A stretch of 64,000 nt of DNA from a virus (lineage: Duplodnaviria > Caudoviricetes), in IMG/VR virus record IMGVR_UViG_3300028602_000007, positions 32,001 through 96,000 of that record; one strand, 5' to 3'. The number at the start of each line of letters is the position of its first letter. Position 1 is the stretch's first letter. The notes under the pieces are model-generated. The model saw only the letters and a program-made list of their open reading frames with translations. It made no database searches and was not told the DNA's origin. A program made the translations under genes and the position numbers. This document shows positions 1 to 64,000 of the stretch, one piece after another.

Positions 1-26
1 TAATTTTTTAAAATTATAAAATTATA

Positions 27-797
27 ATGAGTCCACACGTTTTAACTTTTTCCAAATTTATATTAGAAAATAGAGAAAATGATATACATACAACATTAGA
101 TAAAGAATATGAAGATCAATTATCTGACTTTAATTATGAATCTGAAATATTATCATTAATTGAAAAACTTGAACGTTATTGGATTAAAATGGAGAAAGAT
201 TATTTGTGGAATAGAGAATATCGATACTCTTTAAAATTTCCGCATTTTGCATTATACGCAAAACTAGATTATCCAGATTTAGAAAAAATTTCAAAAATTA
301 TAAAGGATGATGAAGCTGATGATGATGAATTATTAGATATATGGTATAAATGGATAATGTATCAACGTGCAATATTTATAGATGATCTTGATTATTCTTG
401 GATAAAGCATGTCGGTTGGGGCGGAAATTCTGGTGGATGGATCCTACTTACACCAAACATTAATTATGATGATGTAGTAAATGATATTACTGAGTTATTA
501 GAGTTGTATATTTCAGAAAAAAATGAAATTAAAAATAACGTATCAAATTGGGAATATATTATGAACAATTTAGAAGACCTAGATTATATTCAGTTAAGTG
601 AAATTGGCTTAATTGAAATGCCAGAAGAGATAATTAATCTTAAAAAATCAGCAGATATTGTAATTAAAATAACACAAGAAAGTTTACAAGAAGCAAAAAA
701 TATTGAAGCAGATTTAGTTGAAATTAATAATCGACTTATTAAATTTAAACAAAATGCAGATTCTTATTTTTATAGTTATTTAGAAGAGGAATATTAA
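27..797 (+). CDS. hypothetical acidic protein with N-terminal capsid-targeting-like motif (possible internal head protein)
   Basis: 256-aa ORF; N-terminus LTFSKFILE resembles the T4 CTS (MKTYQEFIAE). Confidence 0.5.
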   Translation: MSPHVLTFSKFILENRENDIHTTLDKEYEDQLSDFNYESEILSLIEKLERYWIKMEKDYLWNREYRYSLKFPHFALYAKLDYPDLEKISKIIKDDEADDDELLDIWYKWIMYQRAIFIDDLDYSWIKHVGWGGNSGGWILLTPNINYDDVVNDITELLELYISEKNEIKNNVSNWEYIMNNLEDLDYIQLSEIGLIEMPEEIINLKKSADIVIKITQESLQEAKNIEADLVEINNRLIKFKQNADSYFYSYLEEEY

Positions 798-798
798 A

Positions 799-2397
799 TT
801 ACGATAATAAATATTTTCTTTTGGAAATTGGAAATTTTTGTTTTTTATAAATACTCTCACGCTCTTTTCCATGCTTTATCATATATCCGTCTAAGTCATC
901 AACCAAATCTAAAATTACAACTTTAGTTTTACCTGTTAAATTTCGCATACCTCGGCCAATTGCTTGACGAATAGTAATTTCAGATTTAAAACTTTCTGCA
1001 AAAATAATATAATTTACATTTTTTAAATTGATACCAGTTGCAAAAGTACCAAATGAAGCAACTAATACAATATTTGAATTATTTTCCATTATTGATTGAT
1101 ATTCATTTCTATCTGATGTTTCGACTTCTCCATCAATATAATAAACATTTTCATTATTTGGTAAAATGCTTTCTTGTATACGTTTGCCGTATAAATCTTT
1201 AACATTATTAAATAAAATTAATTTATTACCAGGTAACCCATTTGCTAACTTAGTGATAAATTTAATTCTCGGTTCATATCCTAAAATAAAAGACTTTTCT
1301 ATATTATAAAGATCTCCACCTGGTACAGATTTACTATCTGTTAGATCTTTATATTTTTTAATAAAAGGTTCAGTACTTGGATATTTTAATTTAATTTGTT
1401 CAATAAAAACATCGACTGAATAATTATTATCAATTAAATACTTAGCACTAACTGTTTTAGTAAGCGGGCCTAAATATTCTTGAATTTTATAAAAATCTGA
1501 AAATTGTTCTCCAATCTTAATTGTTCCAGATAATCCTAATTTATATTCTGCATTAGTTGATGCTTTTAAAATATTTCGTATAGAATCACCTTTTCCAGTA
1601 TGAGCTTCATCTATACAAACAACTCTAAAATTTTCAAAAAATTCAGGCTTTGCCCACCTAGTAATAGTTTTTTTATCATTCTTCTTTTTTCGCTTTTTAG
1701 ATTTATCCATTATAACACTTTGATATGTTGTGATTAATAATTCACAATCATCAAATAGCTCTTGTTTAAAACTTTTTCCTCCACCAATTTGCATAATATT
1801 CCAAGGAATTAACCCTGTCTGATATTCATTATTAAATGCATCAACTGTTTGTTTAACTAACGACACCTTGGGCACAATTAAAATCGCTTTATTGTTTTTA
1901 TCAATTAATCCTTTTCTTTTCAAAAAAGATAAATATATAAAAAAGATTAGTGTTTTTCCAGCAGAAGTGGCAAGCTCCATTGAACTAAATTTATATTTTA
2001 GTCCTTTATATGCAGCATCTAGTTGATATGAATATGGGATTAACGGCTTTCCGTTATCTAAAATTACACCATCTAATAAAACAGAAGAAAACTTATCAAT
2101 TTGATCCTTTGTAAAATCTAAATTTAATAATGAATCTAATCCATTAATTTTAATTTTACATTCATTCTTTTTTGAAAATTTTAGTAATTCATTCCATAAT
2201 CCAATTCCGATTAATTTAGTTTTATCATCATAAAACCTATCATAACCATCCCATAATTTTCGTTTATACATTGGATCATGAAAATAACCATCTCTTCTTT
2301 TTTTGAAGAACAGTTTTAAATCATATACTTCAAATTTATTTTGAAAATCAATAAGTTCTAAGTGTAATTTGTCTTCTGTAACTTTAAAAGTTAACAT
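799..2397 (-). CDS. uvsW: UvsW-like SF2 DNA helicase
   Basis: N-terminal MYKRKLWDG motif, Q-motif YQ, ATSAGKT (motif I), DEAH (II), SGT (III), QAIGRGMR (VI). Confidence 0.92.
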   Translation of the reverse strand: MLTFKVTEDKLHLELIDFQNKFEVYDLKLFFKKRRDGYFHDPMYKRKLWDGYDRFYDDKTKLIGIGLWNELLKFSKKNECKIKINGLDSLLNLDFTKDQIDKFSSVLLDGVILDNGKPLIPYSYQLDAAYKGLKYKFSSMELATSAGKTLIFFIYLSFLKRKGLIDKNNKAILIVPKVSLVKQTVDAFNNEYQTGLIPWNIMQIGGGKSFKQELFDDCELLITTYQSVIMDKSKKRKKKNDKKTITRWAKPEFFENFRVVCIDEAHTGKGDSIRNILKASTNAEYKLGLSGTIKIGEQFSDFYKIQEYLGPLTKTVSAKYLIDNNYSVDVFIEQIKLKYPSTEPFIKKYKDLTDSKSVPGGDLYNIEKSFILGYEPRIKFITKLANGLPGNKLILFNNVKDLYGKRIQESILPNNENVYYIDGEVETSDRNEYQSIMENNSNIVLVASFGTFATGINLKNVNYIIFAESFKSEITIRQAIGRGMRNLTGKTKVVILDLVDDLDGYMIKHGKERESIYKKQKFPISKRKYLLS

Positions 2398-2837
2398 TAA
2401 TTTCCATCTAATAATTTTTGAGAAGCAATTCTATCTTTAATTCCAAATAATACAGAATCAACTGTTTTTATTGCTTCTGAATGAAAATCAATCTGAGCTT
2501 TTAATAAATCGATTTTTTCTTGTAAATCAGATAATTTACCATCAACTAAATGTCCTTTTTCAGTTGGCTGATATCTAGCTTGTCCGATTTTAGAAACATT
2601 TTCCCATTCAGTGCCTTTTCTAGAACGATAAAGTTTTTTATATTTAATATAATGTTCAATTAAAGTATGATTATCTTCTAATAATCGTTGACGTAAACTT
2701 AAAAAAGTTACTTGTACTTCTGGAATATTTTTAATGTTATATAATAATTGTATACCTTCTTTAATTTCAGTAGAATATACGCTACGATCATTTTTAAATC
2801 GAGCAGATAACGTTATTTTTTTATCGTCAACTTCCAT
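2397..2837 (-). CDS. uvsY: UvsY-like recombination mediator
   Basis: 146-aa helical protein directly upstream of uvsW, as in T4; C-terminal 'IKTVDSVLFGIKDRI' resembles the UvsY C-terminus. Confidence 0.6.
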   Translation of the reverse strand: MEVDDKKITLSARFKNDRSVYSTEIKEGIQLLYNIKNIPEVQVTFLSLRQRLLEDNHTLIEHYIKYKKLYRSRKGTEWENVSKIGQARYQPTEKGHLVDGKLSDLQEKIDLLKAQIDFHSEAIKTVDSVLFGIKDRIASQKLLDGN

Positions 2838-2869
2838 TATATTATTTTATTTAAAAAGTAAATTAGGTT

Positions 2870-3343
2870 TTACATTAAAAATGTATAATACATACTTTCG
2901 ATTTGATAATAATCGCTATTAAATTCTGAAACTTGGTGGCTTGCGTAAATCTTATTTCCAATCGGATGGTGTTGCCCATTTTTATAAAAAATTGAAATAG
3001 CTCCATCATATAAGCAAATAATAGAATCTAAGTTATAATGTTTTAACGAACCTTCTACAATATGTTTAAATTCATCTAATGTAACTTTGCTATCTTCATT
3101 TGTTATAAAAATACTAGGATATATCATTTTAATATGTTGGCCTGCCTTTGCTAATGAAGTAATTGTTTGAACTGCATATGTTAATTCGCCAAACGAGTCT
3201 AAGTCATTTAAAAAAGAGTTATATTGATCAGATGACGTAAAATTATATATTGCAAATGGTTTTTGAGCTTGTACGCAATCTCTAATTAAGTGGTATTTGT
3301 TTCCTGAATACTCTCTAGTTCTGCGTAATGTTCTTTCACTCAT
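2870..3343 (-). CDS. hypothetical protein
   Basis: 157-aa ORF preceded by AATAAATA on the minus strand (3374-3381). Confidence 0.6.
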   Translation of the reverse strand: MSERTLRRTREYSGNKYHLIRDCVQAQKPFAIYNFTSSDQYNSFLNDLDSFGELTYAVQTITSLAKAGQHIKMIYPSIFITNEDSKVTLDEFKHIVEGSLKHYNLDSIICLYDGAISIFYKNGQHHPIGNKIYASHQVSEFNSDYYQIESMYYTFLM

Positions 3344-3406
3344 ATTTTTAGTAAATTATTTAAACTACTATACTATTTATTAGTAAAAGAAACAAATTAT
3401 ATACGT

Positions 3407-3952
3407 ATGAAAACAAATATTAATATTTTTGATTTTGATGATACTTTATTTAGAGTACCGAGTTTTCTTTGTGAAACTGCAAAGAACCGTACACCATATC
3501 AATGGTATGATGATCCAGCTTCATTAAAAGAACCAAATCTGCCTAAGCCAATTAAGAATATTGTTGAAAAAACATGGAATAAATCTGGCAATGATAAAAA
3601 TTATTTAATTACACATCGAGTAAAAGCATGTGAACTTGAAATTAATAACTTATTAAAATCAGTAAATTGCGAATTCGAAGAACGCTTTTTTCTAGGAAGA
3701 GTTGATAATAAAGTGATGAAAGTCCTTGAAATTTTAGATAAAAATCCTCAATGCAAAAAATTAACAATATATGAAGATTCATTATTCGAAATAATGAATT
3801 ATGCTGCGATGCTAGACGATGAATTATCTAATGAAATTGAAATAATTTTTGTTTTTGTAGATAAACGTAGAATTATTTCATTTCCAATAAGTGTTGCAAT
3901 TAAATTAACTGAATATAATATTGATATTGAAAAATTATTTGTTGTTGTATGA
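3407..3952 (+). CDS. HAD-superfamily phosphatase (resembles 'Swiss Army Knife' RNA-repair HAD family)
   Basis: IFDFDDTLF (DxD motif I), LITHR (II), K (III), IYEDS (IV). Confidence 0.75.
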   Translation: MKTNINIFDFDDTLFRVPSFLCETAKNRTPYQWYDDPASLKEPNLPKPIKNIVEKTWNKSGNDKNYLITHRVKACELEINNLLKSVNCEFEERFFLGRVDNKVMKVLEILDKNPQCKKLTIYEDSLFEIMNYAAMLDDELSNEIEIIFVFVDKRRIISFPISVAIKLTEYNIDIEKLFVVV

Positions 3953-4563
3953 TATTATTCATAGAAGGAAGTCGTGCTGTTGGAAAAACTTATTTAATCA
4001 ATAAGTTTTTTGAACAAGTTAAATTAACTAATATTGAATATTATAAATTTTATTTTGCAAATCATATTAAATTACTAAATTTACAAAATCTTGATAATTC
4101 TTCAGCATTACACTATTTTAGTTTGGGAAATATTATGACAATATTAGAAATGAATTTGCGAAAAGAATATAAAGATAAAATTTGGATTTTTGATCGTGCT
4201 ATTATTTCTGCATATGCTTGGGCTATTTTAAGAAATCGATTATCATTTGAAACGGCAAAGTCTGAATATTTAAAACTATTAAGTAGTAATTTATATTCAA
4301 ATTGTAAAACGCTGGTAATTAAAACAAAAATAGATCGTTCAACAATTGAATCTACTAGAAATAAAGATGTATTTGATGGACTTCATACAACACTTAATGA
4401 ATACACAAAATTATCTGAATTTGTTGAAATTGGATTTCAATTTCTAAATGATAAAAATAAAAATAATAAGATCGTTTCAATTACAAATAATTTTGACGAA
4501 GAATCAACTATTAAATTCATTGAAGCAGGAACACATCTTTTATCGTTACCGACTAATAAATAA
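3949..4563 (+). CDS. P-loop nucleotide kinase (dNMP/thymidylate-kinase-like fold)
   Basis: IEGSRAVGKT Walker A and IFDR motif; 4-nt ATGA overlap with the HAD gene. Confidence 0.75.
   Translation: MILFIEGSRAVGKTYLINKFFEQVKLTNIEYYKFYFANHIKLLNLQNLDNSSALHYFSLGNIMTILEMNLRKEYKDKIWIFDRAIISAYAWAILRNRLSFETAKSEYLKLLSSNLYSNCKTLVIKTKIDRSTIESTRNKDVFDGLHTTLNEYTKLSEFVEIGFQFLNDKNKNNKIVSITNNFDEESTIKFIEAGTHLLSLPTNK
4555..4562 (+). promoter_or_regulatory. T4-like late promoter (AATAAATA)
   Basis: Same motif recurs before structural genes; gp55 is encoded in the window. Confidence 0.6.
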
Positions 4564-4600
4564 TAAAAATTATTATGTGTAAATATACACAAATCTGTAC

Positions 4601-6520
4601 ATGGCAGGATTATCACATCTAAAAGATATATTAGAAAAAAAGGGAGTTGACTTCATTAATAATTTACTTAATAATCAAGTTATTATTAATGAAAAAATGG
4701 ATGGTGCTTTTTTTGGAATAAAAAAAGATACAACTACTAATAAAATTCGATTTTTTAAAAGAAATTCTGAATTTACTTATGTGGATCGAGTATTAAGTAA
4801 ATTTTTTGAAAAAGCAGTATCTTATTTTGAAAAAAATAATGATAGATTTTTAAAAGAAATTCCACCAAATTATTTTTTTGGAATGGAATATTTTTCAAAT
4901 AAAAAATCTCAAAGTATTGCATATGATAAGATTCCGAAAAATAATTTAATTTTAAGTTACATTAATATATTAGATGAAACGGGAAACATCGTAAGAACAA
5001 TACAAACAAAGGAAGAACTTAATGAATGGGCAGATATTTTAGGAATAGAACGGCCTCCTATTATATTTCAAGGAAAACTATCAGATGAACAAAAAAAGAA
5101 AATTAATGAATTTATTCATACTCCATTTAATGAATTATTAGAAACTTTTAAAACAACATCATTTACTCGTTATATAATTTCAATATTAAATCCAAATTTA
5201 GAAAAAACATTTTTAAATGATTCATTAGATAAAGATATTGAAGGCGTAGTTTTTAGGTTTTATTCAAAAGATACAAAAGAAGATCCAGTTTTTGTAGCAA
5301 AACTAATAGATCCAACATTTCAAGAATTTGCAAAAAAAAGAGCAACTAATCAAAACACAAATAAAAGTGATGATTATGTTTGGATAATTGTTATTGATTT
5401 AATGAATTTTATAGAACTGTATTCATTAAGTGAATTAAGAAATATTAAATTAAATGGAAACACTTATGAAGAACGATATATTTCATTAGTAAATGAATTG
5501 TATTTAAAATTCATAAAAGAATTTGGCCAAAAGTATAGGGACTTAGATATTCAAGTTCCAGATTTTTTACAAAAAGAAGAGTTTAGCGTAAATCTAAAAT
5601 TATTAAAAGATAAAAATGTTGAATCAATGATTGAATCTAACTCTAATTTTAAAGAAATCTATAGAATTTTCTTAAATATGTTTAGAAAAAAGAAAATTCG
5701 AGTAAATTCATCATTCTTTACAAAAGAAATGAAAGTTAATTTGAATGATCAAATTAGTAAAATTAGTAAAATTATTATGGGAGATTCAGTATATGAAAGT
5801 TATTTTCCAACATTTAATGAATTTGTTGGAGAAGATCGAGATCCTGGATATTTCGAAACCTTTAAAGAACTTGAAAATCGAAAAACTAAACCAGTTAATT
5901 TAATAATTTCAGACTTTCAACCAATACACATTGGACATATTAAGTCAGCTGAAAGTTTATTTGATGAGAATGGTTTACCGTGTTTATTAGTATTAGTTCA
6001 TAATGGACGAATTACTAAAATGAAACCTTTTAAAAAGGAAACAATTGTAAATGGTTTACAAAAATTACAAAGTACTCACCCAAGTTTTATAACTGGATAC
6101 GTTGCAGTTCCTAATGGAGAAGTTGAATCATTATTAAAAACAATAAAACCAGACTATGAACCTAATATTATTGCTGCAACTAAGAGTAGAATTAGAGATA
6201 TTGCTTTACAATTAGAATTAGCAAAAAAGCGTAGTAGAAATTTAAATTTCAAAAATAATGTTAGATTAATGGAAATGCCGCAAGCTGCTATAAAAGACAT
6301 CATTATGGACACTATTAGAAATAATGATTATCGTACTTTTAAATCAGCGGCTCCATCAGAAATTCATTCAGATTTCATAAACATGACAAATGATGTAATG
6401 GAACAAATGAATTCTAATATTCAAATAAATGAGGGAAAGAAACTTAATGAACAGATTGATTCTAACATAAAAAAAGATGATATTCAATTAGCAAAATTCG
6501 ATTTAGATAAACTAAAATAA
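4601..6520 (+). CDS. fusion of ATP-dependent (RNA) ligase-like domain and HIGH-motif nucleotidyltransferase domain
   Basis: Ligase motifs EKMDG (I), FGMEY (III), EGVVFR (IV), AKL (V) in the N-terminal half; FQPIHIGH in the C-terminal half. Confidence 0.75.
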   Translation: MAGLSHLKDILEKKGVDFINNLLNNQVIINEKMDGAFFGIKKDTTTNKIRFFKRNSEFTYVDRVLSKFFEKAVSYFEKNNDRFLKEIPPNYFFGMEYFSNKKSQSIAYDKIPKNNLILSYINILDETGNIVRTIQTKEELNEWADILGIERPPIIFQGKLSDEQKKKINEFIHTPFNELLETFKTTSFTRYIISILNPNLEKTFLNDSLDKDIEGVVFRFYSKDTKEDPVFVAKLIDPTFQEFAKKRATNQNTNKSDDYVWIIVIDLMNFIELYSLSELRNIKLNGNTYEERYISLVNELYLKFIKEFGQKYRDLDIQVPDFLQKEEFSVNLKLLKDKNVESMIESNSNFKEIYRIFLNMFRKKKIRVNSSFFTKEMKVNLNDQISKISKIIMGDSVYESYFPTFNEFVGEDRDPGYFETFKELENRKTKPVNLIISDFQPIHIGHIKSAESLFDENGLPCLLVLVHNGRITKMKPFKKETIVNGLQKLQSTHPSFITGYVAVPNGEVESLLKTIKPDYEPNIIAATKSRIRDIALQLELAKKRSRNLNFKNNVRLMEMPQAAIKDIIMDTIRNNDYRTFKSAAPSEIHSDFINMTNDVMEQMNSNIQINEGKKLNEQIDSNIKKDDIQLAKFDLDKLK

Positions 6521-6551
6521 AAAAAAACCTCAATTAAATTGAGGTTTTTTT
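6521..6551. terminator. bidirectional intrinsic terminator
   Basis: A-run, ACCTCAATT/AATTGAGGT inverted repeat, T-run, between convergent genes. Confidence 0.85.
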
Positions 6552-6557
6552 ATAAAT

Positions 6558-6773
6558 TTAAACAGTTTTAAGAAATCGCTTAATTTCAGCTTGAAGTTTA
6601 ATCCGGTCGTCAATGTTGGTTGGAACATTTCCTAGTCTCATTTTTCGAGAAAGAATTTTCCAATTTTCAGAATTCATAAACAACGATCGCATACCAGCTT
6701 TCCAACTAAGTTTAGCTTGTTTAATTTTTTGATATTCTTCAAAATTACTTCTAATACTTTTAATAGCTTCCAT
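6558..6773 (-). CDS. small hypothetical protein
   Basis: 71-aa ORF with A-rich leader, followed by the terminator. Confidence 0.6.
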   Translation of the reverse strand: MEAIKSIRSNFEEYQKIKQAKLSWKAGMRSLFMNSENWKILSRKMRLGNVPTNIDDRIKLQAEIKRFLKTV

Positions 6774-6820
6774 AATTATTTTTATTTTAATTTGATTTTG
6801 TACTAAAGTACTAAATAATT

Positions 6821-8386
6821 TTAAAATAAGGTTGTAAATTCACCATTTATAAAATTAATATGTTGAGTTTTACCGTCTTCATGAATTATTACGTGCGATT
6901 GTAACCAACTACTTGGACCAATATTATAATTAACCCTAAGCTTAGTTGACGTTCCTACAGCTAATGCACCGTCCTTTCTACCTGGAGAATGATAGTGTCC
7001 TGTTATAATTTTTGTATTTAAATTACGATATTGATTTAGTGAACCATATGATCCATTTTGACCAATATCGCCATGCTGAGCAACTTCCCAATCTTTAATT
7101 AAATAACTTTCACTTCGATTTAAAGTAATAAAATTTGGAAATCTTTCATTAATTAAATATGGAATAACTCCATTTTTAGCTTTTCCGCTTAAAATTAATG
7201 TTGAATATTCCATATATTCTAATGCATTTTTAATAGTTGCACCTTTTCGCCAGTCAGTAGTTTGTAACCACTTATCTAAAAAGTCATCATGGTTTCCACG
7301 AACAATTATTGTATTATAATCAGCACTATCAAAATCTTCTAATCCTTCTAACATACATTCAACATCATCCTTTAAACTATTAGAACCTGATAATTCGCGT
7401 TCATATTGAATAAACGGATTATTCATATCATGATGATTTATTGATAATCCATCAAACACATCATGTAATACTACATTTTTAGGTTTTATTACCTCAAACA
7501 GTTTTAATGTTTTATGAATAACCGTTGGATCGTGTTGACCAAAATGAATATCTCCAAGAACAATACCTGCAATCGAATTAAGTTTAATTATCTTACTTTC
7601 TCCGTTTATATATTCAAGTCTAGTATTTAAATCACTAAAGCTCCCATCATTAGTTGCAGTTACTTGTCTTACAAAAAAAGTTGATTTATCTTTAATTTCA
7701 ACAATAACAAATCCTAAAGTATGATGAAACTCTCCTTTTTTGCCGGCTTTCGAATCTGTATAATTACTTAATGTACAGGCACCAGTTGTAACCATTACCT
7801 TTGGCAAAACTCCCTCTAATACTGGAATTGTTTCCATTTGAACTTTTGGCGATCCAAAAACACACGAATCTACACCAGATAAAGCCATCATTCCAGACAT
7901 TGGATTAATTGCAGTAGGCTGAATTTTAATATCAGACATAATCCAAATATGTTTATGTGGATTATGTCTATTTGCATCTAAGTATTTTTCAATACGATTA
8001 TCCCAAGTATTATAATCATTATCTGTAAATACCGAAGTTGGATTTTTATAACGACCAGCAATTACATGGATATCTGCATTAATATGTTCAGCATATTTTT
8101 CTAAATTAGAAACAAATTTTTCATGTATAGGCGTATCATTTTGGGCCCAAGTAATTAAAAATCTTTTCTTTTTACTAAGTTTACGTTCTTTAGCTTTAAT
8201 AAATTGCGGAGACTCAATTGTTGCTTTTTCACTGATTCCTAATTTAGATATCCATCTCCTAACAGTACGTTCTGATTTATCTAAATACATGCTAAGTCTT
8301 TCCATTCGTTCATCCCAACTAAGATCTAATCTATAAATTGAAATAATCTCTGAAATGTTGGTAGGTGTTAAATCTTCAAAATTCAT
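6821..8386 (-). CDS. T5 A1-like protein: N-terminal HTH plus calcineurin-like metallophosphoesterase
   Basis: SERTVRRW HTH; ITWAQNDT; GDIHFG, LHDVFDG, RGNHDD, QHGD, GHYHSP metallophosphoesterase motifs. Confidence 0.75.
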   Translation of the reverse strand: MNFEDLTPTNISEIISIYRLDLSWDERMERLSMYLDKSERTVRRWISKLGISEKATIESPQFIKAKERKLSKKKRFLITWAQNDTPIHEKFVSNLEKYAEHINADIHVIAGRYKNPTSVFTDNDYNTWDNRIEKYLDANRHNPHKHIWIMSDIKIQPTAINPMSGMMALSGVDSCVFGSPKVQMETIPVLEGVLPKVMVTTGACTLSNYTDSKAGKKGEFHHTLGFVIVEIKDKSTFFVRQVTATNDGSFSDLNTRLEYINGESKIIKLNSIAGIVLGDIHFGQHDPTVIHKTLKLFEVIKPKNVVLHDVFDGLSINHHDMNNPFIQYERELSGSNSLKDDVECMLEGLEDFDSADYNTIIVRGNHDDFLDKWLQTTDWRKGATIKNALEYMEYSTLILSGKAKNGVIPYLINERFPNFITLNRSESYLIKDWEVAQHGDIGQNGSYGSLNQYRNLNTKIITGHYHSPGRKDGALAVGTSTKLRVNYNIGPSSWLQSHVIIHEDGKTQHINFINGEFTTLF

Positions 8387-8489
8387 ATATCTTTATTTAA
8401 CATTTTAATTATCTATATTTTATATACAATACTAATAAAGTTTTTATTATGTATGTTATTAATAGAAGACTTGAATAAATAATAAAGAT

Positions 8490-8675
8490 ATGGAAAAAAC
8501 TCATAAAAATGCAAAAAACTATAGAGAAGGCAAAGAACCTTTGTCAAATGCAGTACTTCAACACCCAGACGGAAGCCCAGTTTATGATTACATAAAAGGA
8601 AAAATTGAAAGAAATTTCTGGGTTATTCCATTTAAAAAATGGAATAACAATCAAAAAATTACACATAAACAATGA
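8490..8675 (+). CDS. small hypothetical late protein
   Basis: 61-aa ORF right after AATAAATA (8474-8481); overlaps the next gene. Confidence 0.55.
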   Translation: MEKTHKNAKNYREGKEPLSNAVLQHPDGSPVYDYIKGKIERNFWVIPFKKWNNNQKITHKQ

Positions 8676-9196
8676 AAAAAATAGAAAAAATTGATATTGG
8701 AGATCTTCCTATTTTTAATGTAATTGATACGAACTTAACTGAGCCCGAACAAACAGTTGAAATTGATATAGAAAAACAAATTAATCAAAATGATTTAAGT
8801 GAACCTCCAAAAAATAATGATTTAAATATATCAGTTTTTATATTAGCATTATTACGCATTGCTGATCAAGCGAAAGTTATTCACTTTCAAGCAGACACTA
8901 AGCATGAACATATTGAATTTGGAAATTTTTATGATGAATTCATTATAATAATGGACGACTTAGTTGAAAGTATTTTAGGAAAATATGGGTTAAACGAATT
9001 TAAATTCGGATCAGCAAATTTAGAGTTAACTGATAGAGACCTTGCGATTTCTAACTTTTTTACTGATATTGATTATATGCTAAGAGAAGTTCCTAATCAA
9101 ATTTTTGATAAAGAAATTGATAATGAAATTTTTGCAAAGATAGATGAATTATTAATGCTAAAAAATAAAACGCAATATTTATTGCTATTTAAGTAA
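8672..9196 (+). CDS. ferritin/Dps-like four-helix protein (DUF5856-like)
   Basis: HFQ...H...GNFYDE...DDLVE...GKYG and C-terminal KTQYLL pattern. Confidence 0.6.
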   Translation: MKKIEKIDIGDLPIFNVIDTNLTEPEQTVEIDIEKQINQNDLSEPPKNNDLNISVFILALLRIADQAKVIHFQADTKHEHIEFGNFYDEFIIIMDDLVESILGKYGLNEFKFGSANLELTDRDLAISNFFTDIDYMLREVPNQIFDKEIDNEIFAKIDELLMLKNKTQYLLLFK

Positions 9197-9197
9197 T

Positions 9198-10811
9198 ATG
9201 TTTAATGTAAAACGGATAAATCAATTAGAAAAAATTCTACTAGAATCGAATTTAATAAAAACAAATCAACAATTTGTTGCGATAAATCAAGATTATCAAA
9301 AAGCAAATAATGATAATGATAAATCAAATATATATCAAAGATTAGATTATTTAATTGATATGATGATTGATCAACAAATTATTAATTTTGAAAAAGATCT
9401 TGAACAACCAATTGGTGAACGTGAATTTGGCTCTGATTATGGAACTAAATTAATTATCGAATATTTAAAATATTGTAAAACTAGATTAATTAAACTAAGT
9501 GAATTAATTAATGTTGAACTTAAAAAAAGTAGCATTAATACTGAAAAATTAAAAAGTTTATCAATTGATAGAATTAAAATAGCTGCTAGAATCGAAGCAT
9601 TAGATCAAATATATACAGCATTTAAAAAAATTAATGATCAAGATTTACATGAACGAGCAGAATCAGTCTTATCTGAAATTATACGAATCAAATCTGAAAT
9701 GACGAATGCATATGCTAAATCAATTGAAGAGATTGGACTTGCGATTAAAGAACCATTAATTTTAATAAAAAAACAAGATAAACAAAAAGAACAAAAAAAA
9801 GAGTATGCAGGTTCAATATTAACTAAATTAAATGGATTAGATACAATTATTCAATTTTATCCAGCTGATGATAAAAAACAAGCTGAGCAAGCTGAGAATA
9901 CAATAGAAGGAACTATTATAAATGAAATTGGAAATGAAGATTTTGAGAAAATAAAAAAAGAAATTTTAAATAGTGAAGAAGAACTTGTAATATTAAGAAG
10001 AATTTTAAGATTAAAGTACATGCATTTTGGAAGTGAAGAAGATCTATTTAAAGAAGTAGATCAAATAAAAGTTTCGATAAATGGACTTGAAGGAACTCGA
10101 AATAGAATGCCAATTTCTAAACCTGCAGCAATCACGTATTTGCGAAAAGTATTACAAGATGAAGTTTCTAAAATTTTAGCTAATATGAGAGCTAAAAACA
10201 TAACAACTAAAGAAACTAAAGGAATTCATTATGATTTTAATATTAAATTACCATTATATACAAAAGTTGCATTGTCAGTTAATGGAAAACAAATTGCAGA
10301 TAATTCAAAAATTATGAAATTTAGAAAAAGGTTTCAATCTATAATGGATTTAATACCGGCTGGATCAATCGAAACTACTCCAGCTGGAGAAGCTTGGGCA
10401 AATTTTGGACAACAAACACATTTAGCATACGCAAAAGTATTGAATAAAGCAGGTAGAGTTATAGGAAAAATGGTTGGTGGAAGAGAAGGGGAAATGAAAG
10501 GAGATGCTATAACTAGATTACTTATACCTAGTACAGATGTACTAAATAATGATAAATTAAGATCAAATGAAACAATTAATGAAGAAGGAAGTCCTGTAGC
10601 CGGTGGATCTACTCCAGGGACAGCATATCAAGTTCCCAGTAGTATTGGATCGCAAGGGGCAATACAACCACCAACTGAAAATACAATTGGATCTGGAGAT
10701 AAATTTCAGCCAGGAATACCTAAGAAAAAAACTAAAAAGAAAAAGAAAAAGAAAAAGACAGTATATGAAAAAAGGTTAACTGTTATGAATTTTTCAACAT
10801 TTTCAAAATAA
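9198..10811 (+). CDS. probable head-associated protein with capsid-N-arm-like C-terminal segment and poly-Lys tail
   Basis: 537-aa helical ORF; C-terminus PGTAYQVPSSIGSQGAIQPPT..GSGDKF followed by KKKTKKKKKKKK. Confidence 0.55.
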   Translation: MFNVKRINQLEKILLESNLIKTNQQFVAINQDYQKANNDNDKSNIYQRLDYLIDMMIDQQIINFEKDLEQPIGEREFGSDYGTKLIIEYLKYCKTRLIKLSELINVELKKSSINTEKLKSLSIDRIKIAARIEALDQIYTAFKKINDQDLHERAESVLSEIIRIKSEMTNAYAKSIEEIGLAIKEPLILIKKQDKQKEQKKEYAGSILTKLNGLDTIIQFYPADDKKQAEQAENTIEGTIINEIGNEDFEKIKKEILNSEEELVILRRILRLKYMHFGSEEDLFKEVDQIKVSINGLEGTRNRMPISKPAAITYLRKVLQDEVSKILANMRAKNITTKETKGIHYDFNIKLPLYTKVALSVNGKQIADNSKIMKFRKRFQSIMDLIPAGSIETTPAGEAWANFGQQTHLAYAKVLNKAGRVIGKMVGGREGEMKGDAITRLLIPSTDVLNNDKLRSNETINEEGSPVAGGSTPGTAYQVPSSIGSQGAIQPPTENTIGSGDKFQPGIPKKKTKKKKKKKKTVYEKRLTVMNFSTFSK

Positions 10812-10820
10812 TTACAAATA

Positions 10821-11534
10821 ATGAATTTTAAAATACAAGATCGAGTTATTATAAAAAGTAAAGACCAAGAAGAAGAAAATATGAAAATATTTCAAAAATT
10901 ACAAGGTATTCCCGGTATAATAACTGATATTTATTATAATGATTATGCGCCAGAAACGCAAAGATATGAAGTTACAATAAAAAAACCAATAATAACAGAA
11001 GACGGAATTGAGCTCACAGTAATTGATGGGTTATATAATGAAAATTTATTAATGGCAAATAATCCAGATAAAATATCTGAAAATAATCATGCAATTACTT
11101 CATTTTTGGTATATGAATCTATAGAAAACGGTTCATGGTATTATGGATTAGTTGATTGTCATGGAATTATTTCATTTATTAAAGAGCCTGATGAATCAGA
11201 TGAATGGAGCGATGTTGATCAATTATTCGATATAGGGCTAATTGATATAGATTCTAGCGATTCTCCTGAAAAAAAAGAATATAATAAAAAGGTTAATATG
11301 ATGAGCATGACAGCTCGAGCAAATCAACAACGATATACTCTTGTATATCGAGCAAAAGTTTCACCAGAAACAGCTACCGATATTAGTTTATTATTAAAAA
11401 AAGGAAACGAGGAAGAAGCATTAAATATATTAAAAAATGAAGCAATCGAAGTTCAGCTTGCAAAAAATGGTGGAATTAATTTAGAAAAAGCATGGGATAA
11501 AATCCCAAATCCAATGCTCGATCCTATGTATTAA
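10821..11534 (+). CDS. hypothetical protein, possible N-terminal SH3/KOW-like domain
   Basis: 237-aa ORF in the late operon; FKIQDRVII start; internal ITSFLVYE. Confidence 0.5.
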   Translation: MNFKIQDRVIIKSKDQEEENMKIFQKLQGIPGIITDIYYNDYAPETQRYEVTIKKPIITEDGIELTVIDGLYNENLLMANNPDKISENNHAITSFLVYESIENGSWYYGLVDCHGIISFIKEPDESDEWSDVDQLFDIGLIDIDSSDSPEKKEYNKKVNMMSMTARANQQRYTLVYRAKVSPETATDISLLLKKGNEEEALNILKNEAIEVQLAKNGGINLEKAWDKIPNPMLDPMY

Positions 11535-11563
11535 ATAAATATTTTCAATATTGTAAATTGCCT

Positions 11564-11571
11564 AATAAATA
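11564..11571 (+). promoter_or_regulatory. T4-like late promoter for the baseplate module
   Basis: AATAAATA about 20 nt before the ATG. Confidence 0.65.
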
Positions 11572-11590
11572 ATTAAAAGTAATTTATAAT

Positions 11591-13732
11591 ATGACAGGTG
11601 GATTTTCTATTTTTGACCAGCTTAGTGGATTTACCTATAATACAGTTGGTCCATTCGCTAATTTTCCAATTATTAATACTAGCCCTAAGTCAACACTATT
11701 AAAAGTAGAAGAAGCTTTTTCTGGAGTAAATTACTTAGAAGCTTTAACTAAAACAAGTAAAGCTGGATTAGTTGATAATTTAAGCAATTTAAATAATTAT
11801 AAAAATTCAGGAGGCTCATTACAGTCATCTGACGCCGATTCTATCTTTAATAAGTTTTCAATATTTAAATATTCAAAATTTATTAATGGTGCAGTATATC
11901 AGCCGCAAGCTCATTTTATTGGATATGGATTAGGAACAAAAAATGATCCAAACAATGATGCAAACCCGCTTATTAATCTAGCAACAACTACTAATAATAT
12001 ATTATCAGCAAATAATGAAATTGCTAGACAAAAACGAATAAACAGTTTAGTAACAGATAATGAGCTTGCTTCAATAATGGCAAATGCAATTGAAAAAAAT
12101 GAATTAATTACACAATCTGCGAATGAATATGCAATTAAAAATGCATCTAGTATTGCAAACCCAACTGCAAAAAATATAATAAAATGGGCAAGCACTCAAT
12201 CAATGCATAGTACAACTGGATTTCAGCCATATGCAATGACCGATTTTATGTTTTGTAAAAATTATGGAAAAATTCCAAATAATAGATTAATTACACTAAG
12301 GCGATATCCTTTTCCAATTGATGATGCGTTAAGAATACCAGGTAGAAAAAATCCAATTCCAATTGCGCAAGCAGTTACTTGGTTTGGCGGAGATACTAAA
12401 AATACATTATCTAAAATCGGAGTAATGAATTGGAATATGAAATGGAAAACACTAAAAGTTACAGAACAAGAAATTGAAGGTAATGAAGTAACAGTTACTG
12501 ATTTAGCGAATGTTTTTAAAAAAATACCAAAACTTGAAAAATTAGGAGATACGTTATTGAGTGTTTACGTTGGACTTAATGGAAATAATGCACAACTACA
12601 ACAGTTATCTGGAATTGAAAAACGCATGCAAGACTATATTAGAGCATTATATACTGACACTGGACCTTATTGGAATCGAGTATATGGACCAGTTAATGTA
12701 ATACATGAATCTACTCGTAGAGAAAGAGGAATGCAAGATGGATGGGACACACCATTTACTATTAATTTTCATTATTCATTTAGATCATTTAATGGTCTAA
12801 GTCCTAAAATTGTTGCTTTAGATTTAATATCGAACTTTCTAAATTTAACATATAATGATGCAGAATTTTTAGGACAATTATCTAGATATTTTCCAAGATT
12901 AGGAGTTAAGTTTGATCAAACAATGACGGAGTTAATAGGAGAAGTATTAACTAAATGGGGAACAAGTTTCAATAATGATTTTGCGTCAATCGCAGATCAA
13001 TTGAACCCTATATTAAATGCAATGAAAACTTCTGCATTAAAATCGTATGATGATTTAATTCAAACTGACGGAGCTGGCAATAATTTCTTTAAAACAGTCG
13101 AAACTGGAGCAGTTAATACTGCACAAGCCTTAACTTCTTCTTTACTGTCAGAAGTTATTCCTAAATGGATTTCAGCTAAATCTGCTTTGTCAGATCGACC
13201 AATTGGCGAATGGCATTTGGTCGTTGGAAATCCAATGAATCCTATAATGACAATGGGAGATTTAATCGTTAATCAATGTACCTTAGAATTTGACGAAGAA
13301 ATGGGGCCTGATGATTTTCCAACGGGGTGTACTTTTTCAGTAAAATTAAAACAAGGAAAGCCTAGAGACAAAGTAGCAATAGAACGTATTTTTAACTTAG
13401 GACAAGCTAAATTAACATATAATAAATTAAGAAATCCATCATCAGCCGATGATACTTTTGGTGAAACTAATAATGAAAAATGGAAAGAACTAGTTAATGG
13501 TAGTGTTAATGGAGAAAACGCACTCTCTGATGAAGAAAAAGAATATATAACACAAACGTTAGGAACAGGATCATTTGATCAATATAGAAATCGTATAAGA
13601 AAATCTTATGGATATACAGCTACGCCAGATACTAAAGTTTCTAATCAAGATGGAAGCTCTTCGAGTGAATTAGGTATGATGGATGATTCATTATTATGGT
13701 TATACTTTGATAGAGGAGAAGAAAAAACCTAA
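11591..13732 (+). CDS. putative baseplate/tail structural protein (possibly tube-initiator-like)
   Basis: 713 aa; first gene after late promoter 11564-11571; leads the baseplate module; C-terminal beta-rich DDFPTGCTFSVKLK segment. Confidence 0.5.
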   Translation: MTGGFSIFDQLSGFTYNTVGPFANFPIINTSPKSTLLKVEEAFSGVNYLEALTKTSKAGLVDNLSNLNNYKNSGGSLQSSDADSIFNKFSIFKYSKFINGAVYQPQAHFIGYGLGTKNDPNNDANPLINLATTTNNILSANNEIARQKRINSLVTDNELASIMANAIEKNELITQSANEYAIKNASSIANPTAKNIIKWASTQSMHSTTGFQPYAMTDFMFCKNYGKIPNNRLITLRRYPFPIDDALRIPGRKNPIPIAQAVTWFGGDTKNTLSKIGVMNWNMKWKTLKVTEQEIEGNEVTVTDLANVFKKIPKLEKLGDTLLSVYVGLNGNNAQLQQLSGIEKRMQDYIRALYTDTGPYWNRVYGPVNVIHESTRRERGMQDGWDTPFTINFHYSFRSFNGLSPKIVALDLISNFLNLTYNDAEFLGQLSRYFPRLGVKFDQTMTELIGEVLTKWGTSFNNDFASIADQLNPILNAMKTSALKSYDDLIQTDGAGNNFFKTVETGAVNTAQALTSSLLSEVIPKWISAKSALSDRPIGEWHLVVGNPMNPIMTMGDLIVNQCTLEFDEEMGPDDFPTGCTFSVKLKQGKPRDKVAIERIFNLGQAKLTYNKLRNPSSADDTFGETNNEKWKELVNGSVNGENALSDEEKEYITQTLGTGSFDQYRNRIRKSYGYTATPDTKVSNQDGSSSSELGMMDDSLLWLYFDRGEEKT

Positions 13733-13738
13733 TTAATT

Positions 13739-14533
13739 ATGTTATTTTTAAAAACATTAACAAATAAAAAAACATTTACTAAAGCAAATGGAGATCTTCT
13801 TGTTGATCTAATAAGAAGGTCGGTATCATTTTTAGGAATTCGTACAAATTCTGGTAAAACATATATAGTAACAGAAGAGACTGCAATGCGGCCTGATTTA
13901 GTATCTCAATATTTCTATCAAGATCAAAATTATTTAGATGTATTATTAAAATATAATGGATATTCTAATCCATTTGCATTAGACGTCGGTGATATATTAA
14001 AAATTCCTAATGTTAAAACACTTGAAAAATTTAGCAAAGAACAAGTAGATGAAGTAATTGGCAGTAATGGTTATACTGGAGGAACTGACACTTTTGGTAC
14101 AAGTGCAGGATCATTATCAAATAATATAATGAGTCGCAAAAAATCAACAAATATTGTTCTTTCTCCAAAAACAAAAAAAGACAAAGCTAGATTAAAATAT
14201 CTATTACAAAGAAGTAATATCGCAGATGCTAATTTGGCTAAGTTGAATGCATTAATTAATAGTGGATCAATTAATCCAGAAGATATAACTAGTCAAGTAT
14301 TAGCTGCACTGCAGGGTGGAAATTTTTCTGGGACAAAACCTTCAAATTCAGCATTTCAAGTTGGAAATACTGTACCTGTTCCTCCAAATATTGCATTAGA
14401 TAATGGAGTAAAAATAGAAAATGGAAGAATAATATTTGGAGCAGACGTAACTAATCTTAAAAAAGAAGATTGTACAGAACCAGTATCTAGAGCTAAACTA
14501 AAAGAAACTCTATTAAAAAATAAAATTGCATAA
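13739..14533 (+). CDS. gp53: baseplate wedge protein gp53-like (LysM-like)
   Basis: RPDLVSQYFY...LLKYNGYSNPFALDVGDILKIP is the gp53/LysM pattern. Confidence 0.75.
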   Translation: MLFLKTLTNKKTFTKANGDLLVDLIRRSVSFLGIRTNSGKTYIVTEETAMRPDLVSQYFYQDQNYLDVLLKYNGYSNPFALDVGDILKIPNVKTLEKFSKEQVDEVIGSNGYTGGTDTFGTSAGSLSNNIMSRKKSTNIVLSPKTKKDKARLKYLLQRSNIADANLAKLNALINSGSINPEDITSQVLAALQGGNFSGTKPSNSAFQVGNTVPVPPNIALDNGVKIENGRIIFGADVTNLKKEDCTEPVSRAKLKETLLKNKIA

Positions 14534-16095
14534 TGTCGCAAGAAAATAGAATACTCATAAGAAATGCTCCAACACTTACTCCTAGATTAATAGCATTACC
14601 AGACTATGAAAGCGAAAAAGCTAAAAATAGTAACAGGCAATTATTTGATAGAGAAGGAGCTAGTACGTATCGTCGGCAATCTGGAAAATCTAATCCACTT
14701 ATTAAAATAGGAACTTCAATTTTACCTAGCAATAATATTATGTCTTTAGAAATTAGACAAGATTCTTTTATTCCTGAAATTCAATTAATGTTCACAGATT
14801 ATGAATTTGCATTTACGTCTAGAACATATCCGGTTTCAGACATAATTGTTAGTATATTTATACAATCCAATGTAAAAGAACTAAAATCTTTTTCTGGAGA
14901 TTTTATAATTACAAATATTTCATCAATTCCTATCCCCGGAAGTAATAATATTATGTATTCAGTTAGTGGAGAATTACATATACCTAAATTATATTCTTCA
15001 TATTCAAAATCATATAAAAATATGTCGTCATTAGCAGTCCTTGAACAAGTAGCAAATGAATTAAATTTAGGATTTGCAGATAATCAGCCAGAAGGAACTA
15101 ATGATATCATGACATGGTTAATGCCAAATATTTCATATAGAGAATTTATTAATCAAGTTATAAAGTTTGCTTATAAAAATGATAATTCATTTTTTGATTG
15201 TTTTATAGATCGGTATTATAATTTAAATTTTATTAATGTTGAAAAACAATTTGCTAAAGATACAGAAATTGATACTGGGTATATTGCAAGAGACCAATCT
15301 AACCTTAATATGAATCGAGTATTACCAAATGACGAATTTGATTCAGTTGAAGTTCCTATTATTTTAACAAATCATCCAAATATAAAAGGTAACGAATTTT
15401 ACATAATTGATTTTAATTTAATTAGTAATCATGGTGAAATATTAAAAAAATATGCAATTCGCAGTTATTTATATTGGTATGAGCATGGATCAGCAAGTCC
15501 TAGTGTAGAAAACGAACCAACTAAAAAATTAGAAAGTCCACCATTTAGAATGCAGTATGTAGAACCATTAATATCAACGATAACAAACGATGGAAAGCTC
15601 CCACAAACTACTAGTTTAAATGAATATGCAACAAATGATGAAACTAGTCCAATTGTAAATGACCGAGATTGGGCTGGCTTGGATTATGGAAATGCACATC
15701 CTTCTTATAAATTCGCAGAATTATTAAATTTTAAAAATAAAATAGAAATAGAAAAAAATTTATTAGAAATAACATTATCTGGATTCAGTTTAAATATTAT
15801 TAGAGGAAGCCGCGTTAGAGTTGAAATGTTTTTAAATAGATTATCTGCATTAAATTCAAATGTTTTAGCTGAAGATTATGACCCCGAGTCAGAACCAGTA
15901 TTAAATGATATAGAAGATAATACATCAGAAAGAAATAGTGCACTGAATAATTTAGTTGAAGATAAAGTATTAAGTGATTTTTATTATGTTAAAGAAATTA
16001 CATACACATATAAAGATGGTAAATTTATGACTCATTTAAAACTGAGCAGAAGACATTGGATTTTACCATTACCTAAAAATGAAATTTATGTATAA
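14533..16095 (+). CDS. putative baseplate hub protein (gp27/gpD-like)
   Basis: Lies between gp53-like and gp5-like genes; C-terminal RGSRVRV...YYVKEITYTY...THLKLSRR matches the hub-fold pattern. Confidence 0.55.
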   Translation: MSQENRILIRNAPTLTPRLIALPDYESEKAKNSNRQLFDREGASTYRRQSGKSNPLIKIGTSILPSNNIMSLEIRQDSFIPEIQLMFTDYEFAFTSRTYPVSDIIVSIFIQSNVKELKSFSGDFIITNISSIPIPGSNNIMYSVSGELHIPKLYSSYSKSYKNMSSLAVLEQVANELNLGFADNQPEGTNDIMTWLMPNISYREFINQVIKFAYKNDNSFFDCFIDRYYNLNFINVEKQFAKDTEIDTGYIARDQSNLNMNRVLPNDEFDSVEVPIILTNHPNIKGNEFYIIDFNLISNHGEILKKYAIRSYLYWYEHGSASPSVENEPTKKLESPPFRMQYVEPLISTITNDGKLPQTTSLNEYATNDETSPIVNDRDWAGLDYGNAHPSYKFAELLNFKNKIEIEKNLLEITLSGFSLNIIRGSRVRVEMFLNRLSALNSNVLAEDYDPESEPVLNDIEDNTSERNSALNNLVEDKVLSDFYYVKEITYTYKDGKFMTHLKLSRRHWILPLPKNEIYV

Positions 16096-17210
16096 TGGCA
16101 ACACCAATAAACGAAATAAGTAGAGTTAATCAATTTATAAAATCATCAGTAGATGATTACCAAGACCCTATATTTTTAACATTCGCAATTGATTTTTTTC
16201 CAATAGAAAAACAATATCCAATGGGCGATCGTTTATTAAATTCAGCTTTATTAAAACCAAAAAATGGATCAGATTTAATAGATGAAAAAAATAGAGAAGT
16301 TGAATTTTCTGCAATAAAATGGTTAAATGAATATTACCAAGGTTTCGATCATCCAAGGAGAGACCCAGCTGTCGCATTAGCTAGAATGCATAGTAATTTA
16401 AAATTAGTTCAAGATTCTCCATGGTATTTTCAATCAATTACTGGAATTGGAGATTTATGGAACCGTTCATATAATGTAGAAAGAGGAAATAAATTGACAA
16501 AAATAACAATTAATGCAGTTGATTCAATTAAACAGCCATTAACAGAAATCGCTGAAGATTATATGACTGCTGTCTATGATCAAGATAGATTATCATATAG
16601 ATTGCCTGATAATTTAAGATGGTTTGATATGACAATTGCATTATTTGAAATACGTAATATACAAGACTATTCAAATAATTTTTTTCAATATGATGAACGT
16701 GGAAATTTAATAAGTGGATTAAACGTTGTTAAATTTAATTGTAAAATGTGCGAATTTGATTTTACTAACTTTTTAGACGGATCAATTTCTGAACATACGA
16801 TTTATAATAACGAAAAGCCACTTTCTCCAAGAGTCGATATTAATATTGGTTGGGTTGAACAAGAAAGAATTACATTGGGAGAAGGTGAAGACTATCGAAA
16901 AATGGCACTAGTTGGAGGCGTTTTAGACACATTAAATAATAGACTAAGTAGATTTATTCAAAATGCAACAAGATTGCCAGGAGAAATCATCGGATCAGTA
17001 CTAAATGAAGTACAGACATTTGCTGAAGTTAAAACAATGGGAAATATTTATACTGGAGCAAATGCTGCATTAACAAATATGCGAAATATACCAGGAAGAT
17101 TAACTGGAAGAAATCCAATAGTCGGCCCGCCTAATTCTAGTAGTGTTGGAGATGATATATATCAAGATATAAATACACCAAAGGTTGATAATATCGGTAA
17201 TGTATATTAA
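16095..17210 (+). CDS. putative baseplate/tail-tube-fold protein
   Basis: 371-aa ORF translationally coupled within the baseplate module. Confidence 0.45.
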   Translation: MATPINEISRVNQFIKSSVDDYQDPIFLTFAIDFFPIEKQYPMGDRLLNSALLKPKNGSDLIDEKNREVEFSAIKWLNEYYQGFDHPRRDPAVALARMHSNLKLVQDSPWYFQSITGIGDLWNRSYNVERGNKLTKITINAVDSIKQPLTEIAEDYMTAVYDQDRLSYRLPDNLRWFDMTIALFEIRNIQDYSNNFFQYDERGNLISGLNVVKFNCKMCEFDFTNFLDGSISEHTIYNNEKPLSPRVDINIGWVEQERITLGEGEDYRKMALVGGVLDTLNNRLSRFIQNATRLPGEIIGSVLNEVQTFAEVKTMGNIYTGANAALTNMRNIPGRLTGRNPIVGPPNSSSVGDDIYQDINTPKVDNIGNVY

Positions 17211-17241
17211 TCTATTTTATAAAAGTTAGTATAAAATTAAA

Positions 17242-18027
17242 ATGAATAAAACACAAAGAAATAATAAATATCAAGCAATTTATTTAGGAAAAGTTGAAGA
17301 TATAGATGACCCTTTGTACGAAGGCAGATGTAAAATTAGAGTATTTTCTATATTTGATAATTTAGAATTAGAAGATTTGCCATGGGCAGCACCTGCGGCA
17401 AAACCGTTATTTTTTGGACAAGACGCAAGAAGTGGATCATTATCAATTCCTAAAGTCGGAGCAATTGTTAAAATTATATTTGCAAACGGTGATATTTATT
17501 CTCCAGAATATATTCAAATACAAGAAGTTGGTGATGATATTAAAGATGAATTAAAAAAGGGTGGTACTAAATATGAAGGTGCACATTTTATTTTATTCGA
17601 CGGCGATGAAGAAATTAAAGTTTGGTTTGATCAAGAAATCGGATTACAAATAGAATTAAAGAAATCATTCGTTCGCATAGATAATAACACTTCTAATATT
17701 TTAATTGAACATAAGGATAATTTATCATCAATTTCATTAGAAGATAATGTTATTAGAATAGTGTCAGACTCAGAAGTAAAAGTTACAACTGGATCAAAAG
17801 CAACAATTACTGCAAAAACAGTTCATATTGATGGATTAAATACAGTACTCGGAGCTAGCTCTATACAGAATAGTGCAGTTAGAGGAGAACCATTGATGGC
17901 ATTACTTAAAACAATAGCAGCTGCAGTAGATGCTAAAATGCCAGCAACAGCTGGGGCATTGGCAGCAACAGTAGAAGCGTCAAAACCTATGGTATTATCT
18001 AGATCAGTAACAGTTGGTGCTTTCTAA
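17242..18027 (+). CDS. gp5: baseplate central spike gp5-like (N-terminal OB domain plus short beta-helix, no lysozyme domain)
   Basis: YLGKVEDIDDPLYEGRCKIRV...LPWA...IPKVGAIV is the Gp5 OB-fold signature. Confidence 0.85.
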   Translation: MNKTQRNNKYQAIYLGKVEDIDDPLYEGRCKIRVFSIFDNLELEDLPWAAPAAKPLFFGQDARSGSLSIPKVGAIVKIIFANGDIYSPEYIQIQEVGDDIKDELKKGGTKYEGAHFILFDGDEEIKVWFDQEIGLQIELKKSFVRIDNNTSNILIEHKDNLSSISLEDNVIRIVSDSEVKVTTGSKATITAKTVHIDGLNTVLGASSIQNSAVRGEPLMALLKTIAAAVDAKMPATAGALAATVEASKPMVLSRSVTVGAF

Positions 18028-18854
18028 AAAGAAATATTAAATTCATTTTCACACGTAGTAAGTTCAACTTCTTCTTTTGGTGTTGAACTATCACCTAAAT
18101 GAGATTTACTAAAACTTAATTTATGAGTTGTTCTAGATTTATTAATATCTTCTTCTAAGGTAGGAATATCTAATCTATTTGGAAAAAATCGACTAGATGC
18201 ATAATATTTATCAGCTAAGTTATTTCTAACCATTTCCATATGATGCATAGAAATATCATCTCTATTTAATACTTTTACTTTTACATAATTATCATCAACT
18301 AATCCACGAGTTGGATCTATTCCTGAAAAATGAGTTTGCATAACATGATGTCTAGAATTAGCAGTTATTCTATAAATAAATGGAACTTTCCATCTAGCAT
18401 ATCCTCTATGCAAAGTTGGCGAAACATAATTTATGTATTCGACAGCGGTTGCATCTAAGTTTTCATTTTCAATAATTTCTTTTGCTTTTATAAATTCATG
18501 TTCCCTATAAAATTCGTCAGCATCCATCGAAAGATAATGTGTACATTTATTAAAAATAGCAAAATTTAAACAATCTTGTCTTTTATTTAATTCAAATCTC
18601 TTTGCTTGCATCACTTCATTTGGACTAATTAATCTACTTGGTATGAATTTTGTAAAATGAATTAAGTGATCAATTAATTTATCATTTTTTAATTTATTTA
18701 AAGTTGGAAGTAAATTAGGCGAACACTGAGTTCCTCCCCAAGAAATAGTTTGATATGAAACTATTACTATATCAACAACCTCTCTAATTGAACGAATTGA
18801 TTGCTCTAATGTTTCTAACCCATCAAATACTATATACCCTGCTGCTAATTTCAT
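18024..18854 (-). CDS. glycosyltransferase, GT-A fold (family 2-like)
   Basis: LEQSIRSIREVVD N-terminus, KRQDCL, MDADEFY DxD motif. Confidence 0.8.
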   Translation of the reverse strand: MKLAAGYIVFDGLETLEQSIRSIREVVDIVIVSYQTISWGGTQCSPNLLPTLNKLKNDKLIDHLIHFTKFIPSRLISPNEVMQAKRFELNKRQDCLNFAIFNKCTHYLSMDADEFYREHEFIKAKEIIENENLDATAVEYINYVSPTLHRGYARWKVPFIYRITANSRHHVMQTHFSGIDPTRGLVDDNYVKVKVLNRDDISMHHMEMVRNNLADKYYASSRFFPNRLDIPTLEEDINKSRTTHKLSFSKSHLGDSSTPKEEVELTTCENEFNISF

Positions 18855-18871
18855 TTATTAATATCTATTAT

Positions 18872-19075
18872 TTAATAATGATCTGTTTTTCCACAAATTT
18901 GACATTCATAATGATTTTTATGCGAATCATTACCTATACATTCAAATGCAGATTTGCCGTCTTCGTATTTATGAGTACAAATTTCTTGCATTGCATCAAT
19001 CGCGTTATTAATTTTAGATATTCGAGCTTTTAATTCAGTTCGCTCATTTTTTAATTTAGTTATTGTGTCTTTCAT
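18872..19075 (-). CDS. small coiled-coil/zinc-ribbon protein
   Basis: Coiled coil followed by CTH...CQICG. Confidence 0.55.
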   Translation of the reverse strand: MKDTITKLKNERTELKARISKINNAIDAMQEICTHKYEDGKSAFECIGNDSHKNHYECQICGKTDHY

Positions 19076-19110
19076 AATTAATAGATTTTAAATTTTTAAA
19101 TATAATTTTT

Positions 19111-20169
19111 TTATAATTTAAAATTAACAAGTAAATCACTATTATCAATTGATTTTGTATATTTATTTAATTCATTTTTTAAATAAGATCTATATTCTTC
19201 TGGTATAGAATTTAAGGTATAATCAAAATAATTAATTAACCAATTTAATTTAATATCTTTATATTCTAATAATTCTGGTATATCTAAATTATATTTATTC
19301 ATTGCATATATTAAACTAGCACCTTGTTTTAATGGTCTTTTTGATATAAATTTATAAATTTCTGAATTTTTATTATACTTTATTTTTATACCATTTAATA
19401 ATTTTTTTCTAAAACATTTATAACAATTATTACAACCTTTACCATTTACTCCTCTTATACAAGATTGTGCAATTAATTTATTATCATTTACTATTTTATT
19501 TGTTAATATTTCAGAACAAGGAATACATGGGTAAAATAATGGAATATTAGCATTTTTAAAAAAATTAAACCAGTTTTCATAATAATCAGTATTATGAAAA
19601 TCTCTATATTTATATCCTTTTTCTATATATGTTGATTCTAACATCATACCAGTTGATAAATACCCAATATTTAAATAATCTAATAATAATATAAATCCAC
19701 CAAAAAATGAATAATCATTCATAAAACCAGGTCGTAATTGTTGACCAGTTGATTTATTATAATGATATCTAATATCTTCTAGATCTGATTCAATCATTAT
19801 AACATCATGATTTGTATTATTAATAACATATAATGCATTATCATGTTTATATAATGATTTTCCATTTATTATTCTTTTATGATGAAATAAAATTAATTTA
19901 TCTTTTGGTAATAATGAATAAGCAGCAACTGAATCAATTCCACCAGAAAAAGCTAACCCTATTTTATCACCAGAACTTTTTCTTTTAAATTTATAATTTT
20001 TTAATTTTGTATCTATAGGATAATGAAGTATGATTAATGATAATATTTTTAATTCATCATCTACCTCTTTTATATTAAAATAAGATGGCATTATAAAAAT
20101 AGTTTTAATGCCATTATAATTTATAATTAATTCATTATTTTTTTGTGTAAATATTTTATTTAATTCCAT
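19111..20169 (-). CDS. PP-loop (adenine nucleotide alpha-hydrolase) protein with C-terminal Cys cluster, DUF6395/QueC/MurL-like
   Basis: LAFSGGIDS PP-loop; SC...CNNCYKC. Confidence 0.7.
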   Translation of the reverse strand: MELNKIFTQKNNELIINYNGIKTIFIMPSYFNIKEVDDELKILSLIILHYPIDTKLKNYKFKRKSSGDKIGLAFSGGIDSVAAYSLLPKDKLILFHHKRIINGKSLYKHDNALYVINNTNHDVIMIESDLEDIRYHYNKSTGQQLRPGFMNDYSFFGGFILLLDYLNIGYLSTGMMLESTYIEKGYKYRDFHNTDYYENWFNFFKNANIPLFYPCIPCSEILTNKIVNDNKLIAQSCIRGVNGKGCNNCYKCFRKKLLNGIKIKYNKNSEIYKFISKRPLKQGASLIYAMNKYNLDIPELLEYKDIKLNWLINYFDYTLNSIPEEYRSYLKNELNKYTKSIDNSDLLVNFKL

Positions 20170-20213
20170 ATTTTTATTTTTATTTTATTATGTTATATTT
20201 AAATGTTTATATT

Positions 20214-21668
20214 TCATATTTCTTTAGTAAATTTTGCAGTTGTTCTAGGAATATAAATTTCTTCTTTTGAATATTCTTTTTTAATTTGTTTTTTATATGA
20301 ATTTCTTAATTCAGAATTAAACCCTGTTTCTGGATTTAATGTTAAACTTTTAGAATGTAATCTTCTATAAAAAACAGATTTTTCTAGATTATAGAGTCGA
20401 ATACTTGATCCTAATCTATGTATTAATTCAGTATCTGCTCCACATTTCCATGGCATATATCCACCAGCAAAGGAATCTATCATTGCTTTTCTAAAATAAA
20501 TTATTCCATGAGCAATATGTGTTTTTATTTCTACTTGGTTAGTTTTATTTTGAAAATTATTATACGCTAATCTAACAATATCATTGAATCTATTAGCTGC
20601 GACTTCTTTAACTAAAAAGGGTCTCATAATATCATCAGAATCAAATCTTATGATATTATCATATTTTGCTAATGATATTAAAGTATTTGTTGTTATATAA
20701 GTTCCAACGTTTTTATCCATCATATATACACTAAGATTTCGATATTTATGATGTATTTCTTTTAATTTATTTAATGTTTTTTCACAATTATCTACTCCGA
20801 CTAATATTTCAAATTCATTATTATCAATAAAATATGTTTGTTTTTCTATTGAATCTAAACACTCTTCTATATAATCAGCGGTATTATATGCAGTAATTAA
20901 TATGCTAAATGGATATCGGTTTGGATCTTCTGTTGTTGTAGTCGTAGTTGTTGAGACTACTGATTTTTCAAAAATATTGTGTTTAGCTTTACTAATGCTT
21001 TTAGTTAATTTAATAAGTTTTTTATTTTTTTCAAACTCATTAATATATTTTGTGGTTTTATTAGTTGATTTAAATGTAGTATTTTCTAAATCAAATGCAA
21101 TAACTCTATCTAAGTTTAAATTTGAAATATTTGAACTATTTAATAATGCTCCATTTACTAATTGTAGATTACTTAATTTTTTATTAATTAAAAAATTTCG
21201 ATATATTGAATATGTAAACGCAGTATCAGTTATTTGTAAATAAGAATTTCTTCTAATTGAAGAAAACGCAGTTTTGAATTGATTTCCTTTTTTTAAAAAG
21301 CATAACTTTGTTGATATTTTACCTTGATATTGTTTATAAAAAACACTCTCAGTATTAGAAGTTTGTAAATTATTAATAACAAAAAGAGTTGGATCTATAT
21401 AAAACCGATCATCATCAATATATTCAAATAATACTTTAATAAAAGCTTGATTTGAATAATCATTTTCTAAATTATGTGATTCTAATTCTAATATTTTAAA
21501 ATTATTAAAATATTTATTTAGATATTTAAAATTAGAACTAGGTAATTCATAATCAGATAATATAATTAATTCAACTTCTGTATTTTGAAAGCATGTCGCA
21601 ATTGAAAATATTGATTTATTAAAATATTTCTTAATCGAATTATCAAAATATGTATATACTTTGATCAT
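20214..21668 (-). CDS. two-domain glycosyltransferase (degenerate N-terminal GT-like domain plus C-terminal GT2)
   Basis: SILITAYNTADYIEECLDSI, VGVDN, RFDSDD, GADTEL; poly-Thr linker. Confidence 0.8.
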   Translation of the reverse strand: MIKVYTYFDNSIKKYFNKSIFSIATCFQNTEVELIILSDYELPSSNFKYLNKYFNNFKILELESHNLENDYSNQAFIKVLFEYIDDDRFYIDPTLFVINNLQTSNTESVFYKQYQGKISTKLCFLKKGNQFKTAFSSIRRNSYLQITDTAFTYSIYRNFLINKKLSNLQLVNGALLNSSNISNLNLDRVIAFDLENTTFKSTNKTTKYINEFEKNKKLIKLTKSISKAKHNIFEKSVVSTTTTTTTEDPNRYPFSILITAYNTADYIEECLDSIEKQTYFIDNNEFEILVGVDNCEKTLNKLKEIHHKYRNLSVYMMDKNVGTYITTNTLISLAKYDNIIRFDSDDIMRPFLVKEVAANRFNDIVRLAYNNFQNKTNQVEIKTHIAHGIIYFRKAMIDSFAGGYMPWKCGADTELIHRLGSSIRLYNLEKSVFYRRLHSKSLTLNPETGFNSELRNSYKKQIKKEYSKEEIYIPRTTAKFTKEI

Positions 21669-21698
21669 TTTTGGTAAATTTATTTTATTTATTAATAT

Positions 21699-21725
21699 AA
21701 ACTAATATTATACATTTAGTATAGT
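21699..21725 (+). promoter_or_regulatory. putative pre-late promoter AAACT-N16-TATAGT
   Basis: Upstream of dnaJ. Confidence 0.5.
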
Positions 21726-21747
21726 ACTCAAAAAAAGCAAATAGATT

Positions 21748-22620
21748 TTGGAAAAAGAAACATATTATTCTATATTAGGAATCACAAAAGAAGCAACTGA
21801 TAAAGAAATTAAAAAAGCATATCGAGATCTTTCTAAAAAATATCATCCAGATAAAAACCCAGATGGAGAAGATATGTTTAAAAAAATAACAGAAGCATAT
21901 TCAGTATTAAGTGATCCTATAAAAAAACAGAATTATGATATTTCTGGAAATCCAGATAATTCATTGAATTCTATGTTTAGTCATATGACTACTATTATCC
22001 GAGCAGAACATCTAAATGTATATTTGGAAGAATCATTGTCAATTCTTGAATTAATAAATGGCGTAAACCGTACACTTAAATATACAATAACTAATTCTAG
22101 TTTATCAGAAAGTAAAACTGAAGAAAAAAAAGTTACTTATAAAATTAATATGTCAACTTCAACATATCCAATGATTATGTTAGATGATAAAGTTGGGATT
22201 GTATTAAAAGTTAAAGGAGCTGGCTCTAATCAAGAAATTGAAGGATTTGGAATGGGATTTGGCGGTAAAAAAACAATGTTAGCGTCTGGCGATTTATATA
22301 TTAAAATAAATATAGATTGGAAAGATCTTATTTTATCAGAAAATGGCGATCTTATTCATAATTATGAAATGCAATTATATGATATATTATTTAATGACGA
22401 AAATGTATTAGAAACAGTTTTTAATAAAAAATATAAAATAAAAAAGATTAATTCTAAATCTTTAGATAATATTAAAATTAAAATACCTAAAATTGGAATA
22501 ATGAACAATTTTGGAATTAGAGGATCTTATATTTTTAAAATTATTCCAATTATGCCAGATCTTTCTAAACTTAATGAAGATAAACTTACCTCTCTTAAAG
22601 AATTGCTTAGAAACCTTTGA
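21748..22620 (+). CDS. dnaJ: DnaJ-family co-chaperone
   Basis: J-domain YYSILG...IKKAYR...KYHPDKN with HPD motif; C-terminal GDLYI; TTG start. Confidence 0.9.
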
Positions 22621-22662
22621 TAAATAAGATTAGTTAATGTTTTATATTTTATAAACATTACT

Positions 22663-22670
22663 AATAAATA
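22663..22670 (+). promoter_or_regulatory. T4-like late promoter for gp21
   Basis: AATAAATA about 20 nt before the TTG. Confidence 0.65.
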
Positions 22671-22691
22671 TTTAAAAAAGTTTCTAAGAAG

Positions 22692-24689
22692 TTGACTAAT
22701 ACTGCGACATTACTTAATAGTAAAACAAAGCTTTCTCCTAATGAAGTTTTAATTTTAGAGAAAGTAAATTCGCCATTAACATATTCAGAAGATAGTAGCG
22801 GCGATATTATAATGGAAGGAACTTGTGCGGTATTCGGTAAAATGAATGATAATAACCGAGTATATGAAAAACAAGAATACCTACCACATTTATCATATCT
22901 TTCTGAAAAAATCAAAAAAGGCCAATTATTTGGTGAATTAGACCATCCTCAAAGTTTTGATGTTTCCTTAAAAAACGTATCTCATGTAGTAGAATCATTA
23001 ACATATGATGAACCGAGTAATAGTGTAAAAATAAGATTACGGATACTAAATACTCCAAGTGGAAGAATTGCAAAAACTCTTATTAAAGCAGGTGCAACTA
23101 TTTCAAGTTCATCAAGGGCAGCTGGACAAGTTTTAGAGAATGGAACTGTTAAACTACATAAGATTTTTACTTATGATTTAGTAGCAGAGCCTGGATTTAA
23201 TGAAGCTGCTCTATCTAAAGTTGCTGAAAGTTTACAAGGTAATTATAGCATGATATTAGAATCATTAGATACACTTCAATCTACTTCGATTACTAACAAG
23301 TTAGTTGACATTTCTGAAAATTTAAATTTTTCAGATTCTGTGAAAATTTTTAAAATAAATAATTCTGATATTAATAAGACTTCACAAAATAATGAAAATA
23401 TAATGGCTAATGACTATGTAACTAGAGAGGAAATGAATCAATATTCTGAAGTTGTTAAGAAAAGATTTTCTCAATTAAAAGAAAGTATTTCTAAAAATAA
23501 TGATGATTTGTTAACACTTTCGGAAAACAGTACAGATAATAATCCTATTACAGAAAAACTTATAGAATTTACGAATTACCTAGCAGGCGAAATGCAACAA
23601 ATTATTGAATTTACAGATTATTTGTCAACTATGATGAATAAAGGAATTGGATATACTGAACACGTTGCTGAAAAAGTTAATAATGTAATTGATTATTCTG
23701 ATTATTTAGCAGGAATGACAAGTAAAAATATTGATTTTTCTAATTACTTAGGAGAAAAACTTAATCAAGGATTAAATTATACTGAGTATGTTGGAAATAT
23801 GACAGAAAAAAGTATTTTATTTGGAAATTACTTAGCTGAAAACATTAATAAAGGAATTGCATATACTGAATATATTGGGGAACAGACATCAAAAGGACTT
23901 AATTTCTCTAATTACTTAGCTGAAAATATTAATAATGCTATTAAGTATTCTGAATATCTAGGTAGCAATATCAAAAAAGGAATTGCATATACTGAATATA
24001 TCGCAGAAACGATGAATCAAAATGTTGGATCAACAGCTTCTGCTAAAACACGAAGACTATTGTCTGATGTTACTGCGTTAAATGAAAATAAAGAAATTGC
24101 AATAAACGAAAATTCATCAATTGATAATATTGTAGCAGCAGTAGATGGAATAATCGAAAACATTTCATCGAATTCAGCAAAATCTGTTTTAGAAAATAAA
24201 TACCCATTCTTAAAATTCTTAACTGAATCTAATAAGAAAAAGTTTTATTCATTAGATAAAGATATGCAAAAAGCAATTGTTGAAACTCTTAGTGGAGCAG
24301 TATATTTCAATGAAGAACAAGTAATTAGTTTAATGGAAGCAGTAATCAATAAAGAACAGGAAAATATTCCTAACTATATTAGATTTATGCCACCTACATA
24401 TAAAGAAATTTATGAAAATATGGATAATTCTGAAAAAAATATGATTGCTGCACAAGCATCAGTAGTAACAGTAAATACTCCATATCAAGTAAAAGCTTTT
24501 TGGGATTCAAGAGATTTACGTGCAATAAATGAAAGAATTGCAAGAAATGAAGAAATAAATAAAAATCAAAATACAGCAGTTAACGAAAGCCGAAGTAAAG
24601 AAGGATTAGTGTCGTTAGAGTCTGTATACGAAAGTATGCGTGGATATTCAAATGCATACTTAGAAGCTCTCAAAAGAAGAGCGTATTAA
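22692..24689 (+). CDS. gp21: prohead protease (gp21-like) fused to scaffold/core domain
   Basis: NDNNRVY, GELDHP, VSH, TPSGRI, SSRAAG, TYDLVAEPGF gp21 motifs; long helical C-terminal region; directly upstream of gp23. Confidence 0.9.
   Translation: MTNTATLLNSKTKLSPNEVLILEKVNSPLTYSEDSSGDIIMEGTCAVFGKMNDNNRVYEKQEYLPHLSYLSEKIKKGQLFGELDHPQSFDVSLKNVSHVVESLTYDEPSNSVKIRLRILNTPSGRIAKTLIKAGATISSSSRAAGQVLENGTVKLHKIFTYDLVAEPGFNEAALSKVAESLQGNYSMILESLDTLQSTSITNKLVDISENLNFSDSVKIFKINNSDINKTSQNNENIMANDYVTREEMNQYSEVVKKRFSQLKESISKNNDDLLTLSENSTDNNPITEKLIEFTNYLAGEMQQIIEFTDYLSTMMNKGIGYTEHVAEKVNNVIDYSDYLAGMTSKNIDFSNYLGEKLNQGLNYTEYVGNMTEKSILFGNYLAENINKGIAYTEYIGEQTSKGLNFSNYLAENINNAIKYSEYLGSNIKKGIAYTEYIAETMNQNVGSTASAKTRRLLSDVTALNENKEIAINENSSIDNIVAAVDGIIENISSNSAKSVLENKYPFLKFLTESNKKKFYSLDKDMQKAIVETLSGAVYFNEEQVISLMEAVINKEQENIPNYIRFMPPTYKEIYENMDNSEKNMIAAQASVVTVNTPYQVKAFWDSRDLRAINERIARNEEINKNQNTAVNESRSKEGLVSLESVYESMRGYSNAYLEALKRRAY
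23354..23361 (+). promoter_or_regulatory. internal late promoter for a nested scaffold ORF
   Basis: AATAAATA about 40 nt before in-frame ATG 23403. Confidence 0.45.
23556..24017 (+). repeat. eleven imperfect 14-aa repeats in the scaffold domain
   Basis: Periodic (K/N)xIx(Y/F)(T/S)(E/D/N)YLAE-type units, e.g. KGIAYTEYIGEQTS, KGLNFSNYLAENIN. Confidence 0.8.
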
Positions 24690-24706
24690 AAAAAGCCTCA
24701 TAAAAA

Positions 24707-26413
24707 ATGGCAACATCAAAAATTTTCAAAAAGTTAAACGATCAGCATGTAATTGATACGTGGATGCCTATTTTGGAAAGCTATGGAGCAAGCAAAGAGA
24801 CTTTAAATGCTAGACCTTGGTTAGTTGACATAGCACATTATCATGCAATTTTTGATAATGCAGGCGCAGTTAACGAATCAACTGCACCTGGTTTATTTTA
24901 TCAACAACCTGGTTCAGTTAGCAATATGGGTTCAATTAGTGCACCAACTAGCTCAATGACTCCTTTTTCAGCATTCGGTGCTGGAACCGCAGCTAAAGCA
25001 AGTTATGCAAGTTCTGGATCTGGTGATAAATTCCCGAGTTTACTTCCTGTAGCTATTCAAGTTGCAGCTAAAACTATTGGTTTTGATATGGTTGGTGTAG
25101 TTCCTATGGACGCACCGGTTGGTTTCTTACCATATTTAGATTATGTATACCAAGGTGGTAATACTGATCAAGAATACAATCCATTCGTAGTAAAAATTAA
25201 TGGAGTTAAAGGTTCAACTGTTCTTACTACAGGAGGAACATTCTCTCAATTAATTAGTGGTGACACTGCTACTATTACAGTTGGTGGTGATGTATTAACA
25301 TTATCTTTTATTGGTTTCTCAAGAGTTGACGGAACTGGTATGTGGAAAGTTATTAGTGATTCATCAACTAGCGGAGAAAAATCATTAGCTGATTATATTA
25401 CAACTGGTAGTGTTTTCACAACGGCAACAATTGCAGGAGCTGCATTAGTTAAAACTTATACACTTCTAGCAGCAAATACTCCATCATTAGTATCTGCATT
25501 AGAAAACCATATTTCTGGATTCACAACTTCATCTGATGCAAATTATGCAACTGATGCATGGGACGGACCATATCTTGGAACAACTGATTCTCAAATCGAA
25601 GGAATGAAGAGAGAAACAGCAGAAGTTTCTAAATTCCGTCAAATGGGTTTAAAAATGTTCACTAAGTTCGTTGAAGCTAAGGGCGACCAAGTATCTGTCT
25701 CAGCAACAGTTGAGCAGATCCAAGATCTTAATAGAGTTTGGAACTTTGACGTTATTTCTATGTTAGAAAATGTTGCAGTTAACGAAGTGGCACAATCAAT
25801 TAACAAAAAACTTGTTGATAGATGCTTTGCACTCGGAGCAATACATAAAACTAACATTGATGCAATCGAAGGTAGTGGAATTACTACATTGGATTTAACA
25901 GTTGGTTCTGGATTCGAAAATGTTTCTACTCTACAACGTAGAGTTGTTACTAAGATCTTAGAAATGGCTAACTTGATTTATCACAGAGGTCGTTTTGGAG
26001 CAGGTACGCATATCGTTACTAACGGTAGAGTAGCATCAGCTCTAGCAGACGTATCTGGATATTCAATCGCACCATTTAATAATGATCTTCCATCAGGACC
26101 TGGACAATTATATCCAGCTGGTAAAGTTCACGGTTTAACAATTTATGTTGATCCTAACCTCAAATTTGGTGATAATAGAATTCATATTGGACGTAAAGGC
26201 GCAGATGAAGAACCAGGTATTAAATTCTTACCTTATATCATGGCAGAATCTCTACAAACTATTTCCGAAGGTACATTCTCACCAAAAATTGGTTTAAAAT
26301 CACGTTATGCTATTACTGAAGCAGGATGGCACCCAGAAACTCAGTACATCACAATGACTGTTAATGGTCTTGGAGTACTTACTGGATCGGTTGCTCCTTC
26401 TACTGCGTATTAA
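24707..26413 (+). CDS. gp23: major capsid protein (T4 gp23-like)
   Basis: VGVVPMDAPVG, NEVAQSINK, IYVDP, PYI...TFSPKIGLKSRYA motifs; highly expressed-type codon usage. Confidence 0.95.
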   Translation: MATSKIFKKLNDQHVIDTWMPILESYGASKETLNARPWLVDIAHYHAIFDNAGAVNESTAPGLFYQQPGSVSNMGSISAPTSSMTPFSAFGAGTAAKASYASSGSGDKFPSLLPVAIQVAAKTIGFDMVGVVPMDAPVGFLPYLDYVYQGGNTDQEYNPFVVKINGVKGSTVLTTGGTFSQLISGDTATITVGGDVLTLSFIGFSRVDGTGMWKVISDSSTSGEKSLADYITTGSVFTTATIAGAALVKTYTLLAANTPSLVSALENHISGFTTSSDANYATDAWDGPYLGTTDSQIEGMKRETAEVSKFRQMGLKMFTKFVEAKGDQVSVSATVEQIQDLNRVWNFDVISMLENVAVNEVAQSINKKLVDRCFALGAIHKTNIDAIEGSGITTLDLTVGSGFENVSTLQRRVVTKILEMANLIYHRGRFGAGTHIVTNGRVASALADVSGYSIAPFNNDLPSGPGQLYPAGKVHGLTIYVDPNLKFGDNRIHIGRKGADEEPGIKFLPYIMAESLQTISEGTFSPKIGLKSRYAITEAGWHPETQYITMTVNGLGVLTGSVAPSTAY

Positions 26414-26438
26414 TATCTAACAAAATCTTAATTGATAT

Positions 26439-26467
26439 AAACTCCTAATTTATTAGGAGTTTTTTTT
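26439..26467 (+). terminator. intrinsic terminator after gp23
   Basis: AAACTCCTAAT/ATTAGGAGTTT stem followed by T-run. Confidence 0.85.
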
Positions 26468-26519
26468 GTATAATTAAGATATATAAAAATAAACCAATTT
26501 TAAGAGAAATCATAGCACT

Positions 26520-28214
26520 ATGGAAAAACAAATTAAAGAATTAAGAGAAACTTTAAAATATAAAAAAGAACATAAAATACGAATAATTAAAGAACTTAAA
26601 GAATTATCAATTAATCAACAATTAATTGATTATATCATGATTAAATATGATATAAAAGATTTAAATATTTCCCAACTATTATATGAAGTGTTAACTGATG
26701 GAACTAACTCTACTTGTGTTTGTGGAAGAAAAAAACAGTTCTATCGATATTCATCAGGATATCACAAAACGTGTGGAAAAAAAGAATGCATAGACATAAG
26801 TAGAAATAAAAATTATAAAAAAACTATTAAAAATAAATATGGAGTAAACCATGCAACTCAACTAAAAACAACTAGAGATAAACAAAAACAAACAATGTTA
26901 AAAAAATATGGAGTCGATCATAATTCAAAAGGAGAATTAAGACAAAATTATACAAATACAATGTTAAAAAAATATGGAGTCGATTCGCCATTAAAAAATA
27001 AAGAAATATTAGAAAAAAGAAATAATACTGTTTTATCTAAATTTGGAACATTAGATTTCATACAATCAAATAAAACAAAAGAAACTAATTTACAAAAATA
27101 TGGATTTGAAAACGCAGCAAAAAATGAAAAAATTAAAGAAAAAATTAAAGAATCAAACACTAAAACCAGTATTAAAATCGCAGCAAAGAAATTACAAAAA
27201 CACGATATCGAAATAATAAAGTATTATTCAGATTCTCAAAAATATGAACTACTTTGTAAAAAATGTGGAAATTCTTTAAGTTTACCAGGATGCTCAGTTA
27301 ATACTAGATTAAGACAAAACGAATCGCCATGTTTGATTTGTAATCCATACGTTCCAGATAAATCAAGTTCAAATTTAGAAAAAGAAATTATTGCTTTTAT
27401 TAAAGAAATATCAAACATACCAATTTTAACTAATTATAAACAAGCAATTAAAAATATTGAATTTGATATTTATTTCCCTACTAAAAAAATTGCAATTGAA
27501 GTTAATGGAGTATATTGGCATTCTGAAATTTTTAAAGAAAAAAAATATCATTTTACTAAATCACAATTAGCAATAAATAATGAAATTAAAGTATATCAAA
27601 TATGGGAAGATGACTGGAATTTGAATAAAGAATTAATAAAAAATATGATTAGTATTTGGTTAAATCATGACATTACAACTATTTATGCCAGAAATTGTAA
27701 TATAAAAATAATTAATAATAAAACAGCAATAGACTTTTGTAATACTAATCATTTAAAACGTGGAAAATCGTCAACTATACAAATTGGATTATTTAATAAA
27801 ACTGAATTAATTGGGGTTATGACATTTTTAAAAATAAAAAATATATGGCACTTAGATCGATTATGTTTTAAACAAAAAACTAAAGTGATTGGTGGAGCAT
27901 CTAAGTTATTAAAATTTTTTATTAGAAACTACTCTCCCAATAAAATTTTAACAAAAGCCGATGTTGATTTAAGCCCAGATAAAAATAATAACGTTTATCA
28001 AAAATTAGGATTTAAAAATATTGGATGGACTCAGTCTTATAGTTGGGTAATAAATGGAATTAGAGAAAACCGCCGTAAATTTACAAAAAAGAAATTAGTT
28101 AAACTTGGATATTCAACTAAACTTAGTGAATCTGAAATAATGAGTAATCTAAAATATTATAGAACTTTCGAAAGTGGAAATTGGTCATATTGTTTAAACT
28201 CTACAAACTTATGA
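26520..28214 (+). mobile_element. free-standing homing-endonuclease-like gene (KYG repeats, Zn ribbons, Vsr/DUF559-type PD-(D/E)xK nuclease, C-terminal GNAT-like region)
   Basis: CVCG, repeated KKYGV(D/N), CKKCG/CLICNP, EFDIYFP...AIEVNGVYWH...IWEDDW; sits immediately after gp23. Confidence 0.75.
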
Positions 28215-28224
28215 AAACTTCCCT

Positions 28225-28232
28225 AATAAATA
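28225..28232 (+). promoter_or_regulatory. T4-like late promoter for the internal-protein cluster
   Basis: AATAAATA. Confidence 0.6.
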
Positions 28233-28269
28233 AAGATAGTTATTAATATTAAAAAAAAAGTAAATAAAC

Positions 28270-28692
28270 ATGGGTAAAAATGTTGTTATGTCATATGATG
28301 AATTTCTATTAGAAAAGAAAACTAATCAAGAACTAAGTAATTCTACTCCAAGCGGAAGTAAAATTTCTAATTCAGTAAATGACAATATGGCTAAACTGCC
28401 AGAGAAAAAAGGATCTACTCCAAATAAACGAACAGATTCTAATATGGCTAAAATGCCAGAGAAAAAAGGAAGTATTCCTAAAAAAAGAGTAAATCAAGGT
28501 ACAACGACTTTGCCTACTAAAAAAGGATCTGCTCTAACTAAAGTAATTAATCAAAATACCGCAGATCTTCCAAAAGGAGGAAGTTCATTAAGTAAAACAG
28601 TTGATCCAAAAATGGCAAAAATGCTAATTGGCAAAGTTACTCCAAATGCAGCAGTTAATAAAGCATATACTGGAATGAAAAATAAAAAATAA
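28270..28692 (+). CDS. basic repetitive protein with CTS-like N-terminus (probable internal head protein)
   Basis: MSYDEFLLE followed by ~20-aa repeats NMAKLPEKKGS; late promoter 28225-28232. Confidence 0.6.
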   Translation: MGKNVVMSYDEFLLEKKTNQELSNSTPSGSKISNSVNDNMAKLPEKKGSTPNKRTDSNMAKMPEKKGSIPKKRVNQGTTTLPTKKGSALTKVINQNTADLPKGGSSLSKTVDPKMAKMLIGKVTPNAAVNKAYTGMKNKK

Positions 28693-28698
28693 GATTAA

Positions 28699-29217
28699 AT
28701 GACAAATCAATCTATAAAAGCATATGCTACATTTGAATCATTTGAACAAGATATGAATTCAATTGATACAACTGGAACTGAAGTTGAACTAGATAGTCCA
28801 ATTGAAAATCTTTATCAAGAAAATGTAGAAAATTTGCCAGATACGATAGAAGATGCATATAGACAAGGATTAGAAGATATGCATAATTATATAGAAAATC
28901 GAGAATCTGAAATAATTGAAGAACCTGATCCAGAAGATCCATCCGGTCCCCCGGTTGTTAATGAAGAAAATTCATTAAAAGATTTGGTTGGAAAATCAGA
29001 TGATGAAGAATTAGATTTAGATGACGCTAGATCTATTGGAAAGAAAATTTCTAAAATGAAAGGAGACGATCGAAAAAAGTATGTAGGAATTGTTAATTTC
29101 ATGGGAGCATCTTGTCGAATATATAATGAAATTTGGGCAAATTATAAACCAGTTGATCCTTCTAAGAAAAAATCGAATAAAGGAAAAGAATTTAAAGGTA
29201 ATAAAGATAGATATTAA
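28699..29217 (+). CDS. hypothetical protein, acidic N-half and basic C-half (probable head protein)
   Basis: ATFESFE motif; VNE site before the C-terminal domain. Confidence 0.5.
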   Translation: MTNQSIKAYATFESFEQDMNSIDTTGTEVELDSPIENLYQENVENLPDTIEDAYRQGLEDMHNYIENRESEIIEEPDPEDPSGPPVVNEENSLKDLVGKSDDEELDLDDARSIGKKISKMKGDDRKKYVGIVNFMGASCRIYNEIWANYKPVDPSKKKSNKGKEFKGNKDRY

Positions 29218-29220
29218 ATA

Positions 29221-29628
29221 ATGAAAAAACTTATATTTGATTATAATAGTTTTGTAAATGAAATGTTTAGGTCTGATTTAAAACCTAGAATTAAAAAAGA
29301 TTTTATAGACCCTAATAAAGTTTATGATTATACTATCGGAAATGCAAAACTTGATCAATTAGTTTCAAATTATAATTTTAAACCAGAAAATCAAAGAATT
29401 AATATTTTACCTAATGATACTGTTCGATTTTATATAACTGAACCTGGTAAATTTACTCATATTAAAAATATAATAAAGAAAAAAATAAACGATGACATTA
29501 AAAAATATAAAATAGAAGATCCAAAAATCGAAATTTATTATAATGTCATTAATGGAATATCAGATAATCCAGAATTATCTCAAAAAGTTGAAATTGTTGG
29601 AGTATTAGCTGCAACTTTTATTGATTAA
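29221..29628 (+). CDS. hypothetical protein with CTS-like N-terminus
   Basis: FDYNSFVNE. Confidence 0.55.
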   Translation: MKKLIFDYNSFVNEMFRSDLKPRIKKDFIDPNKVYDYTIGNAKLDQLVSNYNFKPENQRINILPNDTVRFYITEPGKFTHIKNIIKKKINDDIKKYKIEDPKIEIYYNVINGISDNPELSQKVEIVGVLAATFID

Positions 29629-29645
29629 TAAAATATAATAATATT

Positions 29646-30104
29646 ATGGAAAAAACAATTATTACTGATTATAATACTTTTATAAAAGAAAGATATAATC
29701 GTTCAATTAATGAAAGCTTTGAAGCTGACAATATTGAAAATGACAATACCGAAAACACAGAAGATCTTACAGATGATAATTTAAATAATGAAGAACAATC
29801 CGACTTTGATTATATTAGTAAAGAAGAATTAATCAAGAAAGCAGAAGAATCAGAAGAACCTATCATTATTGTAACAATTACCGAAGATGAGTTAGATGAA
29901 TTTATAAATGAAGTAGACGATGAAATAAAAGATCGTTTTGAAATATTTAAATTTGGCGAACCTACTGAAAATGAGGAAGAAGCTAAAACTGAAAATGATT
30001 TAATGGCTGATAATATTGAAGATAGTAACGAAGAGCTTGAATATTCAAAAACTATTCAAAGTCGATATGGTGCTAACGAATCTGATTTTAATAATGAAGA
30101 TTAA
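29646..30104 (+). CDS. highly acidic protein with CTS-like N-terminus (core-like)
   Basis: TDYNTFIKE...SINE followed by E/D-rich body. Confidence 0.55.
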   Translation: MEKTIITDYNTFIKERYNRSINESFEADNIENDNTENTEDLTDDNLNNEEQSDFDYISKEELIKKAEESEEPIIIVTITEDELDEFINEVDDEIKDRFEIFKFGEPTENEEEAKTENDLMADNIEDSNEELEYSKTIQSRYGANESDFNNED

Positions 30105-30115
30105 TATAAAGAAAA

Positions 30116-31201
30116 ATGGTAGGTGACGGAATAATTGTAGAATCTAAGGTTAGTTTTAAAATAACTTGGGATAATCCAGGTAATAATAAACAGCCTATTT
30201 GGAATCAAAATAAGCAAGAAGTTATTATACACGAATCAGACATATATCCTGATTTAATGTATACTAATATGTTTGGTTTATCTACTTATTATAAATATAC
30301 AAACATTGATAGCTTATTAAATTTAATAAAACGAATAAATTCATATATTGATAATAAGATAGCTGTATCTGAAAATTCAAACAAGTCTATTAAGTCAATA
30401 GCAAATAAAGAATATCCAATAGCAAATAAGGAATATCCAATAGCAAATAAGGAATATCCAATAGCAAATAAGGAATATCCAATAGCAAATAAGGAATATC
30501 CAATAGCAAATAAGGAATATCCAATAGCAAATAAGGAATATCCAATAGCTACAAAAACATCAAATGTTCCTAGCGTACAAAATAGAGGAGGTGTTCCTAG
30601 CGTACAAAATAGAGGAGGTGTTCCTAGCGTACAAAATAGAGGAGGTGTTCCTAGCGTACAAAATAGAGGAGGTGTTCCTAGCTTACCGAATCAATTGATT
30701 CATAAAGATGAGATAACTAATGAACCTCAGCCGATAAACTCGCCAGATGCATCAAATGAATTGTCTGAGTCTTCTAAATATAAAGTTATAGTGTATGGAA
30801 AAGAATTAAATTTTATTGATGCACAATCAAATAATGAAAGCATAGAAGTTAAACATTTTGTTTCTAAAAATTTATATCGTAAAATTAATAATGAAACTAT
30901 TGATAATACTGAAAAAATTTGGATAGAAATAATAACTAAATCTAAAACTTATAAATTTCAAATGTCTGAATTCGGACAAACAGAAGATGGTGTTAATCTA
31001 TTAGTTGAAATATTACCAACAATACAATTAACGATTACACCAAATGAAAATAATAATATTACTAAAAATACAGAAATTGATGACGATATATATTTTAATG
31101 AACTTTCAAAAATTAAAAATTCAGATATAGAAAAAGAAAGATATCGAAAATCAAAAGAAGAAACCGAAAAAATGGCAAAAATGGCAAAATCAATAAAATA
31201 A
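30116..31201 (+). CDS. hypothetical protein with two internal tandem-repeat tracts
   Basis: (IANKEYP)7 and (VPSVQNRGG)4. Confidence 0.6.
   Translation: MVGDGIIVESKVSFKITWDNPGNNKQPIWNQNKQEVIIHESDIYPDLMYTNMFGLSTYYKYTNIDSLLNLIKRINSYIDNKIAVSENSNKSIKSIANKEYPIANKEYPIANKEYPIANKEYPIANKEYPIANKEYPIANKEYPIATKTSNVPSVQNRGGVPSVQNRGGVPSVQNRGGVPSVQNRGGVPSLPNQLIHKDEITNEPQPINSPDASNELSESSKYKVIVYGKELNFIDAQSNNESIEVKHFVSKNLYRKINNETIDNTEKIWIEIITKSKTYKFQMSEFGQTEDGVNLLVEILPTIQLTITPNENNNITKNTEIDDDIYFNELSKIKNSDIEKERYRKSKEETEKMAKMAKSIK
30396..30549 (+). repeat. 21-bp tandem repeat x7.3
   Basis: CAATAGCAAATAAGGAATATC; one synonymous difference, in the first copy. Confidence 0.95.
30565..30682 (+). repeat. 27-bp perfect tandem repeat x4.4
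   Basis: TGTTCCTAGCGTACAAAATAGAGGAGG. Confidence 0.95.
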
Positions 31202-31230
31202 GTAGCTATTAATAAAGTGCCAAGTTCTCT

Positions 31231-31238
31231 AATAAATA
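31231..31238 (+). promoter_or_regulatory. T4-like late promoter for the tail tube gene
   Basis: AATAAATA. Confidence 0.65.
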
Positions 31239-31257
31239 AATAAAAACATAATTACAA

Positions 31258-31860
31258 ATGGCTGGTTTACCACATTTTAAAAATCATACAGCTGGTCCTG
31301 GAAGATATGAACCGATTTATTTAAATCAGTTCGAAGTAATAATTACTCCGCCTCCAGCAATTTCAGAAAAAATTGGATTTCAAAACAATCTTACATTAGA
31401 ACATATTATTAAAGTTGGACCATTACCTGAACTTTCAGGAAATGCAGGCGGCCAATTAGCAACACAAAAATATAAATTCGCTGACCGTGCGTATGCTGCA
31501 GCTCGTCCTGCTACAACATTATCTAAATTTAAAATAGATTTTTCTCTTAACCTTAATGAAGATAATGATAATTACATTTATAATGCATTTAGAGCTTGGT
31601 CTGATTTAATTTATAATCCAATGACTGGCGCACAAGGTTTAAAACGAGATTATGCAGGAAGTACAGCAAATCCAGCAATTGTTCAAGTAACAATATTTAA
31701 TAGAGCAGGACTTATTTTTAGAGATTTTGTATTCAATCCAGTATTCTTAGATTCTGAAAAGTTCAATGAATGGTCACTAGATTATTCAGATGAAGGTATT
31801 GCAACATTATCTGTTCCATTTGTAGCAGATCGATATATTGAAACTCGAATTGGGCAATAA
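31258..31860 (+). CDS. gp19: tail tube protein (gp19-like)
   Basis: 200 aa; NQFEV, FRAWSDLIYNPMTG..GLKRDY, LDYS..IATLSVPF tube motifs; own late promoter (31231-31238). Confidence 0.8.
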   Translation: MAGLPHFKNHTAGPGRYEPIYLNQFEVIITPPPAISEKIGFQNNLTLEHIIKVGPLPELSGNAGGQLATQKYKFADRAYAAARPATTLSKFKIDFSLNLNEDNDNYIYNAFRAWSDLIYNPMTGAQGLKRDYAGSTANPAIVQVTIFNRAGLIFRDFVFNPVFLDSEKFNEWSLDYSDEGIATLSVPFVADRYIETRIGQ

Positions 31861-31877
31861 AATAATTTTTATTCAAA

Positions 31878-32573
31878 ATGGACATGTTTAATGTAAAAAG
31901 AAGAGATTTTCCAAAAACGTCAAACTTTACAGAAATTGACAAACCTCCATTTGGTGGTCCAAATGAAACTGAAAAATTTGATGGAAATACTAGAAAATCT
32001 TTAGATAAATATCAACGAAAAATAGAAAGAAATCATAAAACTGAAGGGCAATTAACAAATCCACAAACTGGAGAAAAAATGTTTCAGCCAAATTATGATA
32101 GCGCATGGAATGCAATGTCTAAAGACAAAGTAAACAGAGATGCAAAAATAAAACCAACAAAAATTATGAATGCAAAATCAACAGTTTTTACAGATAAAGT
32201 AAATGAAAAGGTTCAAATATTAACATTTGATAGATTTGTTAATGAAAATTTTGAAAATGAAGAAGAATTTCAACCTGAGTATATGCAAAATGAAGAAGAA
32301 GATCCTAATTTAGAAAATCAAATGGAAGAGCCTTTAGATACTGCATATGAAGTCGATGAAGAACAATTAGAGTCAGTTATTGAAGAATATGGTGATGACC
32401 TAAATGAAGTTATTGATAAAATTATAGAAGAATTAGAGATTGAAAAAGAAGAAGCTGTTGATTTAATTTGTGCAGCAATTGAAAAATTATGTAAATCTGA
32501 AGAAAATGACGAAGAATTACAAAATACGGAAGATGCTGAATTAAATAATGAAGATAATTTAGAAATGAATTAA
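31878..32573 (+). CDS. hypothetical protein, basic N-half and acidic C-half with internal CTS-like motif
   Basis: VNEKVQILTFDRFVNE at the charge boundary. Confidence 0.5.
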   Translation: MDMFNVKRRDFPKTSNFTEIDKPPFGGPNETEKFDGNTRKSLDKYQRKIERNHKTEGQLTNPQTGEKMFQPNYDSAWNAMSKDKVNRDAKIKPTKIMNAKSTVFTDKVNEKVQILTFDRFVNENFENEEEFQPEYMQNEEEDPNLENQMEEPLDTAYEVDEEQLESVIEEYGDDLNEVIDKIIEELEIEKEEAVDLICAAIEKLCKSEENDEELQNTEDAELNNEDNLEMN

Positions 32574-32588
32574 TACTTTAAATTTTTT

Positions 32589-32619
32589 AAAAAGGAGCAG
32601 GTATTCTGCTCCTTTTTTT
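32589..32619. terminator. bidirectional intrinsic terminator
   Basis: AAAAAGGAGCAG/CTGCTCCTTTTT stem between convergent operons. Confidence 0.9.
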
Positions 32620-32749
32620 ATTTTTGATAAACTTTAACTGATTTGACATACATATTAGATTGAGTTGATCCATTAAATACTCGATTAATACTAACATTTG
32701 AATGTTTCTTTTTTAATAAGTAACGATAATATGATTTTAATTTTAACAT
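32618..32749 (-). CDS. unlisted 43-aa basic ORF (MLKLKSYYRYLLKKKHSNVSINRVFNGSTQSNMYVKSVKVYQK)
   Basis: Fills the gap up to the terminator; preceded by AAGGAGGT and TATAAATA. Confidence 0.45.
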   Translation of the reverse strand: MLKLKSYYRYLLKKKHSNVSINRVFNGSTQSNMYVKSVKVYQK

Positions 32750-32752
32750 AAC

Positions 32753-33157
32753 TTACCTCCTTGTATTTATAATTTTTATAGAATTTGGTATTGTTATAAA
32801 TTCATCTTCTAAATCTAATAAATATGCATCAAAGCTAATAGTTAAATATGTAGCTTTTAAAAAATCTAAAGTATTTAAAATAGTATTAATAGATAGATTT
32901 GTATTTATGTAAATAATTCTTGTATATTTTCTACTTCTAACATTTATTGCCTTATCTAAAATTTTTCGAATTTCATAATTTATTAAAAATGCCTGAATTT
33001 TATTAGGTATCATAATATTATGACCAAATTTATCTTTCATTACTTTATTTACATTTAAAAAATAATCAGATTTGCTCTTTTTTCCAAAAGTATGTACAAA
33101 GTGTTTTTGTTCTTTAACAAAAAGAATATCTAATTCTCTTAATTTTTCATCAATCAT
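32753..33157 (-). CDS. hypothetical protein
   Basis: 134-aa ORF overlapping the dCMP deaminase gene. Confidence 0.6.
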   Translation of the reverse strand: MIDEKLRELDILFVKEQKHFVHTFGKKSKSDYFLNVNKVMKDKFGHNIMIPNKIQAFLINYEIRKILDKAINVRSRKYTRIIYINTNLSINTILNTLDFLKATYLTISFDAYLLDLEDEFITIPNSIKIINTRR

Positions 33158-33605
33158 CCATATCTATTTTTTTAAGTTCAACACCTGCCTTTCTTAAAAA
33201 ATCTAATCCTGTTGTATTTCGGAATTCATTTTTATAAACAACACGCTTAATTCCAGATTGAAATATTAATTTACTACATTCTGGACATGGAGAATATGTT
33301 AAATATAAAGTAGATCCTTCACTATTTTGTGTAGATCTAGCTAATTTTAAAATTGCATTAGCTTCAGCATGTAAAACATACCATTTAGTTTGATACTTAA
33401 TAAGAGTATTATCTTCTGAATATACAGGCTCTTCACATTCATTTTCAAAACCACTAGGTGTTCCATTATATCCATCTGATATAATTGCACCATCTTTAAC
33501 AATTAAAGCACCAACTTTTAAACGTTTAGCATATGATAGAGTTGACCAAGTTTCGGTCATTTTCATATATACTTTATCTAATTTATTTTGCTTGTCTATA
33601 TTCAT
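33150..33605 (-). CDS. cd: dCMP deaminase
   Basis: KVGALIV, GYNGTPSG, HAEANA, SPCPEC zinc motifs. Confidence 0.93.
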   Translation of the reverse strand: MNIDKQNKLDKVYMKMTETWSTLSYAKRLKVGALIVKDGAIISDGYNGTPSGFENECEEPVYSEDNTLIKYQTKWYVLHAEANAILKLARSTQNSEGSTLYLTYSPCPECSKLIFQSGIKRVVYKNEFRNTTGLDFLRKAGVELKKIDMDD

Positions 33606-33608
33606 TTA

Positions 33609-34493
33609 TTATAAAATATTTGAGTAAATCCATTGGTATATGTCTTGACGATCTTCTTCATTTAAAAAAATTAAATACTCAGGATCTCTATTTTCTATAT
33701 GAGAAAATAATGTATTTAAATCATTTGTTGGATGTCCATCTGTGTCTATTAAATCTACAAAAAATTCACCAATCTTAGATGGAATAAATTCATTTTTTAA
33801 CATATTATTTACAACATCATAATGCTTGTCATAAATATGATATGAATCTGCAACATGTGTATATGTACCTAATTCTAAATTTGGATATACTTGTCTTAAG
33901 TGACTTAACATTTGTAATTGTAATGAACAAAAAAACGCAACGTCGGTTGGAGTACCCCAAATTGCATCATTACTCCGTATATTTAATTTTAAATGTAATT
34001 TATTTTCTCTAATGTGAACATTAACATACATTGAACAAACAAAATCTTTATTTTTTGAATATTGATGTCTTGGCATATTAAAATGCATAATTGCTTGTCT
34101 AGTATTTGGATCATTAATTAAAGCTTGTATTGCCCACTGATATTGAGTGTAACCGTGTTCATTTACTATATTAAAAATTAAATTTCCATATGCTGAATTA
34201 CAAGTACCGTCTTCATTTTGTATTTGTTTCCAAAATTTAGCATATTTTGAAATAAAATCAACATCATTTCTTCCTAAATAATACCATAATAATTCAGCTG
34301 AAATATATTTTTTCTTAGACCCTCTAATGTTATTTTCATATAAACATAAACTAGGATCTTCAATCACTAATGCAACATCTAATAATTCTAAACTCGAGGT
34401 TTCTCTAGCTTTATTTTCTATACCATTATCCATTACATATTTTAATGACTCTTTATATGCATCTGCAAAATTTTGTGATTTAAATACTAACAT
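33609..34493 (-). CDS. thymidylate-synthase-family enzyme, dCMP hydroxymethylase (T4 gp42)-like
   Basis: NSAYG, TRQAI, DFVC (catalytic Cys), RSNDAIWGTPTD with Asp at the dCMP-specificity position, SYHIY. Confidence 0.8.
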   Translation of the reverse strand: MLVFKSQNFADAYKESLKYVMDNGIENKARETSSLELLDVALVIEDPSLCLYENNIRGSKKKYISAELLWYYLGRNDVDFISKYAKFWKQIQNEDGTCNSAYGNLIFNIVNEHGYTQYQWAIQALINDPNTRQAIMHFNMPRHQYSKNKDFVCSMYVNVHIRENKLHLKLNIRSNDAIWGTPTDVAFFCSLQLQMLSHLRQVYPNLELGTYTHVADSYHIYDKHYDVVNNMLKNEFIPSKIGEFFVDLIDTDGHPTNDLNTLFSHIENRDPEYLIFLNEEDRQDIYQWIYSNIL

Positions 34494-34526
34494 ATTTTTA
34501 TTATTTTACTATTATTTTAATATTAT

Positions 34527-34553
34527 TTTATATTAAGAAAATTAAATAAGTTT
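34527..34553 (-). promoter_or_regulatory. putative pre-late promoter AAACT-N16-TATAAA
   Basis: One of about 11 copies found before non-structural genes (see findings). Confidence 0.55.
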
Positions 34554-36225
34554 AGGAAATTGTAATATCTGAAAAATGATCAATTTTAGAAACAGATAAT
34601 TTGCGATCAAATAATTCTTCAGGCAACTGTTTATGAGAAATTACAAATATTGTCATTTTATATTTAGTAGAAAAAGTTTTTAATAAATCAACGACTCTAT
34701 ATGTTGTTTCTATATCCAATGATGAAAATATCTCATCTAAAAATAAAAGATTTGTATTTGAATTTTTAAGCTTTATTAATTCAATTATGCTCAATAATAC
34801 AATTAAATTCATTTTCTTTTGTTCCCCAGTAGATAATGAATCAGGTGAAACACTAATACCTAATTGAGTAATAATTGGTTCAAAATTCATATCAAATTCA
34901 AAACTAAATGGAAAATCTAAAATCTTAGAAGTACGTAGAATTTTTTCATTTAATGTTGGAATTACTTGACTCATTAATATTTTTTTAATTCCTCTATCTG
35001 ATAATGCTTCTTCTAACTCTTGTAAAATTTTTAAACGTTGAGACTCTTTCTCTTTTTTTAAAAGATTTTGATTATTTGATTCAGTTAACGAATTAATAAC
35101 ATTATTTAAATAAACAGTTTGATTAGAATCATTAATTGTTTCTTCTAATTCTAAATTTGATAATTCTTGTTTTAATGGAGAAATTAAAGCTTTTATTTGA
35201 TAAAAACGTTCTTTGCTAAAATTCTGTTCTTCACTTTCTTCTTTAATTTTCTTTTTTAATTTATCGAGCTTTATTTGAATTGCTGGAAATTCATTAATTA
35301 ATAAATTTCGTTTTTCAGATAATTCAGTTTTTATTTTAGAATGAGAATCGTCTGTTAATTCAGATAAACAATGTGGACATTTACTATTAGATTCATATAA
35401 CTTCAGTTTTTCATCAATATCATTGATTTTTAAATTGATTGAAGTTTTAATGGAATCAATTTTTGATAATTCCAAGTTAAGGTTATTAATAACTTTTGAA
35501 AAATTATTAAAAGTTTCTTGGTATTTCGCTAAATCTATATTTAGAGTCTTTAATCTTTCTTTAATTTCAGCAATTCTATCTAAATTTGCTTTAAATAAAT
35601 CAGATTTCATTGACTCTAATTGAAGTTTTGAATTTTCTAATGATTTAGAATTAGCAAAAACTGCTGATTCAATAGATGATATCTCAGATTTTATATTTTT
35701 AATATTTTCTCTATTTTTAATAGACATATCATTTACAATTTCTAATCCAAAAATTCTATCTATTATTTTTCGTTTATCTGCTGCACTTAATTTTACAAAA
35801 CTTTTAAAATCATTAACCGATAAACTAATAGTATTTGAAAAAACACTAAATGGCATTTTTGCTAATTGTTCCTCAATAAAATCGTCAATTTTTCTTTTAT
35901 CTGGCAAATTATGATCTTTTTCATTAATTACTAACCTTGAAAAATTTGGATCTATTCCGCGTTCAATTTGAACAAGATCATTCGAATCTGTTATAAATTC
36001 GATATATGTGTATGCATTTTTATTTAAACGATTAGGTAAATCTTTTACTTTGCGTATCGCAGATTTGCCATATATTGAAAATGTTAAAGCATCTGAAATT
36101 GTAGATTTTCCACCACCATTTTTTCCTTCAACTAAAACTAATTCAGGATTATCTGAGAATTCAAAACTCTGCAATTTATCTCCGTAAGAACATAAATTCT
36201 TAAATGATAATAATTTTAATTTCAT
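34552..36225 (-). CDS. gp46: recombination ATPase gp46/SbcC-like
   Basis: GKNGGGKST, CPHC zinc hook, LSTGE signature, LFLDE, ISH. Confidence 0.93.
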   Translation of the reverse strand: MKLKLLSFKNLCSYGDKLQSFEFSDNPELVLVEGKNGGGKSTISDALTFSIYGKSAIRKVKDLPNRLNKNAYTYIEFITDSNDLVQIERGIDPNFSRLVINEKDHNLPDKRKIDDFIEEQLAKMPFSVFSNTISLSVNDFKSFVKLSAADKRKIIDRIFGLEIVNDMSIKNRENIKNIKSEISSIESAVFANSKSLENSKLQLESMKSDLFKANLDRIAEIKERLKTLNIDLAKYQETFNNFSKVINNLNLELSKIDSIKTSINLKINDIDEKLKLYESNSKCPHCLSELTDDSHSKIKTELSEKRNLLINEFPAIQIKLDKLKKKIKEESEEQNFSKERFYQIKALISPLKQELSNLELEETINDSNQTVYLNNVINSLTESNNQNLLKKEKESQRLKILQELEEALSDRGIKKILMSQVIPTLNEKILRTSKILDFPFSFEFDMNFEPIITQLGISVSPDSLSTGEQKKMNLIVLLSIIELIKLKNSNTNLLFLDEIFSSLDIETTYRVVDLLKTFSTKYKMTIFVISHKQLPEELFDRKLSVSKIDHFSDITIS

Positions 36226-36716
36226 TATTTATAATATGTTAATTGTGTACCTTTTTGAATAAAAGAAATTGATTTAAATATTCCAACTTTATCCATAGAA
36301 TTATATTCAAATACTAAATTCGGAGTTTCGCTGATTTCATATAATAAGCTATTTCCTAATAAAAGAACATGTGATTTCGAAGACAATATTGAATCTGTGT
36401 CAACATTTGAAAATAATAATTTAATAAAAGTAGATTCATCAATTTCTCCGCTATTTAAACGGTCTTCTAAATTTAATTCATTAATATAAGAAAAAGATTT
36501 AGCTTCTTCTGATATAATTTTATTATCAATAATAATTATCGGTAAAATACTAGGAACCGCTTTACTTAACATAATTGCATCCTTTTTTGTCATTGAAATA
36601 GTTGGACAAATTTCAATTATTGTATTCGGATTTATATTATCATTTGCATATGCAATAAATTTTCCATTTTTTAAATTTTTAATAGAAACTGCACTATGTA
36701 TAAACGGATTAAACAT
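36225..36716 (-). CDS. degenerate SET-domain-like protein
   Basis: AYANDNINPNTIIEICP; LGNSLLYEISETPN (cf. NHSxxPN); IQKGTQLTYY (cf. GEELTxxY). Confidence 0.6.
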   Translation of the reverse strand: MFNPFIHSAVSIKNLKNGKFIAYANDNINPNTIIEICPTISMTKKDAIMLSKAVPSILPIIIIDNKIISEEAKSFSYINELNLEDRLNSGEIDESTFIKLLFSNVDTDSILSSKSHVLLLGNSLLYEISETPNLVFEYNSMDKVGIFKSISFIQKGTQLTYYK

Positions 36717-37818
36717 ATGACCTTTCCTCCAATATTTGTTTTTTAATTAATAAAAATTCATTAATTACTTTTTCTTTAATATCAATATCATATTCTTTTT
36801 CTTTTAAATAAATTTTAAAAATTTCAGTTAAATCAAACGAATCCTTTATTTTAATAGTATTTGAATTTTTTGTTTTATTTTTAGAATAAGTAAAAAATTC
36901 AAGAGTTCGATGTTTTGAATCAGAAATTAAATCTAAAAAAGTAGGTATTGTTATTTTATTAGCAAAGCTAATATCAATTAGTACATCAATAAAATTATTA
37001 TTAAAAGTTTTAGATATTTCAAGTTTTGACATTTCTAAAATATCATATAAATCCATTTTTATAAATTGTGGAGAATATGTATTCTTAATAAATTGTTCTT
37101 TAAGATCTGAAGAAGTTACATCAATTTTATAAAAGCCTCTAGTATTACCTAAATCTCCTCTATCCATTTGATATGGGGTTCCAGTATATAAGATATTTTT
37201 ATTACTTTGCCTATTATGTAAATGCCCACTATAAATACGAGTATAATCTGAAAAATCTTCTGAGTTTAATCCTTTTTCTACTTTAACCCATTTATTAAAA
37301 TTAAAACCTATAATATCGGTATGACATATTACATAATTACAAAGTTTAACATATTTAGATAAAAGACTTGTCATATACTTTTTATCTTCAATCCAAGGCA
37401 ACATTAAAAAATTATGATTTCCATTAATTGACAATACTTCTGGATTTTCAAAGATATGTATATTACTCGCTAAATCGCTTAATGGTTTTAATGAATGAAT
37501 TTCACGTTTATCTTTATAATAAATGTCATGATTTCCAGTTATTGCGAATACTCCACGCTTAAATTTCTTAGATAGAACTTCAAACAAATCCCTAACTTCA
37601 TTTTGAATTCTAACATTAACAGACTCACGATAATGAAAAATATCTCCTTCAAAAATTAGAATGTCGTGTTCTGGTTCAAAATCTTTTTCTATTTTTTTTA
37701 AAAAAAAATCTATAAAAAAAGATTTTTGTATATTAGACCATTCTAATGAATTATTTCGTATTCCAAAGTGAGTATCTCCTATCAAATAAATATTATGTAT
37801 ATTATCTAATTTTATCAT
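36709..37818 (-). CDS. gp47: recombination nuclease gp47/SbcD-like
   Basis: GDTHFG, GDIFH, GNHD, SGHLH, YTGTPYQ. Confidence 0.92.
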   Translation of the reverse strand: MIKLDNIHNIYLIGDTHFGIRNNSLEWSNIQKSFFIDFFLKKIEKDFEPEHDILIFEGDIFHYRESVNVRIQNEVRDLFEVLSKKFKRGVFAITGNHDIYYKDKREIHSLKPLSDLASNIHIFENPEVLSINGNHNFLMLPWIEDKKYMTSLLSKYVKLCNYVICHTDIIGFNFNKWVKVEKGLNSEDFSDYTRIYSGHLHNRQSNKNILYTGTPYQMDRGDLGNTRGFYKIDVTSSDLKEQFIKNTYSPQFIKMDLYDILEMSKLEISKTFNNNFIDVLIDISFANKITIPTFLDLISDSKHRTLEFFTYSKNKTKNSNTIKIKDSFDLTEIFKIYLKEKEYDIDIKEKVINEFLLIKKQILEERSYV

Positions 37819-38495
37819 TCATACATTTGATTTTTTGGAGATTTATTTAAAAATGAATATTTTTTATCTAATTCTATTAATAAATTTTCTTTATTTTCAT
37901 AAGTTAGCATATCAAACAGTTTCTTGTATTCTAAATTTGTTAAAGAAGATATTGTATCTAATATGTGTATTGAATTAACAAAAGCATTAGAATTATGTGA
38001 ATCTATTAAATATTTACGCAATTCATCAAAAATTTCATTAATTTCAATTTTTGTAAATTTCTTTTTACTACCGTCTTCTGGTTCTTTTAATATTTCTAAA
38101 ATTAATTCAGAATTATCAATAAAATTTGAAATATCTGAACTCATTATGATATTATCAACGAAATCAGATTGCCGATCTTTATTATATTGATCATATTCAG
38201 CAGAACCTGGATCTACTTTTATTTCTGTTCTTACAAAAGAGTCATCCATTTCATCAGAAATAGTTCCCATATTGTAAGAATTATTAAATATCTTATCGTC
38301 TTTTTTTAATATTGAATAAGCTTCCTTTCTTCTTTCTAACTCAGATATTCTATCCTCATCTGTTGGATCATCTAAATATGATGAAACTAGTCTATCATCT
38401 CTATCTTTTCCAGAAATACTTAGTTCTTCTGCAATATCATCAGAATCATCTAAAAAATCATCAGTTAATTCATCATTATCTTCTATGTATTTCAA
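37815..38495 (-). CDS. hypothetical acidic protein (C-terminus weakly reminiscent of late co-activator gp33)
   Basis: 226-aa ORF between gp41 and gp47; helical C-terminus ILDTISSLTNLEYKKLFDMLTYENKE. Confidence 0.4.
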   Translation of the reverse strand: MKYIEDNDELTDDFLDDSDDIAEELSISGKDRDDRLVSSYLDDPTDEDRISELERRKEAYSILKKDDKIFNNSYNMGTISDEMDDSFVRTEIKVDPGSAEYDQYNKDRQSDFVDNIIMSSDISNFIDNSELILEILKEPEDGSKKKFTKIEINEIFDELRKYLIDSHNSNAFVNSIHILDTISSLTNLEYKKLFDMLTYENKENLLIELDKKYSFLNKSPKNQMYE

Positions 38496-38511
38496 AATTA
38501 AATATTTTTTT

Positions 38512-40071
38512 TTATATGCTATTTAAAATATCGTCATGCGTTTTTCTACTATAAGAGCCAGCACTTGAATCTTTTGTAAAATCTAATGGATTATCAAAAT
38601 TTTCATTGTTAGGAATAGATTGAATACTTAATTCATCAATAGGAGGCTTTGTTGTTTGTATAGTAGTATATTGAGCACGCATTTGTTCTTCTAATGATAT
38701 TATCTCATCATCATCTGAATAATATTCAGAAGCTGGATCTACTTCTTCAATTAATTTAGAATATTCATAATCTAATCTAAACATCTTATAACTTTCAGTA
38801 TATCCGCCATCACGGTTTGCAATTAGTTTAATTTTCATACGTCTTTCCATTGGACCTCGCATTAATCCAAATAAAGTATCTACTGTATGAACTAGTCCAA
38901 ATGATTCAGCAACGTCATCCATTCCTAAATCTTGATCATTAACTGCCTCTCTTTTAATTTGAGTAGCTGATATTATACACCATTCATTTCTAATAGCAAC
39001 TGCTCTAAGTTCTTCAGATATTGCTTTAATTTTACCATAACTTCCTTCTTGATCCTTTAGTGGCCGCATTAAGTTAAGATAGTCTACTACAATTACTTTA
39101 AATTTAAATCCTTTATTTTGTTGAACTTTCAAAAAATAATTTTCAATATCAATCGCAGAAGCAAAACCTGCACCAAATTCTTTTACTTCAAGCTCTCCTA
39201 AATTTTCTCTAGTTTCTCTAAGATTTTTTATTTTCTTAGCAATTCCGGATTCATCATCCTTTCCTAAAAAAGTATCATATTCTTTTGTTTTAACATCAAG
39301 TATCATAGAACCTAACCGTTTCATATATTTACGATCAGATAATTCAAGAGTAGCAACACCGATATTATTACCTGATAAAAAAGCTCTAGCACTAATATTT
39401 GATAATACCATTGATTTACCGACCTTAGGCCGACCTTGAAATATAACTAAAGTCTTAGGATTCCAACCTCCATCTAATACTTTATTAAAAAAGGGAAATC
39501 CAGTAGGAGTTCCTATTTTTGATAATTGTATATGATCTGCTGCATTATAAAAACTTAAACCTGAATCAGAGCTAGTAAATGATAAATTTAACTTATCATT
39601 AAATTTTGTTCTAACTTCGTTTGTAATTAATTCAACATTATTAGGATTAACCTCAGTTGTTTTTAAATACGATAAAGTATCTAAAACTACCTCATTTAAA
39701 TTTTTATAAAAAACAAAAGATTTTGTGTATTTTACTAAAAAGTCATAAGTGTATTCACTTAAACTAATAGCAAATGACTTTTCAAAATCATTATCTGAAA
39801 TATCTAAATTTGCAAGGTTTGCAAGTTCTCTAATTTCATATTTAGATGGAACTTTATGATATTCTATAAAAAATTTTTTAATTTCTCTATATAAATGCTG
39901 TATTGTATTATCATTAAAATAGTGAGATTTTATTGCTAATAATACTTCTCGTTTATCAAGTTCATCACTATTAACTGGACGAACTACAATATCATTATCA
40001 TCTGGAGAAATAACAAAATTAAATATTAACCGCTCAAGTAATTCAATATTTTCTTTAAAGTCTATAACCAT
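38512..40071 (-). CDS. gp41: replicative DnaB-like helicase
   Basis: PTGF, GRPKVGKS, TLELS, VVDYLNLM, SATQ, AESFG. Confidence 0.92.
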   Translation of the reverse strand: MVIDFKENIELLERLIFNFVISPDDNDIVVRPVNSDELDKREVLLAIKSHYFNDNTIQHLYREIKKFFIEYHKVPSKYEIRELANLANLDISDNDFEKSFAISLSEYTYDFLVKYTKSFVFYKNLNEVVLDTLSYLKTTEVNPNNVELITNEVRTKFNDKLNLSFTSSDSGLSFYNAADHIQLSKIGTPTGFPFFNKVLDGGWNPKTLVIFQGRPKVGKSMVLSNISARAFLSGNNIGVATLELSDRKYMKRLGSMILDVKTKEYDTFLGKDDESGIAKKIKNLRETRENLGELEVKEFGAGFASAIDIENYFLKVQQNKGFKFKVIVVDYLNLMRPLKDQEGSYGKIKAISEELRAVAIRNEWCIISATQIKREAVNDQDLGMDDVAESFGLVHTVDTLFGLMRGPMERRMKIKLIANRDGGYTESYKMFRLDYEYSKLIEEVDPASEYYSDDDEIISLEEQMRAQYTTIQTTKPPIDELSIQSIPNNENFDNPLDFTKDSSAGSYSRKTHDDILNSI

Positions 40072-40072
40072 C

Positions 40073-40411
40073 TTATATTAATGTATAATATTTTTTAATT
40101 TCTGAGCTATTTATGAAAAACTGAGAGTCTTCTTTTTTTAAAACAGAGGATTCTATTAAGTCTCTTAATATTTCTTTAATCATTGAAAAAAATTGATCAT
40201 TTTTTAAATTTTCTCCAAAAACATATTTTAGAGTTTTTGGAGAAAATTTAAACTCTTTTATTGGATTTAATTCATTAGATTTATCATTTTTCAATAAATA
40301 TGAAATAATATCAAACATAAAATCTTGATGAGTTGGATATGACAATAATTTTTTATGTACATTTAGTTCATATTTAATTGGTAAATCTTCATTAATTTTA
40401 TAATTCATCAT
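40073..40411 (-). CDS. hypothetical protein
   Basis: 112-aa ORF between uvsX and gp41. Confidence 0.55.
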   Translation of the reverse strand: MMNYKINEDLPIKYELNVHKKLLSYPTHQDFMFDIISYLLKNDKSNELNPIKEFKFSPKTLKYVFGENLKNDQFFSMIKEILRDLIESSVLKKEDSQFFINSSEIKKYYTLI

Positions 40412-41609
40412 CTTCTAAATCACCAACTGCTTCAAAATCTTCAGACTCTAATTCTTCTAAACCAGCTAAAGTATCTGGATATTTAAAAGTTGGTTTAATT
40501 ATTTTTTCGTCTAATTCTAATAAAACGTCCTTTGTAAATACTCTATCTGAGAAAAAATGTTTAACTGGAATTAATTCACCAGTAAATTTATTTACATAAT
40601 TTTTAGCAAGAGAACCTGGCATAAAATATTTGGTTTCATCATTTACTTTAAATTCTGAACACTTAGTTTGATCAGATTCTTTTAATTTAGAAAATTCGTT
40701 TTCTGTTAATATTTTACCTCGACCAATTCCACAATTTTCCCAACTAACATATTCTTGTAATCCAACATACGGATTCATGCCTTTTTGGTGAGAAATATGA
40801 AATTCAATATCAATCGGTTTAGCTAATCTATTTTTTCTGGTTTTAGACCTAACTATAATACCAGTCACGGTTGTTTTATCTGCACCGTCTTTTAATTTAC
40901 CTTTACTTAGCATCAATATAATAGAGGCTGCAAATTCAGGACCACCGCCTCCTTGCGGAGTCTTTCCAGTATATTGATCAGTTCCTTCATAAGTATGATT
41001 AGTAAAGATAAATGGAACATATAAGTTAGATAATTCCAAAGTAAAAGCTTTGAATAAAGCCCTAAGCTCTTTAGCCCTAAGTCCCATATCTGCTGCATTT
41101 TTTCCTTTTTTAATATCTGACCTAGACTTATCTGTATCTAATTGCCCTAGTGAATCCACAAATAATGCAATTTTTAAATCTGGATTATCTGACCTAAGTT
41201 CTTTAATTGTTTCAATGATACCGTCTATAAAGAATTTGATTTCACTAATCAAACCAATTCTATAGTATCTAAGCATATTAAGATCACAACCAAACTTTGG
41301 ATAATCGGCTGAATCAATTGCTCCTTCTGTATCTACATAAAATACTAAATACCCACTTTTTTGTAATTCTCTAACTGCATTTAAACATAAAAAGGTTTTT
41401 CCAGCTCCAGAATCACCAGCCATTCCAATACTTCTAGTATTAGGGTATCCTCCGAATAATGATCCTGATAATTGAGCATTTAACAAATAATTACCAGTAG
41501 AAATATATTCACTAATATCTGCAAATCCTTTTAATTCAAAATTAGAACTTACGCGTTTTTCTAATTTACTAGTAAACTTATCAAACGCACTAATTGGTGT
41601 TTTTGCCAT
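40398..41609 (-). CDS. uvsX: RecA-like recombinase
   Basis: ISTGNYLLN, GDSGAGKT, DTEGA, VDSLG, DMGLRAK, TNHTY, GGGG. Confidence 0.93.
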   Translation of the reverse strand: MAKTPISAFDKFTSKLEKRVSSNFELKGFADISEYISTGNYLLNAQLSGSLFGGYPNTRSIGMAGDSGAGKTFLCLNAVRELQKSGYLVFYVDTEGAIDSADYPKFGCDLNMLRYYRIGLISEIKFFIDGIIETIKELRSDNPDLKIALFVDSLGQLDTDKSRSDIKKGKNAADMGLRAKELRALFKAFTLELSNLYVPFIFTNHTYEGTDQYTGKTPQGGGGPEFAASIILMLSKGKLKDGADKTTVTGIIVRSKTRKNRLAKPIDIEFHISHQKGMNPYVGLQEYVSWENCGIGRGKILTENEFSKLKESDQTKCSEFKVNDETKYFMPGSLAKNYVNKFTGELIPVKHFFSDRVFTKDVLLELDEKIIKPTFKYPDTLAGLEELESEDFEAVGDLEDDEL

Positions 41610-41661
41610 AAATTTTTATAATTTTTTATATACTTATTGTATATAAAATAAGATATCAGTT

Positions 41662-42264
41662 TTACTGAAAATATGAAATAAGAAGAAAAGTAGAACCTAA
41701 TATAAAAACATCAGAATAATCACCATTTACTATTTGATGAAATCCTACTTTAATGATGTCAGACGAATCTTTAATAAAATTAAATTTTGATAAATTAGTA
41801 GTAAAATCAATATTTTCACCTGGCCTATTAATTTTTGTTAAATCGATTGCATAACATTTAACATTTGAATAAATTGGATCATTTATCGATAATGGACCAA
41901 TATAAAAAATCTCATCTTCTCCCAGTCCCTCTTCTTCTAAATTTAAACCAGCTTCCTCTAATAAAACTCTACCAACTGCATCATATGATGTATTATCTCT
42001 ATTAAAATCAATTATATCCATAATCATAGTTGAAATAGATTCATCTTTTACTGGGTCAGTATATTTTTTAATATAAATATTTGATATACTATTATCTTGA
42101 GTTCTATCAAATGGTATGATTAATATATAGTCTTGAATAACTTCAATTTTTTTAGTTGAAATACCGTCTCGACTTAATTCGATAATATTTAATTTTCCAT
42201 CAATTAATGAAGAACTATTTTTAGTTATATTTCCTGGAATAAGAGGGTTTGTATTATTTTCCAT
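41662..42264 (-). CDS. degenerate Nudix-fold protein
   Basis: ILIIPF strand and AVGRVLLEEAGL (partial Nudix box, lacks the leading Gx5E). Confidence 0.5.
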   Translation of the reverse strand: MENNTNPLIPGNITKNSSSLIDGKLNIIELSRDGISTKKIEVIQDYILIIPFDRTQDNSISNIYIKKYTDPVKDESISTMIMDIIDFNRDNTSYDAVGRVLLEEAGLNLEEEGLGEDEIFYIGPLSINDPIYSNVKCYAIDLTKINRPGENIDFTTNLSKFNFIKDSSDIIKVGFHQIVNGDYSDVFILGSTFLLISYFQ

Positions 42265-42952
42265 CAGATTTAGTATTTTTATCTAATCCTAATAATTTAT
42301 AAACAGCTAAATTAACAGAATCTAAATTTATATTACTATTTATATAATTAGATAATTTGTTAGTAAATTCATCTTTATCTTGAGCGTTATTTAGCATCAT
42401 TTTTAAAAGATTTTTATCTGGAAGCTTTATGTTTAATTTTAAAGATATTTGAGTATCTTTTACTTCAAACATTCCAAATAAATCAAAATCATTAAGAACA
42501 TTTTCATTCTTCGCCAGAGGTTCTATACTTTCAAAATCAATAGACTGTAATTTATTTAATTCTGAAATTGGTTTATTTATTAAATCGTTTGATTTTATAT
42601 TATCAATAATTTCATTATTTATTGGTAAATCTTTTAAAATTGCATCAACGTCTAACCTTGGTTCTTGATATATAGATAACACCTCAGTTTTAGACAAAGG
42701 CTGTTGATTTTCATGTATTCTCATTAGTACATTATCTAATGCACTAGTTTCAATTGCAATCCCATCTGATAATTTTGCATAATATAATTGAATATTACCA
42801 GTTAGTGTATTTTTCCTTTTACCTGGAATAATATCTAAAACTTTAACAAGATTTCCTAATTTATTTTTATCTTGTGGTTTTATCCACTGATATTCGTTTC
42901 CTTTATATGCATCGTTTAGACGCATTAGCTCGTCCATATCAAATTCAGCCAT
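42254..42952 (-). CDS. hypothetical protein
   Basis: Likely start MAEFD at 42952 (A-rich leader) within ORF 42254..42985. Confidence 0.6.
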   Translation of the reverse strand: MAEFDMDELMRLNDAYKGNEYQWIKPQDKNKLGNLVKVLDIIPGKRKNTLTGNIQLYYAKLSDGIAIETSALDNVLMRIHENQQPLSKTEVLSIYQEPRLDVDAILKDLPINNEIIDNIKSNDLINKPISELNKLQSIDFESIEPLAKNENVLNDFDLFGMFEVKDTQISLKLNIKLPDKNLLKMMLNNAQDKDEFTNKLSNYINSNINLDSVNLAVYKLLGLDKNTKSDGK

Positions 42953-42968
42953 TTTATTTTTCTTTTTT

Positions 42969-44357
42969 TTAAATTTTAATTTCATCTAATACTAATTCTA
43001 ATTTTGCCATTTCCGACTTTATATCAACACGTCTTTGATATAGTCTAGTTAAAATAACTCTAGCTACTGAATCTTTATTATTAGAAAATAAAGTATCATT
43101 CTTAGTAAAAATTATATTATCTGGTATAGGATCGTTTAGGTTTTGCATTTTCCCCAAATATACGTCAGGCGACATATTAAATTGTATAGTTAAGTTTGGG
43201 TACATTGATGCAAAATCATCTAACATTATATACTTATAATATCCAGGAATCGGCTTCATAACATATGCACCAGCATATGTAGAATCTTCATCTAAATCTC
43301 GTTTATCATTTGCTAAAAATTTACCATTTGCTAAAAATTCTCTACACATTAATGTTTCTGTAATAAAAACTGCACTAAATACTCTAGATACTTCAATATT
43401 TGCAATAATAGAAATTGCAAAAGCAACATCTAATAATTGTAATTTATCATCAATTAATTTAACTAAACAGGTATCAATAATATTGTATTTTGCAAAATTA
43501 AAAGTATCTTGTTGCGCTTCTAGCATTGTAGAATAATCAGTCTTTAATTTAGTTATTCCAAGAACTAGTTCTGAAATATAATCTAATTTATAATTTTCAA
43601 CAACTTTATACGGTTTAGTATTCATAAATACTTCCATATAATCAAGAAGCCCTAAGTGTAATGGCATTTGAGATTTACCAATTAATTTATTACTTGTCAT
43701 ATTTTTCATTGGCTCAATTTTTAACCGTTTTGCACGATTAATTAAATATAACCAGTCAAACCCAATAACATTCCAACCTGTTAAAAATGACATTCGAGGT
43801 AAACATTTATGAAAAAAGAAAGTTAACATATCTATTTCTTCCTTAAAATAAATATAATTTAAAGTAAACTTAGTATTTATTTTACTTTTTAATAGATATT
43901 CATTAACTTCATTAATCATTTGAGATTTAGCATTTTTATCAAAATCTTCAGTTGTTGATAATGTGAAAACTACATTATTTTCACCAACAAACGTAATTAA
44001 ATTTACTTCCATTAATGCTTTTGATGGTTCTGGAAAATCTTGAGATTCTAATTTTATCTCAATATCTAAAAACGTTCGATTTGGGCTGTTTTCTGAATAT
44101 AATGCTGACTTTTCAGCATTAGTTAATCTAGATTGAATTAATTCTTCTAATCTAAACCCACTTGGCCATTTAGTTGGAGCTTTTCTTAAAAACCGATCAT
44201 CCCAATTCCTAAATTCAGTTGGATTAGTAGTAGTTACCCAATTAAATTGGTCTGCTTTTGGTATTGGTTTTTTAATAAATGCAATATTACCGTTATTATC
44301 AAAATATGATGCAATTAACGATGATGATTTTTCATCAAATTCTTTACTTATTATCAT
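42969..44357 (-). CDS. gp43: family B DNA polymerase, N-terminal half (3'-5' exonuclease plus motif A); split gene
   Basis: ExoI DIE, ExoII GWNVIGFD, YKLD, ExoIII YNIID, YAGAYV, motif A DFASMYPN; stops before motif B and YGDTDS. Confidence 0.88.
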   Translation of the reverse strand: MIISKEFDEKSSSLIASYFDNNGNIAFIKKPIPKADQFNWVTTTNPTEFRNWDDRFLRKAPTKWPSGFRLEELIQSRLTNAEKSALYSENSPNRTFLDIEIKLESQDFPEPSKALMEVNLITFVGENNVVFTLSTTEDFDKNAKSQMINEVNEYLLKSKINTKFTLNYIYFKEEIDMLTFFFHKCLPRMSFLTGWNVIGFDWLYLINRAKRLKIEPMKNMTSNKLIGKSQMPLHLGLLDYMEVFMNTKPYKVVENYKLDYISELVLGITKLKTDYSTMLEAQQDTFNFAKYNIIDTCLVKLIDDKLQLLDVAFAISIIANIEVSRVFSAVFITETLMCREFLANGKFLANDKRDLDEDSTYAGAYVMKPIPGYYKYIMLDDFASMYPNLTIQFNMSPDVYLGKMQNLNDPIPDNIIFTKNDTLFSNNKDSVARVILTRLYQRRVDIKSEMAKLELVLDEIKI

Positions 44358-44631
44358 TTTTTATATTTCTATTAACATATGGAGCTGAATCTAAATAATC
44401 GAATGCAAAATTCCGTCTAGCCATAGATTTACTAATTTTTAATTCTTTAGATATTGTATCAATTGCCCAATTATACCATTCATCATGTTGATCTTGTGTA
44501 ACCGGAAATAATTTAAACCAATCAGGTGTTCTAATTTCATTTGGGTATTTATTAATAATACTAGATACAGTTATATTATGATATTTTTTGAGCCACCAAT
44601 TAAGAAAATCTTCTCTTTTTAATGTTTTCAT
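44344..44631 (-). CDS. hypothetical protein
   Basis: Probable start MKTLKR at 44631, directly after the dut stop, within ORF 44344..44709. Confidence 0.55.
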   Translation of the reverse strand: MKTLKREDFLNWWLKKYHNITVSSIINKYPNEIRTPDWFKLFPVTQDQHDEWYNWAIDTISKELKISKSMARRNFAFDYLDSAPYVNRNIKNDNK

Positions 44632-44632
44632 A

Positions 44633-45085
44633 TTAATTATTATTTGTTGAACCAAATCCGCCTTCTCCACGAATAGAATTAGACGGAAACACTTCATCAA
44701 GAGTATCACAAAATTCTAAAGTTGCATGAATATATGGTAATAAAATAAATTGAACAAGTTTATCACCTGGATTTATGTGTACATGTTTATCTCCAGTATT
44801 ATATACATGTATATGAATTTCTCCTTGATAATCACTATCTACAACTTGAGCACCAACTACTAACCTTTTTTTAGTAGCTACTCCACTTTTATTAAATGCA
44901 ATTAGAGCCATGTTATCTGGAACATTTGCTCTAATTCCACTAGGAATCAAAACAGATCCGCTCGGTGGGATTAATAAAGATGGGCCAATATCCGGAGGTA
45001 CGAAAAAATCAATACCTGCTGATCCAGGAGTTCCATACTCAGGATCCTTTACTTCTCTAGTTTTAAATATTTTAAGTTTTTCCAT
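44633..45085 (-). CDS. dut: trimeric dUTPase
   Basis: SAGIDF, KSG, VVDSDYQGE, LVQ, RGEGGFGST; probable start 45085. Confidence 0.93.
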   Translation of the reverse strand: MEKLKIFKTREVKDPEYGTPGSAGIDFFVPPDIGPSLLIPPSGSVLIPSGIRANVPDNMALIAFNKSGVATKKRLVVGAQVVDSDYQGEIHIHVYNTGDKHVHINPGDKLVQFILLPYIHATLEFCDTLDEVFPSNSIRGEGGFGSTNNN

Positions 45086-45218
45086 AAAAAATTGCATTTT
45101 AATCATCTTTTATATAAAATATATAAATAGTTTACGTTTAGATACGCAATACTTTGATAAATAAGATAAGATACAGTTTAACATTTCAAAAAATATTAAT
45201 TTTTGAAATTAAAGATTG

Positions 45219-45226
45219 AATAAATA
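45219..45226 (+). promoter_or_regulatory. T4-like late promoter for the tail sheath gene
   Basis: AATAAATA. Confidence 0.65.
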
Positions 45227-45249
45227 ATCAAAAATAATAACCGCATACG

Positions 45250-48200
45250 ATGGCAGAAAAATTAAATCTGAACAATTATAAGTCAAGTGGTGTATACACG
45301 ATAGAAGTAGATGAAAGTCAAAATCTTTCTTTACCAATTTCGACAGGTCGTCTTATTATAGGATCTAGTAAAAAAGGCCCTATCAATTCAGTAGTATTAA
45401 TTGATAGTACAAGAACAAATAGACTTATTTATGGAGAAACTGATACTAAATTAGAGAAAAAAGGCAGCTACTTTCATAGAACAATTGATGTTGCTCTAAG
45501 AGAAGGTCCTGTTTATGCTATGAACGTTTTACCAGTAGATGATGACGATACTGCATATTATACAACATTCAATACTGAATCTGGATCAAATAATTCAGTT
45601 TGGAATGCAACTCGATATAACGATTCAATGTCACATTTCTATAATACTCAAAAATTATGGTTTGCTGATGGTGATATGGTTAATAAGTGGAAAAATATTA
45701 ATTTAGGAGACGACTACTTATTAAATCCGTCAACTCACGGAAGTGCTGATAAAGATGCTAATAAAATTTTAACATTAGTTAATTTATCTAGAAAAGACAT
45801 AACTGCTTGGGTGAGATTAGCAAGCGTATCTGGATATGATATAACAGTTAAAGAATATTATGCATTACTTGGAAATGATACTCAAATTCCTGAATATTTA
45901 AATATTGATGATTTTGTTAAAGATTATTTTATTGAAGTTATTGTAGTCGAAGGAGATTGGACAAATTACCAATCATTATCTAGCGATCCAGTATATAGCG
46001 AATATTTTAATGCAGATGGTATTATAAATTCAAAAATTGATGAATTTATTGCTTTACGTGAAATAACTTTATATAATCAATCAATTGGGTGTATTATTCC
46101 AGAATTTAGAGATTTAAGTAATACTATTGTAGCAATAGATACTGTATTTAATCGTAAATTCGCTCAATCTGGTATATACTTAGCAATTGATTATAATAAA
46201 ATTGAAATGATGGATTTATCAAATTCAACATTTGATAGCGGATCTTCTACTGAACCTATTGAAAATCAAAGACTTGATTTGATTGGATATGGTGTTGATG
46301 ATTTAAATATTACATCTGGTTTAAATGATACTTATACAATTGATGATGGTATAACTGGAACAAATGCAGTTGCTTTAATTGATATATTAAGTTACAAAAA
46401 ACCTATCGATTCTACTTACCATTTTAAATTAGATACTTATTCTGAAACATATGCTAATAATAAAACTTATATAAGTGAAGTTGGTACAATCATTGCTACT
46501 GAAAATTCTAAACTTTATAATGCATGGATGAATGGTTTCATAGAGAGCGGAGATATTTACTATTTAGTTGATACTCCAGCTACTTATTACTTAGGTTGTG
46601 ATGGTGTAATATACACACAATCTGAGACTAGTATTAATTATATAGTTTTTAATGTATATAAGGATATTACTAGAATATATCAAGAAACAAGATGGACCGC
46701 TGATAATGATTCAACTACAGATGATGATTATTTGAAAATTGAAAAATCAAACGCAAGTGCAGCTGATGCATATAAAAGAGATTTTGATTTAAAAAATGAA
46801 AATTATTTCTGTGCAACTACTTCAACTTCTCAATATTCATATCAAGCACCAAATGTAATTACATTTACACTAAACGCAAGATTATATGGTAATCCTAATA
46901 AAAACGAAACTGCTAATACTGCGGTAGGATTCCCATATGATTCAGCTAACCGTGCAGAAATTGATGAATTCTTTAAAGTTGGTCGTTATATAAAAGCTAG
47001 AGTAACTACAGGTTCACAGCGTAATAGAATGTTAAGAATAGAAAGCGTATATGCTCAAAAAATTACAGATTCATCATATGGACCATCGGGATCAGCAATT
47101 ACTACTTTAAAATACACAGTAACAGTTAAAGCACCAAATGATCCAAATACAATTGGTGTATATTTTGATACAACAAATGATCAATTTAAACTTAGAGTAT
47201 ATAAAGGAATACCAAATTATGCAACAAACTTAGTTGGTTATAAAATACCAGCTATGGTATTAGATGATATTAATTTATATCCTAATGGTACTGCTGCTAT
47301 GCAAAACACAATTATGGATTTCTTATTAAATTCAAGTAATTTGGGCGAAACTATTTCAGATAATGAAACTTTAGATATTAGATATTTAATAGATTCATAT
47401 GAAGGTCAGATTTATCCTGGTTCAAAACAACAATTAGCACAAATTGCAGCAAATCATGGAAAATTATTAGTTATTGCAAATGCTCCATCTTTTGCACAAT
47501 ATGAAAAATCAGTAGATCCAAGTTTTATTGATTTACCTACTCGATTAATTTCAACTGAATTTATTTCTACTGGTGGAGATATTAGTTCAAATCCTGAATT
47601 TTTATTTAAATTTGCAACTGGTGAAAAGAATGGAATTCCATTATCTTCATATACTTCATATTTTATGCCAAACATTGTAATTTATGAAAATGGTAAAAAT
47701 AAATCTATTCCACCTGCAATGTATGTAGCTAATGCATATATGAAAAAATATAATAGTGGAAATACTTTTTCAATTGTTGCAGGAAAACGTGGAATTTTAT
47801 CTGATCCTGAAATAGTTGGAGTAGAATATGATTTAACAAACACAGATAGAGATTATTTAGAACCAGCTGGTTTTAACTTAATAGTTAGACGTAGAGGATT
47901 TGGTGTTATGGTATTTTCAAATAATACTGCATACCAAAAAGTTAATTCTGCTTTAAATAACATTCATGTTAGAGAAGCACTCATTACGATTGAAAAAGAT
48001 ATAGAACGAATATTATTAAACTTCTTATTTGATTTTAATGATACTGTTACACGAATGAGAGTTAAAACTATGGTTAATAATTACTTGGAAGCAGTTAAAG
48101 ATGCTAGAGGAATTTCATGGTTTGATGTTATCTTTGACGATAGTAATAATGGAACTGAAGTTCTAGAAAATAATGCAGGCGTTGTTGATATTTTAGTTGA

Positions 48201-48300
48201 TTTCCCAAGAGGAATTCATAAATTCATAAATAGAATTACAAGAACAAGAGTAGGTGGAAAACTTTCTTCACAATCTACTGGATTTACTCCGTCATTCTAA
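45250..48300 (+). CDS. gp18: tail sheath protein
   Basis: SSGVYTIEVDES, KGPIN, IPPA, AGKRG, SALNNIHVRE, FLFDFND motifs; late promoter 45219-45226. Confidence 0.93.
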   Translation: MAEKLNLNNYKSSGVYTIEVDESQNLSLPISTGRLIIGSSKKGPINSVVLIDSTRTNRLIYGETDTKLEKKGSYFHRTIDVALREGPVYAMNVLPVDDDDTAYYTTFNTESGSNNSVWNATRYNDSMSHFYNTQKLWFADGDMVNKWKNINLGDDYLLNPSTHGSADKDANKILTLVNLSRKDITAWVRLASVSGYDITVKEYYALLGNDTQIPEYLNIDDFVKDYFIEVIVVEGDWTNYQSLSSDPVYSEYFNADGIINSKIDEFIALREITLYNQSIGCIIPEFRDLSNTIVAIDTVFNRKFAQSGIYLAIDYNKIEMMDLSNSTFDSGSSTEPIENQRLDLIGYGVDDLNITSGLNDTYTIDDGITGTNAVALIDILSYKKPIDSTYHFKLDTYSETYANNKTYISEVGTIIATENSKLYNAWMNGFIESGDIYYLVDTPATYYLGCDGVIYTQSETSINYIVFNVYKDITRIYQETRWTADNDSTTDDDYLKIEKSNASAADAYKRDFDLKNENYFCATTSTSQYSYQAPNVITFTLNARLYGNPNKNETANTAVGFPYDSANRAEIDEFFKVGRYIKARVTTGSQRNRMLRIESVYAQKITDSSYGPSGSAITTLKYTVTVKAPNDPNTIGVYFDTTNDQFKLRVYKGIPNYATNLVGYKIPAMVLDDINLYPNGTAAMQNTIMDFLLNSSNLGETISDNETLDIRYLIDSYEGQIYPGSKQQLAQIAANHGKLLVIANAPSFAQYEKSVDPSFIDLPTRLISTEFISTGGDISSNPEFLFKFATGEKNGIPLSSYTSYFMPNIVIYENGKNKSIPPAMYVANAYMKKYNSGNTFSIVAGKRGILSDPEIVGVEYDLTNTDRDYLEPAGFNLIVRRRGFGVMVFSNNTAYQKVNSALNNIHVREALITIEKDIERILLNFLFDFNDTVTRMRVKTMVNNYLEAVKDARGISWFDVIFDDSNNGTEVLENNAGVVDILVDFPRGIHKFINRITRTRVGGKLSSQSTGFTPSF

Positions 48301-48315
48301 TTAAATATTTTAAAT

Positions 48316-48353
48316 AAAAAAAAAAAGGACTTCAATATGAAGTCCTTTTTTTT
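48316..48353. terminator. bidirectional intrinsic terminator
   Basis: A-run, GGACTTCA/TGAAGTCC stem, T-run. Confidence 0.9.
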
Positions 48354-48356
48354 ATT

Positions 48357-48455
48357 TAGGCTGACTTTTGTGAATAATTAAATTTCTTTAAATATAACTA
48401 CTTCTAAGTTAATATACAAACGCCAACTCCACCACTCGGTTTAAGTCCGAGAACT
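48357..48455 (-). ncRNA. candidate structured small RNA
   Basis: Hairpin CUCGG/CCGAG, then a long stem UGG(A)GUUGGC-G-UUUGU / ACAAA-A-GUCAGCCUA with G-U pairs on the minus strand only; ends at the terminator. Confidence 0.4.
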
Positions 48456-48480
48456 ATTATTATTTAAAATTTTTTTATAA

Positions 48481-49143
48481 TTATGATAAATTTTCCTGAT
48501 TTTCTTGATTCTCAATATTATCATCTTCACTTTTATCAATTTCATCTTCGTTTGAAGATTCTCCTCTAAGTTTAGCAAAAATTTCTTCTAATACTCGAAT
48601 AGTATCAGTCGAATCATTGTGTAATATTCCAGTACCTCCAGCATTTGTCCATTTTTCAATATTACTTTCCTTATCATCAATTAAAATATCATTTTTTCCT
48701 TTAACGAATAAATCTTTTTTACTTGATAAAATTACTCTTAATTCTGGACGCTCTTCGTGCTCTTCTGGAGTAGTTACTGCTTTTCGCTGACTAAACCCTA
48801 AATTTAATTTAATCCATTGCAATTTACCATCTTTTGAATAATCACTTCTGCTTGGAGAAGATAAAATATATGGTTTATATCTATCTAAATAATCCCATAA
48901 CTCTCGACCATCTTTTGTCCAAGGCAACCTTTTCCAAAAATATTCTTTACGTTTATCAATTATTTTCCAAATTGAATGCTTTCCGAATTTATCTTCATAT
49001 TCTTTTGGAGTTCTATGATGTTTGTTTGCTTTTAACCGTTTAAATCCACGTTTAAAATCAGTTAAAACTCCATCCATATCACAAAAAATACGAATTGGAG
49101 TTTCAGGCTGTAATTGTTCATTAATGAATTCATTAAAATTCAT
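48481..49143 (-). CDS. 5'(3')-deoxyribonucleotidase-like HAD phosphatase with CTS-like N-terminus
   Basis: FCDMDGVLTDF, ILSSP, K, LIDD; probable start MNFNEFINE at 49143. Confidence 0.85.
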   Translation of the reverse strand: MNFNEFINEQLQPETPIRIFCDMDGVLTDFKRGFKRLKANKHHRTPKEYEDKFGKHSIWKIIDKRKEYFWKRLPWTKDGRELWDYLDRYKPYILSSPSRSDYSKDGKLQWIKLNLGFSQRKAVTTPEEHEERPELRVILSSKKDLFVKGKNDILIDDKESNIEKWTNAGGTGILHNDSTDTIRVLEEIFAKLRGESSNEDEIDKSEDDNIENQENQENLS

Positions 49144-49159
49144 TATTGTGTTTTTTAAA

Positions 49160-49474
49160 TTAGTCATATGTTTTAAAGTCAAATGATTTGTTTATAGAAT
49201 TATCTATAATGCCAATCAAATCATTTGCCATCACTGCATGATATAAAGTATCATTTAATTCAAGATCAAGTCCTGAATATTTTAAATACAAAACTTTATC
49301 ACCAATTTTAAATGGTGAATTCTGTAACAAATGACCAACTGCAACTATGGTTCCACTATTAGGTCTTTGTCTAGTTTCTGGTGGTAAAATTATACCAGTT
49401 TCAGTTTCTTTTTCAACTTCATCTGGTTTAATTAAAATTCTTTCATATAACGGGATAAATCCTGGATTTTCCAT
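49160..49474 (-). CDS. groES: co-chaperonin GroES
   Basis: PLYERILIK, TETGIILP, GTIVAVG, GDKVLY.KYSG. Confidence 0.92.
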   Translation of the reverse strand: MENPGFIPLYERILIKPDEVEKETETGIILPPETRQRPNSGTIVAVGHLLQNSPFKIGDKVLYLKYSGLDLELNDTLYHAVMANDLIGIIDNSINKSFDFKTYD

Positions 49475-49477
49475 ATA

Positions 49478-50584
49478 TTAATGTATTAAATTTTTTTTAA
49501 ATTTAAAATATTTGAATCGCTCTAAATTCTCTAAATTAATTGATTTTTTAATATTTGAACGTATTTCTTTTGGAAAAAATTTACTATTTAATCGTATTAT
49601 TGAACGATTACGTTTATAATTATTCAGAATCATCTCAAATGAACTAGATTCACTTAATTTTATAGTATCACATATTATATTAATGAATAGCTTAGTAAAC
49701 TCAGAATCATCAGAATCTATTAAATTAATGATTTCATTCCAATTAGTATTTTCTTTTATTAAATCAATTACTTTGTTAACTTTAGTCGGTGTTAATTTTC
49801 TATGTAATCTTGGTATTGAATCAGATTTATCACCTGCTAAAATTTTAGTTAGGATTTCAAAAGTTGGATCAATTTTTAAATGTTTATATCCTTTAGTTGA
49901 TAAATCATTAATAATATTAATGATTGATGAATTATTAATAAATGATGCATCTAAATTAAATAAATCAATTTTACTTTCTTTAATTTCATTAAAGTTCTCG
50001 GTTGTATATATTCTTTTATATTTAGCCATCATTTTTGGCATTAATAATATAATTTTTCTAGTATTATTTTCAGCTAATTGGATTAAATCTTTATCAACTG
50101 TCCAAATACAAATATCATCATCTAATGATTCGCATAAATACGCAATTATATCATCACCTTCTGCTCCATTAACTCTACTAAAATATAAACCATAATCGGT
50201 AGATAAAATAGGAATTAATTCTTCTCTAAAATAATCAAAAAATAAATATGAATGTTCATCAAATTTACGGTCTGCTTTATATTTAAAATCTTCACTTCCG
50301 TGTAAATCAGAATGTTGACTTATAAAATCATTCCGCCAACTCTTAGAATCAAAAACAAAAAAAACCGAATCTAAATTTTCTTTAAATGGAAATAATATAC
50401 TATTTAAGTAATTCATAGAAAAACGTTTAAATTCTCGAATACTAGCATCCTTAAGAATATACTTGTCTGAATATAAATCACTTACGTAAAAACGTTCTCC
50501 AACTGAAATGTTTTTAGCTAAAATATTTTTAACTATACTTACTGAAACACTTAAAAATGCATTTCCATCTATAATAATATTCAT
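49478..50584 (-). CDS. rnh: RNase H / 5'-3' exonuclease (T4 rnh-like)
   Basis: IIDGN, FDSKSWR, YKADR, EGDDII, DKDLIQ, GDKSDSIP. Confidence 0.88.
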   Translation of the reverse strand: MNIIIDGNAFLSVSVSIVKNILAKNISVGERFYVSDLYSDKYILKDASIREFKRFSMNYLNSILFPFKENLDSVFFVFDSKSWRNDFISQHSDLHGSEDFKYKADRKFDEHSYLFFDYFREELIPILSTDYGLYFSRVNGAEGDDIIAYLCESLDDDICIWTVDKDLIQLAENNTRKIILLMPKMMAKYKRIYTTENFNEIKESKIDLFNLDASFINNSSIINIINDLSTKGYKHLKIDPTFEILTKILAGDKSDSIPRLHRKLTPTKVNKVIDLIKENTNWNEIINLIDSDDSEFTKLFINIICDTIKLSESSSFEMILNNYKRNRSIIRLNSKFFPKEIRSNIKKSINLENLERFKYFKFKKNLIH

Positions 50585-50590
50585 TTTTTA

Positions 50591-50917
50591 TTATTTAGTA
50601 TCTTGTTCTGTTGTTTTATCTGCACTATCGCTAGTAATTGGATTATTTTGTAATTTAGTAATTGTTTTAATAGCTTTTGTAATTAATTCTGCTTCTGCTA
50701 AATTATATGAACCTTTAGATTGAGCATAATTCACACCATGTATTAATACAACTAATGCATTATCAATTGACATTGTATTTAAAAAATTTTCCCAATCAGT
50801 TTCATTACTATAACTAATAGATCCAAGTAAAGTTGCTATTGGTTTTTGAGTTTCATTATTTGAAGCAGGGTCACTATTTTTTAAGTGACCCTGTTCTTTT
50901 TTATTTTTGTCTAACAT
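50591..50917 (-). CDS. hypothetical protein
   Basis: 108-aa ORF between gp32 and rnh. Confidence 0.6.
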   Translation of the reverse strand: MLDKNKKEQGHLKNSDPASNNETQKPIATLLGSISYSNETDWENFLNTMSIDNALVVLIHGVNYAQSKGSYNLAEAELITKAIKTITKLQNNPITSDSADKTTEQDTK

Positions 50918-50932
50918 TAATCAAATATTTTT

Positions 50933-51979
50933 TTACATATCATTTAATAAAGAATCTAAATCTGAATCAGATACTTCAGTAGTAGTACTTTCTAAATCTT
51001 TAGTATTATCTAAGGTATTAGTAACAGCAGTAAGTTCATCTAATTCTATAGAAAGAGTTTCACTCGTTTCTTGATGTGACTCCATTTTAGTTTGCGAATC
51101 ATCAGATAAAGATATTTTACGATCATCTGTTTTTACAAATTGAGCTTTCATTTTAGGATCTCTTAATCCAGCTACTAAATTATTAATGATTTCTTTATGA
51201 GGAACTATTGCTTTAATAAATTCTGCAATTTTCGCATAATCGGAATCAGTCCATTCCTTTATGAAATATTGACTTAAATCAGGAGAATTTTTTCTTAAAA
51301 AATCTTCTGTAAATTTAGCAACCTTTGGTTCAGTTGAAACTGGTATTTCTTTTCCATTATGTGTAATTATTAATGGACTAACTTCTTTCATAAATTGACT
51401 TTGTGAATAGTCTCTCCAGTTTTTAGTTTTGCGTTTAACGACTAAAACTAAGTCTTTACCATTAATTAAATCATAAGGATTAATTTTCTTAGCTGATTCA
51501 ATTAAATCTGATTCAGGATGAAGTTCTTGTTGAATTAGTTGATCAATTCCATATCCAAATGAATATACTTTAATTTGTCCTTCTAATTCTTCAAGTTGAG
51601 GATCTCTCTTTATATAAATTAATGAATAATAATTATAATATCGTTGAAAATATTTTCTAATATCTTCAACTAACTGAGGTTCTGACTCTTTTAAATTTTT
51701 GAGTTCAGTATCTAACGACCATAATATAGAAGGTGCACCAGTAGTAGATGGACAATCTATATATAATCTTTCATTAGTTAAAGGATTAACTAATTTAGCT
51801 GAATATTTCTTATATTTACTTTGTTCTGGGTCTTCTACCCATGGAATAAATCGAATAATCGATTTATATGTACCATTTTTTCCTTGATCAGGGCTAGGAT
51901 TAAAAAGATTTGGATCAGATTGATTAGTTTTCTTTGAGTCTGAAAAGCTGTCTGGATTAAGATTAAAAAGATCTTGCAT
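50933..51979 (-). CDS. gp32: single-stranded DNA-binding protein
   Basis: IIRFIP, DCPSTTG, NPYDLINGKDL, DYSQSQF; acidic tail DLDSLLNDM. Confidence 0.88.
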   Translation of the reverse strand: MQDLFNLNPDSFSDSKKTNQSDPNLFNPSPDQGKNGTYKSIIRFIPWVEDPEQSKYKKYSAKLVNPLTNERLYIDCPSTTGAPSILWSLDTELKNLKESEPQLVEDIRKYFQRYYNYYSLIYIKRDPQLEELEGQIKVYSFGYGIDQLIQQELHPESDLIESAKKINPYDLINGKDLVLVVKRKTKNWRDYSQSQFMKEVSPLIITHNGKEIPVSTEPKVAKFTEDFLRKNSPDLSQYFIKEWTDSDYAKIAEFIKAIVPHKEIINNLVAGLRDPKMKAQFVKTDDRKISLSDDSQTKMESHQETSETLSIELDELTAVTNTLDNTKDLESTTTEVSDSDLDSLLNDM

Positions 51980-52047
51980 AGTTTTCTTAGTTTTTTTTAG
52001 TTTTTAATAGTTAAAATATTTTATTTAAAATACAAGTAAAGTTTCAT

Positions 52048-52082
52048 AAAAAAAGTGAGTAACTTTAAAAATTACTCACTTT
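52048..52082 (-). terminator. intrinsic terminator after the Hc1-like gene
   Basis: AAGTGAGTAA/TTACTCACTT stem with U-run on the minus strand. Confidence 0.75.
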
Positions 52083-52101
52083 AAAATTATAAAAAATACT
52101 A

Positions 52102-52290
52102 TTAGTTTTTAGAATTAGATTTTGTATCTTGGATATGAGTTCTCCCGGCTTGAGAAAGTTGCTTTATTTCTTGTAGAAGTTTTCTTGCTATAGTGCCTGC
52201 TGACTTATTATTCTTCACATAAAATTTATCATATTCAACTTCTAATTCATTAATTTTTTCTTTAATTTCAGTTAACCAATTTTCTTGCAT
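52102..52290 (-). CDS. histone H1-like (Hc1-family) small protein
   Basis: KF..KNNKSAGTIARK.LQEIK matches the GNKAAGTRARK motif of Hc1-like proteins. Confidence 0.7.
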   Translation of the reverse strand: MQENWLTEIKEKINELEVEYDKFYVKNNKSAGTIARKLLQEIKQLSQAGRTHIQDTKSNSKN

Positions 52291-52353
52291 ATTGTTTTTA
52301 TTATTTTAATTATTATAATTTTGATTATTATATATTAATTAAAAAAAATAGTT

Positions 52354-52926
52354 TTATTTAGTTGATCTTAAAAAAACAACAGATAAATCATCAGTTGATG
52401 GATTATCAAAGTCTGTATCAGAATCAAATGAAATATCAATAGGTCCCTTATCGGTTCCTAAATCTCCAGCCAATACATCCTTTTTAAATTTTGAATATAT
52501 TAGAGATGGCATTTTTCGTTTTCCTTCTAGCGCTGCTTTTATCTTTTCTGGGTCATAGTCACCAGCATGAGAATCTATCCATTTAGTAAGTTCTTCTTTA
52601 TCAATTGAATATGTCGAAAATCTTTTAGTTCCACCGTTTTTATCAGAATGTCCATGCCATTTTTTATGAGCTGCATCTTGTATAAAAACAAATTTATACG
52701 GTTCAGCTGGCTTAGAAATAGCAGTTTGTTGATTTGGATCTTCTGGCAAGAATGGGTCCATTGCTCCACCAACAGAACCTAATGAATCATCAGTAGGCGG
52801 CATACTAGTAGAAGGAGGAATATCTCCAGCTGGAGATGGAGGAGGCGGAGCTGCTCCCATTGTATCATCCTGTTCTAAGATTAAATGTTTATTTTTAATA
52901 AACTCAGTATATCCTAATATTTCCAT
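52354..52926 (-). CDS. hypothetical late protein with CTS-like N-terminus and Pro-rich linker
   Basis: GYTEFIK..LILE followed by APPPPSP; TATAAATA at 52949-52956. Confidence 0.55.
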   Translation of the reverse strand: MEILGYTEFIKNKHLILEQDDTMGAAPPPPSPAGDIPPSTSMPPTDDSLGSVGGAMDPFLPEDPNQQTAISKPAEPYKFVFIQDAAHKKWHGHSDKNGGTKRFSTYSIDKEELTKWIDSHAGDYDPEKIKAALEGKRKMPSLIYSKFKKDVLAGDLGTDKGPIDISFDSDTDFDNPSTDDLSVVFLRSTK

Positions 52927-52961
52927 GAAATTTTATTATTTTCAATATTATTTATATAGAA

Positions 52962-53108
52962 TGGGAAGAGCTAACGTTAACTCTTCCCAAATTAGGCCTA
53001 ATTTATAAGTATGAATACTAGGTTCTTGGTAGTAGGTGAGCTTGAAAACTTTCTAAATTGACTAGCTATCTATCAACAAACTATTTTATGTATATTGACT
53101 CATACTTT
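52962..53108 (-). ncRNA. candidate late-promoter-driven structured small RNA
   Basis: TATAAATA at 53113-53120; AAGUAUGAGU/AUUCAUACUU closing stem; AAAUUAGGCCUAAUUU palindrome; GGGAAGAGUUA/UAGCUCUUCCC hairpin; no ORF. Confidence 0.4.
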
Positions 53109-53133
53109 AATTTATTTATATGTATGCATTAGA

Positions 53134-54321
53134 TTAAACATTTTTAAAATCTAATTTTAAATTTTTACGTATAAGATCAACTCTTAATATTTCAACATCT
53201 CCGCTATTTGGAATTTGAATTTTACCTTTTAAATAGTTCACATCTGTTGTAAAAATACTATCGCCATCTGGCATTTCAACATCAATATGAAAATCGCTTT
53301 TATCTAAAGTATATTTTAAAGTTTTACCTTGAATTTTATTTTTAAAATCTTGCCAAGCTAAATTTTCTTCATTTACTTTTTCGAGTTTATCAGTGAACAA
53401 AATTCTAGGTTCACCTCTTTTTATTGTAATATCTTTAACATATACATCAATACTACTATTTAAATTAGATAAATTTTTACAAAAATCGTCGTAATCTTCA
53501 AATTCAGTTTTATGTAATAACCCCGTAAAATAATTATTTAATTCAACAAAAATACCAAATGAATATGGGTTAACTGTCATATTTCCAGTATACTTTTTAC
53601 CGTATTCTAACTCATGTATTTTTATAGGTAAAGTCTTTTTAATATACTTTTTATATGAAACGATATATAAATCATTAGCTGAATCATAATTTTCAATGAC
53701 AACTGGTAATTCCTTTCCTAAATATTCATCGAAATCTATGATTACATTAGCTGCAGCATGTGATCCTGGTAAAAAGCATTTTATTGTATTTTTATACAAT
53801 GCTAAATACCCGCCTTTAACCAAACTGGTTATTTTTACAGTAAACCATTGATCAGATGACATGTGATCATTTAAATCATCTATGTATGTCAAAACAGCAG
53901 TTTGTTTTTCAGAGCCTTGATAATCTCCAGAATTAAGTTTAGTTATAATAACATTAAATTCTCTAGAATCTTGATCATTTATTAAAATTTGTGGATCTTT
54001 TGAAAAGTCTCTAAATGGTATAACTATTCTAGCTTTAGAATATTTTTCTTCAGCGATAATTAGTTTTTCATCAAAGTTTATTGTTTTTGCTATTGCTATA
54101 CATAATTGACCTTCTTTGAAATCTTTAGTCGCCTCATTTATCGGCAATCCACTTTTTACAAATCGATCATACAATTCTTGAGCATATGGCTCTTTGCATA
54201 AAATTTTAACAGAATTAGAATCAGTTTCATTTAATATAACAGTTTCGTTATATTTAGTGATTGACATAGTTAATGGATCAATTTCGTTATTGATCGCTTT
54301 CATAATTTGTAATTGGTTCAT
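53134..54321 (-). CDS. ribosomal protein S1-like multi-S1-domain RNA-binding protein
   Basis: S1 repeats: VKITSLVKGGY...CFLPGSH...LGKELPVVI...IVSYK and YSFGIFVEL...TGLLHKTE. Confidence 0.8.
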   Translation of the reverse strand: MNQLQIMKAINNEIDPLTMSITKYNETVILNETDSNSVKILCKEPYAQELYDRFVKSGLPINEATKDFKEGQLCIAIAKTINFDEKLIIAEEKYSKARIVIPFRDFSKDPQILINDQDSREFNVIITKLNSGDYQGSEKQTAVLTYIDDLNDHMSSDQWFTVKITSLVKGGYLALYKNTIKCFLPGSHAAANVIIDFDEYLGKELPVVIENYDSANDLYIVSYKKYIKKTLPIKIHELEYGKKYTGNMTVNPYSFGIFVELNNYFTGLLHKTEFEDYDDFCKNLSNLNSSIDVYVKDITIKRGEPRILFTDKLEKVNEENLAWQDFKNKIQGKTLKYTLDKSDFHIDVEMPDGDSIFTTDVNYLKGKIQIPNSGDVEILRVDLIRKNLKLDFKNV

Positions 54322-54359
54322 AAAAATATTTTTAAAAATAACTTAAATTATCTATTAAA

Positions 54360-54386
54360 TTATATCTATTTAGATTAATAAGTTTT
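54360..54386 (-). promoter_or_regulatory. putative pre-late promoter AAACT-N16-TATAAT
   Basis: Upstream of the S1-like gene. Confidence 0.55.
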
Positions 54387-57300
54387 ACACTAAATGGGGA
54401 GTAATGTGTACAATTGGAAAAGTTGGAGAATATGGTAATAATGCAGGAGTTTTACTTTGAAAAATCAATGATCCAGTTGCATACATTGATCCTCTCCAAG
54501 CAATTTCATCTAAAAATATAGCAAACAATGGGTTTTTATATGTTAATCTTTCCCATGGAGGTAAATCATCTGAATTCATAATAGGATGTAATAATCTAGC
54601 GCCCAATGTCGGTAGCCAATTTGTAACAGGAGATGATAATGAACATAATGCAATTGTTCCAAGCCATGCAACTTCCTTTAAAACAGGTTCAATTTTTTCT
54701 AAATTTGGAATAAGATTATCTTGTATTATTTTAAATGCATCTTCATTTATTATTTTGACTTTCATTGATGGCGGAATTATTGAATCTATTAAAATTTTTG
54801 CTAATTTTAATAAGCTTAAATTTGGAATAGCTGCTTCAATAATATTAAAACTAAAACTATTTAATGATACCATTAAATTTGATAATAATTTAACTATATT
54901 AAACAAAGGTTTTGTTATCTCAGAATATACTGCATTAATAATTGTCCTAATAAATTCAATAATATCATTTCCTGTAATTAAATGGAAGTAATTTTTCGTA
55001 TCTAGTGCTAATAATGGTAAAGTTAATAATTCAATAGAAGTATCATCATTTAATGTTAAAATTACATTAAAAACAGGATCAGTAGTTGATGAAGTTCCGT
55101 CCGCGGTATCAAAAGTAATCCTTTGCCCAGTCGGGACTCCTTCAGAATTTACAATAATAGATAAAGTTGAATCTATTCCACATGATACTGAGAATATTTG
55201 TTTAGTCGTTTCTACATCAGACTCATTTTTTGAAAAAACTTTATTAGAATTGGAAAGATTAATTGTTTCTATTCCATCTTTTTCTATTTTTTTAATAGTA
55301 CCATCTAAATTATAAACAGTATTAACTTCATCAATTAGTTTAAATATTGATTCAATAATATTTGGAACTAAACTCTTAAATATAGGTTTAATTATTGTAT
55401 CTAAAGGGATTGTCATTGGAACAATAATAGGTTGCAGTGGATTAATTGCTTTAGGAATAGATATTAATAACAATATTGGCATTAAAAAAGCTTGTATTAA
55501 AATAAGTAAATTTGCTGGATTTGGTAAAGAAACATTAGGTATTGAGATAACTAAATTATCAAACACATTTAATAAAAATGAAGTTTGAACTTTACTATTT
55601 GTTAACCCTAAGATATTTTTAATTGAAATTTCGTCTAATTCATTTATTATAGCATGCATAAAAGTTGATAAAGAAGAAAAGGCGATAGTTAATAATGGCG
55701 GAATTCCAGTGAATACTGAGTCAGTTGATATTTCACAACACTTTTTAGAAAAATCAAATATTTGTATTTTAGGTAAGTTTAATAAACCCAATGCAGTAAA
55801 AGACAATGATTCTTTAGCTAATTGTTGACGCTCTTTATTTGATTTAATTATTTCAGCTTTTTCAGTTTCATTACTTGCCATAGAAACATCAAATGAAACA
55901 TCCTTACCTTTTAAATAATTTAAAGTTTCATCTACTATTTTATGTAAAGCCTGCTGTATATCAAATAAACCAGAGTCAGTTGATATATCAAAAAATTGCT
56001 TATTTGTAATATTTGACATATCAATATTACCAATTGCTTGTTTCATTTTATGATTTAAACTTAATGCTGATTTTTCAATTTTTAAATCACCTAATGATGC
56101 TAATGTAATGAGATCTAATATTGAAGTTATTGCTTCTGGTAAACCTGGATTATTCTTAGTAGGATCTTTAGGGAACGTTATTGTTCCGAATTTAATATTT
56201 TCAATATGTTTATTAAAGTCAGCTAATGTTGATTCAATTTTTTCATTAAGAGTAATTGTATTAATTCTTCTAGCTTTATATTTTTCTATTCTTTTTTTAT
56301 TTAATGCAGTTTCTTTTTGTGCAAGCTTTAAAGCTTCAACTTTTTCAATTCTTAATCTTTCTCTTAACTGATTTATATTAGAAGTTTGCATTTCTCCTAA
56401 TTTTGTAAGTTGTCGATTTATTGTTCCCTTTAGGTTATCGAGCTCTCTAAAAAATTCATCACTAGGTTTAGCATCTACAAACTCTTTCATTATTTCTAAA
56501 TCGCTTTTATAAAATTTAGAGTATTCATCAGTTTTCATAGAAAATGGTAATTCTTCACCATTGATATTTGTAATTTTTTGATTTTTACCAGAAGCAAGGT
56601 CTGCTGCAATTTTAGTAAGACGGTCAGCTTTAGATAAAGCCGCTCCAATAAACAATGGCTGTATTAATGAACCTTTAATTAAATATCCCTTATATGGATT
56701 AGACGCAGTTAACCCTATTGGATTTTGTGAATTTGATGAATTATCTAATTCAAATCCAAATAATAAATTTTTAGTATTACTCCATAAAGATGGCAAATTC
56801 GTTGCTAATACTAAATATTTTGTACCATCTGGTGCAAAATAAAACAAATAAATAGAAGGTAATGGAATTCCAATTGGTGCAATCGGAAAATTTAAAAAAC
56901 AAACAAGAGTTCCTACAGCAGTAGGAATAACAAATAAAGGTTTCCATATTGGAGGAACTGTTATTAATGCTAAAGCTGGCCCTGCTGGTAAAATACAATT
57001 AATTGGCCAATATCTAAATCCTAAATTCGCAGGAGGAGGCCCAGTTAAATCTGGAAATGGTAATAATGAAATTTTATTTAGTGATTTTGCAAACTCTTTC
57101 CAATAGCATTGAGACCCTATATCAGGTAATCCAAAATTTAATGAATTTAGAGTCCGTAAATATAATGGATCTTCTCCTAATTTTTCTTTTGCTGAATTTT
57201 CACATTCTGGTGCAGTTTGTGGATTTAAATTGGCTGCTTCTGTAAAACATGGTATTTCTGAAATTTTTTCACCAATTTGAGATTCATCTAAAATATTATT

Positions 57301-58521
57301 AGATATTAAATTATTTAAATTTTCTAATTCAGAATTAACTTTTTTTAAAATAGAAGTTATATTTTCTAAATTAATTAAAAAATATTCTAAAATATTATCG
57401 AAACCTAATAATAATCTAGTTCGAATAGCATCAGCCGCTTCTCTTTTTGCTAAATTTGATAATTCTTCTAAAATTGGAGAAGTTATATTTGGGTAAACAA
57501 CACTCTTTTCTTTTTCTACTCTAATGTTATATTCATCTTTTAAATTTTCATAAAATGATTCATATACTTGTTGATCTGCTATATAATAAGTTATATCATC
57601 TTCAACTAATGTGGTTGGTGCATCTTGTATATCTTTTAAAACTGGATCAACTTGTTCTGAATCTAAACTTAACCCTCTTTCTTCTAAAGTGAATAAATAT
57701 TTTAAAGGTTTTGCTAATTTCTTATAAAGACCGATATAATCATTATCTTCTATCCCAGTATATAATAATCCAAGTAAACTATCATAATCAGATTCTTCAA
57801 TTGGAGGATTATTTGAAGAATTTGGATCATATGCTTCTTGATTTATAATATTAAAGTATTCATAACTTTTAAAAATATCATTTATTAAATATTCACTATC
57901 TTTTATTAAAATAGTATTTTTTTCAGATTCATTTGTTTCAGGATTAATTAAATTAATAATAATTTGATCCAAATTAATTAATCTAAAATCAATTGTTGTT
58001 GTTCTAATCGGAAAACCCGATCCTATTCCCCAAAAATTAACAATCAATTGATTTGATAATTTTGAAAAAGTCTTTTGTATTAAATTTTTTGCAAGCGGAC
58101 TTAATATAGGTAATGGTTGAATTTTTTGTAAAGCTTCTCTAACTGCATTAAAACCTTGATTATTCGCTAAATTGTTTAACTCTAACGCAGTTTGGTATCT
58201 TTCATTATAATAAAATTTAATAATTTCTAAATTATCTTTTAATTCATTAACTTTTGATCTAACAATAGTTTGGTGAATCCCTGGAATAATATTTTTCTTT
58301 TGGTCTTCTATTATTTTTTGAATTTCATCAATTCCACTAGACATACAATCAATTTGTGAAGTATCTAATTCAATGTTTGGTGAAAATTCATCAACTTCAA
58401 TTGGAGTAACTTCGGATATACATGCTTTAATATTATCAAAATCTTCTTCAGAAAAACCAAAAGACGAGGTTTTACCACAATGAACTTTATTAATTAAAGT
58501 TTTAAAATCAAGGATTTCCAT
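54385..58521 (-). CDS. large hypothetical protein (1378 aa), possibly virion-associated
   Basis: Long ORF with coiled-coil and Pro-rich hydrophobic segments; AATAGATA late-promoter variant upstream. Confidence 0.55.
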   Translation of the reverse strand: MEILDFKTLINKVHCGKTSSFGFSEEDFDNIKACISEVTPIEVDEFSPNIELDTSQIDCMSSGIDEIQKIIEDQKKNIIPGIHQTIVRSKVNELKDNLEIIKFYYNERYQTALELNNLANNQGFNAVREALQKIQPLPILSPLAKNLIQKTFSKLSNQLIVNFWGIGSGFPIRTTTIDFRLINLDQIIINLINPETNESEKNTILIKDSEYLINDIFKSYEYFNIINQEAYDPNSSNNPPIEESDYDSLLGLLYTGIEDNDYIGLYKKLAKPLKYLFTLEERGLSLDSEQVDPVLKDIQDAPTTLVEDDITYYIADQQVYESFYENLKDEYNIRVEKEKSVVYPNITSPILEELSNLAKREAADAIRTRLLLGFDNILEYFLINLENITSILKKVNSELENLNNLISNNILDESQIGEKISEIPCFTEAANLNPQTAPECENSAKEKLGEDPLYLRTLNSLNFGLPDIGSQCYWKEFAKSLNKISLLPFPDLTGPPPANLGFRYWPINCILPAGPALALITVPPIWKPLFVIPTAVGTLVCFLNFPIAPIGIPLPSIYLFYFAPDGTKYLVLATNLPSLWSNTKNLLFGFELDNSSNSQNPIGLTASNPYKGYLIKGSLIQPLFIGAALSKADRLTKIAADLASGKNQKITNINGEELPFSMKTDEYSKFYKSDLEIMKEFVDAKPSDEFFRELDNLKGTINRQLTKLGEMQTSNINQLRERLRIEKVEALKLAQKETALNKKRIEKYKARRINTITLNEKIESTLADFNKHIENIKFGTITFPKDPTKNNPGLPEAITSILDLITLASLGDLKIEKSALSLNHKMKQAIGNIDMSNITNKQFFDISTDSGLFDIQQALHKIVDETLNYLKGKDVSFDVSMASNETEKAEIIKSNKERQQLAKESLSFTALGLLNLPKIQIFDFSKKCCEISTDSVFTGIPPLLTIAFSSLSTFMHAIINELDEISIKNILGLTNSKVQTSFLLNVFDNLVISIPNVSLPNPANLLILIQAFLMPILLLISIPKAINPLQPIIVPMTIPLDTIIKPIFKSLVPNIIESIFKLIDEVNTVYNLDGTIKKIEKDGIETINLSNSNKVFSKNESDVETTKQIFSVSCGIDSTLSIIVNSEGVPTGQRITFDTADGTSSTTDPVFNVILTLNDDTSIELLTLPLLALDTKNYFHLITGNDIIEFIRTIINAVYSEITKPLFNIVKLLSNLMVSLNSFSFNIIEAAIPNLSLLKLAKILIDSIIPPSMKVKIINEDAFKIIQDNLIPNLEKIEPVLKEVAWLGTIALCSLSSPVTNWLPTLGARLLHPIMNSDDLPPWERLTYKNPLFAIFLDEIAWRGSMYATGSLIFQSKTPALLPYSPTFPIVHITPHLV

Positions 58522-58565
58522 AAAATGTTTTATTTAAATTATCTATTCGATATATTTAAAATAAC

Positions 58566-58597
58566 ATATGCCTAGTATTTTTATACACTAGGCATAT
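58566..58597 (-). terminator. hairpin after groEL (probable terminator)
   Basis: ATATGCCTAGT/ACTAGGCATAT inverted repeat; weak U-tract. Confidence 0.6.
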
Positions 58598-58621
58598 TGT
58601 TTAATAGATGGTTATTTGTAA

Positions 58622-60226
58622 TTATTGAGCAGTTTTATTATTTTCATTAGGTTTACTAACAATTAAACAATCAGTTGTTAATAATAATGAAGAAATTGAT
58701 ACTGCATTTTCTAAAGCAGTAATAGTTACTTTAACTGGATCAATTACTCCCATTTTAACTAGATCTCCGTATTCTTCGGTTTTTACATTAAAACCAAAAT
58801 ACTTATTATCTACAGAATTTGTAGATTTAATTTTATCCCAAACAACATCTGAACTTATTCCAGCATTTTCTAAAATAATTCTAAATGGTTGTTGACATGC
58901 TCGTTTAAGTAAATCAATACCTAATTGTTGATCTCTATTATCAAGAGTAAGAGTTAATCTATCTGCAGCTAAAGCAAGTGGAGATCCTCCACCTGGAATT
59001 ATTCCGTTAGCAATTGCTGCTCTAGTTGCACCAAGTGCATCATCAATGCGATCGGCTTTTTCTCGAGCTTCAATTTCAGAAGTTGCACCAATTTTAATAA
59101 TTGCAACTCCTCCTTCAAATTTAGAAAGCCGCTCTTTTAATAAAAGTTTAGCAGATTCATCTTTTGCATTATTAATTTGATATTTTATTTCTTGAATACG
59201 TTCTTTAATTTTAGAAGAATCTCCATTTCCACCAATCATTATAGTTTTTTCATTGGTTATTTCAAGTCTATCACACGAACCTACATATTCTGAAGCAACT
59301 GCATCTGATAAAGTAACTCCTTCTAATTGGGAAATTAAAATACCGCCAGTCAAGATTGCCATATCTTCAAGCTGGTGTTTTTTTAAATCACCATATCCAG
59401 TATACCGAATAACAGCTGCTCTTATTTTACCTTTAATTTTATTAAGAAGCATTGTGTTTAATGCATCACCTTCCATTCCATCACAAACGATTAAAATAGG
59501 ACGACCTTGTTGATTTGAATATTCTAAATATTGAAGTAGTTCTTTTAAATTTGAAATTTTACCATCATAAAATAAAATAATTGGATTATCAAATTCAACT
59601 GTAGAATTTTCAATATTTGTAATAAAATATGGTGAAAGATACCCTACGTTTAATTGTAATCCTTCTACTATATCTACATAAGTTTCAGTAGTTTTACTTT
59701 CACCCATAGTAATAATTCCGTCAAATCCAACTTGTTCAATTGCATTTGAAATTAATTCACCAATTATTTCATCGTTATTTGCTGAAATAGTAGCAACTTG
59801 TTTAATTTTAGTTAAATCTTTAACAGGAATACTTTGATTATTCAAATCCATTATGATTTGTTTAGAGGCAAGATCTATTCCTTTTTTTAAATCCATCGGA
59901 TGCGCTCCTGAAAAAATTAAACCATTTCCTTCATTAAATATAGAACTTGCTAATACAGTAGCAGTAGTTGTTCCGTCTCCTGCTTCTAGTGACACTTTAT
60001 GTGCAACTTGTTTAATCATTTGTGATCCAACATCATTTACATAATCTTCTAATTGGAATTCTTTTGCAACAGTTACTCCGTCTTTTGTAATAGCTACACT
60101 ATTATCTCTTGCAATTACTACATTTCTACCACGAGGGCCCAATGTTACTTTAACTGCATTAGATAATGAATTGATTCCAGTTAATAGTGAATCTCTAGCA
60201 GATGTATCAAAAAGTACTTTTTTCAA
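58622..60226 (-). CDS. groEL: chaperonin GroEL
   Basis: VKVTLGPRGRNV, ITKDGVTVAK, AGDGTTTATV, PGGG, GVIDP; TTG start; no GGM tail. Confidence 0.96.
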   Translation of the reverse strand: MKKVLFDTSARDSLLTGINSLSNAVKVTLGPRGRNVVIARDNSVAITKDGVTVAKEFQLEDYVNDVGSQMIKQVAHKVSLEAGDGTTTATVLASSIFNEGNGLIFSGAHPMDLKKGIDLASKQIIMDLNNQSIPVKDLTKIKQVATISANNDEIIGELISNAIEQVGFDGIITMGESKTTETYVDIVEGLQLNVGYLSPYFITNIENSTVEFDNPIILFYDGKISNLKELLQYLEYSNQQGRPILIVCDGMEGDALNTMLLNKIKGKIRAAVIRYTGYGDLKKHQLEDMAILTGGILISQLEGVTLSDAVASEYVGSCDRLEITNEKTIMIGGNGDSSKIKERIQEIKYQINNAKDESAKLLLKERLSKFEGGVAIIKIGATSEIEAREKADRIDDALGATRAAIANGIIPGGGSPLALAADRLTLTLDNRDQQLGIDLLKRACQQPFRIILENAGISSDVVWDKIKSTNSVDNKYFGFNVKTEEYGDLVKMGVIDPVKVTITALENAVSISSLLLTTDCLIVSKPNENNKTAQ

Positions 60227-60242
60227 ATTTTAAAAATTATTT

Positions 60243-60992
60243 TTATTTAAAAATTATTGTAGAATCATCAAATTGTTCAATCAAACTTAGTTTAAAAATT
60301 ACACGAATTAATGAAATTACATCCATATTACAATAATCTTTAATTTTATCGATATTTCCATTATAAAAATTATAATGAACTTGATCTCCAGACATTTCAT
60401 CTTTAGGAGATGGTAAATCTAAAACATTACATAATAAATCTAATGAAGTAAATCCTTCTTGCCATGCACCAAAACTCCATAATTCTGATGTATCTTTAAT
60501 ATTAATTTCCCAAGGTTTCTTATCCCAAATCTGAAAGGGTAAAGCTGGCTCCATATTGTTGATAAGAAATCGTTTTGCTAAAAATGGAATATCGAAACGT
60601 TTAACATTATGACCAATTGGTATCATTTTATGTTTATGCATACCATTAAAAACCCTAAGAGCTTCTTTCAAAACAAAAGTTTCATCTTCATTATGATAAC
60701 TTGCAATTTGAATAATAGGTTTTTGTTCAGGGTTATCATCACTAAATTTAACTCGGCCAAATGAAATTCCTACAACTTTCCCAAATTCAGCTTGAAGGCC
60801 TGCTTTTTCTAAAAATAATTCAGAATCAGATTTTTCTAAATTTTCTGGATGAGATTGAATCGTTCTTATATATTCACAACGTTTTTGCCATAATTTTTTC
60901 ATATTATTTGGCAAATCATTAAATTCTTTTTCTGATCCAGCTGTTTCTATATCAAAAAATAATAATTTTTCGATTTCATATTTAGTAAACAT
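60243..60992 (-). CDS. stand-alone PolB-type 3'-5' exonuclease
   Basis: FFDIET, GHNVKRFDIPFL, SLDLLC, YCNMDV. Confidence 0.85.
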   Translation of the reverse strand: MFTKYEIEKLLFFDIETAGSEKEFNDLPNNMKKLWQKRCEYIRTIQSHPENLEKSDSELFLEKAGLQAEFGKVVGISFGRVKFSDDNPEQKPIIQIASYHNEDETFVLKEALRVFNGMHKHKMIPIGHNVKRFDIPFLAKRFLINNMEPALPFQIWDKKPWEINIKDTSELWSFGAWQEGFTSLDLLCNVLDLPSPKDEMSGDQVHYNFYNGNIDKIKDYCNMDVISLIRVIFKLSLIEQFDDSTIIFK

Positions 60993-61053
60993 TTGATTAA
61001 TTTTTTATTAAACTTACTTTTTTATACTTATGAAAAAAAATAAGTTTTTACTT

Positions 61054-61074
61054 GCGCCCGCGCCCGCGCCCGCG
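61054..61074. repeat. GC-only tandem repeat (GCGCCC)x3.5 in an AT-rich intergenic region
   Basis: GCGCCCGCGCCCGCGCCCGCG; nearby (TTCTTAG)x3 at about 61124-61144. Confidence 0.9.
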
Positions 61075-61251
61075 TCTTAGAATCTTAAGATTTTAAAATC
61101 TCTTTTTTTTTATTATTTAAGTATTCTTAGTTCTTAGTTCTTAGAATTTCTTTTCTAAACCCTCCCAACACCCTTATTATATAGTGAAGCTAAAAAAGGT
61201 TTTAAAACTAATTTTATTTTTTTAATAAAAAAAATAAAATGTTTAATTTTA

Positions 61252-61932
61252 ATGATAATTATAGGTATAGATTTCTCAATTCAATTTCCATCAATATGTA
61301 TATCAAAAGATTTTAAAGAATTTAAATGGGTTTCTGCAATTAACACTAATATTCCAAAAATACATAAGAAATTTTTAGATGATTTATCATTAGAATATAA
61401 AAATTTTAAATTTATATACTTAGAACCTCGCAAAAAAGACAAAGATACTTATTCAATAATAGAACGCTCTAAATTAGTTAACTATTCAACTCTAATCGAT
61501 TCATTAATCTTAGCAATAAACGAAGAAATCAAAAACGATTCACATATTATTATTTCAATTGAAGGTGTCTCGTATGGCGCACAAGGTAATGCATTACTTG
61601 ATATTAATCAAGCAACAGGTATGCTAAGAAAGTCAATATTAGATAATGTATTAAATGGTCATAGTGAAAAATTATTTATATTTTCGCCTAGCGAATTAAA
61701 AAATGCAATCGGTGCAAAAGGTAATGCTGGTAAATTTGATATATTTACATCATTTTTAAATAATATTACCCCTGGAACAAATAGCCAATTATATAAAGCA
61801 ATAAATAAATATTCAGACACCATTATTAAAACAAATGGAAAGGATATAAAACCTCCATTTACAGATATGATAGATTCATATTTAGCTGTTTTGAAAATTT
61901 ATGAATCTATTAGAAAAGAATCAAATAACTAA
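61252..61932 (+). CDS. RuvC-like (RNase H fold) nuclease/resolvase
   Basis: IIGIDFS, IEGVSYG, PSELK...GNAGK, DMIDSY. Confidence 0.75.
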   Translation: MIIIGIDFSIQFPSICISKDFKEFKWVSAINTNIPKIHKKFLDDLSLEYKNFKFIYLEPRKKDKDTYSIIERSKLVNYSTLIDSLILAINEEIKNDSHIIISIEGVSYGAQGNALLDINQATGMLRKSILDNVLNGHSEKLFIFSPSELKNAIGAKGNAGKFDIFTSFLNNITPGTNSQLYKAINKYSDTIIKTNGKDIKPPFTDMIDSYLAVLKIYESIRKESNN

Positions 61933-62354
61933 TGTCAGCCAAAGCAAAAAAAAATAAATATTATATAAACAATAGAGATTTTACTAATGAAATTATTCGT
62001 TGTAAATATGGTCTATTAAATGAAGAAACTGGATATCAACATAAAGCTGGAGAATTATCACCAATTGTAATAAATTATTTTATATTATTAGCAAATCGAG
62101 CAGTTCATAGATTAACTTTTCCAAATCCATTAGATAAAGAAGATTGTATACAATCTGCAATTTTAGATTTATTAAGATATTGGAAAAACTTTAATGAAGA
62201 AAAATCAAATAATGCATTTGCTTATTTTACGCAAATTGTAAAAAATGGATATGCTAAAGAATATAAGAAATTATACAAACATATTGGAACAGGCGAAAAA
62301 ATTGAATTTGTTTCACTAAATACTAGTGGAGATAGTGAAATATTTACAATATAA
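61932..62354 (+). CDS. gp55: late-transcription sigma factor gp55-like
   Basis: YINNRDF, EDCIQSA, NFNEEKSNNAFAYFTQI. Confidence 0.88.
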   Translation: MSAKAKKNKYYINNRDFTNEIIRCKYGLLNEETGYQHKAGELSPIVINYFILLANRAVHRLTFPNPLDKEDCIQSAILDLLRYWKNFNEEKSNNAFAYFTQIVKNGYAKEYKKLYKHIGTGEKIEFVSLNTSGDSEIFTI

Positions 62355-62381
62355 GTCCTTTTTAATAATATGTATTTCTTT

Positions 62382-62389
62382 AATAAATA
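62382..62389 (+). promoter_or_regulatory. T4-like late promoter
   Basis: AATAAATA before ORF 62412. Confidence 0.6.
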
Positions 62390-62411
62390 ATTGAAAGGTA
62401 ATGCAACTAGC

Positions 62412-64000
62412 ATGAATGTTAATAATTTAGTTTTTTTTGATAGAAATGGTGAATCTTATAATTTCACTTTATCGAATAATGGATATTGGGAAGGACATGA
62501 ATACTTTTTACCAATTTCATTAGGTCTTTTTGATGTTTCTAATATTTTTATTTTAGAAAAAAGTGATTCTGTTGAATATTCATATCCAATAATGGAAGAA
62601 AATTCATATTTTGAAATAAAATGGAAAACTCAAGATAGTAAAGATAACTTTTTTCTATTTACAATTAGTCGAGATGGAATTCATGATGATGATCCTCCAT
62701 ATTTAAATAAACAAAGTTCAATAACAATAAATCATGGTGATTTTGGAGTATCTGGTGATTTATCATTATCTTATCCTTTACAAATAAATGTTGCATTTAC
62801 ACCAAACTTAGAAAAATCATATACTAGAACACTTGAACTTTACTATAATGTTAGATCCAATTCAACTAAGGTTTTACAATTATTATTTTATGGTGAAGGC
62901 GAGGGAGAAGATGAAAGATACAAAGTTTGGTTAGAAAATTTTGGTATAAAATTTAATAGAGAAGATGCTCTATTATTAAAAGATTATGATTTAAAAGAAG
63001 GGTACCCTGATTGGAAACAAATAAACACAGCTAGAAAAAGTTTATTAGTTAATATTGATCAAGTTTATCCATATGTAGGTACGTATAAAGCACTTGTCAA
63101 TATAATAAAATTATTAGGATATTCAGATGTATTAAAAGTAAAAGAATATTGGCAAGATTCTGATAAAAATTCATTATATTACAATAAATATGCGATGGTT
63201 GATGTAACCGAATTAATGAATATTGGAGATTCCTCTAATATTAATTTAGTTGACTTAAATGGGCAAATAAAAAAAGGTGGAAAGTTTAAAAAAACTGAAT
63301 TTTTAGCATTAACTTATCAATTTACACAAGTAACAGATACATATGATGACGATGGATTACCTGAAATAGAATCAACAACAGGTTTTAGCATAGAAGAAAT
63401 TTTTTTTAAACTAAAAGGTATTGAACATAAATTAAAAGAAGAAATTTTACCAATAAATGTTGTAATTAAAGACGTAATAGGTGAATTTATATATTTTTCA
63501 AAATTTAATTTACGAAATTGGTCAGATACTACATATATAGAATCATTAAACATAAACGATGATTACACAATAAAGGTGTTATCGCCTTCTAGTAAAAGTA
63601 CCTTATTTAAAATAAGAGATATTAAAACTTTATATCCTAAAATTGATGGAACTTCTCAATTTCCAGTTATTTCATTTAATGCTGGTGAAATTCGACCATA
63701 TGATAATAATCAAACATATAATACTAATGATATAAATGATTTAATTAATGCAATTTATTCATTTTATGATAATGCTAATGATTATACTTATAGAAAATAT
63801 GATCAGCTTGATCCGTCTTTAGTTGGAGCCGATTCTTCTCAAGAAATAGGATGCCCTATTGTATTAGAAGCATATATACCAGATTTAATGTTAGAAGATT
63901 TAGATGGATTAAAATTTAGTGATTTTGTATTAAGCGAAGCAACAACATCATCAACATTAAGTTCAATTGGAACAGGTTTAAAATATTTTTCATGTGTAAC
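62412..64000 (+). CDS. large structural protein, probably a baseplate wedge component (runs off the window end)
   Basis: Open frame from ATG 62412 (MNVNNLVFFDRNG...) with YVGTYKALVNIIKLLGY..VKEYW; late promoter 62382-62389; absent from the ORF track, consistent with no stop in the window. Confidence 0.65.
   Translation, partial: MNVNNLVFFDRNGESYNFTLSNNGYWEGHEYFLPISLGLFDVSNIFILEKSDSVEYSYPIMEENSYFEIKWKTQDSKDNFFLFTISRDGIHDDDPPYLNKQSSITINHGDFGVSGDLSLSYPLQINVAFTPNLEKSYTRTLELYYNVRSNSTKVLQLLFYGEGEGEDERYKVWLENFGIKFNREDALLLKDYDLKEGYPDWKQINTARKSLLVNIDQVYPYVGTYKALVNIIKLLGYSDVLKVKEYWQDSDKNSLYYNKYAMVDVTELMNIGDSSNINLVDLNGQIKKGGKFKKTEFLALTYQFTQVTDTYDDDGLPEIESTTGFSIEEIFFKLKGIEHKLKEEILPINVVIKDVIGEFIYFSKFNLRNWSDTTYIESLNINDDYTIKVLSPSSKSTLFKIRDIKTLYPKIDGTSQFPVISFNAGEIRPYDNNQTYNTNDINDLINAIYSFYDNANDYTYRKYDQLDPSLVGADSSQEIGCPIVLEAYIPDLMLEDLDGLKFSDFVLSEATTSSTLSSIGTGLKYFSCV

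What the first reader, a model, noticed from the sequence alone, without database searches (positions are those of the whole stretch)
3407..6520. HAD phosphatase + P-loop kinase + RNA-ligase/nucleotidyltransferase fusion: candidate RNA end-healing and sealing (anti-defence) module
Seen: three adjacent co-oriented genes ending at one terminator. They encode a DxD HAD phosphatase, a Walker-A kinase overlapping it by 4 nt, and a 639-aa protein with ligase motifs (EKMDG, FGMEY, EGVVFR, AKL) joined to a HIGH-type nucleotidyltransferase domain (FQPIHIGH). Known: T4 repairs PrrC-cleaved tRNA with a 5'-kinase/3'-phosphatase (Pnkp) plus Rnl1. Inference: this is a split, divergent heal-and-seal set with an extra adenylyl/cytidylyl-transferase of unknown role, possibly NAD/cofactor regeneration or junction modification. 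Caveats: the kinase looks dNMP-kinase-like and could instead serve modified-nucleotide synthesis, and the usual GRFQP is SDFQP here, so that domain may be altered.
Basis: partly seen in the sequence, partly recalled or inferred. Interest (0 to 1): 0.72.

Follow-up and report, generated by a model that had tools for sequence, protein, structure and literature searches.

The report
Phage RNA-ligase/NMNAT fusion with phosphatase and kinase
An uncultured jumbo phage has three genes in a row: an RNA-repair-type phosphatase, a thymidylate-kinase-like kinase, and an RNA-ligase fold fused to an NAD-synthesis-type adenylyltransferase; I found this fusion described in no paper, it is most likely a variant RNA-mending kit, and no activity has been tested.

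Summary
There are three co-oriented ORFs (3407-3952, 3949-4563, 4601-6520). Every quoted motif is present, the first two genes overlap by 4 nt, and a hairpin terminator lies at 6521-6551.

- **Gene 1** belongs to the HAD_SAK_1 ("Swiss-army-knife" RNA-repair) phosphatase assemblage. This rests on a transitive profile search, not on a direct Pfam hit.
- **Gene 2** has a thymidylate-kinase fold (Z 15.3). No test placed it in the polynucleotide-kinase family.
- **Gene 3** joins an RNA-ligase nucleotidyltransferase, a helical domain, and an archaeal-NMNAT-like HIGH domain (Z 15.3) in which the usual G-R is S-D/E.

At least 242 homologues of the fusion exist. All are unnamed and come from uncultured phages.

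The trio recurs in about 50 loci, but always inside one collinear uvsW-uvsY block. Deeper relatives keep the fusion without the phosphatase and kinase, and two of them lack the ligase lysine. Complete relatives also carry a separate DNA ligase and canonical Rnl1/Rnl2 genes.

The linker between the two halves carries an invariant motif resembling T4's capsid-targeting tag. Cyanophage homologues of the HIGH domain carry the same tag at their N-terminus, and one was found in virions by mass spectrometry.

Best reading is a variant RNA end-healing and sealing set, possibly virion-delivered (about 0.45). The role of the NMNAT-like domain is open. This scan has flagged the same architecture before on other DNA (for example e1-5256809).

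The parts
3407..3952 (+). P0001, 181 aa: stand-alone HAD phosphatase of the HAD_SAK_1 assemblage. Its conserved residues are D9, D11, T69, K102 and E123-D124, which fit HAD motifs I-IV.
   Evidence: Translation. Invariant residues in 14 orthologues. The profile search recovers PF10307-positive proteins. The protein atlas also points to HAD_SAK_1.
3949..4563 (+). P0002, 204 aa: P-loop kinase with a thymidylate-kinase fold. Conserved features are Walker A at G7-T14, an invariant E30 (EYYKFYF), D82-R83 and a lid at R137/K139. It overlaps the HAD gene by 4 nt.
   Evidence: AlphaFold model pLDDT 86. Fold matches from Foldseek and VIA-align. Weak thymidylate-kinase and deoxynucleoside-kinase sequence matches.
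4601..5311 (+). P0003 residues 1-237: RNA-ligase-type covalent nucleotidyltransferase domain. It has motif I K32, motif III E96, motif IV E214-R219 and motif V K234.
   Evidence: Pfam PF09414 E 1.8e-8, residues 26-235. Foldseek matches to Trl1-LIG, T4 Rnl2 and Rnl1. Residue survey of 121 sequences.
5312..5794 (+). P0003 residues 238-398: conserved all-helical middle domain, of the kind that follows the nucleotidyltransferase domain in Rnl1, Rnl2 and Trl1.
   Evidence: Secondary structure of the model. Foldseek alignments to full-length Rnl2, Trl1-LIG and Rnl1 run well past the nucleotidyltransferase domain. High sequence conservation.
5795..5857 (+). P0003 residues 399-419: invariant linker ENYFPTFxEFVG...PGYFE with low model confidence. 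It contains FNEFVGE, which matches the capsid-targeting-like tag found at the N-termini of other proteins of this phage.
   Evidence: Invariant in 121 of 121 sequences. pLDDT below 50. Motif enrichment: 21 hits against 6.1 expected overall, and 5 N-terminal hits against 0.4 expected. The same tag sits at the N-terminus of cyanophage homologues of the HIGH domain.
5888..6412 (+). P0003 residues 430-604: HIGH-superfamily adenylyltransferase domain, closest to archaeal NMNAT. The motif is SDFQPIHIGH instead of GRxQPxHxGH.
   Evidence: VIA-align Z 15.2-15.3, rmsd 2.4-2.6 A over 150-155 residues. Foldseek matches. Profile alignment to the Methanobacterium and Methanococcus NMNATs. Pfam PF01467 E 1.6e-3, below the curated cut-off.
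6521..6551 (.). Hairpin terminator with an A-run and a T-run, between convergent genes.

Best explanation
The three genes form a variant RNA end-healing and sealing set of a T4-related jumbo phage.

Inferred steps:
1. The HAD_SAK_1 phosphatase removes 3' (or 2') phosphates from cleaved RNA.
2. The kinase phosphorylates 5'-OH ends. It is translationally coupled to the phosphatase, has a thymidylate-kinase or nucleoside-kinase fold, and keeps an invariant Glu where nucleoside kinases place their general base.
3. The ligase half of the 639-aa protein seals the ends through lysyl-AMP at K32.

The fused NMNAT-like half performs a second adenylyl transfer whose substrate is unknown. It may resynthesise NAD+, or it may act on the adenylylated RNA end.

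The tag in the linker suggests the protein may be packed into the head and delivered with the DNA.

What is shown: the folds, the motifs, family membership of the phosphatase, and conservation. What is inferred: every substrate, every activity, and packaging.
For: - **Phosphatase.** A profile of 14 orthologues found 427 proteins in 1.8 billion. I scanned 22 multidomain hits, and 20 of them carry PF10307 HAD_SAK_1. Partner domains include CCA-adding or poly(A) polymerase heads, a tRNA-ligase CPD domain, an ADP-ribosyltransferase and an RRM. Residues fitting the four HAD motifs are invariant.
- **Ligase.** PF09414 scores above its cut-off. The best folds are Trl1-LIG at 2e-7 and T4 Rnl2 at 3e-7. 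K32 is present in 115 of 119 sequences, and K234 and R219 are invariant.
- **Gene arrangement.** The phosphatase and kinase genes overlap by 4 nt, a Pnkp-like pairing. The trio is kept in two sub-clades in which the HAD protein is only 26-51% identical.
- **Independent kinase link.** In distant relative L043, a PNK-type AAA_33 kinase (E 1e-11) sits directly after the fusion gene.
- **Not the replicative ligase.** Complete relatives have a separate ATP-dependent DNA ligase.
- **Published precedent.** Iyer et al. 2021 (PMC7824862) describe jumbo-phage RNA repair as ligase plus kinase plus HAD phosphatase, with the Swiss-army-knife HAD usually stand-alone.
- **RNA theme in the same genome.** The record has a weak TROVE match (E 4.9e-6, 21.6 bits, below the curated cut-off).
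- **Packaging.** Motif enrichment. Tagged cyanophage homologues. One of them, S-SZBM1_140, was detected in virions by LC-MS (PMC9146016).
Against: - The kinase's nearest folds are all thymidylate kinases (Z 13.3-15.3). Its only sequence hints are thymidylate kinase, deoxynucleoside kinase and NadR-type families. JGI names some orthologues nicotinamide riboside kinase.
- P0001 alone has no Pfam hit. Its orthologues hit 5'-nucleotidase and acid phosphatase B about as weakly as HAD_SAK_1.
- Synteny is uninformative, because the whole neighbourhood is collinear.
- LR756500 (462 kb, whole record searched) has the fusion but neither the phosphatase nor the kinase.
- L002 and L043 lack the ligase lysine.
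- Relatives already encode a PNK-like kinase abutting Rnl1, plus Rnl2, so a third repair set needs a separate rationale.
- Motif V has one lysine (AKL) instead of the usual two.
- No Tpt1 and no RtcB were found in relatives.
Confidence: 0.45

Rival explanations
1. The set is a nucleotide or NAD salvage group rather than RNA repair. The HAD enzyme would be a 5'-nucleotidase, as in the T5 dNMPase or e(P4)-type NMN phosphatases. The kinase would be a dNMP, nucleoside or nicotinamide-riboside kinase. The HIGH domain would be a working NMNAT. Kinase plus HIGH domain would then form a split NadR-like route from nicotinamide riboside to NMN to NAD+, which could counter NAD-depleting defences or feed DNA synthesis. 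The ligase half would be an unrelated passenger.
For: - The kinase has a thymidylate-kinase fold. The NadR ribosylnicotinamide-kinase domain is among the Foldseek matches, with TM 0.62.
- The atlas neighbours of the kinase carry AAA_28, dNK and thymidylate-kinase families. JGI labels some orthologues nicotinamide riboside kinase.
- The HIGH domain is closest to NMNAT, NadD and NadM.
- HAD orthologues weakly hit 5'-nucleotidase and Acid_phosphat_B, and the atlas lists the T5 dNMPase family.
- Complete relatives have no canonical thymidylate kinase.
- Phage NMNAT fusions to a kinase or a Nudix domain are known (PMC7824862).
Against: - A nucleotidase coupled to a kinase acting on the same substrate would be a futile cycle.
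- The HAD profile leads to HAD_SAK_1 proteins fused to RNA-end enzymes, not to nucleotidases.
- The Arg that archaeal NMNATs place in the GR motif is Asp or Glu in all 121 sequences. The first His of HxGH is lost in 20 of the 121 sequences.
- The fully complete relatives have no Nampt.
- This reading leaves a fusion to a ligase, conserved in more than 240 proteins, unexplained.
Confidence: 0.25
2. The fusion protein is a core DNA-transaction factor working with UvsW and UvsY. It might seal nicks that have RNA 3' ends in hybrid duplexes during recombination-dependent replication. The phosphatase and kinase would be later, clade-specific additions that clean DNA or RNA ends.
For: - The fusion sits beside uvsW in the main clade, in L002 and in L069, even where the phosphatase and kinase are absent.
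- Its conservation (50-70% identity) is like that of UvsW.
Against: - A separate T4-type DNA ligase is present in complete relatives.
- Position next to uvsW may only reflect conserved gene order.
- This reading does not explain the NMNAT-like domain or the capsid-tag-like linker.
Confidence: 0.1
3. The protein is mainly a packaged virion component whose enzyme folds are partly degenerate. It would act as a scaffold or as injected cargo with a non-catalytic role. From my own knowledge: T4 gp63 combines RNA ligase activity with a separate tail-fibre attachment function.
For: - The lysine is lost in L002, L043 and 4 of 119 close relatives. The HxGH motif has degenerated in one sub-clade.
- The linker tag is more conserved than the catalytic motifs.
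- A homologue of the HIGH domain was found in virions (PMC9146016).
Against: - In the window's clade the catalytic residues are nearly invariant: K32 97%, K234 100%, H446 98%.
- The T4 tag as I recall it is N-terminal, and this one is internal.
- No virion proteome exists for this clade.
Confidence: 0.1

Closest known systems
T4 Pnkp plus Rnl1/Rnl2 tRNA repair (heal and seal)
   Same: It uses the same three chemistries in adjacent genes: a HAD-type phosphatase with a DxD motif, a P-loop kinase and a lysine-AMP RNA ligase. The setting is also phage.
   Different: The phosphatase and kinase are separate proteins from other families (HAD_SAK_1 and a thymidylate-kinase fold, not the Pnkp domains). 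The ligase shows no significant pairwise similarity to the Rnl1 and Rnl2 genes of its own relatives. It also carries an extra NMNAT-like domain.
Fungal/plant tRNA ligase Trl1 (ligase, kinase and CPD domains)
   Same: Trl1-LIG is the best Foldseek match of the ligase half (9r3w, E 2e-7). Both have a nucleotidyltransferase domain followed by a helical domain. Relatives of the HAD family are fused to the Trl1 CPD domain (P0386).
   Different: No CPD domain and no Tpt1 were found in this clade. The kinase is not fused to the ligase and has another fold type.
Swiss-army-knife HAD phosphatases of RNA-repair systems (Pfam PF10307; Burroughs and Aravind 2016, as cited in PMC7824862)
   Same: P0001's family profile retrieves PF10307 proteins. 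The stand-alone form matches what Iyer et al. describe for jumbo phages.
   Different: P0001 itself scores below Pfam's detection limit. Its pairing with a thymidylate-kinase-fold kinase does not appear in the paper I read (PMC7824862); the 2016 source paper was not held.
NMN adenylyltransferases: archaeal NMNAT, NadM, NadR, and the phage NMNAT fusions to Nudix or kinase domains described in PMC7824862
   Same: The fold matches over nearly the whole chain (Z 15.3), including the FQPxHxGH core and a PF..E motif. A kinase gene lies next door, as in NadR.
   Different: The G-R of the first motif is S-D/E in all 121 sequences. The Pfam score is below the cut-off. The domain is fused to an RNA ligase, an architecture I found in no paper. 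I found no close stand-alone form in the metagenome protein collection. More distant stand-alone homologues do exist in isolated phages (YB07 gp056).
Cyanophage 'cytidylyltransferase' (syn9 gp184, S-SZBM1_140)
   Same: The HIGH domains are homologous: HMM E 4e-9 to S-SZBM1_140, hhalign E 1.2e-4 to syn9 gp184, and tblastn hits in 424 isolated-phage records. The same short tag precedes the domain.
   Different: In cyanophages it is a separate gene and the tag is N-terminal. Here it is fused behind a ligase, so the tag is internal. My tests did not show that the upstream cyanophage gene is ligase-like.

Membership tests
HAD superfamily, HAD_SAK_1 (PF10307) | Four HAD motifs: DxDxT, a Ser or Thr, a Lys, and an acidic pair | tested here: met
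   D9, D11, T13, T69, K102 and E123-D124 are invariant or nearly so in 14 orthologues.
HAD superfamily, HAD_SAK_1 (PF10307) | Significant match to the family profile | tested here: inconclusive
   P0001 alone has no Pfam hit. Four of 14 orthologues hit PF10307, best E 0.0015. The link is transitive: the orthologue profile retrieves proteins that score well above the PF10307 cut-off.
HAD superfamily, HAD_SAK_1 (PF10307) | Phosphatase activity on RNA 3' or 2' phosphate ends | not testable with these tools
   This needs an enzyme assay.
Polynucleotide 5'-kinase (T4 Pnkp / AAA_33 type) | P-loop, plus sequence membership in the PNK/AAA_33 family | tested here: not met
   The Walker A motif is present. 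AAA_33 appears among the hits of none of the 14 orthologues at E up to 1, whereas the kinases of L043 and G001 hit it at 1e-11.
Polynucleotide 5'-kinase (T4 Pnkp / AAA_33 type) | Structural similarity to solved polynucleotide kinases | tested here: inconclusive
   No polynucleotide kinase appears in the top 50 of Foldseek or VIA-align. A family that is not listed is not excluded.
Thymidylate kinase (PF02223) | Fold | tested here: met
   Forty-nine of the top 50 VIA-align entries are thymidylate kinases, with Z 13.3-15.3 and rmsd 3.2-4.5 A over about 180 residues.
Thymidylate kinase (PF02223) | Family profile match and a dTMP-binding signature after strand 2 | tested here: not met
   PF02223 gave no hit. 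Only weak matches appeared to phrog_761, phrog_2107 and TIGR00041. The segment after strand 2 is an invariant EYYKFYFA, not the REPGGT-type motif that I recall from memory.
ATP-dependent RNA ligase (PF09414, covalent nucleotidyltransferases) | Profile match above the curated cut-off, and the fold | tested here: met
   35.1 bits against a cut-off of 27. Foldseek matches Trl1, Rnl2, Rnl3 and Rnl1.
ATP-dependent RNA ligase (PF09414, covalent nucleotidyltransferases) | Motif I lysine nucleophile, and motifs III, IV and V | tested here: met
   K32, E96, E214-R219 and K234 are present. K32 is K in 115 of 119 close relatives, but N in L002 and D in L043. Motif V has one lysine only.
ATP-dependent RNA ligase (PF09414, covalent nucleotidyltransferases) | Self-adenylylation and RNA joining | not testable with these tools
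   This needs an enzyme assay.
NMN adenylyltransferase, archaeal type (HIGH superfamily, PF01467) | Fold and the HxGH motif | tested here: met
   Z 15.2-15.3 to the Methanobacterium and Methanococcus NMNATs. H443-I-G-H446 is present. H446 is kept in 118 of 121 sequences.
NMN adenylyltransferase, archaeal type (HIGH superfamily, PF01467) | The G-R of the GRxQPxHxGH motif (Arg11 of the Methanobacterium enzyme) | tested here: not met
   The alignment places S437 and D438 at these positions. Position 437 is S in 121 of 121 sequences, and position 438 is D or E in 121 of 121. The L002 relative keeps GR.
NMN adenylyltransferase, archaeal type (HIGH superfamily, PF01467) | Pfam curated cut-off | tested here: not met
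   19.1 bits against a cut-off of 21 for P0003. The L002 homologue passes with 31.8 bits.
NMN adenylyltransferase, archaeal type (HIGH superfamily, PF01467) | NAD+ synthesis from NMN and ATP | not testable with these tools
   This needs an enzyme assay.
T4-type capsid-targeting sequence | Short N-terminal tag ending in (I/L/V)xE, cleaved by the prohead protease | tested here: inconclusive
   The motif FNEFVGE is present and invariant, but it is internal at residues 405-411. It is N-terminal in homologues syn9 gp184 and S-SZBM1_140. Cleavage and packaging are untested. The T4 consensus is from memory and from note e1-5937993.

The most novel reading that the evidence does not exclude
The NMNAT-like domain acts on RNA 5' ends rather than on free NMN, in cis with the ligase domain. 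One version: it adenylylates a 5'-phosphate RNA end using ATP, or reverses that step with pyrophosphate, so that sealing can proceed without the ligase lysine. Another version: it adds or removes an NMN moiety, giving post-transcriptional NAD capping or decapping. It would be the first RNA-directed enzyme of the HIGH/NMNAT fold, possibly delivered from the virion.
Probability: 0.15. Interest if true: 0.85.

Novelty: new variant of a known kind. Interest (0 to 1): 0.6.

Why it matters
**Known background.** RNA-repair kits made of a phosphatase, a kinase and a ligase are known in phages, so the general logic here is not new.

**What I found described in no paper:**
- An RNA-ligase fold fused to an NMNAT-type adenylyltransferase. 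At least 242 homologues exist across uncultured freshwater and marine jumbo phages.
- A thymidylate-kinase-fold enzyme in the slot where a polynucleotide kinase is expected.

**Link to an open question.** A 2021 review (PMC8131947) states that no post-transcriptional NAD-capping enzyme is known and that E. coli NadD and NadR showed no activity on RNA. An NMNAT fold tethered to an RNA-end-binding ligase is a natural candidate to test.

**Possible virion delivery.** Homologues of the HIGH domain are the widespread cyanophage gene annotated 'cytidylyltransferase', and one of them has been seen in virions. If the tag reading holds, this would point to enzymes injected with the DNA to act on RNA or cofactors before any phage gene is expressed.

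Tried and rejected
- **Replicative DNA ligase: rejected.** Complete relatives carry a separate PF01068 ligase and no NAD-dependent ligase.
- **Trl1-type pathway needing Tpt1: no support.** Tpt1 was absent in five relatives.
- **Complete Nampt-NMNAT NAD route: not general.** Nampt was found in only one of five relatives.
- **RtcB: absent**.
- **Isolated phages.** DNA search and tblastn of the three proteins found only six unannotated huge-phage records for P0003, none for P0002 and one weak hit for P0001.
- **PDB by sequence.** Nothing for P0003 or the HAD profile. The kinase profile gave only a deoxynucleoside kinase at E 0.08.
- **Close stand-alone relatives of the SD-type HIGH domain.** Only seven short proteins on short contigs, probably fragments.
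- **Kinase family outside the clade.** None was found.
- **Fusions of the HAD family to a kinase or ligase like these.** None among 150 profile hits.
- **C-terminal extension of the roughly 1000-aa forms.** It looks like a PD-(D/E)xK nuclease by eye but gave no Pfam hit.
- **Mutual exclusion of lysine loss and H446 loss.** It was observed, but the numbers are too small to mean anything.
- **Cyanophage genes upstream of the 'cytidylyltransferase'.** I could not show that they are ligase-like.
- **Tools and papers unavailable.** The Burroughs and Aravind 2016 paper was not held.

Full report
**Setting.** The window is bases 32001-96000 of a 120,754-bp IMG/VR virus record. CheckV estimates the record at 47% complete. 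GC content is about 25%. T4-type genes lie next to the finding: a UvsW helicase at 799-2397 and a weak UvsY-like match at 2397-2837, both on the minus strand. Related records of 252-271 kb are 93-100% complete. This is therefore a jumbo phage of an uncultured clade. Three related contigs were binned into Bacteroidota, Saprospirales or unclassified bacterial MAGs, which is only a weak hint at the host.

**Observation.** The three ORFs, the 4-nt overlap and all quoted motifs are present. A strong hairpin with flanking A and T runs lies at 6521-6551, directly after the stop codon and between convergent genes.

**Gene 1 (P0001).**
- Alone it hits nothing in Pfam or the PDB.
- Fourteen orthologues taken from related loci keep D9, D11, T69, K102 and E123-D124, which fit the four HAD motifs.
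- Singly, these orthologues give only weak hits, spread evenly over 5'-nucleotidase, acid phosphatase B and HAD_SAK_1.
- A profile of the 14 sequences, scored against 1.8 billion representatives, found 427 proteins.
- I scanned 22 multidomain hits, and 20 of them carry PF10307 HAD_SAK_1, many far above the cut-off.
- The partner domains act on RNA ends or are conflict-related: a CCA-adding or poly(A) polymerase head in four, the fungal tRNA-ligase CPD domain, an ART-PolyVal domain and an RRM.
- The protein atlas points independently to HAD_SAK_1.
- Iyer et al. 2021 describe this family as the usually stand-alone phosphatase of jumbo-phage RNA repair (PMC7824862).
- I accept P0001 as a divergent member of this assemblage. 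Its substrate is inferred.

**Gene 2 (P0002).**
- The AlphaFold model is good (pLDDT 86).
- Foldseek ranks thymidylate kinases, a deoxyadenosine kinase, adenylate kinases and the NadR kinase domain highest.
- In VIA-align, 49 of the top 50 entries are thymidylate kinases, with Z 13.3-15.3.
- Sequence hints agree but are weak: a deoxynucleoside kinase at E 0.08, thymidylate-kinase PHROGs and TIGR00041, and AAA_28.
- It lacks the thymidylate-kinase profile match. After strand 2 it has an invariant EYYKFYFA segment, whose Glu aligns with the Glu of the EPV segment of deoxynucleoside kinases, which I take (from memory) to be their catalytic base.
- That Glu fits a kinase acting on a hydroxyl group (a nucleoside or a polynucleotide 5'-OH) better than one acting on a monophosphate. 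This is inference only.

**Gene 3 (P0003).**
- Pfam gives RNA_ligase at residues 26-235 (E 1.8e-8) and a sub-threshold CTP_transf_like match at 439-534.
- The model (pLDDT 73) matches Trl1-LIG, T4 Rnl2, Rnl3 and Rnl1 in the N-terminal half.
- Residues 430-604 match archaeal NMNAT at Z 15.2-15.3 and rmsd 2.4-2.6 A over nearly the whole chain. NadD follows at Z 13.6-14.8, then NadM at 13.5-13.9, PPAT at 12.3-13.5 and NadR at 12.3-13.1.
- A family profile aligns LLISDFQPIHKGH with LLVGRMQPFHRGH of the Methanobacterium enzyme. The Gly-Arg pair is therefore Ser-Asp/Glu here.
- In 121 relatives, S437, Q440, P441, K234 and R219 are invariant. K32 is K in 115, N in 2 and R in 2. H446 is kept in 118. 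H443 is replaced in 20 of the 121 sequences (Thr in 18), mostly within one sub-clade.

**Distribution and context.**
- At least 242 homologues of 600-1040 aa exist. All are unnamed, and they sit on contigs of up to 293 kb.
- The gene order uvsW, uvsY, an unknown gene, HAD, kinase, fusion recurs in 40 of 42 loci. It recurs again in a more distant sub-clade, where a roughly 200-aa gene is inserted before the fusion.
- Because the whole neighbourhood is collinear, this shows shared ancestry rather than selection for linkage.
- Deeper relatives (L002 = LR756500, L043, L069) keep the fusion, and L002 and L069 keep it near uvsW, but they have no HAD or kinase of these families nearby. The complete 462-kb LR756500 record has none at all.
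- In L043 a PNK-type AAA_33 kinase follows the fusion directly. This is an independent link between the ligase and a kinase.
- In L002 and L043 the motif I lysine is N and D respectively, while H446 is kept.
- Complete relatives carry a separate ATP-dependent DNA ligase.
- They also carry an AAA_33 kinase, which abuts an Rnl1 gene in the one relative whose locus I inspected (G002), plus Rnl2-like genes. P0003 shows no significant pairwise similarity to either of these ligases.
- P0003 is therefore a third, divergent ligase lineage and not the phage's only repair ligase.

**The linker.**
- Residues 399-419 (ENYFPTFNEFVGE...PGYFE) are invariant in 121 of 121 sequences, yet the model is poor there.
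- The pattern [FY]xx[FY][ILVM]x[ED] occurs 21 times in the window's 59 ORFs, against 6.1 +/- 2.6 in shuffles. Five of these lie in the first 20 residues, against 0.4 expected.
- The GR-type HIGH domain of L002 finds 424 isolated-phage records, mostly T4-like cyanophages, where the gene is annotated 'cytidylyltransferase'.
- syn9 gp184 begins MKKFSAFLSEAE and S-SZBM1_140 begins MRFRQFIIEA. Both align to the HIGH domain, with hhalign E 1.2e-4 and HMM E 4e-9 respectively.
- S-SZBM1_140 and its neighbour _139 were detected in purified virions by LC-MS (PMC9146016).
- P0003 therefore looks like a ligase gene fused in front of a tagged HIGH-domain gene. The protein may be packed into the head and perhaps cut at the tag.
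- Neither packaging nor cleavage has been shown for this clade. The T4 tag consensus comes from memory and from note e1-5937993.

**Verdict.**
- The best-supported reading is a variant RNA end-healing and sealing set (confidence 0.45).
- Nucleotide or NAD salvage is the main rival (0.25).
- A DNA-transaction role (0.1) and a mainly structural or packaged role (0.1) follow.
- The NMNAT-like domain is the real unknown. Its fusion to an RNA-end enzyme, its altered phosphate-binding motif, and the survival of the family without the ligase lysine leave one more reading open: that it works on adenylylated or capped RNA ends. That would bear on the open question of post-transcriptional NAD capping (PMC8131947).
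- The scan has met this architecture before on other DNA (e1-5256809, e1-5611152 and several notes on marine T4-like phages). My results agree with those follow-ups. They add the HAD_SAK_1 assignment, the lysine losses, the canonical ligases in relatives, and the link to the virion proteome.

Noticed in passing
window 27-797, 28270-28692, 29221-29628, 29646-30104, 48481-49167 (N-termini); 5813-5833 (internal, in P0003): A short motif [FY]xx[FY][ILVM]x[ED] is strongly enriched at protein N-termini in this phage: 5 occurrences against 0.4 expected. It resembles the T4 capsid-targeting tag. It also starts the extra ORF that lies between the kinase and the fusion in sub-clade L060-L067 and in L040, and it starts the AAA_33 kinase of L043.
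   Followed up: partly
L115 (syn9 gp183-gp185) and L118 (S-SZBM1_139 to _142): T4-like cyanophages carry a conserved block in which a tagged HIGH-domain 'cytidylyltransferase' is flanked by unnamed genes. S-SZBM1_141 starts MAKNTHLEHLED and has KWDG at residue 50, which recalls the N-terminus of P0003. HMM and hhalign found no significant similarity.
   Followed up: partly
P0016, P0029, P0056 (970-1040-aa relatives), alignment A1 columns about 790-1070: Many relatives carry a C-terminal extension of about 350 aa with a GD...(I/L)E(V/I)K pattern that looks like a PD-(D/E)xK nuclease. Pfam found nothing there. An earlier follow-up (e1-5611152) reads it as a nuclease.
   Followed up: partly
window 6821-8386 (-): A 521-aa protein with a weak calcineurin-like phosphoesterase match (E 6e-4). 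It is the most conserved gene of the neighbourhood (65-77% identity across the clade), and its function is not assigned.
   Followed up: no
L002 4105-4692 (LR756500.1): In this huge phage a Methyltransf_11 gene lies about 1.3 kb upstream of the fusion, with one ORF between them. This could be a Hen1-like end-protecting methylase or could be unrelated.
   Followed up: no
L046 9951-10889 (G001): A ribose-phosphate pyrophosphokinase-like gene (PRPP synthetase) lies about 3 kb from the stand-alone AAA_33 kinase in a complete relative. ClpP and SLT genes lie in the same stretch.
   Followed up: no
own record G000:C1:3152-3388, upstream of the window: A weak TROVE (Ro60-type) match, E 4.9e-6 and 21.6 bits, below the curated cut-off, in a 557-aa frame. 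The only relative with a match is G004.
   Followed up: partly

Follow-up and report, generated by a model that had tools for sequence, protein, structure and literature searches.

A jumbo-phage protein ends in a copy of the major capsid protein's N-terminus that looks like a widespread head-assembly module

Why should a protein that is not a capsid protein end in a copy of the capsid's own N-terminus? The question is raised by a protein of 537 amino acids (aa) encoded at 9198..10811 (+ strand) of the window, by which we mean the whole stretch of 64,000 nucleotides analysed here, itself part of a 120.8-kb contig from an uncultured jumbo phage whose near-complete relatives measure 250-271 kb. 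A sequence-only reading had proposed that the C-terminus of this protein mimics the N-terminal arm of the major capsid protein (MCP). The features on which it drew, INE, a conserved block, GSGDKF, a lysine tract and a VYE/F..F end in the 537-aa protein, together with VNE, the block and GSGDKF in the MCP, all lie where it had placed them, and the mimicry itself proved well supported, since the copy follows the MCP across very distant lineages, as mimicry predicts.

The model for the copy is an MCP of the Gp23 family (24707..26413, + strand; PF07068, E 1.4e-40). This protein shares 29-36% identity with the MCPs of Lak and other huge phages, and 26-28% with those of Tenacibaculum and Chryseobacterium jumbo phages. 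By these comparisons, the window phage is kin to jumbo and mega phages of Bacteroidota and no close relative of T4, and the lineage resembles the freshwater, Bacteroidota-associated 'moraphages' (PMC12619734). Five relatives were checked for Gp23-family genes; each genome has one, and no gp24-like vertex paralogue was found in the lineage. The MCP gene is preceded by a gene for a prohead protease fused to a scaffold (22692..24689, + strand; phrog_207, E 3e-36; Peptidase_S77/S80), the presumed processing enzyme, and genes for DnaJ and GroEL lie nearby. Within the MCP, the maturation segment (24869..25033, + strand) consists of a VNE site (24869-24877), a block that we call block A (24887-24949), a variable linker and GSGDKF (25016-25033). 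It is nearly invariant in 56 MCPs and corresponds in position to residues 66-90 of T4 gp23*, the N-fist (PMC9958956).

In T4, gp21 removes 65 residues from gp23 (PMC7136217). Before the head expands, the N-terminus of the resulting gp23* has no order and lies inside; expansion turns it into an N-arm and a 25-residue N-fist, the latter touching four subunits and helping to form the Soc site (PMC9546572, PMC9958956). Other T4 proteins are brought into the core by CTS peptides, which are then cut off (PMC9026906, PMC9958956).

The tail of the 537-aa protein reproduces the maturation segment in condensed form. An INE sequence ending at E462 (10575..10583, + strand), a prohead-protease-type site of the form (I/V/L)xE that is present in 97% of homologues and aligns with the VNE of the MCP, stands just upstream of the copy. 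It is followed by block A of the copy (10614..10676, + strand), whose 21 aa, PG..YQ.P.S..(..)G.I..PT, match the first residues of the mature MCP, and by block B (10689..10706, + strand), a GSGDKF identical to that of the MCP and roughly equivalent to T4 gp23 residues 85-90, directly before the N-arm helix. Next come a lysine tract with 11 Lys in 12 residues (10722..10757, + strand) and a final segment (10761..10808, + strand) comprising VYE (10761-10769) and a CTS-like hydrophobic F..F end, ..MNFSTFSK (10782-10808). The C-terminal consensus of the family is (I/L)(L/M)xFxxF(I/L)KE, and the window protein ends ..F..FSK without the Glu; the lysine tract and the CTS-like end, both pointed out in the sequence-only reading, are conserved in the family too. 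Motifs of the type [FY]xxF[ILVM]xE are enriched in the contig as a whole (16 observed against 3.6 expected) and at N-termini in particular (6 against 0.24).

Taken as a single pair, the tail and the MCP align by BLASTP with an E-value of 5e-4 (17/56 identities, one 18-residue gap), which alone is borderline given about 1800 possible protein pairs in the window. Comparison of profiles from 29 homologues of the 537-aa protein and from 20 MCPs by hhalign gave a probability of 96.5% and an E-value of 7.5e-10 over 47 columns, and on this footing the shared xNE-type site, block and GSGDKF are real. The aligned stretch begins upstream of the (I/V)xE, covers the block, skips the variable linker of the MCP and ends at GSGD.F; in both families the block consensus reads PG...Q.PGSI..MG.I..PT. 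A hidden Markov model (HMM) of the tail motif recovered, besides its source, only the MCP in the 120-kb contig (E 4e-8; next hit E 1.3), and again only the MCP in a complete 270-kb relative (E 1e-8).

The family was sampled as 39 homologues and 23 representatives, with 29 homologues aligned for profiles and site counts. Identity within it is 24-61%, and about 30% outside the tail, which is its best-conserved part. Conservation among homologues, on which the claim of mimicry had been made to depend, extends to members only 24% identical, where the motif is still nearly invariant; a more distant group of 537-type proteins retains its first half only. Both copies occur in 18/18 distinct genome pairs, and in these 18 genomes about 12 of the 21 positions of block A are common to copy and MCP. 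Identities between copy and MCP average 11.83 within genomes and 11.87 between them (permutation p 0.71), a test with little power in this clade because the MCP copy barely varies; co-variation of the two is visible solely between distant lineages. At the nucleotide level, the blocks agree at 32/63 positions, no more than the shared protein sequence requires, and one shared Ser is encoded by AGT in one and TCA in the other. Differing codons, and within-genome identity no higher than between-genome identity, led us to reject gene conversion between the copies; the similarity is therefore old and kept at the protein level. This pattern indicates that purifying selection acts on the copy and on the MCP segment at matching positions.

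The 537-aa protein has no Pfam match and falls into 0 PHROG families, a tblastn search against a phage collection returned no match, and Foldseek (PDB, BFVD) and ESM Atlas searches with its model yielded only generic helical-repeat (ARM/TPR-like) matches or uncharacterised phage proteins. AlphaFold2 (AF2) predicts (pLDDT 70) a helical body at residues 4-332, further helices at residues 363-442, and disorder (pLDDT <50) at residues 334-360 and 453-532; the body is modelled as a compact helical repeat with pLDDT 80-90 and not as an extended coil. The protein can thus be described as a helical body with a disordered C-terminal tail that bears the copy. In the absence of a Gp23 or any other Pfam or PHROG match and with an all-helical model, membership of the Gp23 capsid family (PF07068) was rejected, and its non-capsid nature, as asserted in the sequence-only reading, is borne out.

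The N-terminal 16 residues (9198..9245, + strand) are a putative propeptide with an invariant LxE end, a predicted protease site; [ILV]xE is found at E16 in 29/29 aligned homologues, within the family pattern L..(I/L)LxE. Only two such sites are universally conserved in the family, E16 (100%) and E462 (97%), and the total of 11 in the 537-aa protein is not enriched over shuffled sequences (10.5 +/- 2.8). The protein therefore looks trimmed at both ends and not like a degraded scaffold, and identity as a scaffolding protein was rejected on these counts. The most conserved internal segment, aa 333-368 (10194..10301, + strand; invariant columns K333 to D368), is predicted to be disordered (pLDDT 40-54) and is probably a second linear binding motif. 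It has no match elsewhere in the genome, and the full-length profile revealed no further mimicry inside the protein when compared with two genomes.

The gene stands in a conserved order of genes encoding 639-aa, 521-aa, DUF5856, 537-aa, 237-aa, 713-aa and baseplate wedge proteins. The 237-aa partner immediately downstream (10821..11534, + strand) is always syntenic, and the 713-aa neighbour has no match in PHROG, Pfam or PDB sequences. Adjacency to the portal gene was ruled out, since that gene lies ~17 kb upstream, beyond the window. In one homologue (P0161), an F..FINE junction joins the 537-type and 237-type proteins in a single frame; in another (P0166), the copy is flanked on both sides by additional, inserted domains, among them an SH3-like part of the 237-aa partner in the tail. 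These two cases show the tail to be built of units set apart by protease-type sites. A 95-aa protein (P0182) is apparently a stand-alone form of the tail, or possibly a partial gene.

The same arrangement was found in other lineages. The stretch flanking the MCP maturation site of a genome served as the query against that genome, and each search returned exactly one further carrier (Lak-A2, LR756500, Tenacibaculum phage PTm1 and T4). The Lak-A2 carrier is a 76-aa ORF, with TAG read as Gln, that matches the Lak MCP with E 6e-7. It repeats the Lak-specific ..NT(I/L)GVGDPVP.G and GSGD(R/K)(F/Y) with a linker 11 residues shorter, continues with a Lys/Asn/Ser-rich tract and is conserved in 15/15 Lak genomes. 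Its gene sits after a tail-tube-like gene, and BLAST detected no synteny between the Lak locus and the window contig. LR756500 (462 kb) encodes a 140-aa frame (E 1.5e-7) in which an ANE site precedes ..NVNG.G....PGDP...T.FS.Q..GSGD, repeated from its MCP, and KKKK and TFNEF come next. In the cultured phage PTm1, ORF-299 (E 2.8e-9) repeats the I-x-E / SYG.Q.P.A..GMGAV.LP.VS / RGSGD of its MCP before a Lys-rich sequence, carries an unrelated N-terminal domain, and is located between the portal and protease-scaffold genes, where T4 has its core genes 67/68.

In all five lineages the copy, which reaches about 25-45 residues into the mature MCP, stops at the residue preceding the N-arm helix (a boundary mapped on T4 gp23), and Lys-rich sequence comes next, as in every lineage examined. 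The N-terminal domain differs among lineages or is absent, which makes the module portable. Judged by their sequences, these carriers are one class, from T4 (gp61.1) to the Lak megaphages, each following the MCP of its own lineage, and together they look like a widespread head-assembly module.

The T4 member is the 54-aa 'hypothetical' product of gene 61.1 (NP_049649.1; phrog_1823, with longer forms in phrog_2086). It was the sole hit in the T4 genome besides gp23 (E 7e-6), and pairwise comparison with gp23 residues 57-93 gives E 6e-9. Its layout is a CTS of the IPII/IPIII type, a copy of gp23 residues 66-93 and KKKK. The N-terminus reads M-K-T-F-K-E-F-I-K-E, and the corresponding DNA pattern for M-K-T-[YF]-x-E-F-I-x-E has only three matches in T4, namely 61.1, ipII and ipIII; IPII and IPIII themselves gave no hits in the T4 search with the gp23 maturation segment. 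Homologues occur in 1432 phage records, and the gene adjoins the primase gene in the genomes inspected. T4 61.1 is classed as an early gene, and a 1.5-kb T4 stretch around it contains no TATAAATA. Ac42, V07 and Cronuts have longer forms (E 4e-5 to 7e-10 against gp23), in which an N-terminal domain leads through an (L/V)xE site into the copy and the chain closes with a basic tail. This is the layout of the window protein, and these forms share small changes with their own gp23, such as GAITN in both Cronuts proteins. The gp61.1 families are labelled 'unknown' in PHROGs and have no Pfam entry. The sequence-only reading had held that such an element was not described in T4-like phages. As regards the searchable literature this stands, but the element is present in T4 itself and is therefore not peculiar to the window phage.

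What might such a module do? Our favoured, if tentative, answer is that the C-terminal 75 residues of the 537-aa protein constitute a portable head-assembly module, made up of a protease-type site, a condensed MCP copy, a Lys tract and a CTS-like F..F end, which most likely docks in a pocket of the shell. The 537-aa protein would enter the prohead through its CTS-like ends, and there the prohead protease would act on it as on the MCP, at the same time and at sites of the same type, with cuts behind E16 and E462. The freed peptide would then present an MCP-like N-terminus to whatever binds the N-terminus of the MCP, the likeliest partner being the N-fist/N-arm pocket where a shell subunit has no donor neighbour, be it at the portal vertex or beside pentons. 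The Lys tract could contact DNA or an acidic surface, and the helical body (residues 17-462) would remain as an accompanying internal head protein. A shell pocket is favoured because the copy takes in the mature part as far as a structural boundary, because stand-alone peptides are conserved, and because the MCP alone shares the motif.

Several observations sit awkwardly with docking in the shell. The T4 N-fist ends on the outer surface and CTS cargo is inside; the 537-aa gene lies among baseplate genes and the Lak ORF beside a tail-tube-like one; T4 61.1 is classed as early, and its 1.5-kb surroundings are without TATAAATA; the tail is predicted to be disordered; a more distant group has just the first half of the motif; and the copies do not co-vary within the close clade (p 0.71). 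As the window lineage has no gp24-like paralogue, donor-less sites may exist at its portal vertex only. The AF2 model of the window MCP (mean pLDDT 55.6, N-terminal region <50) is too poor to show the pocket.

A bolder and more doubtful proposal is that Gp23-family capsids, from T4 to the 540-kb Lak megaphages, generally carry a small component that has escaped notice, a free or released peptide imitating the start of the N-fist/N-arm. It would fill donor-less pockets by pentons and the portal, with the Lys tail as a link between shell and DNA. If so, T4 gp61.1 would add a new structural or internal peptide to the head of the best-studied phage.

Alternatively, the copy may act earlier, in the prohead, which we regard as the main rival, possible though somewhat less likely than docking in the shell. 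Here it would bind the scaffold/protease core that holds the N-terminal region of the MCP before expansion, either co-assembling with the MCP or being processed alongside the MCP or in competition with it, so that release of the copy is tied to cleavage of the MCP. The similarity indeed spans both sides of the scissile bond, with ..(I/V)(F/L)D..(I/V)xE upstream and the block downstream, and in T4 the match to gp23 residues 57-93 takes in the F..FLTE that precedes the cut. In the unexpanded T4 head, gp23 has its N-terminal region inside, where it is thought to touch the core (PMC9546572). The distance from cleavage site to block, however, varies from 3 to 11 residues, and the run of the copy into the mature part, up to a shell-protein boundary, fits a role for the mature N-terminus. 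The module is always accompanied by CTS-like targeting motifs, and the PTm1 carrier gene occupies a core-gene slot in the portal-protease interval, as action in the prohead would have it; yet other presumed protease substrates and CTS proteins are without the motif. Exactly two proteins per genome carry it, in the contig as in the 270-kb relative, which rules out a docking signal for the protease at large, and a general protease-substrate motif was rejected for the same reason.

It is decidedly improbable that the tail is an address label only, which would bring the helical body into the prohead and then be cut off and lost with no role of its own. Such a label would leave unexplained the conserved forms without cargo, T4 gp61.1 and the Lak 76-aa ORF, the apparently stand-alone (if not partial) P0182, and a tail better conserved than the body, even though T4 CTS peptides do act in this way (PMC9026906, PMC9958956), a predicted cleavage site is conserved between body and tail, and the N-terminal domains on the module vary by lineage.

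Very improbable, in our judgement, is a place for the 537-aa protein in the tail or baseplate, where it might resemble a tape measure or act in tail completion, with the motif serving head-tail joining or another role outside the head. The conserved synteny with baseplate wedge and hub genes that would speak for it loses weight in T4-type genomes, where head and baseplate genes are interleaved, with genes 2 and 4 next to 53 and 5. The body is helical, as this reading would want, but it is predicted to be a compact repeat and not a single long coiled coil; and against the position of the Lak ORF after a tail-tube-like gene stand the PTm1 carrier between portal and protease and the head-targeting CTS of T4 gp61.1. 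Finally, a match due to chance, low complexity or a decaying, functionless fragment of a duplicated MCP gene, for which one might cite the single-pair E-value of just 5e-4 and a region rich in G, S and P, is effectively refuted by the conservation data: the profile E-value, positions invariant across 24-61% identical homologues, independent recurrence in five lineages with lineage-specific sequence, and no nucleotide similarity past that imposed by the shared protein sequence.

The module can be set beside known systems, among them gp61.1. In both proteins a protease site or CTS leads into a copy of their own MCP's mature N-terminus, which ends at the same boundary before the N-arm helix and gives way to a Lys-rich tract, and the longer gp61.1 forms also place the copy C-terminally after an [LV]xE site. 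T4 gp61.1 differs in copying the T4 version, in having no cargo domain and an N-terminal CTS, and in being encoded beside the primase gene by a gene classed as early. The PHROG scan detected no homology between the 537-aa family and phrog_1823 or phrog_2086 (0 families), so the relation is architectural and not demonstrable common descent.

The CTS of T4 IPII and IPIII was described by Mullaney and Black in 1996 (summarised in PMC9026906, PMC9958956). These proteins carry the short linear motif F..F(I/L)xE, which recalls the CTS-like motifs enriched in the window phage, are cut by the prohead protease after (L/I)xE, and leave basic products that are packaged with the DNA. The classical T4 CTS, in contrast, is N-terminal, about 10 residues long and discarded, whereas the CTS-like element of the window protein is C-terminal, and only the window protein of these was seen to bear a copy of the mature MCP N-terminus. 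P1 DarA-Hdf offers another parallel: the prohead protease processes this large head protein, which is in part helical, is present in 55 copies on the inner shell at penton-hexon junctions and contacts DNA through a positive surface (PMC12810830); for the window protein, cleavage and packaging are predicted. DarA-Hdf binds by folded domains and loops, and a copy of the MCP N-terminus has not been reported for it (PMC12810830). Pfam, PHROG and fold searches revealed no sequence relation between the two proteins, the 537-aa protein matching no named family.

Shared or mimicked capsid-binding tails are familiar from SaPI CpmB and the C-terminus of the 80-alpha scaffold, from the nested protease/scaffold genes of herpesviruses and lambda, and from the C-terminal tail of the HK97 protease. 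In those systems, a short terminal peptide common to two proteins gives both access to one procapsid docking site. There the shared part, a tail of the scaffold or protease, binds the MCP, whereas here it is a piece of the MCP. The copying of the MCP's own N-terminus onto a second protein is an undescribed variation on shared docking tails; neither such a copy nor the nature of gp61.1 is described in the searchable literature, where gp61.1 is mentioned only incidentally and T4 head reviews do not mention it.

T4-type head assembly is a textbook system, in which the sorting of proteins into the prohead and the completion of the lattice at special vertices still pose questions, and core localisation has been called 'mysterious' (PMC9958956). 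With the element present in T4, in a Tenacibaculum phage that is in culture and in jumbo and mega phages that are not, the hypothesis can be tested in a laboratory phage. The module might also provide, beside the CTS, a new handle for loading cargo into T4-type capsids. It further offers an annotation rule for many small 'hypothetical' ORFs: several gp61.1 homologues are at present mislabelled 'major capsid (domain-containing) protein' by annotation pipelines.

An exact capsid-targeting sequence (CTS) of the IPII/IPIII type is present in T4 gene 61.1 (NC_000866 18966-19130, minus strand; L161:667-831 in our excerpt), making it the third such ORF in this phage. Its database entry reads hypothetical, and the encoded protein carries, after the CTS, a copy of residues 66-93 of gp23, the T4 major capsid protein (MCP), and KKKK. 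Within the first 130 codons of T4 gene 23 (excerpt L158:6946-7335), the stretch with the gp23 maturation cut, the last seven residues ahead of the cut, F-G-S-F-L-T-E, match the CTS pattern F..F(I/L)xE. This raises the possibility that the CTS was itself copied from the region around the MCP cleavage site. In the window, the protease-scaffold fusion (ORF 22692-24689) carries in its scaffold portion approximately ten tandem repeats (23560-24070), whose core, (Y/F)(T/S)(E/N)Y(I/L/V)(A/G)E, is similar to the CTS-like motif. Imitation of these repeats may be the route by which CTS proteins join the core.

Across the contig, a pattern count of [FY]xxF[ILVM]xE at N-termini gave 6 observed against 0.24 expected. 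ORFs with this pattern at residues 8-16, located at window 27-797, 28270-28692, 29221-29628, 29646-30104 and 48481-49182 (minus strand), are candidate packaged, protease-processed proteins.

In the cultured Tenacibaculum phage PTm1, ORF-299 (excerpt L157:1000-1833) comprises an N-terminal domain followed by a copy of the MCP N-terminus. The N-terminal domain had no significant match in Pfam, and phrog_2859 is a family listed as function-unknown; its D-G-H-H motif recalls domains of the ParB/sulfiredoxin type.

The 537-aa ORF always lies downstream of a DUF5856/Dps-like gene (phrog_858; window 8672-9196), which ends 2 nt ahead of the ORF start. An ATAAATA box lies upstream of both genes, at 8475. 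Downstream lies a gene for a 237-aa protein (10821-11534) containing an internal site of the F..(L/V)YE type. In one relative (P0161), a 237-aa-type protein is joined in frame to the 537-type protein, and in another (P0166) its SH3-like part is inserted in the 537-type tail. The 237-aa protein is likely a functional partner of the 537-aa protein, and likely processed too. In the Lys tract of the latter (window 10722-10757), the codons form a long, A-rich series of AAG/AAA repeats, which represents a potential slippage site.

A DnaJ gene (21748-22620), whose product has a J domain and a C-terminal domain, sits immediately ahead of the protease-scaffold gene, and the phage also encodes a full-length GroEL (58622-60226, minus strand). 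Immediately 3' of the MCP gene is a homing endonuclease gene (26520-28214), a position occupied in T4 by the homing endonuclease segD and in PTm1 by a Hef-like homing endonuclease.
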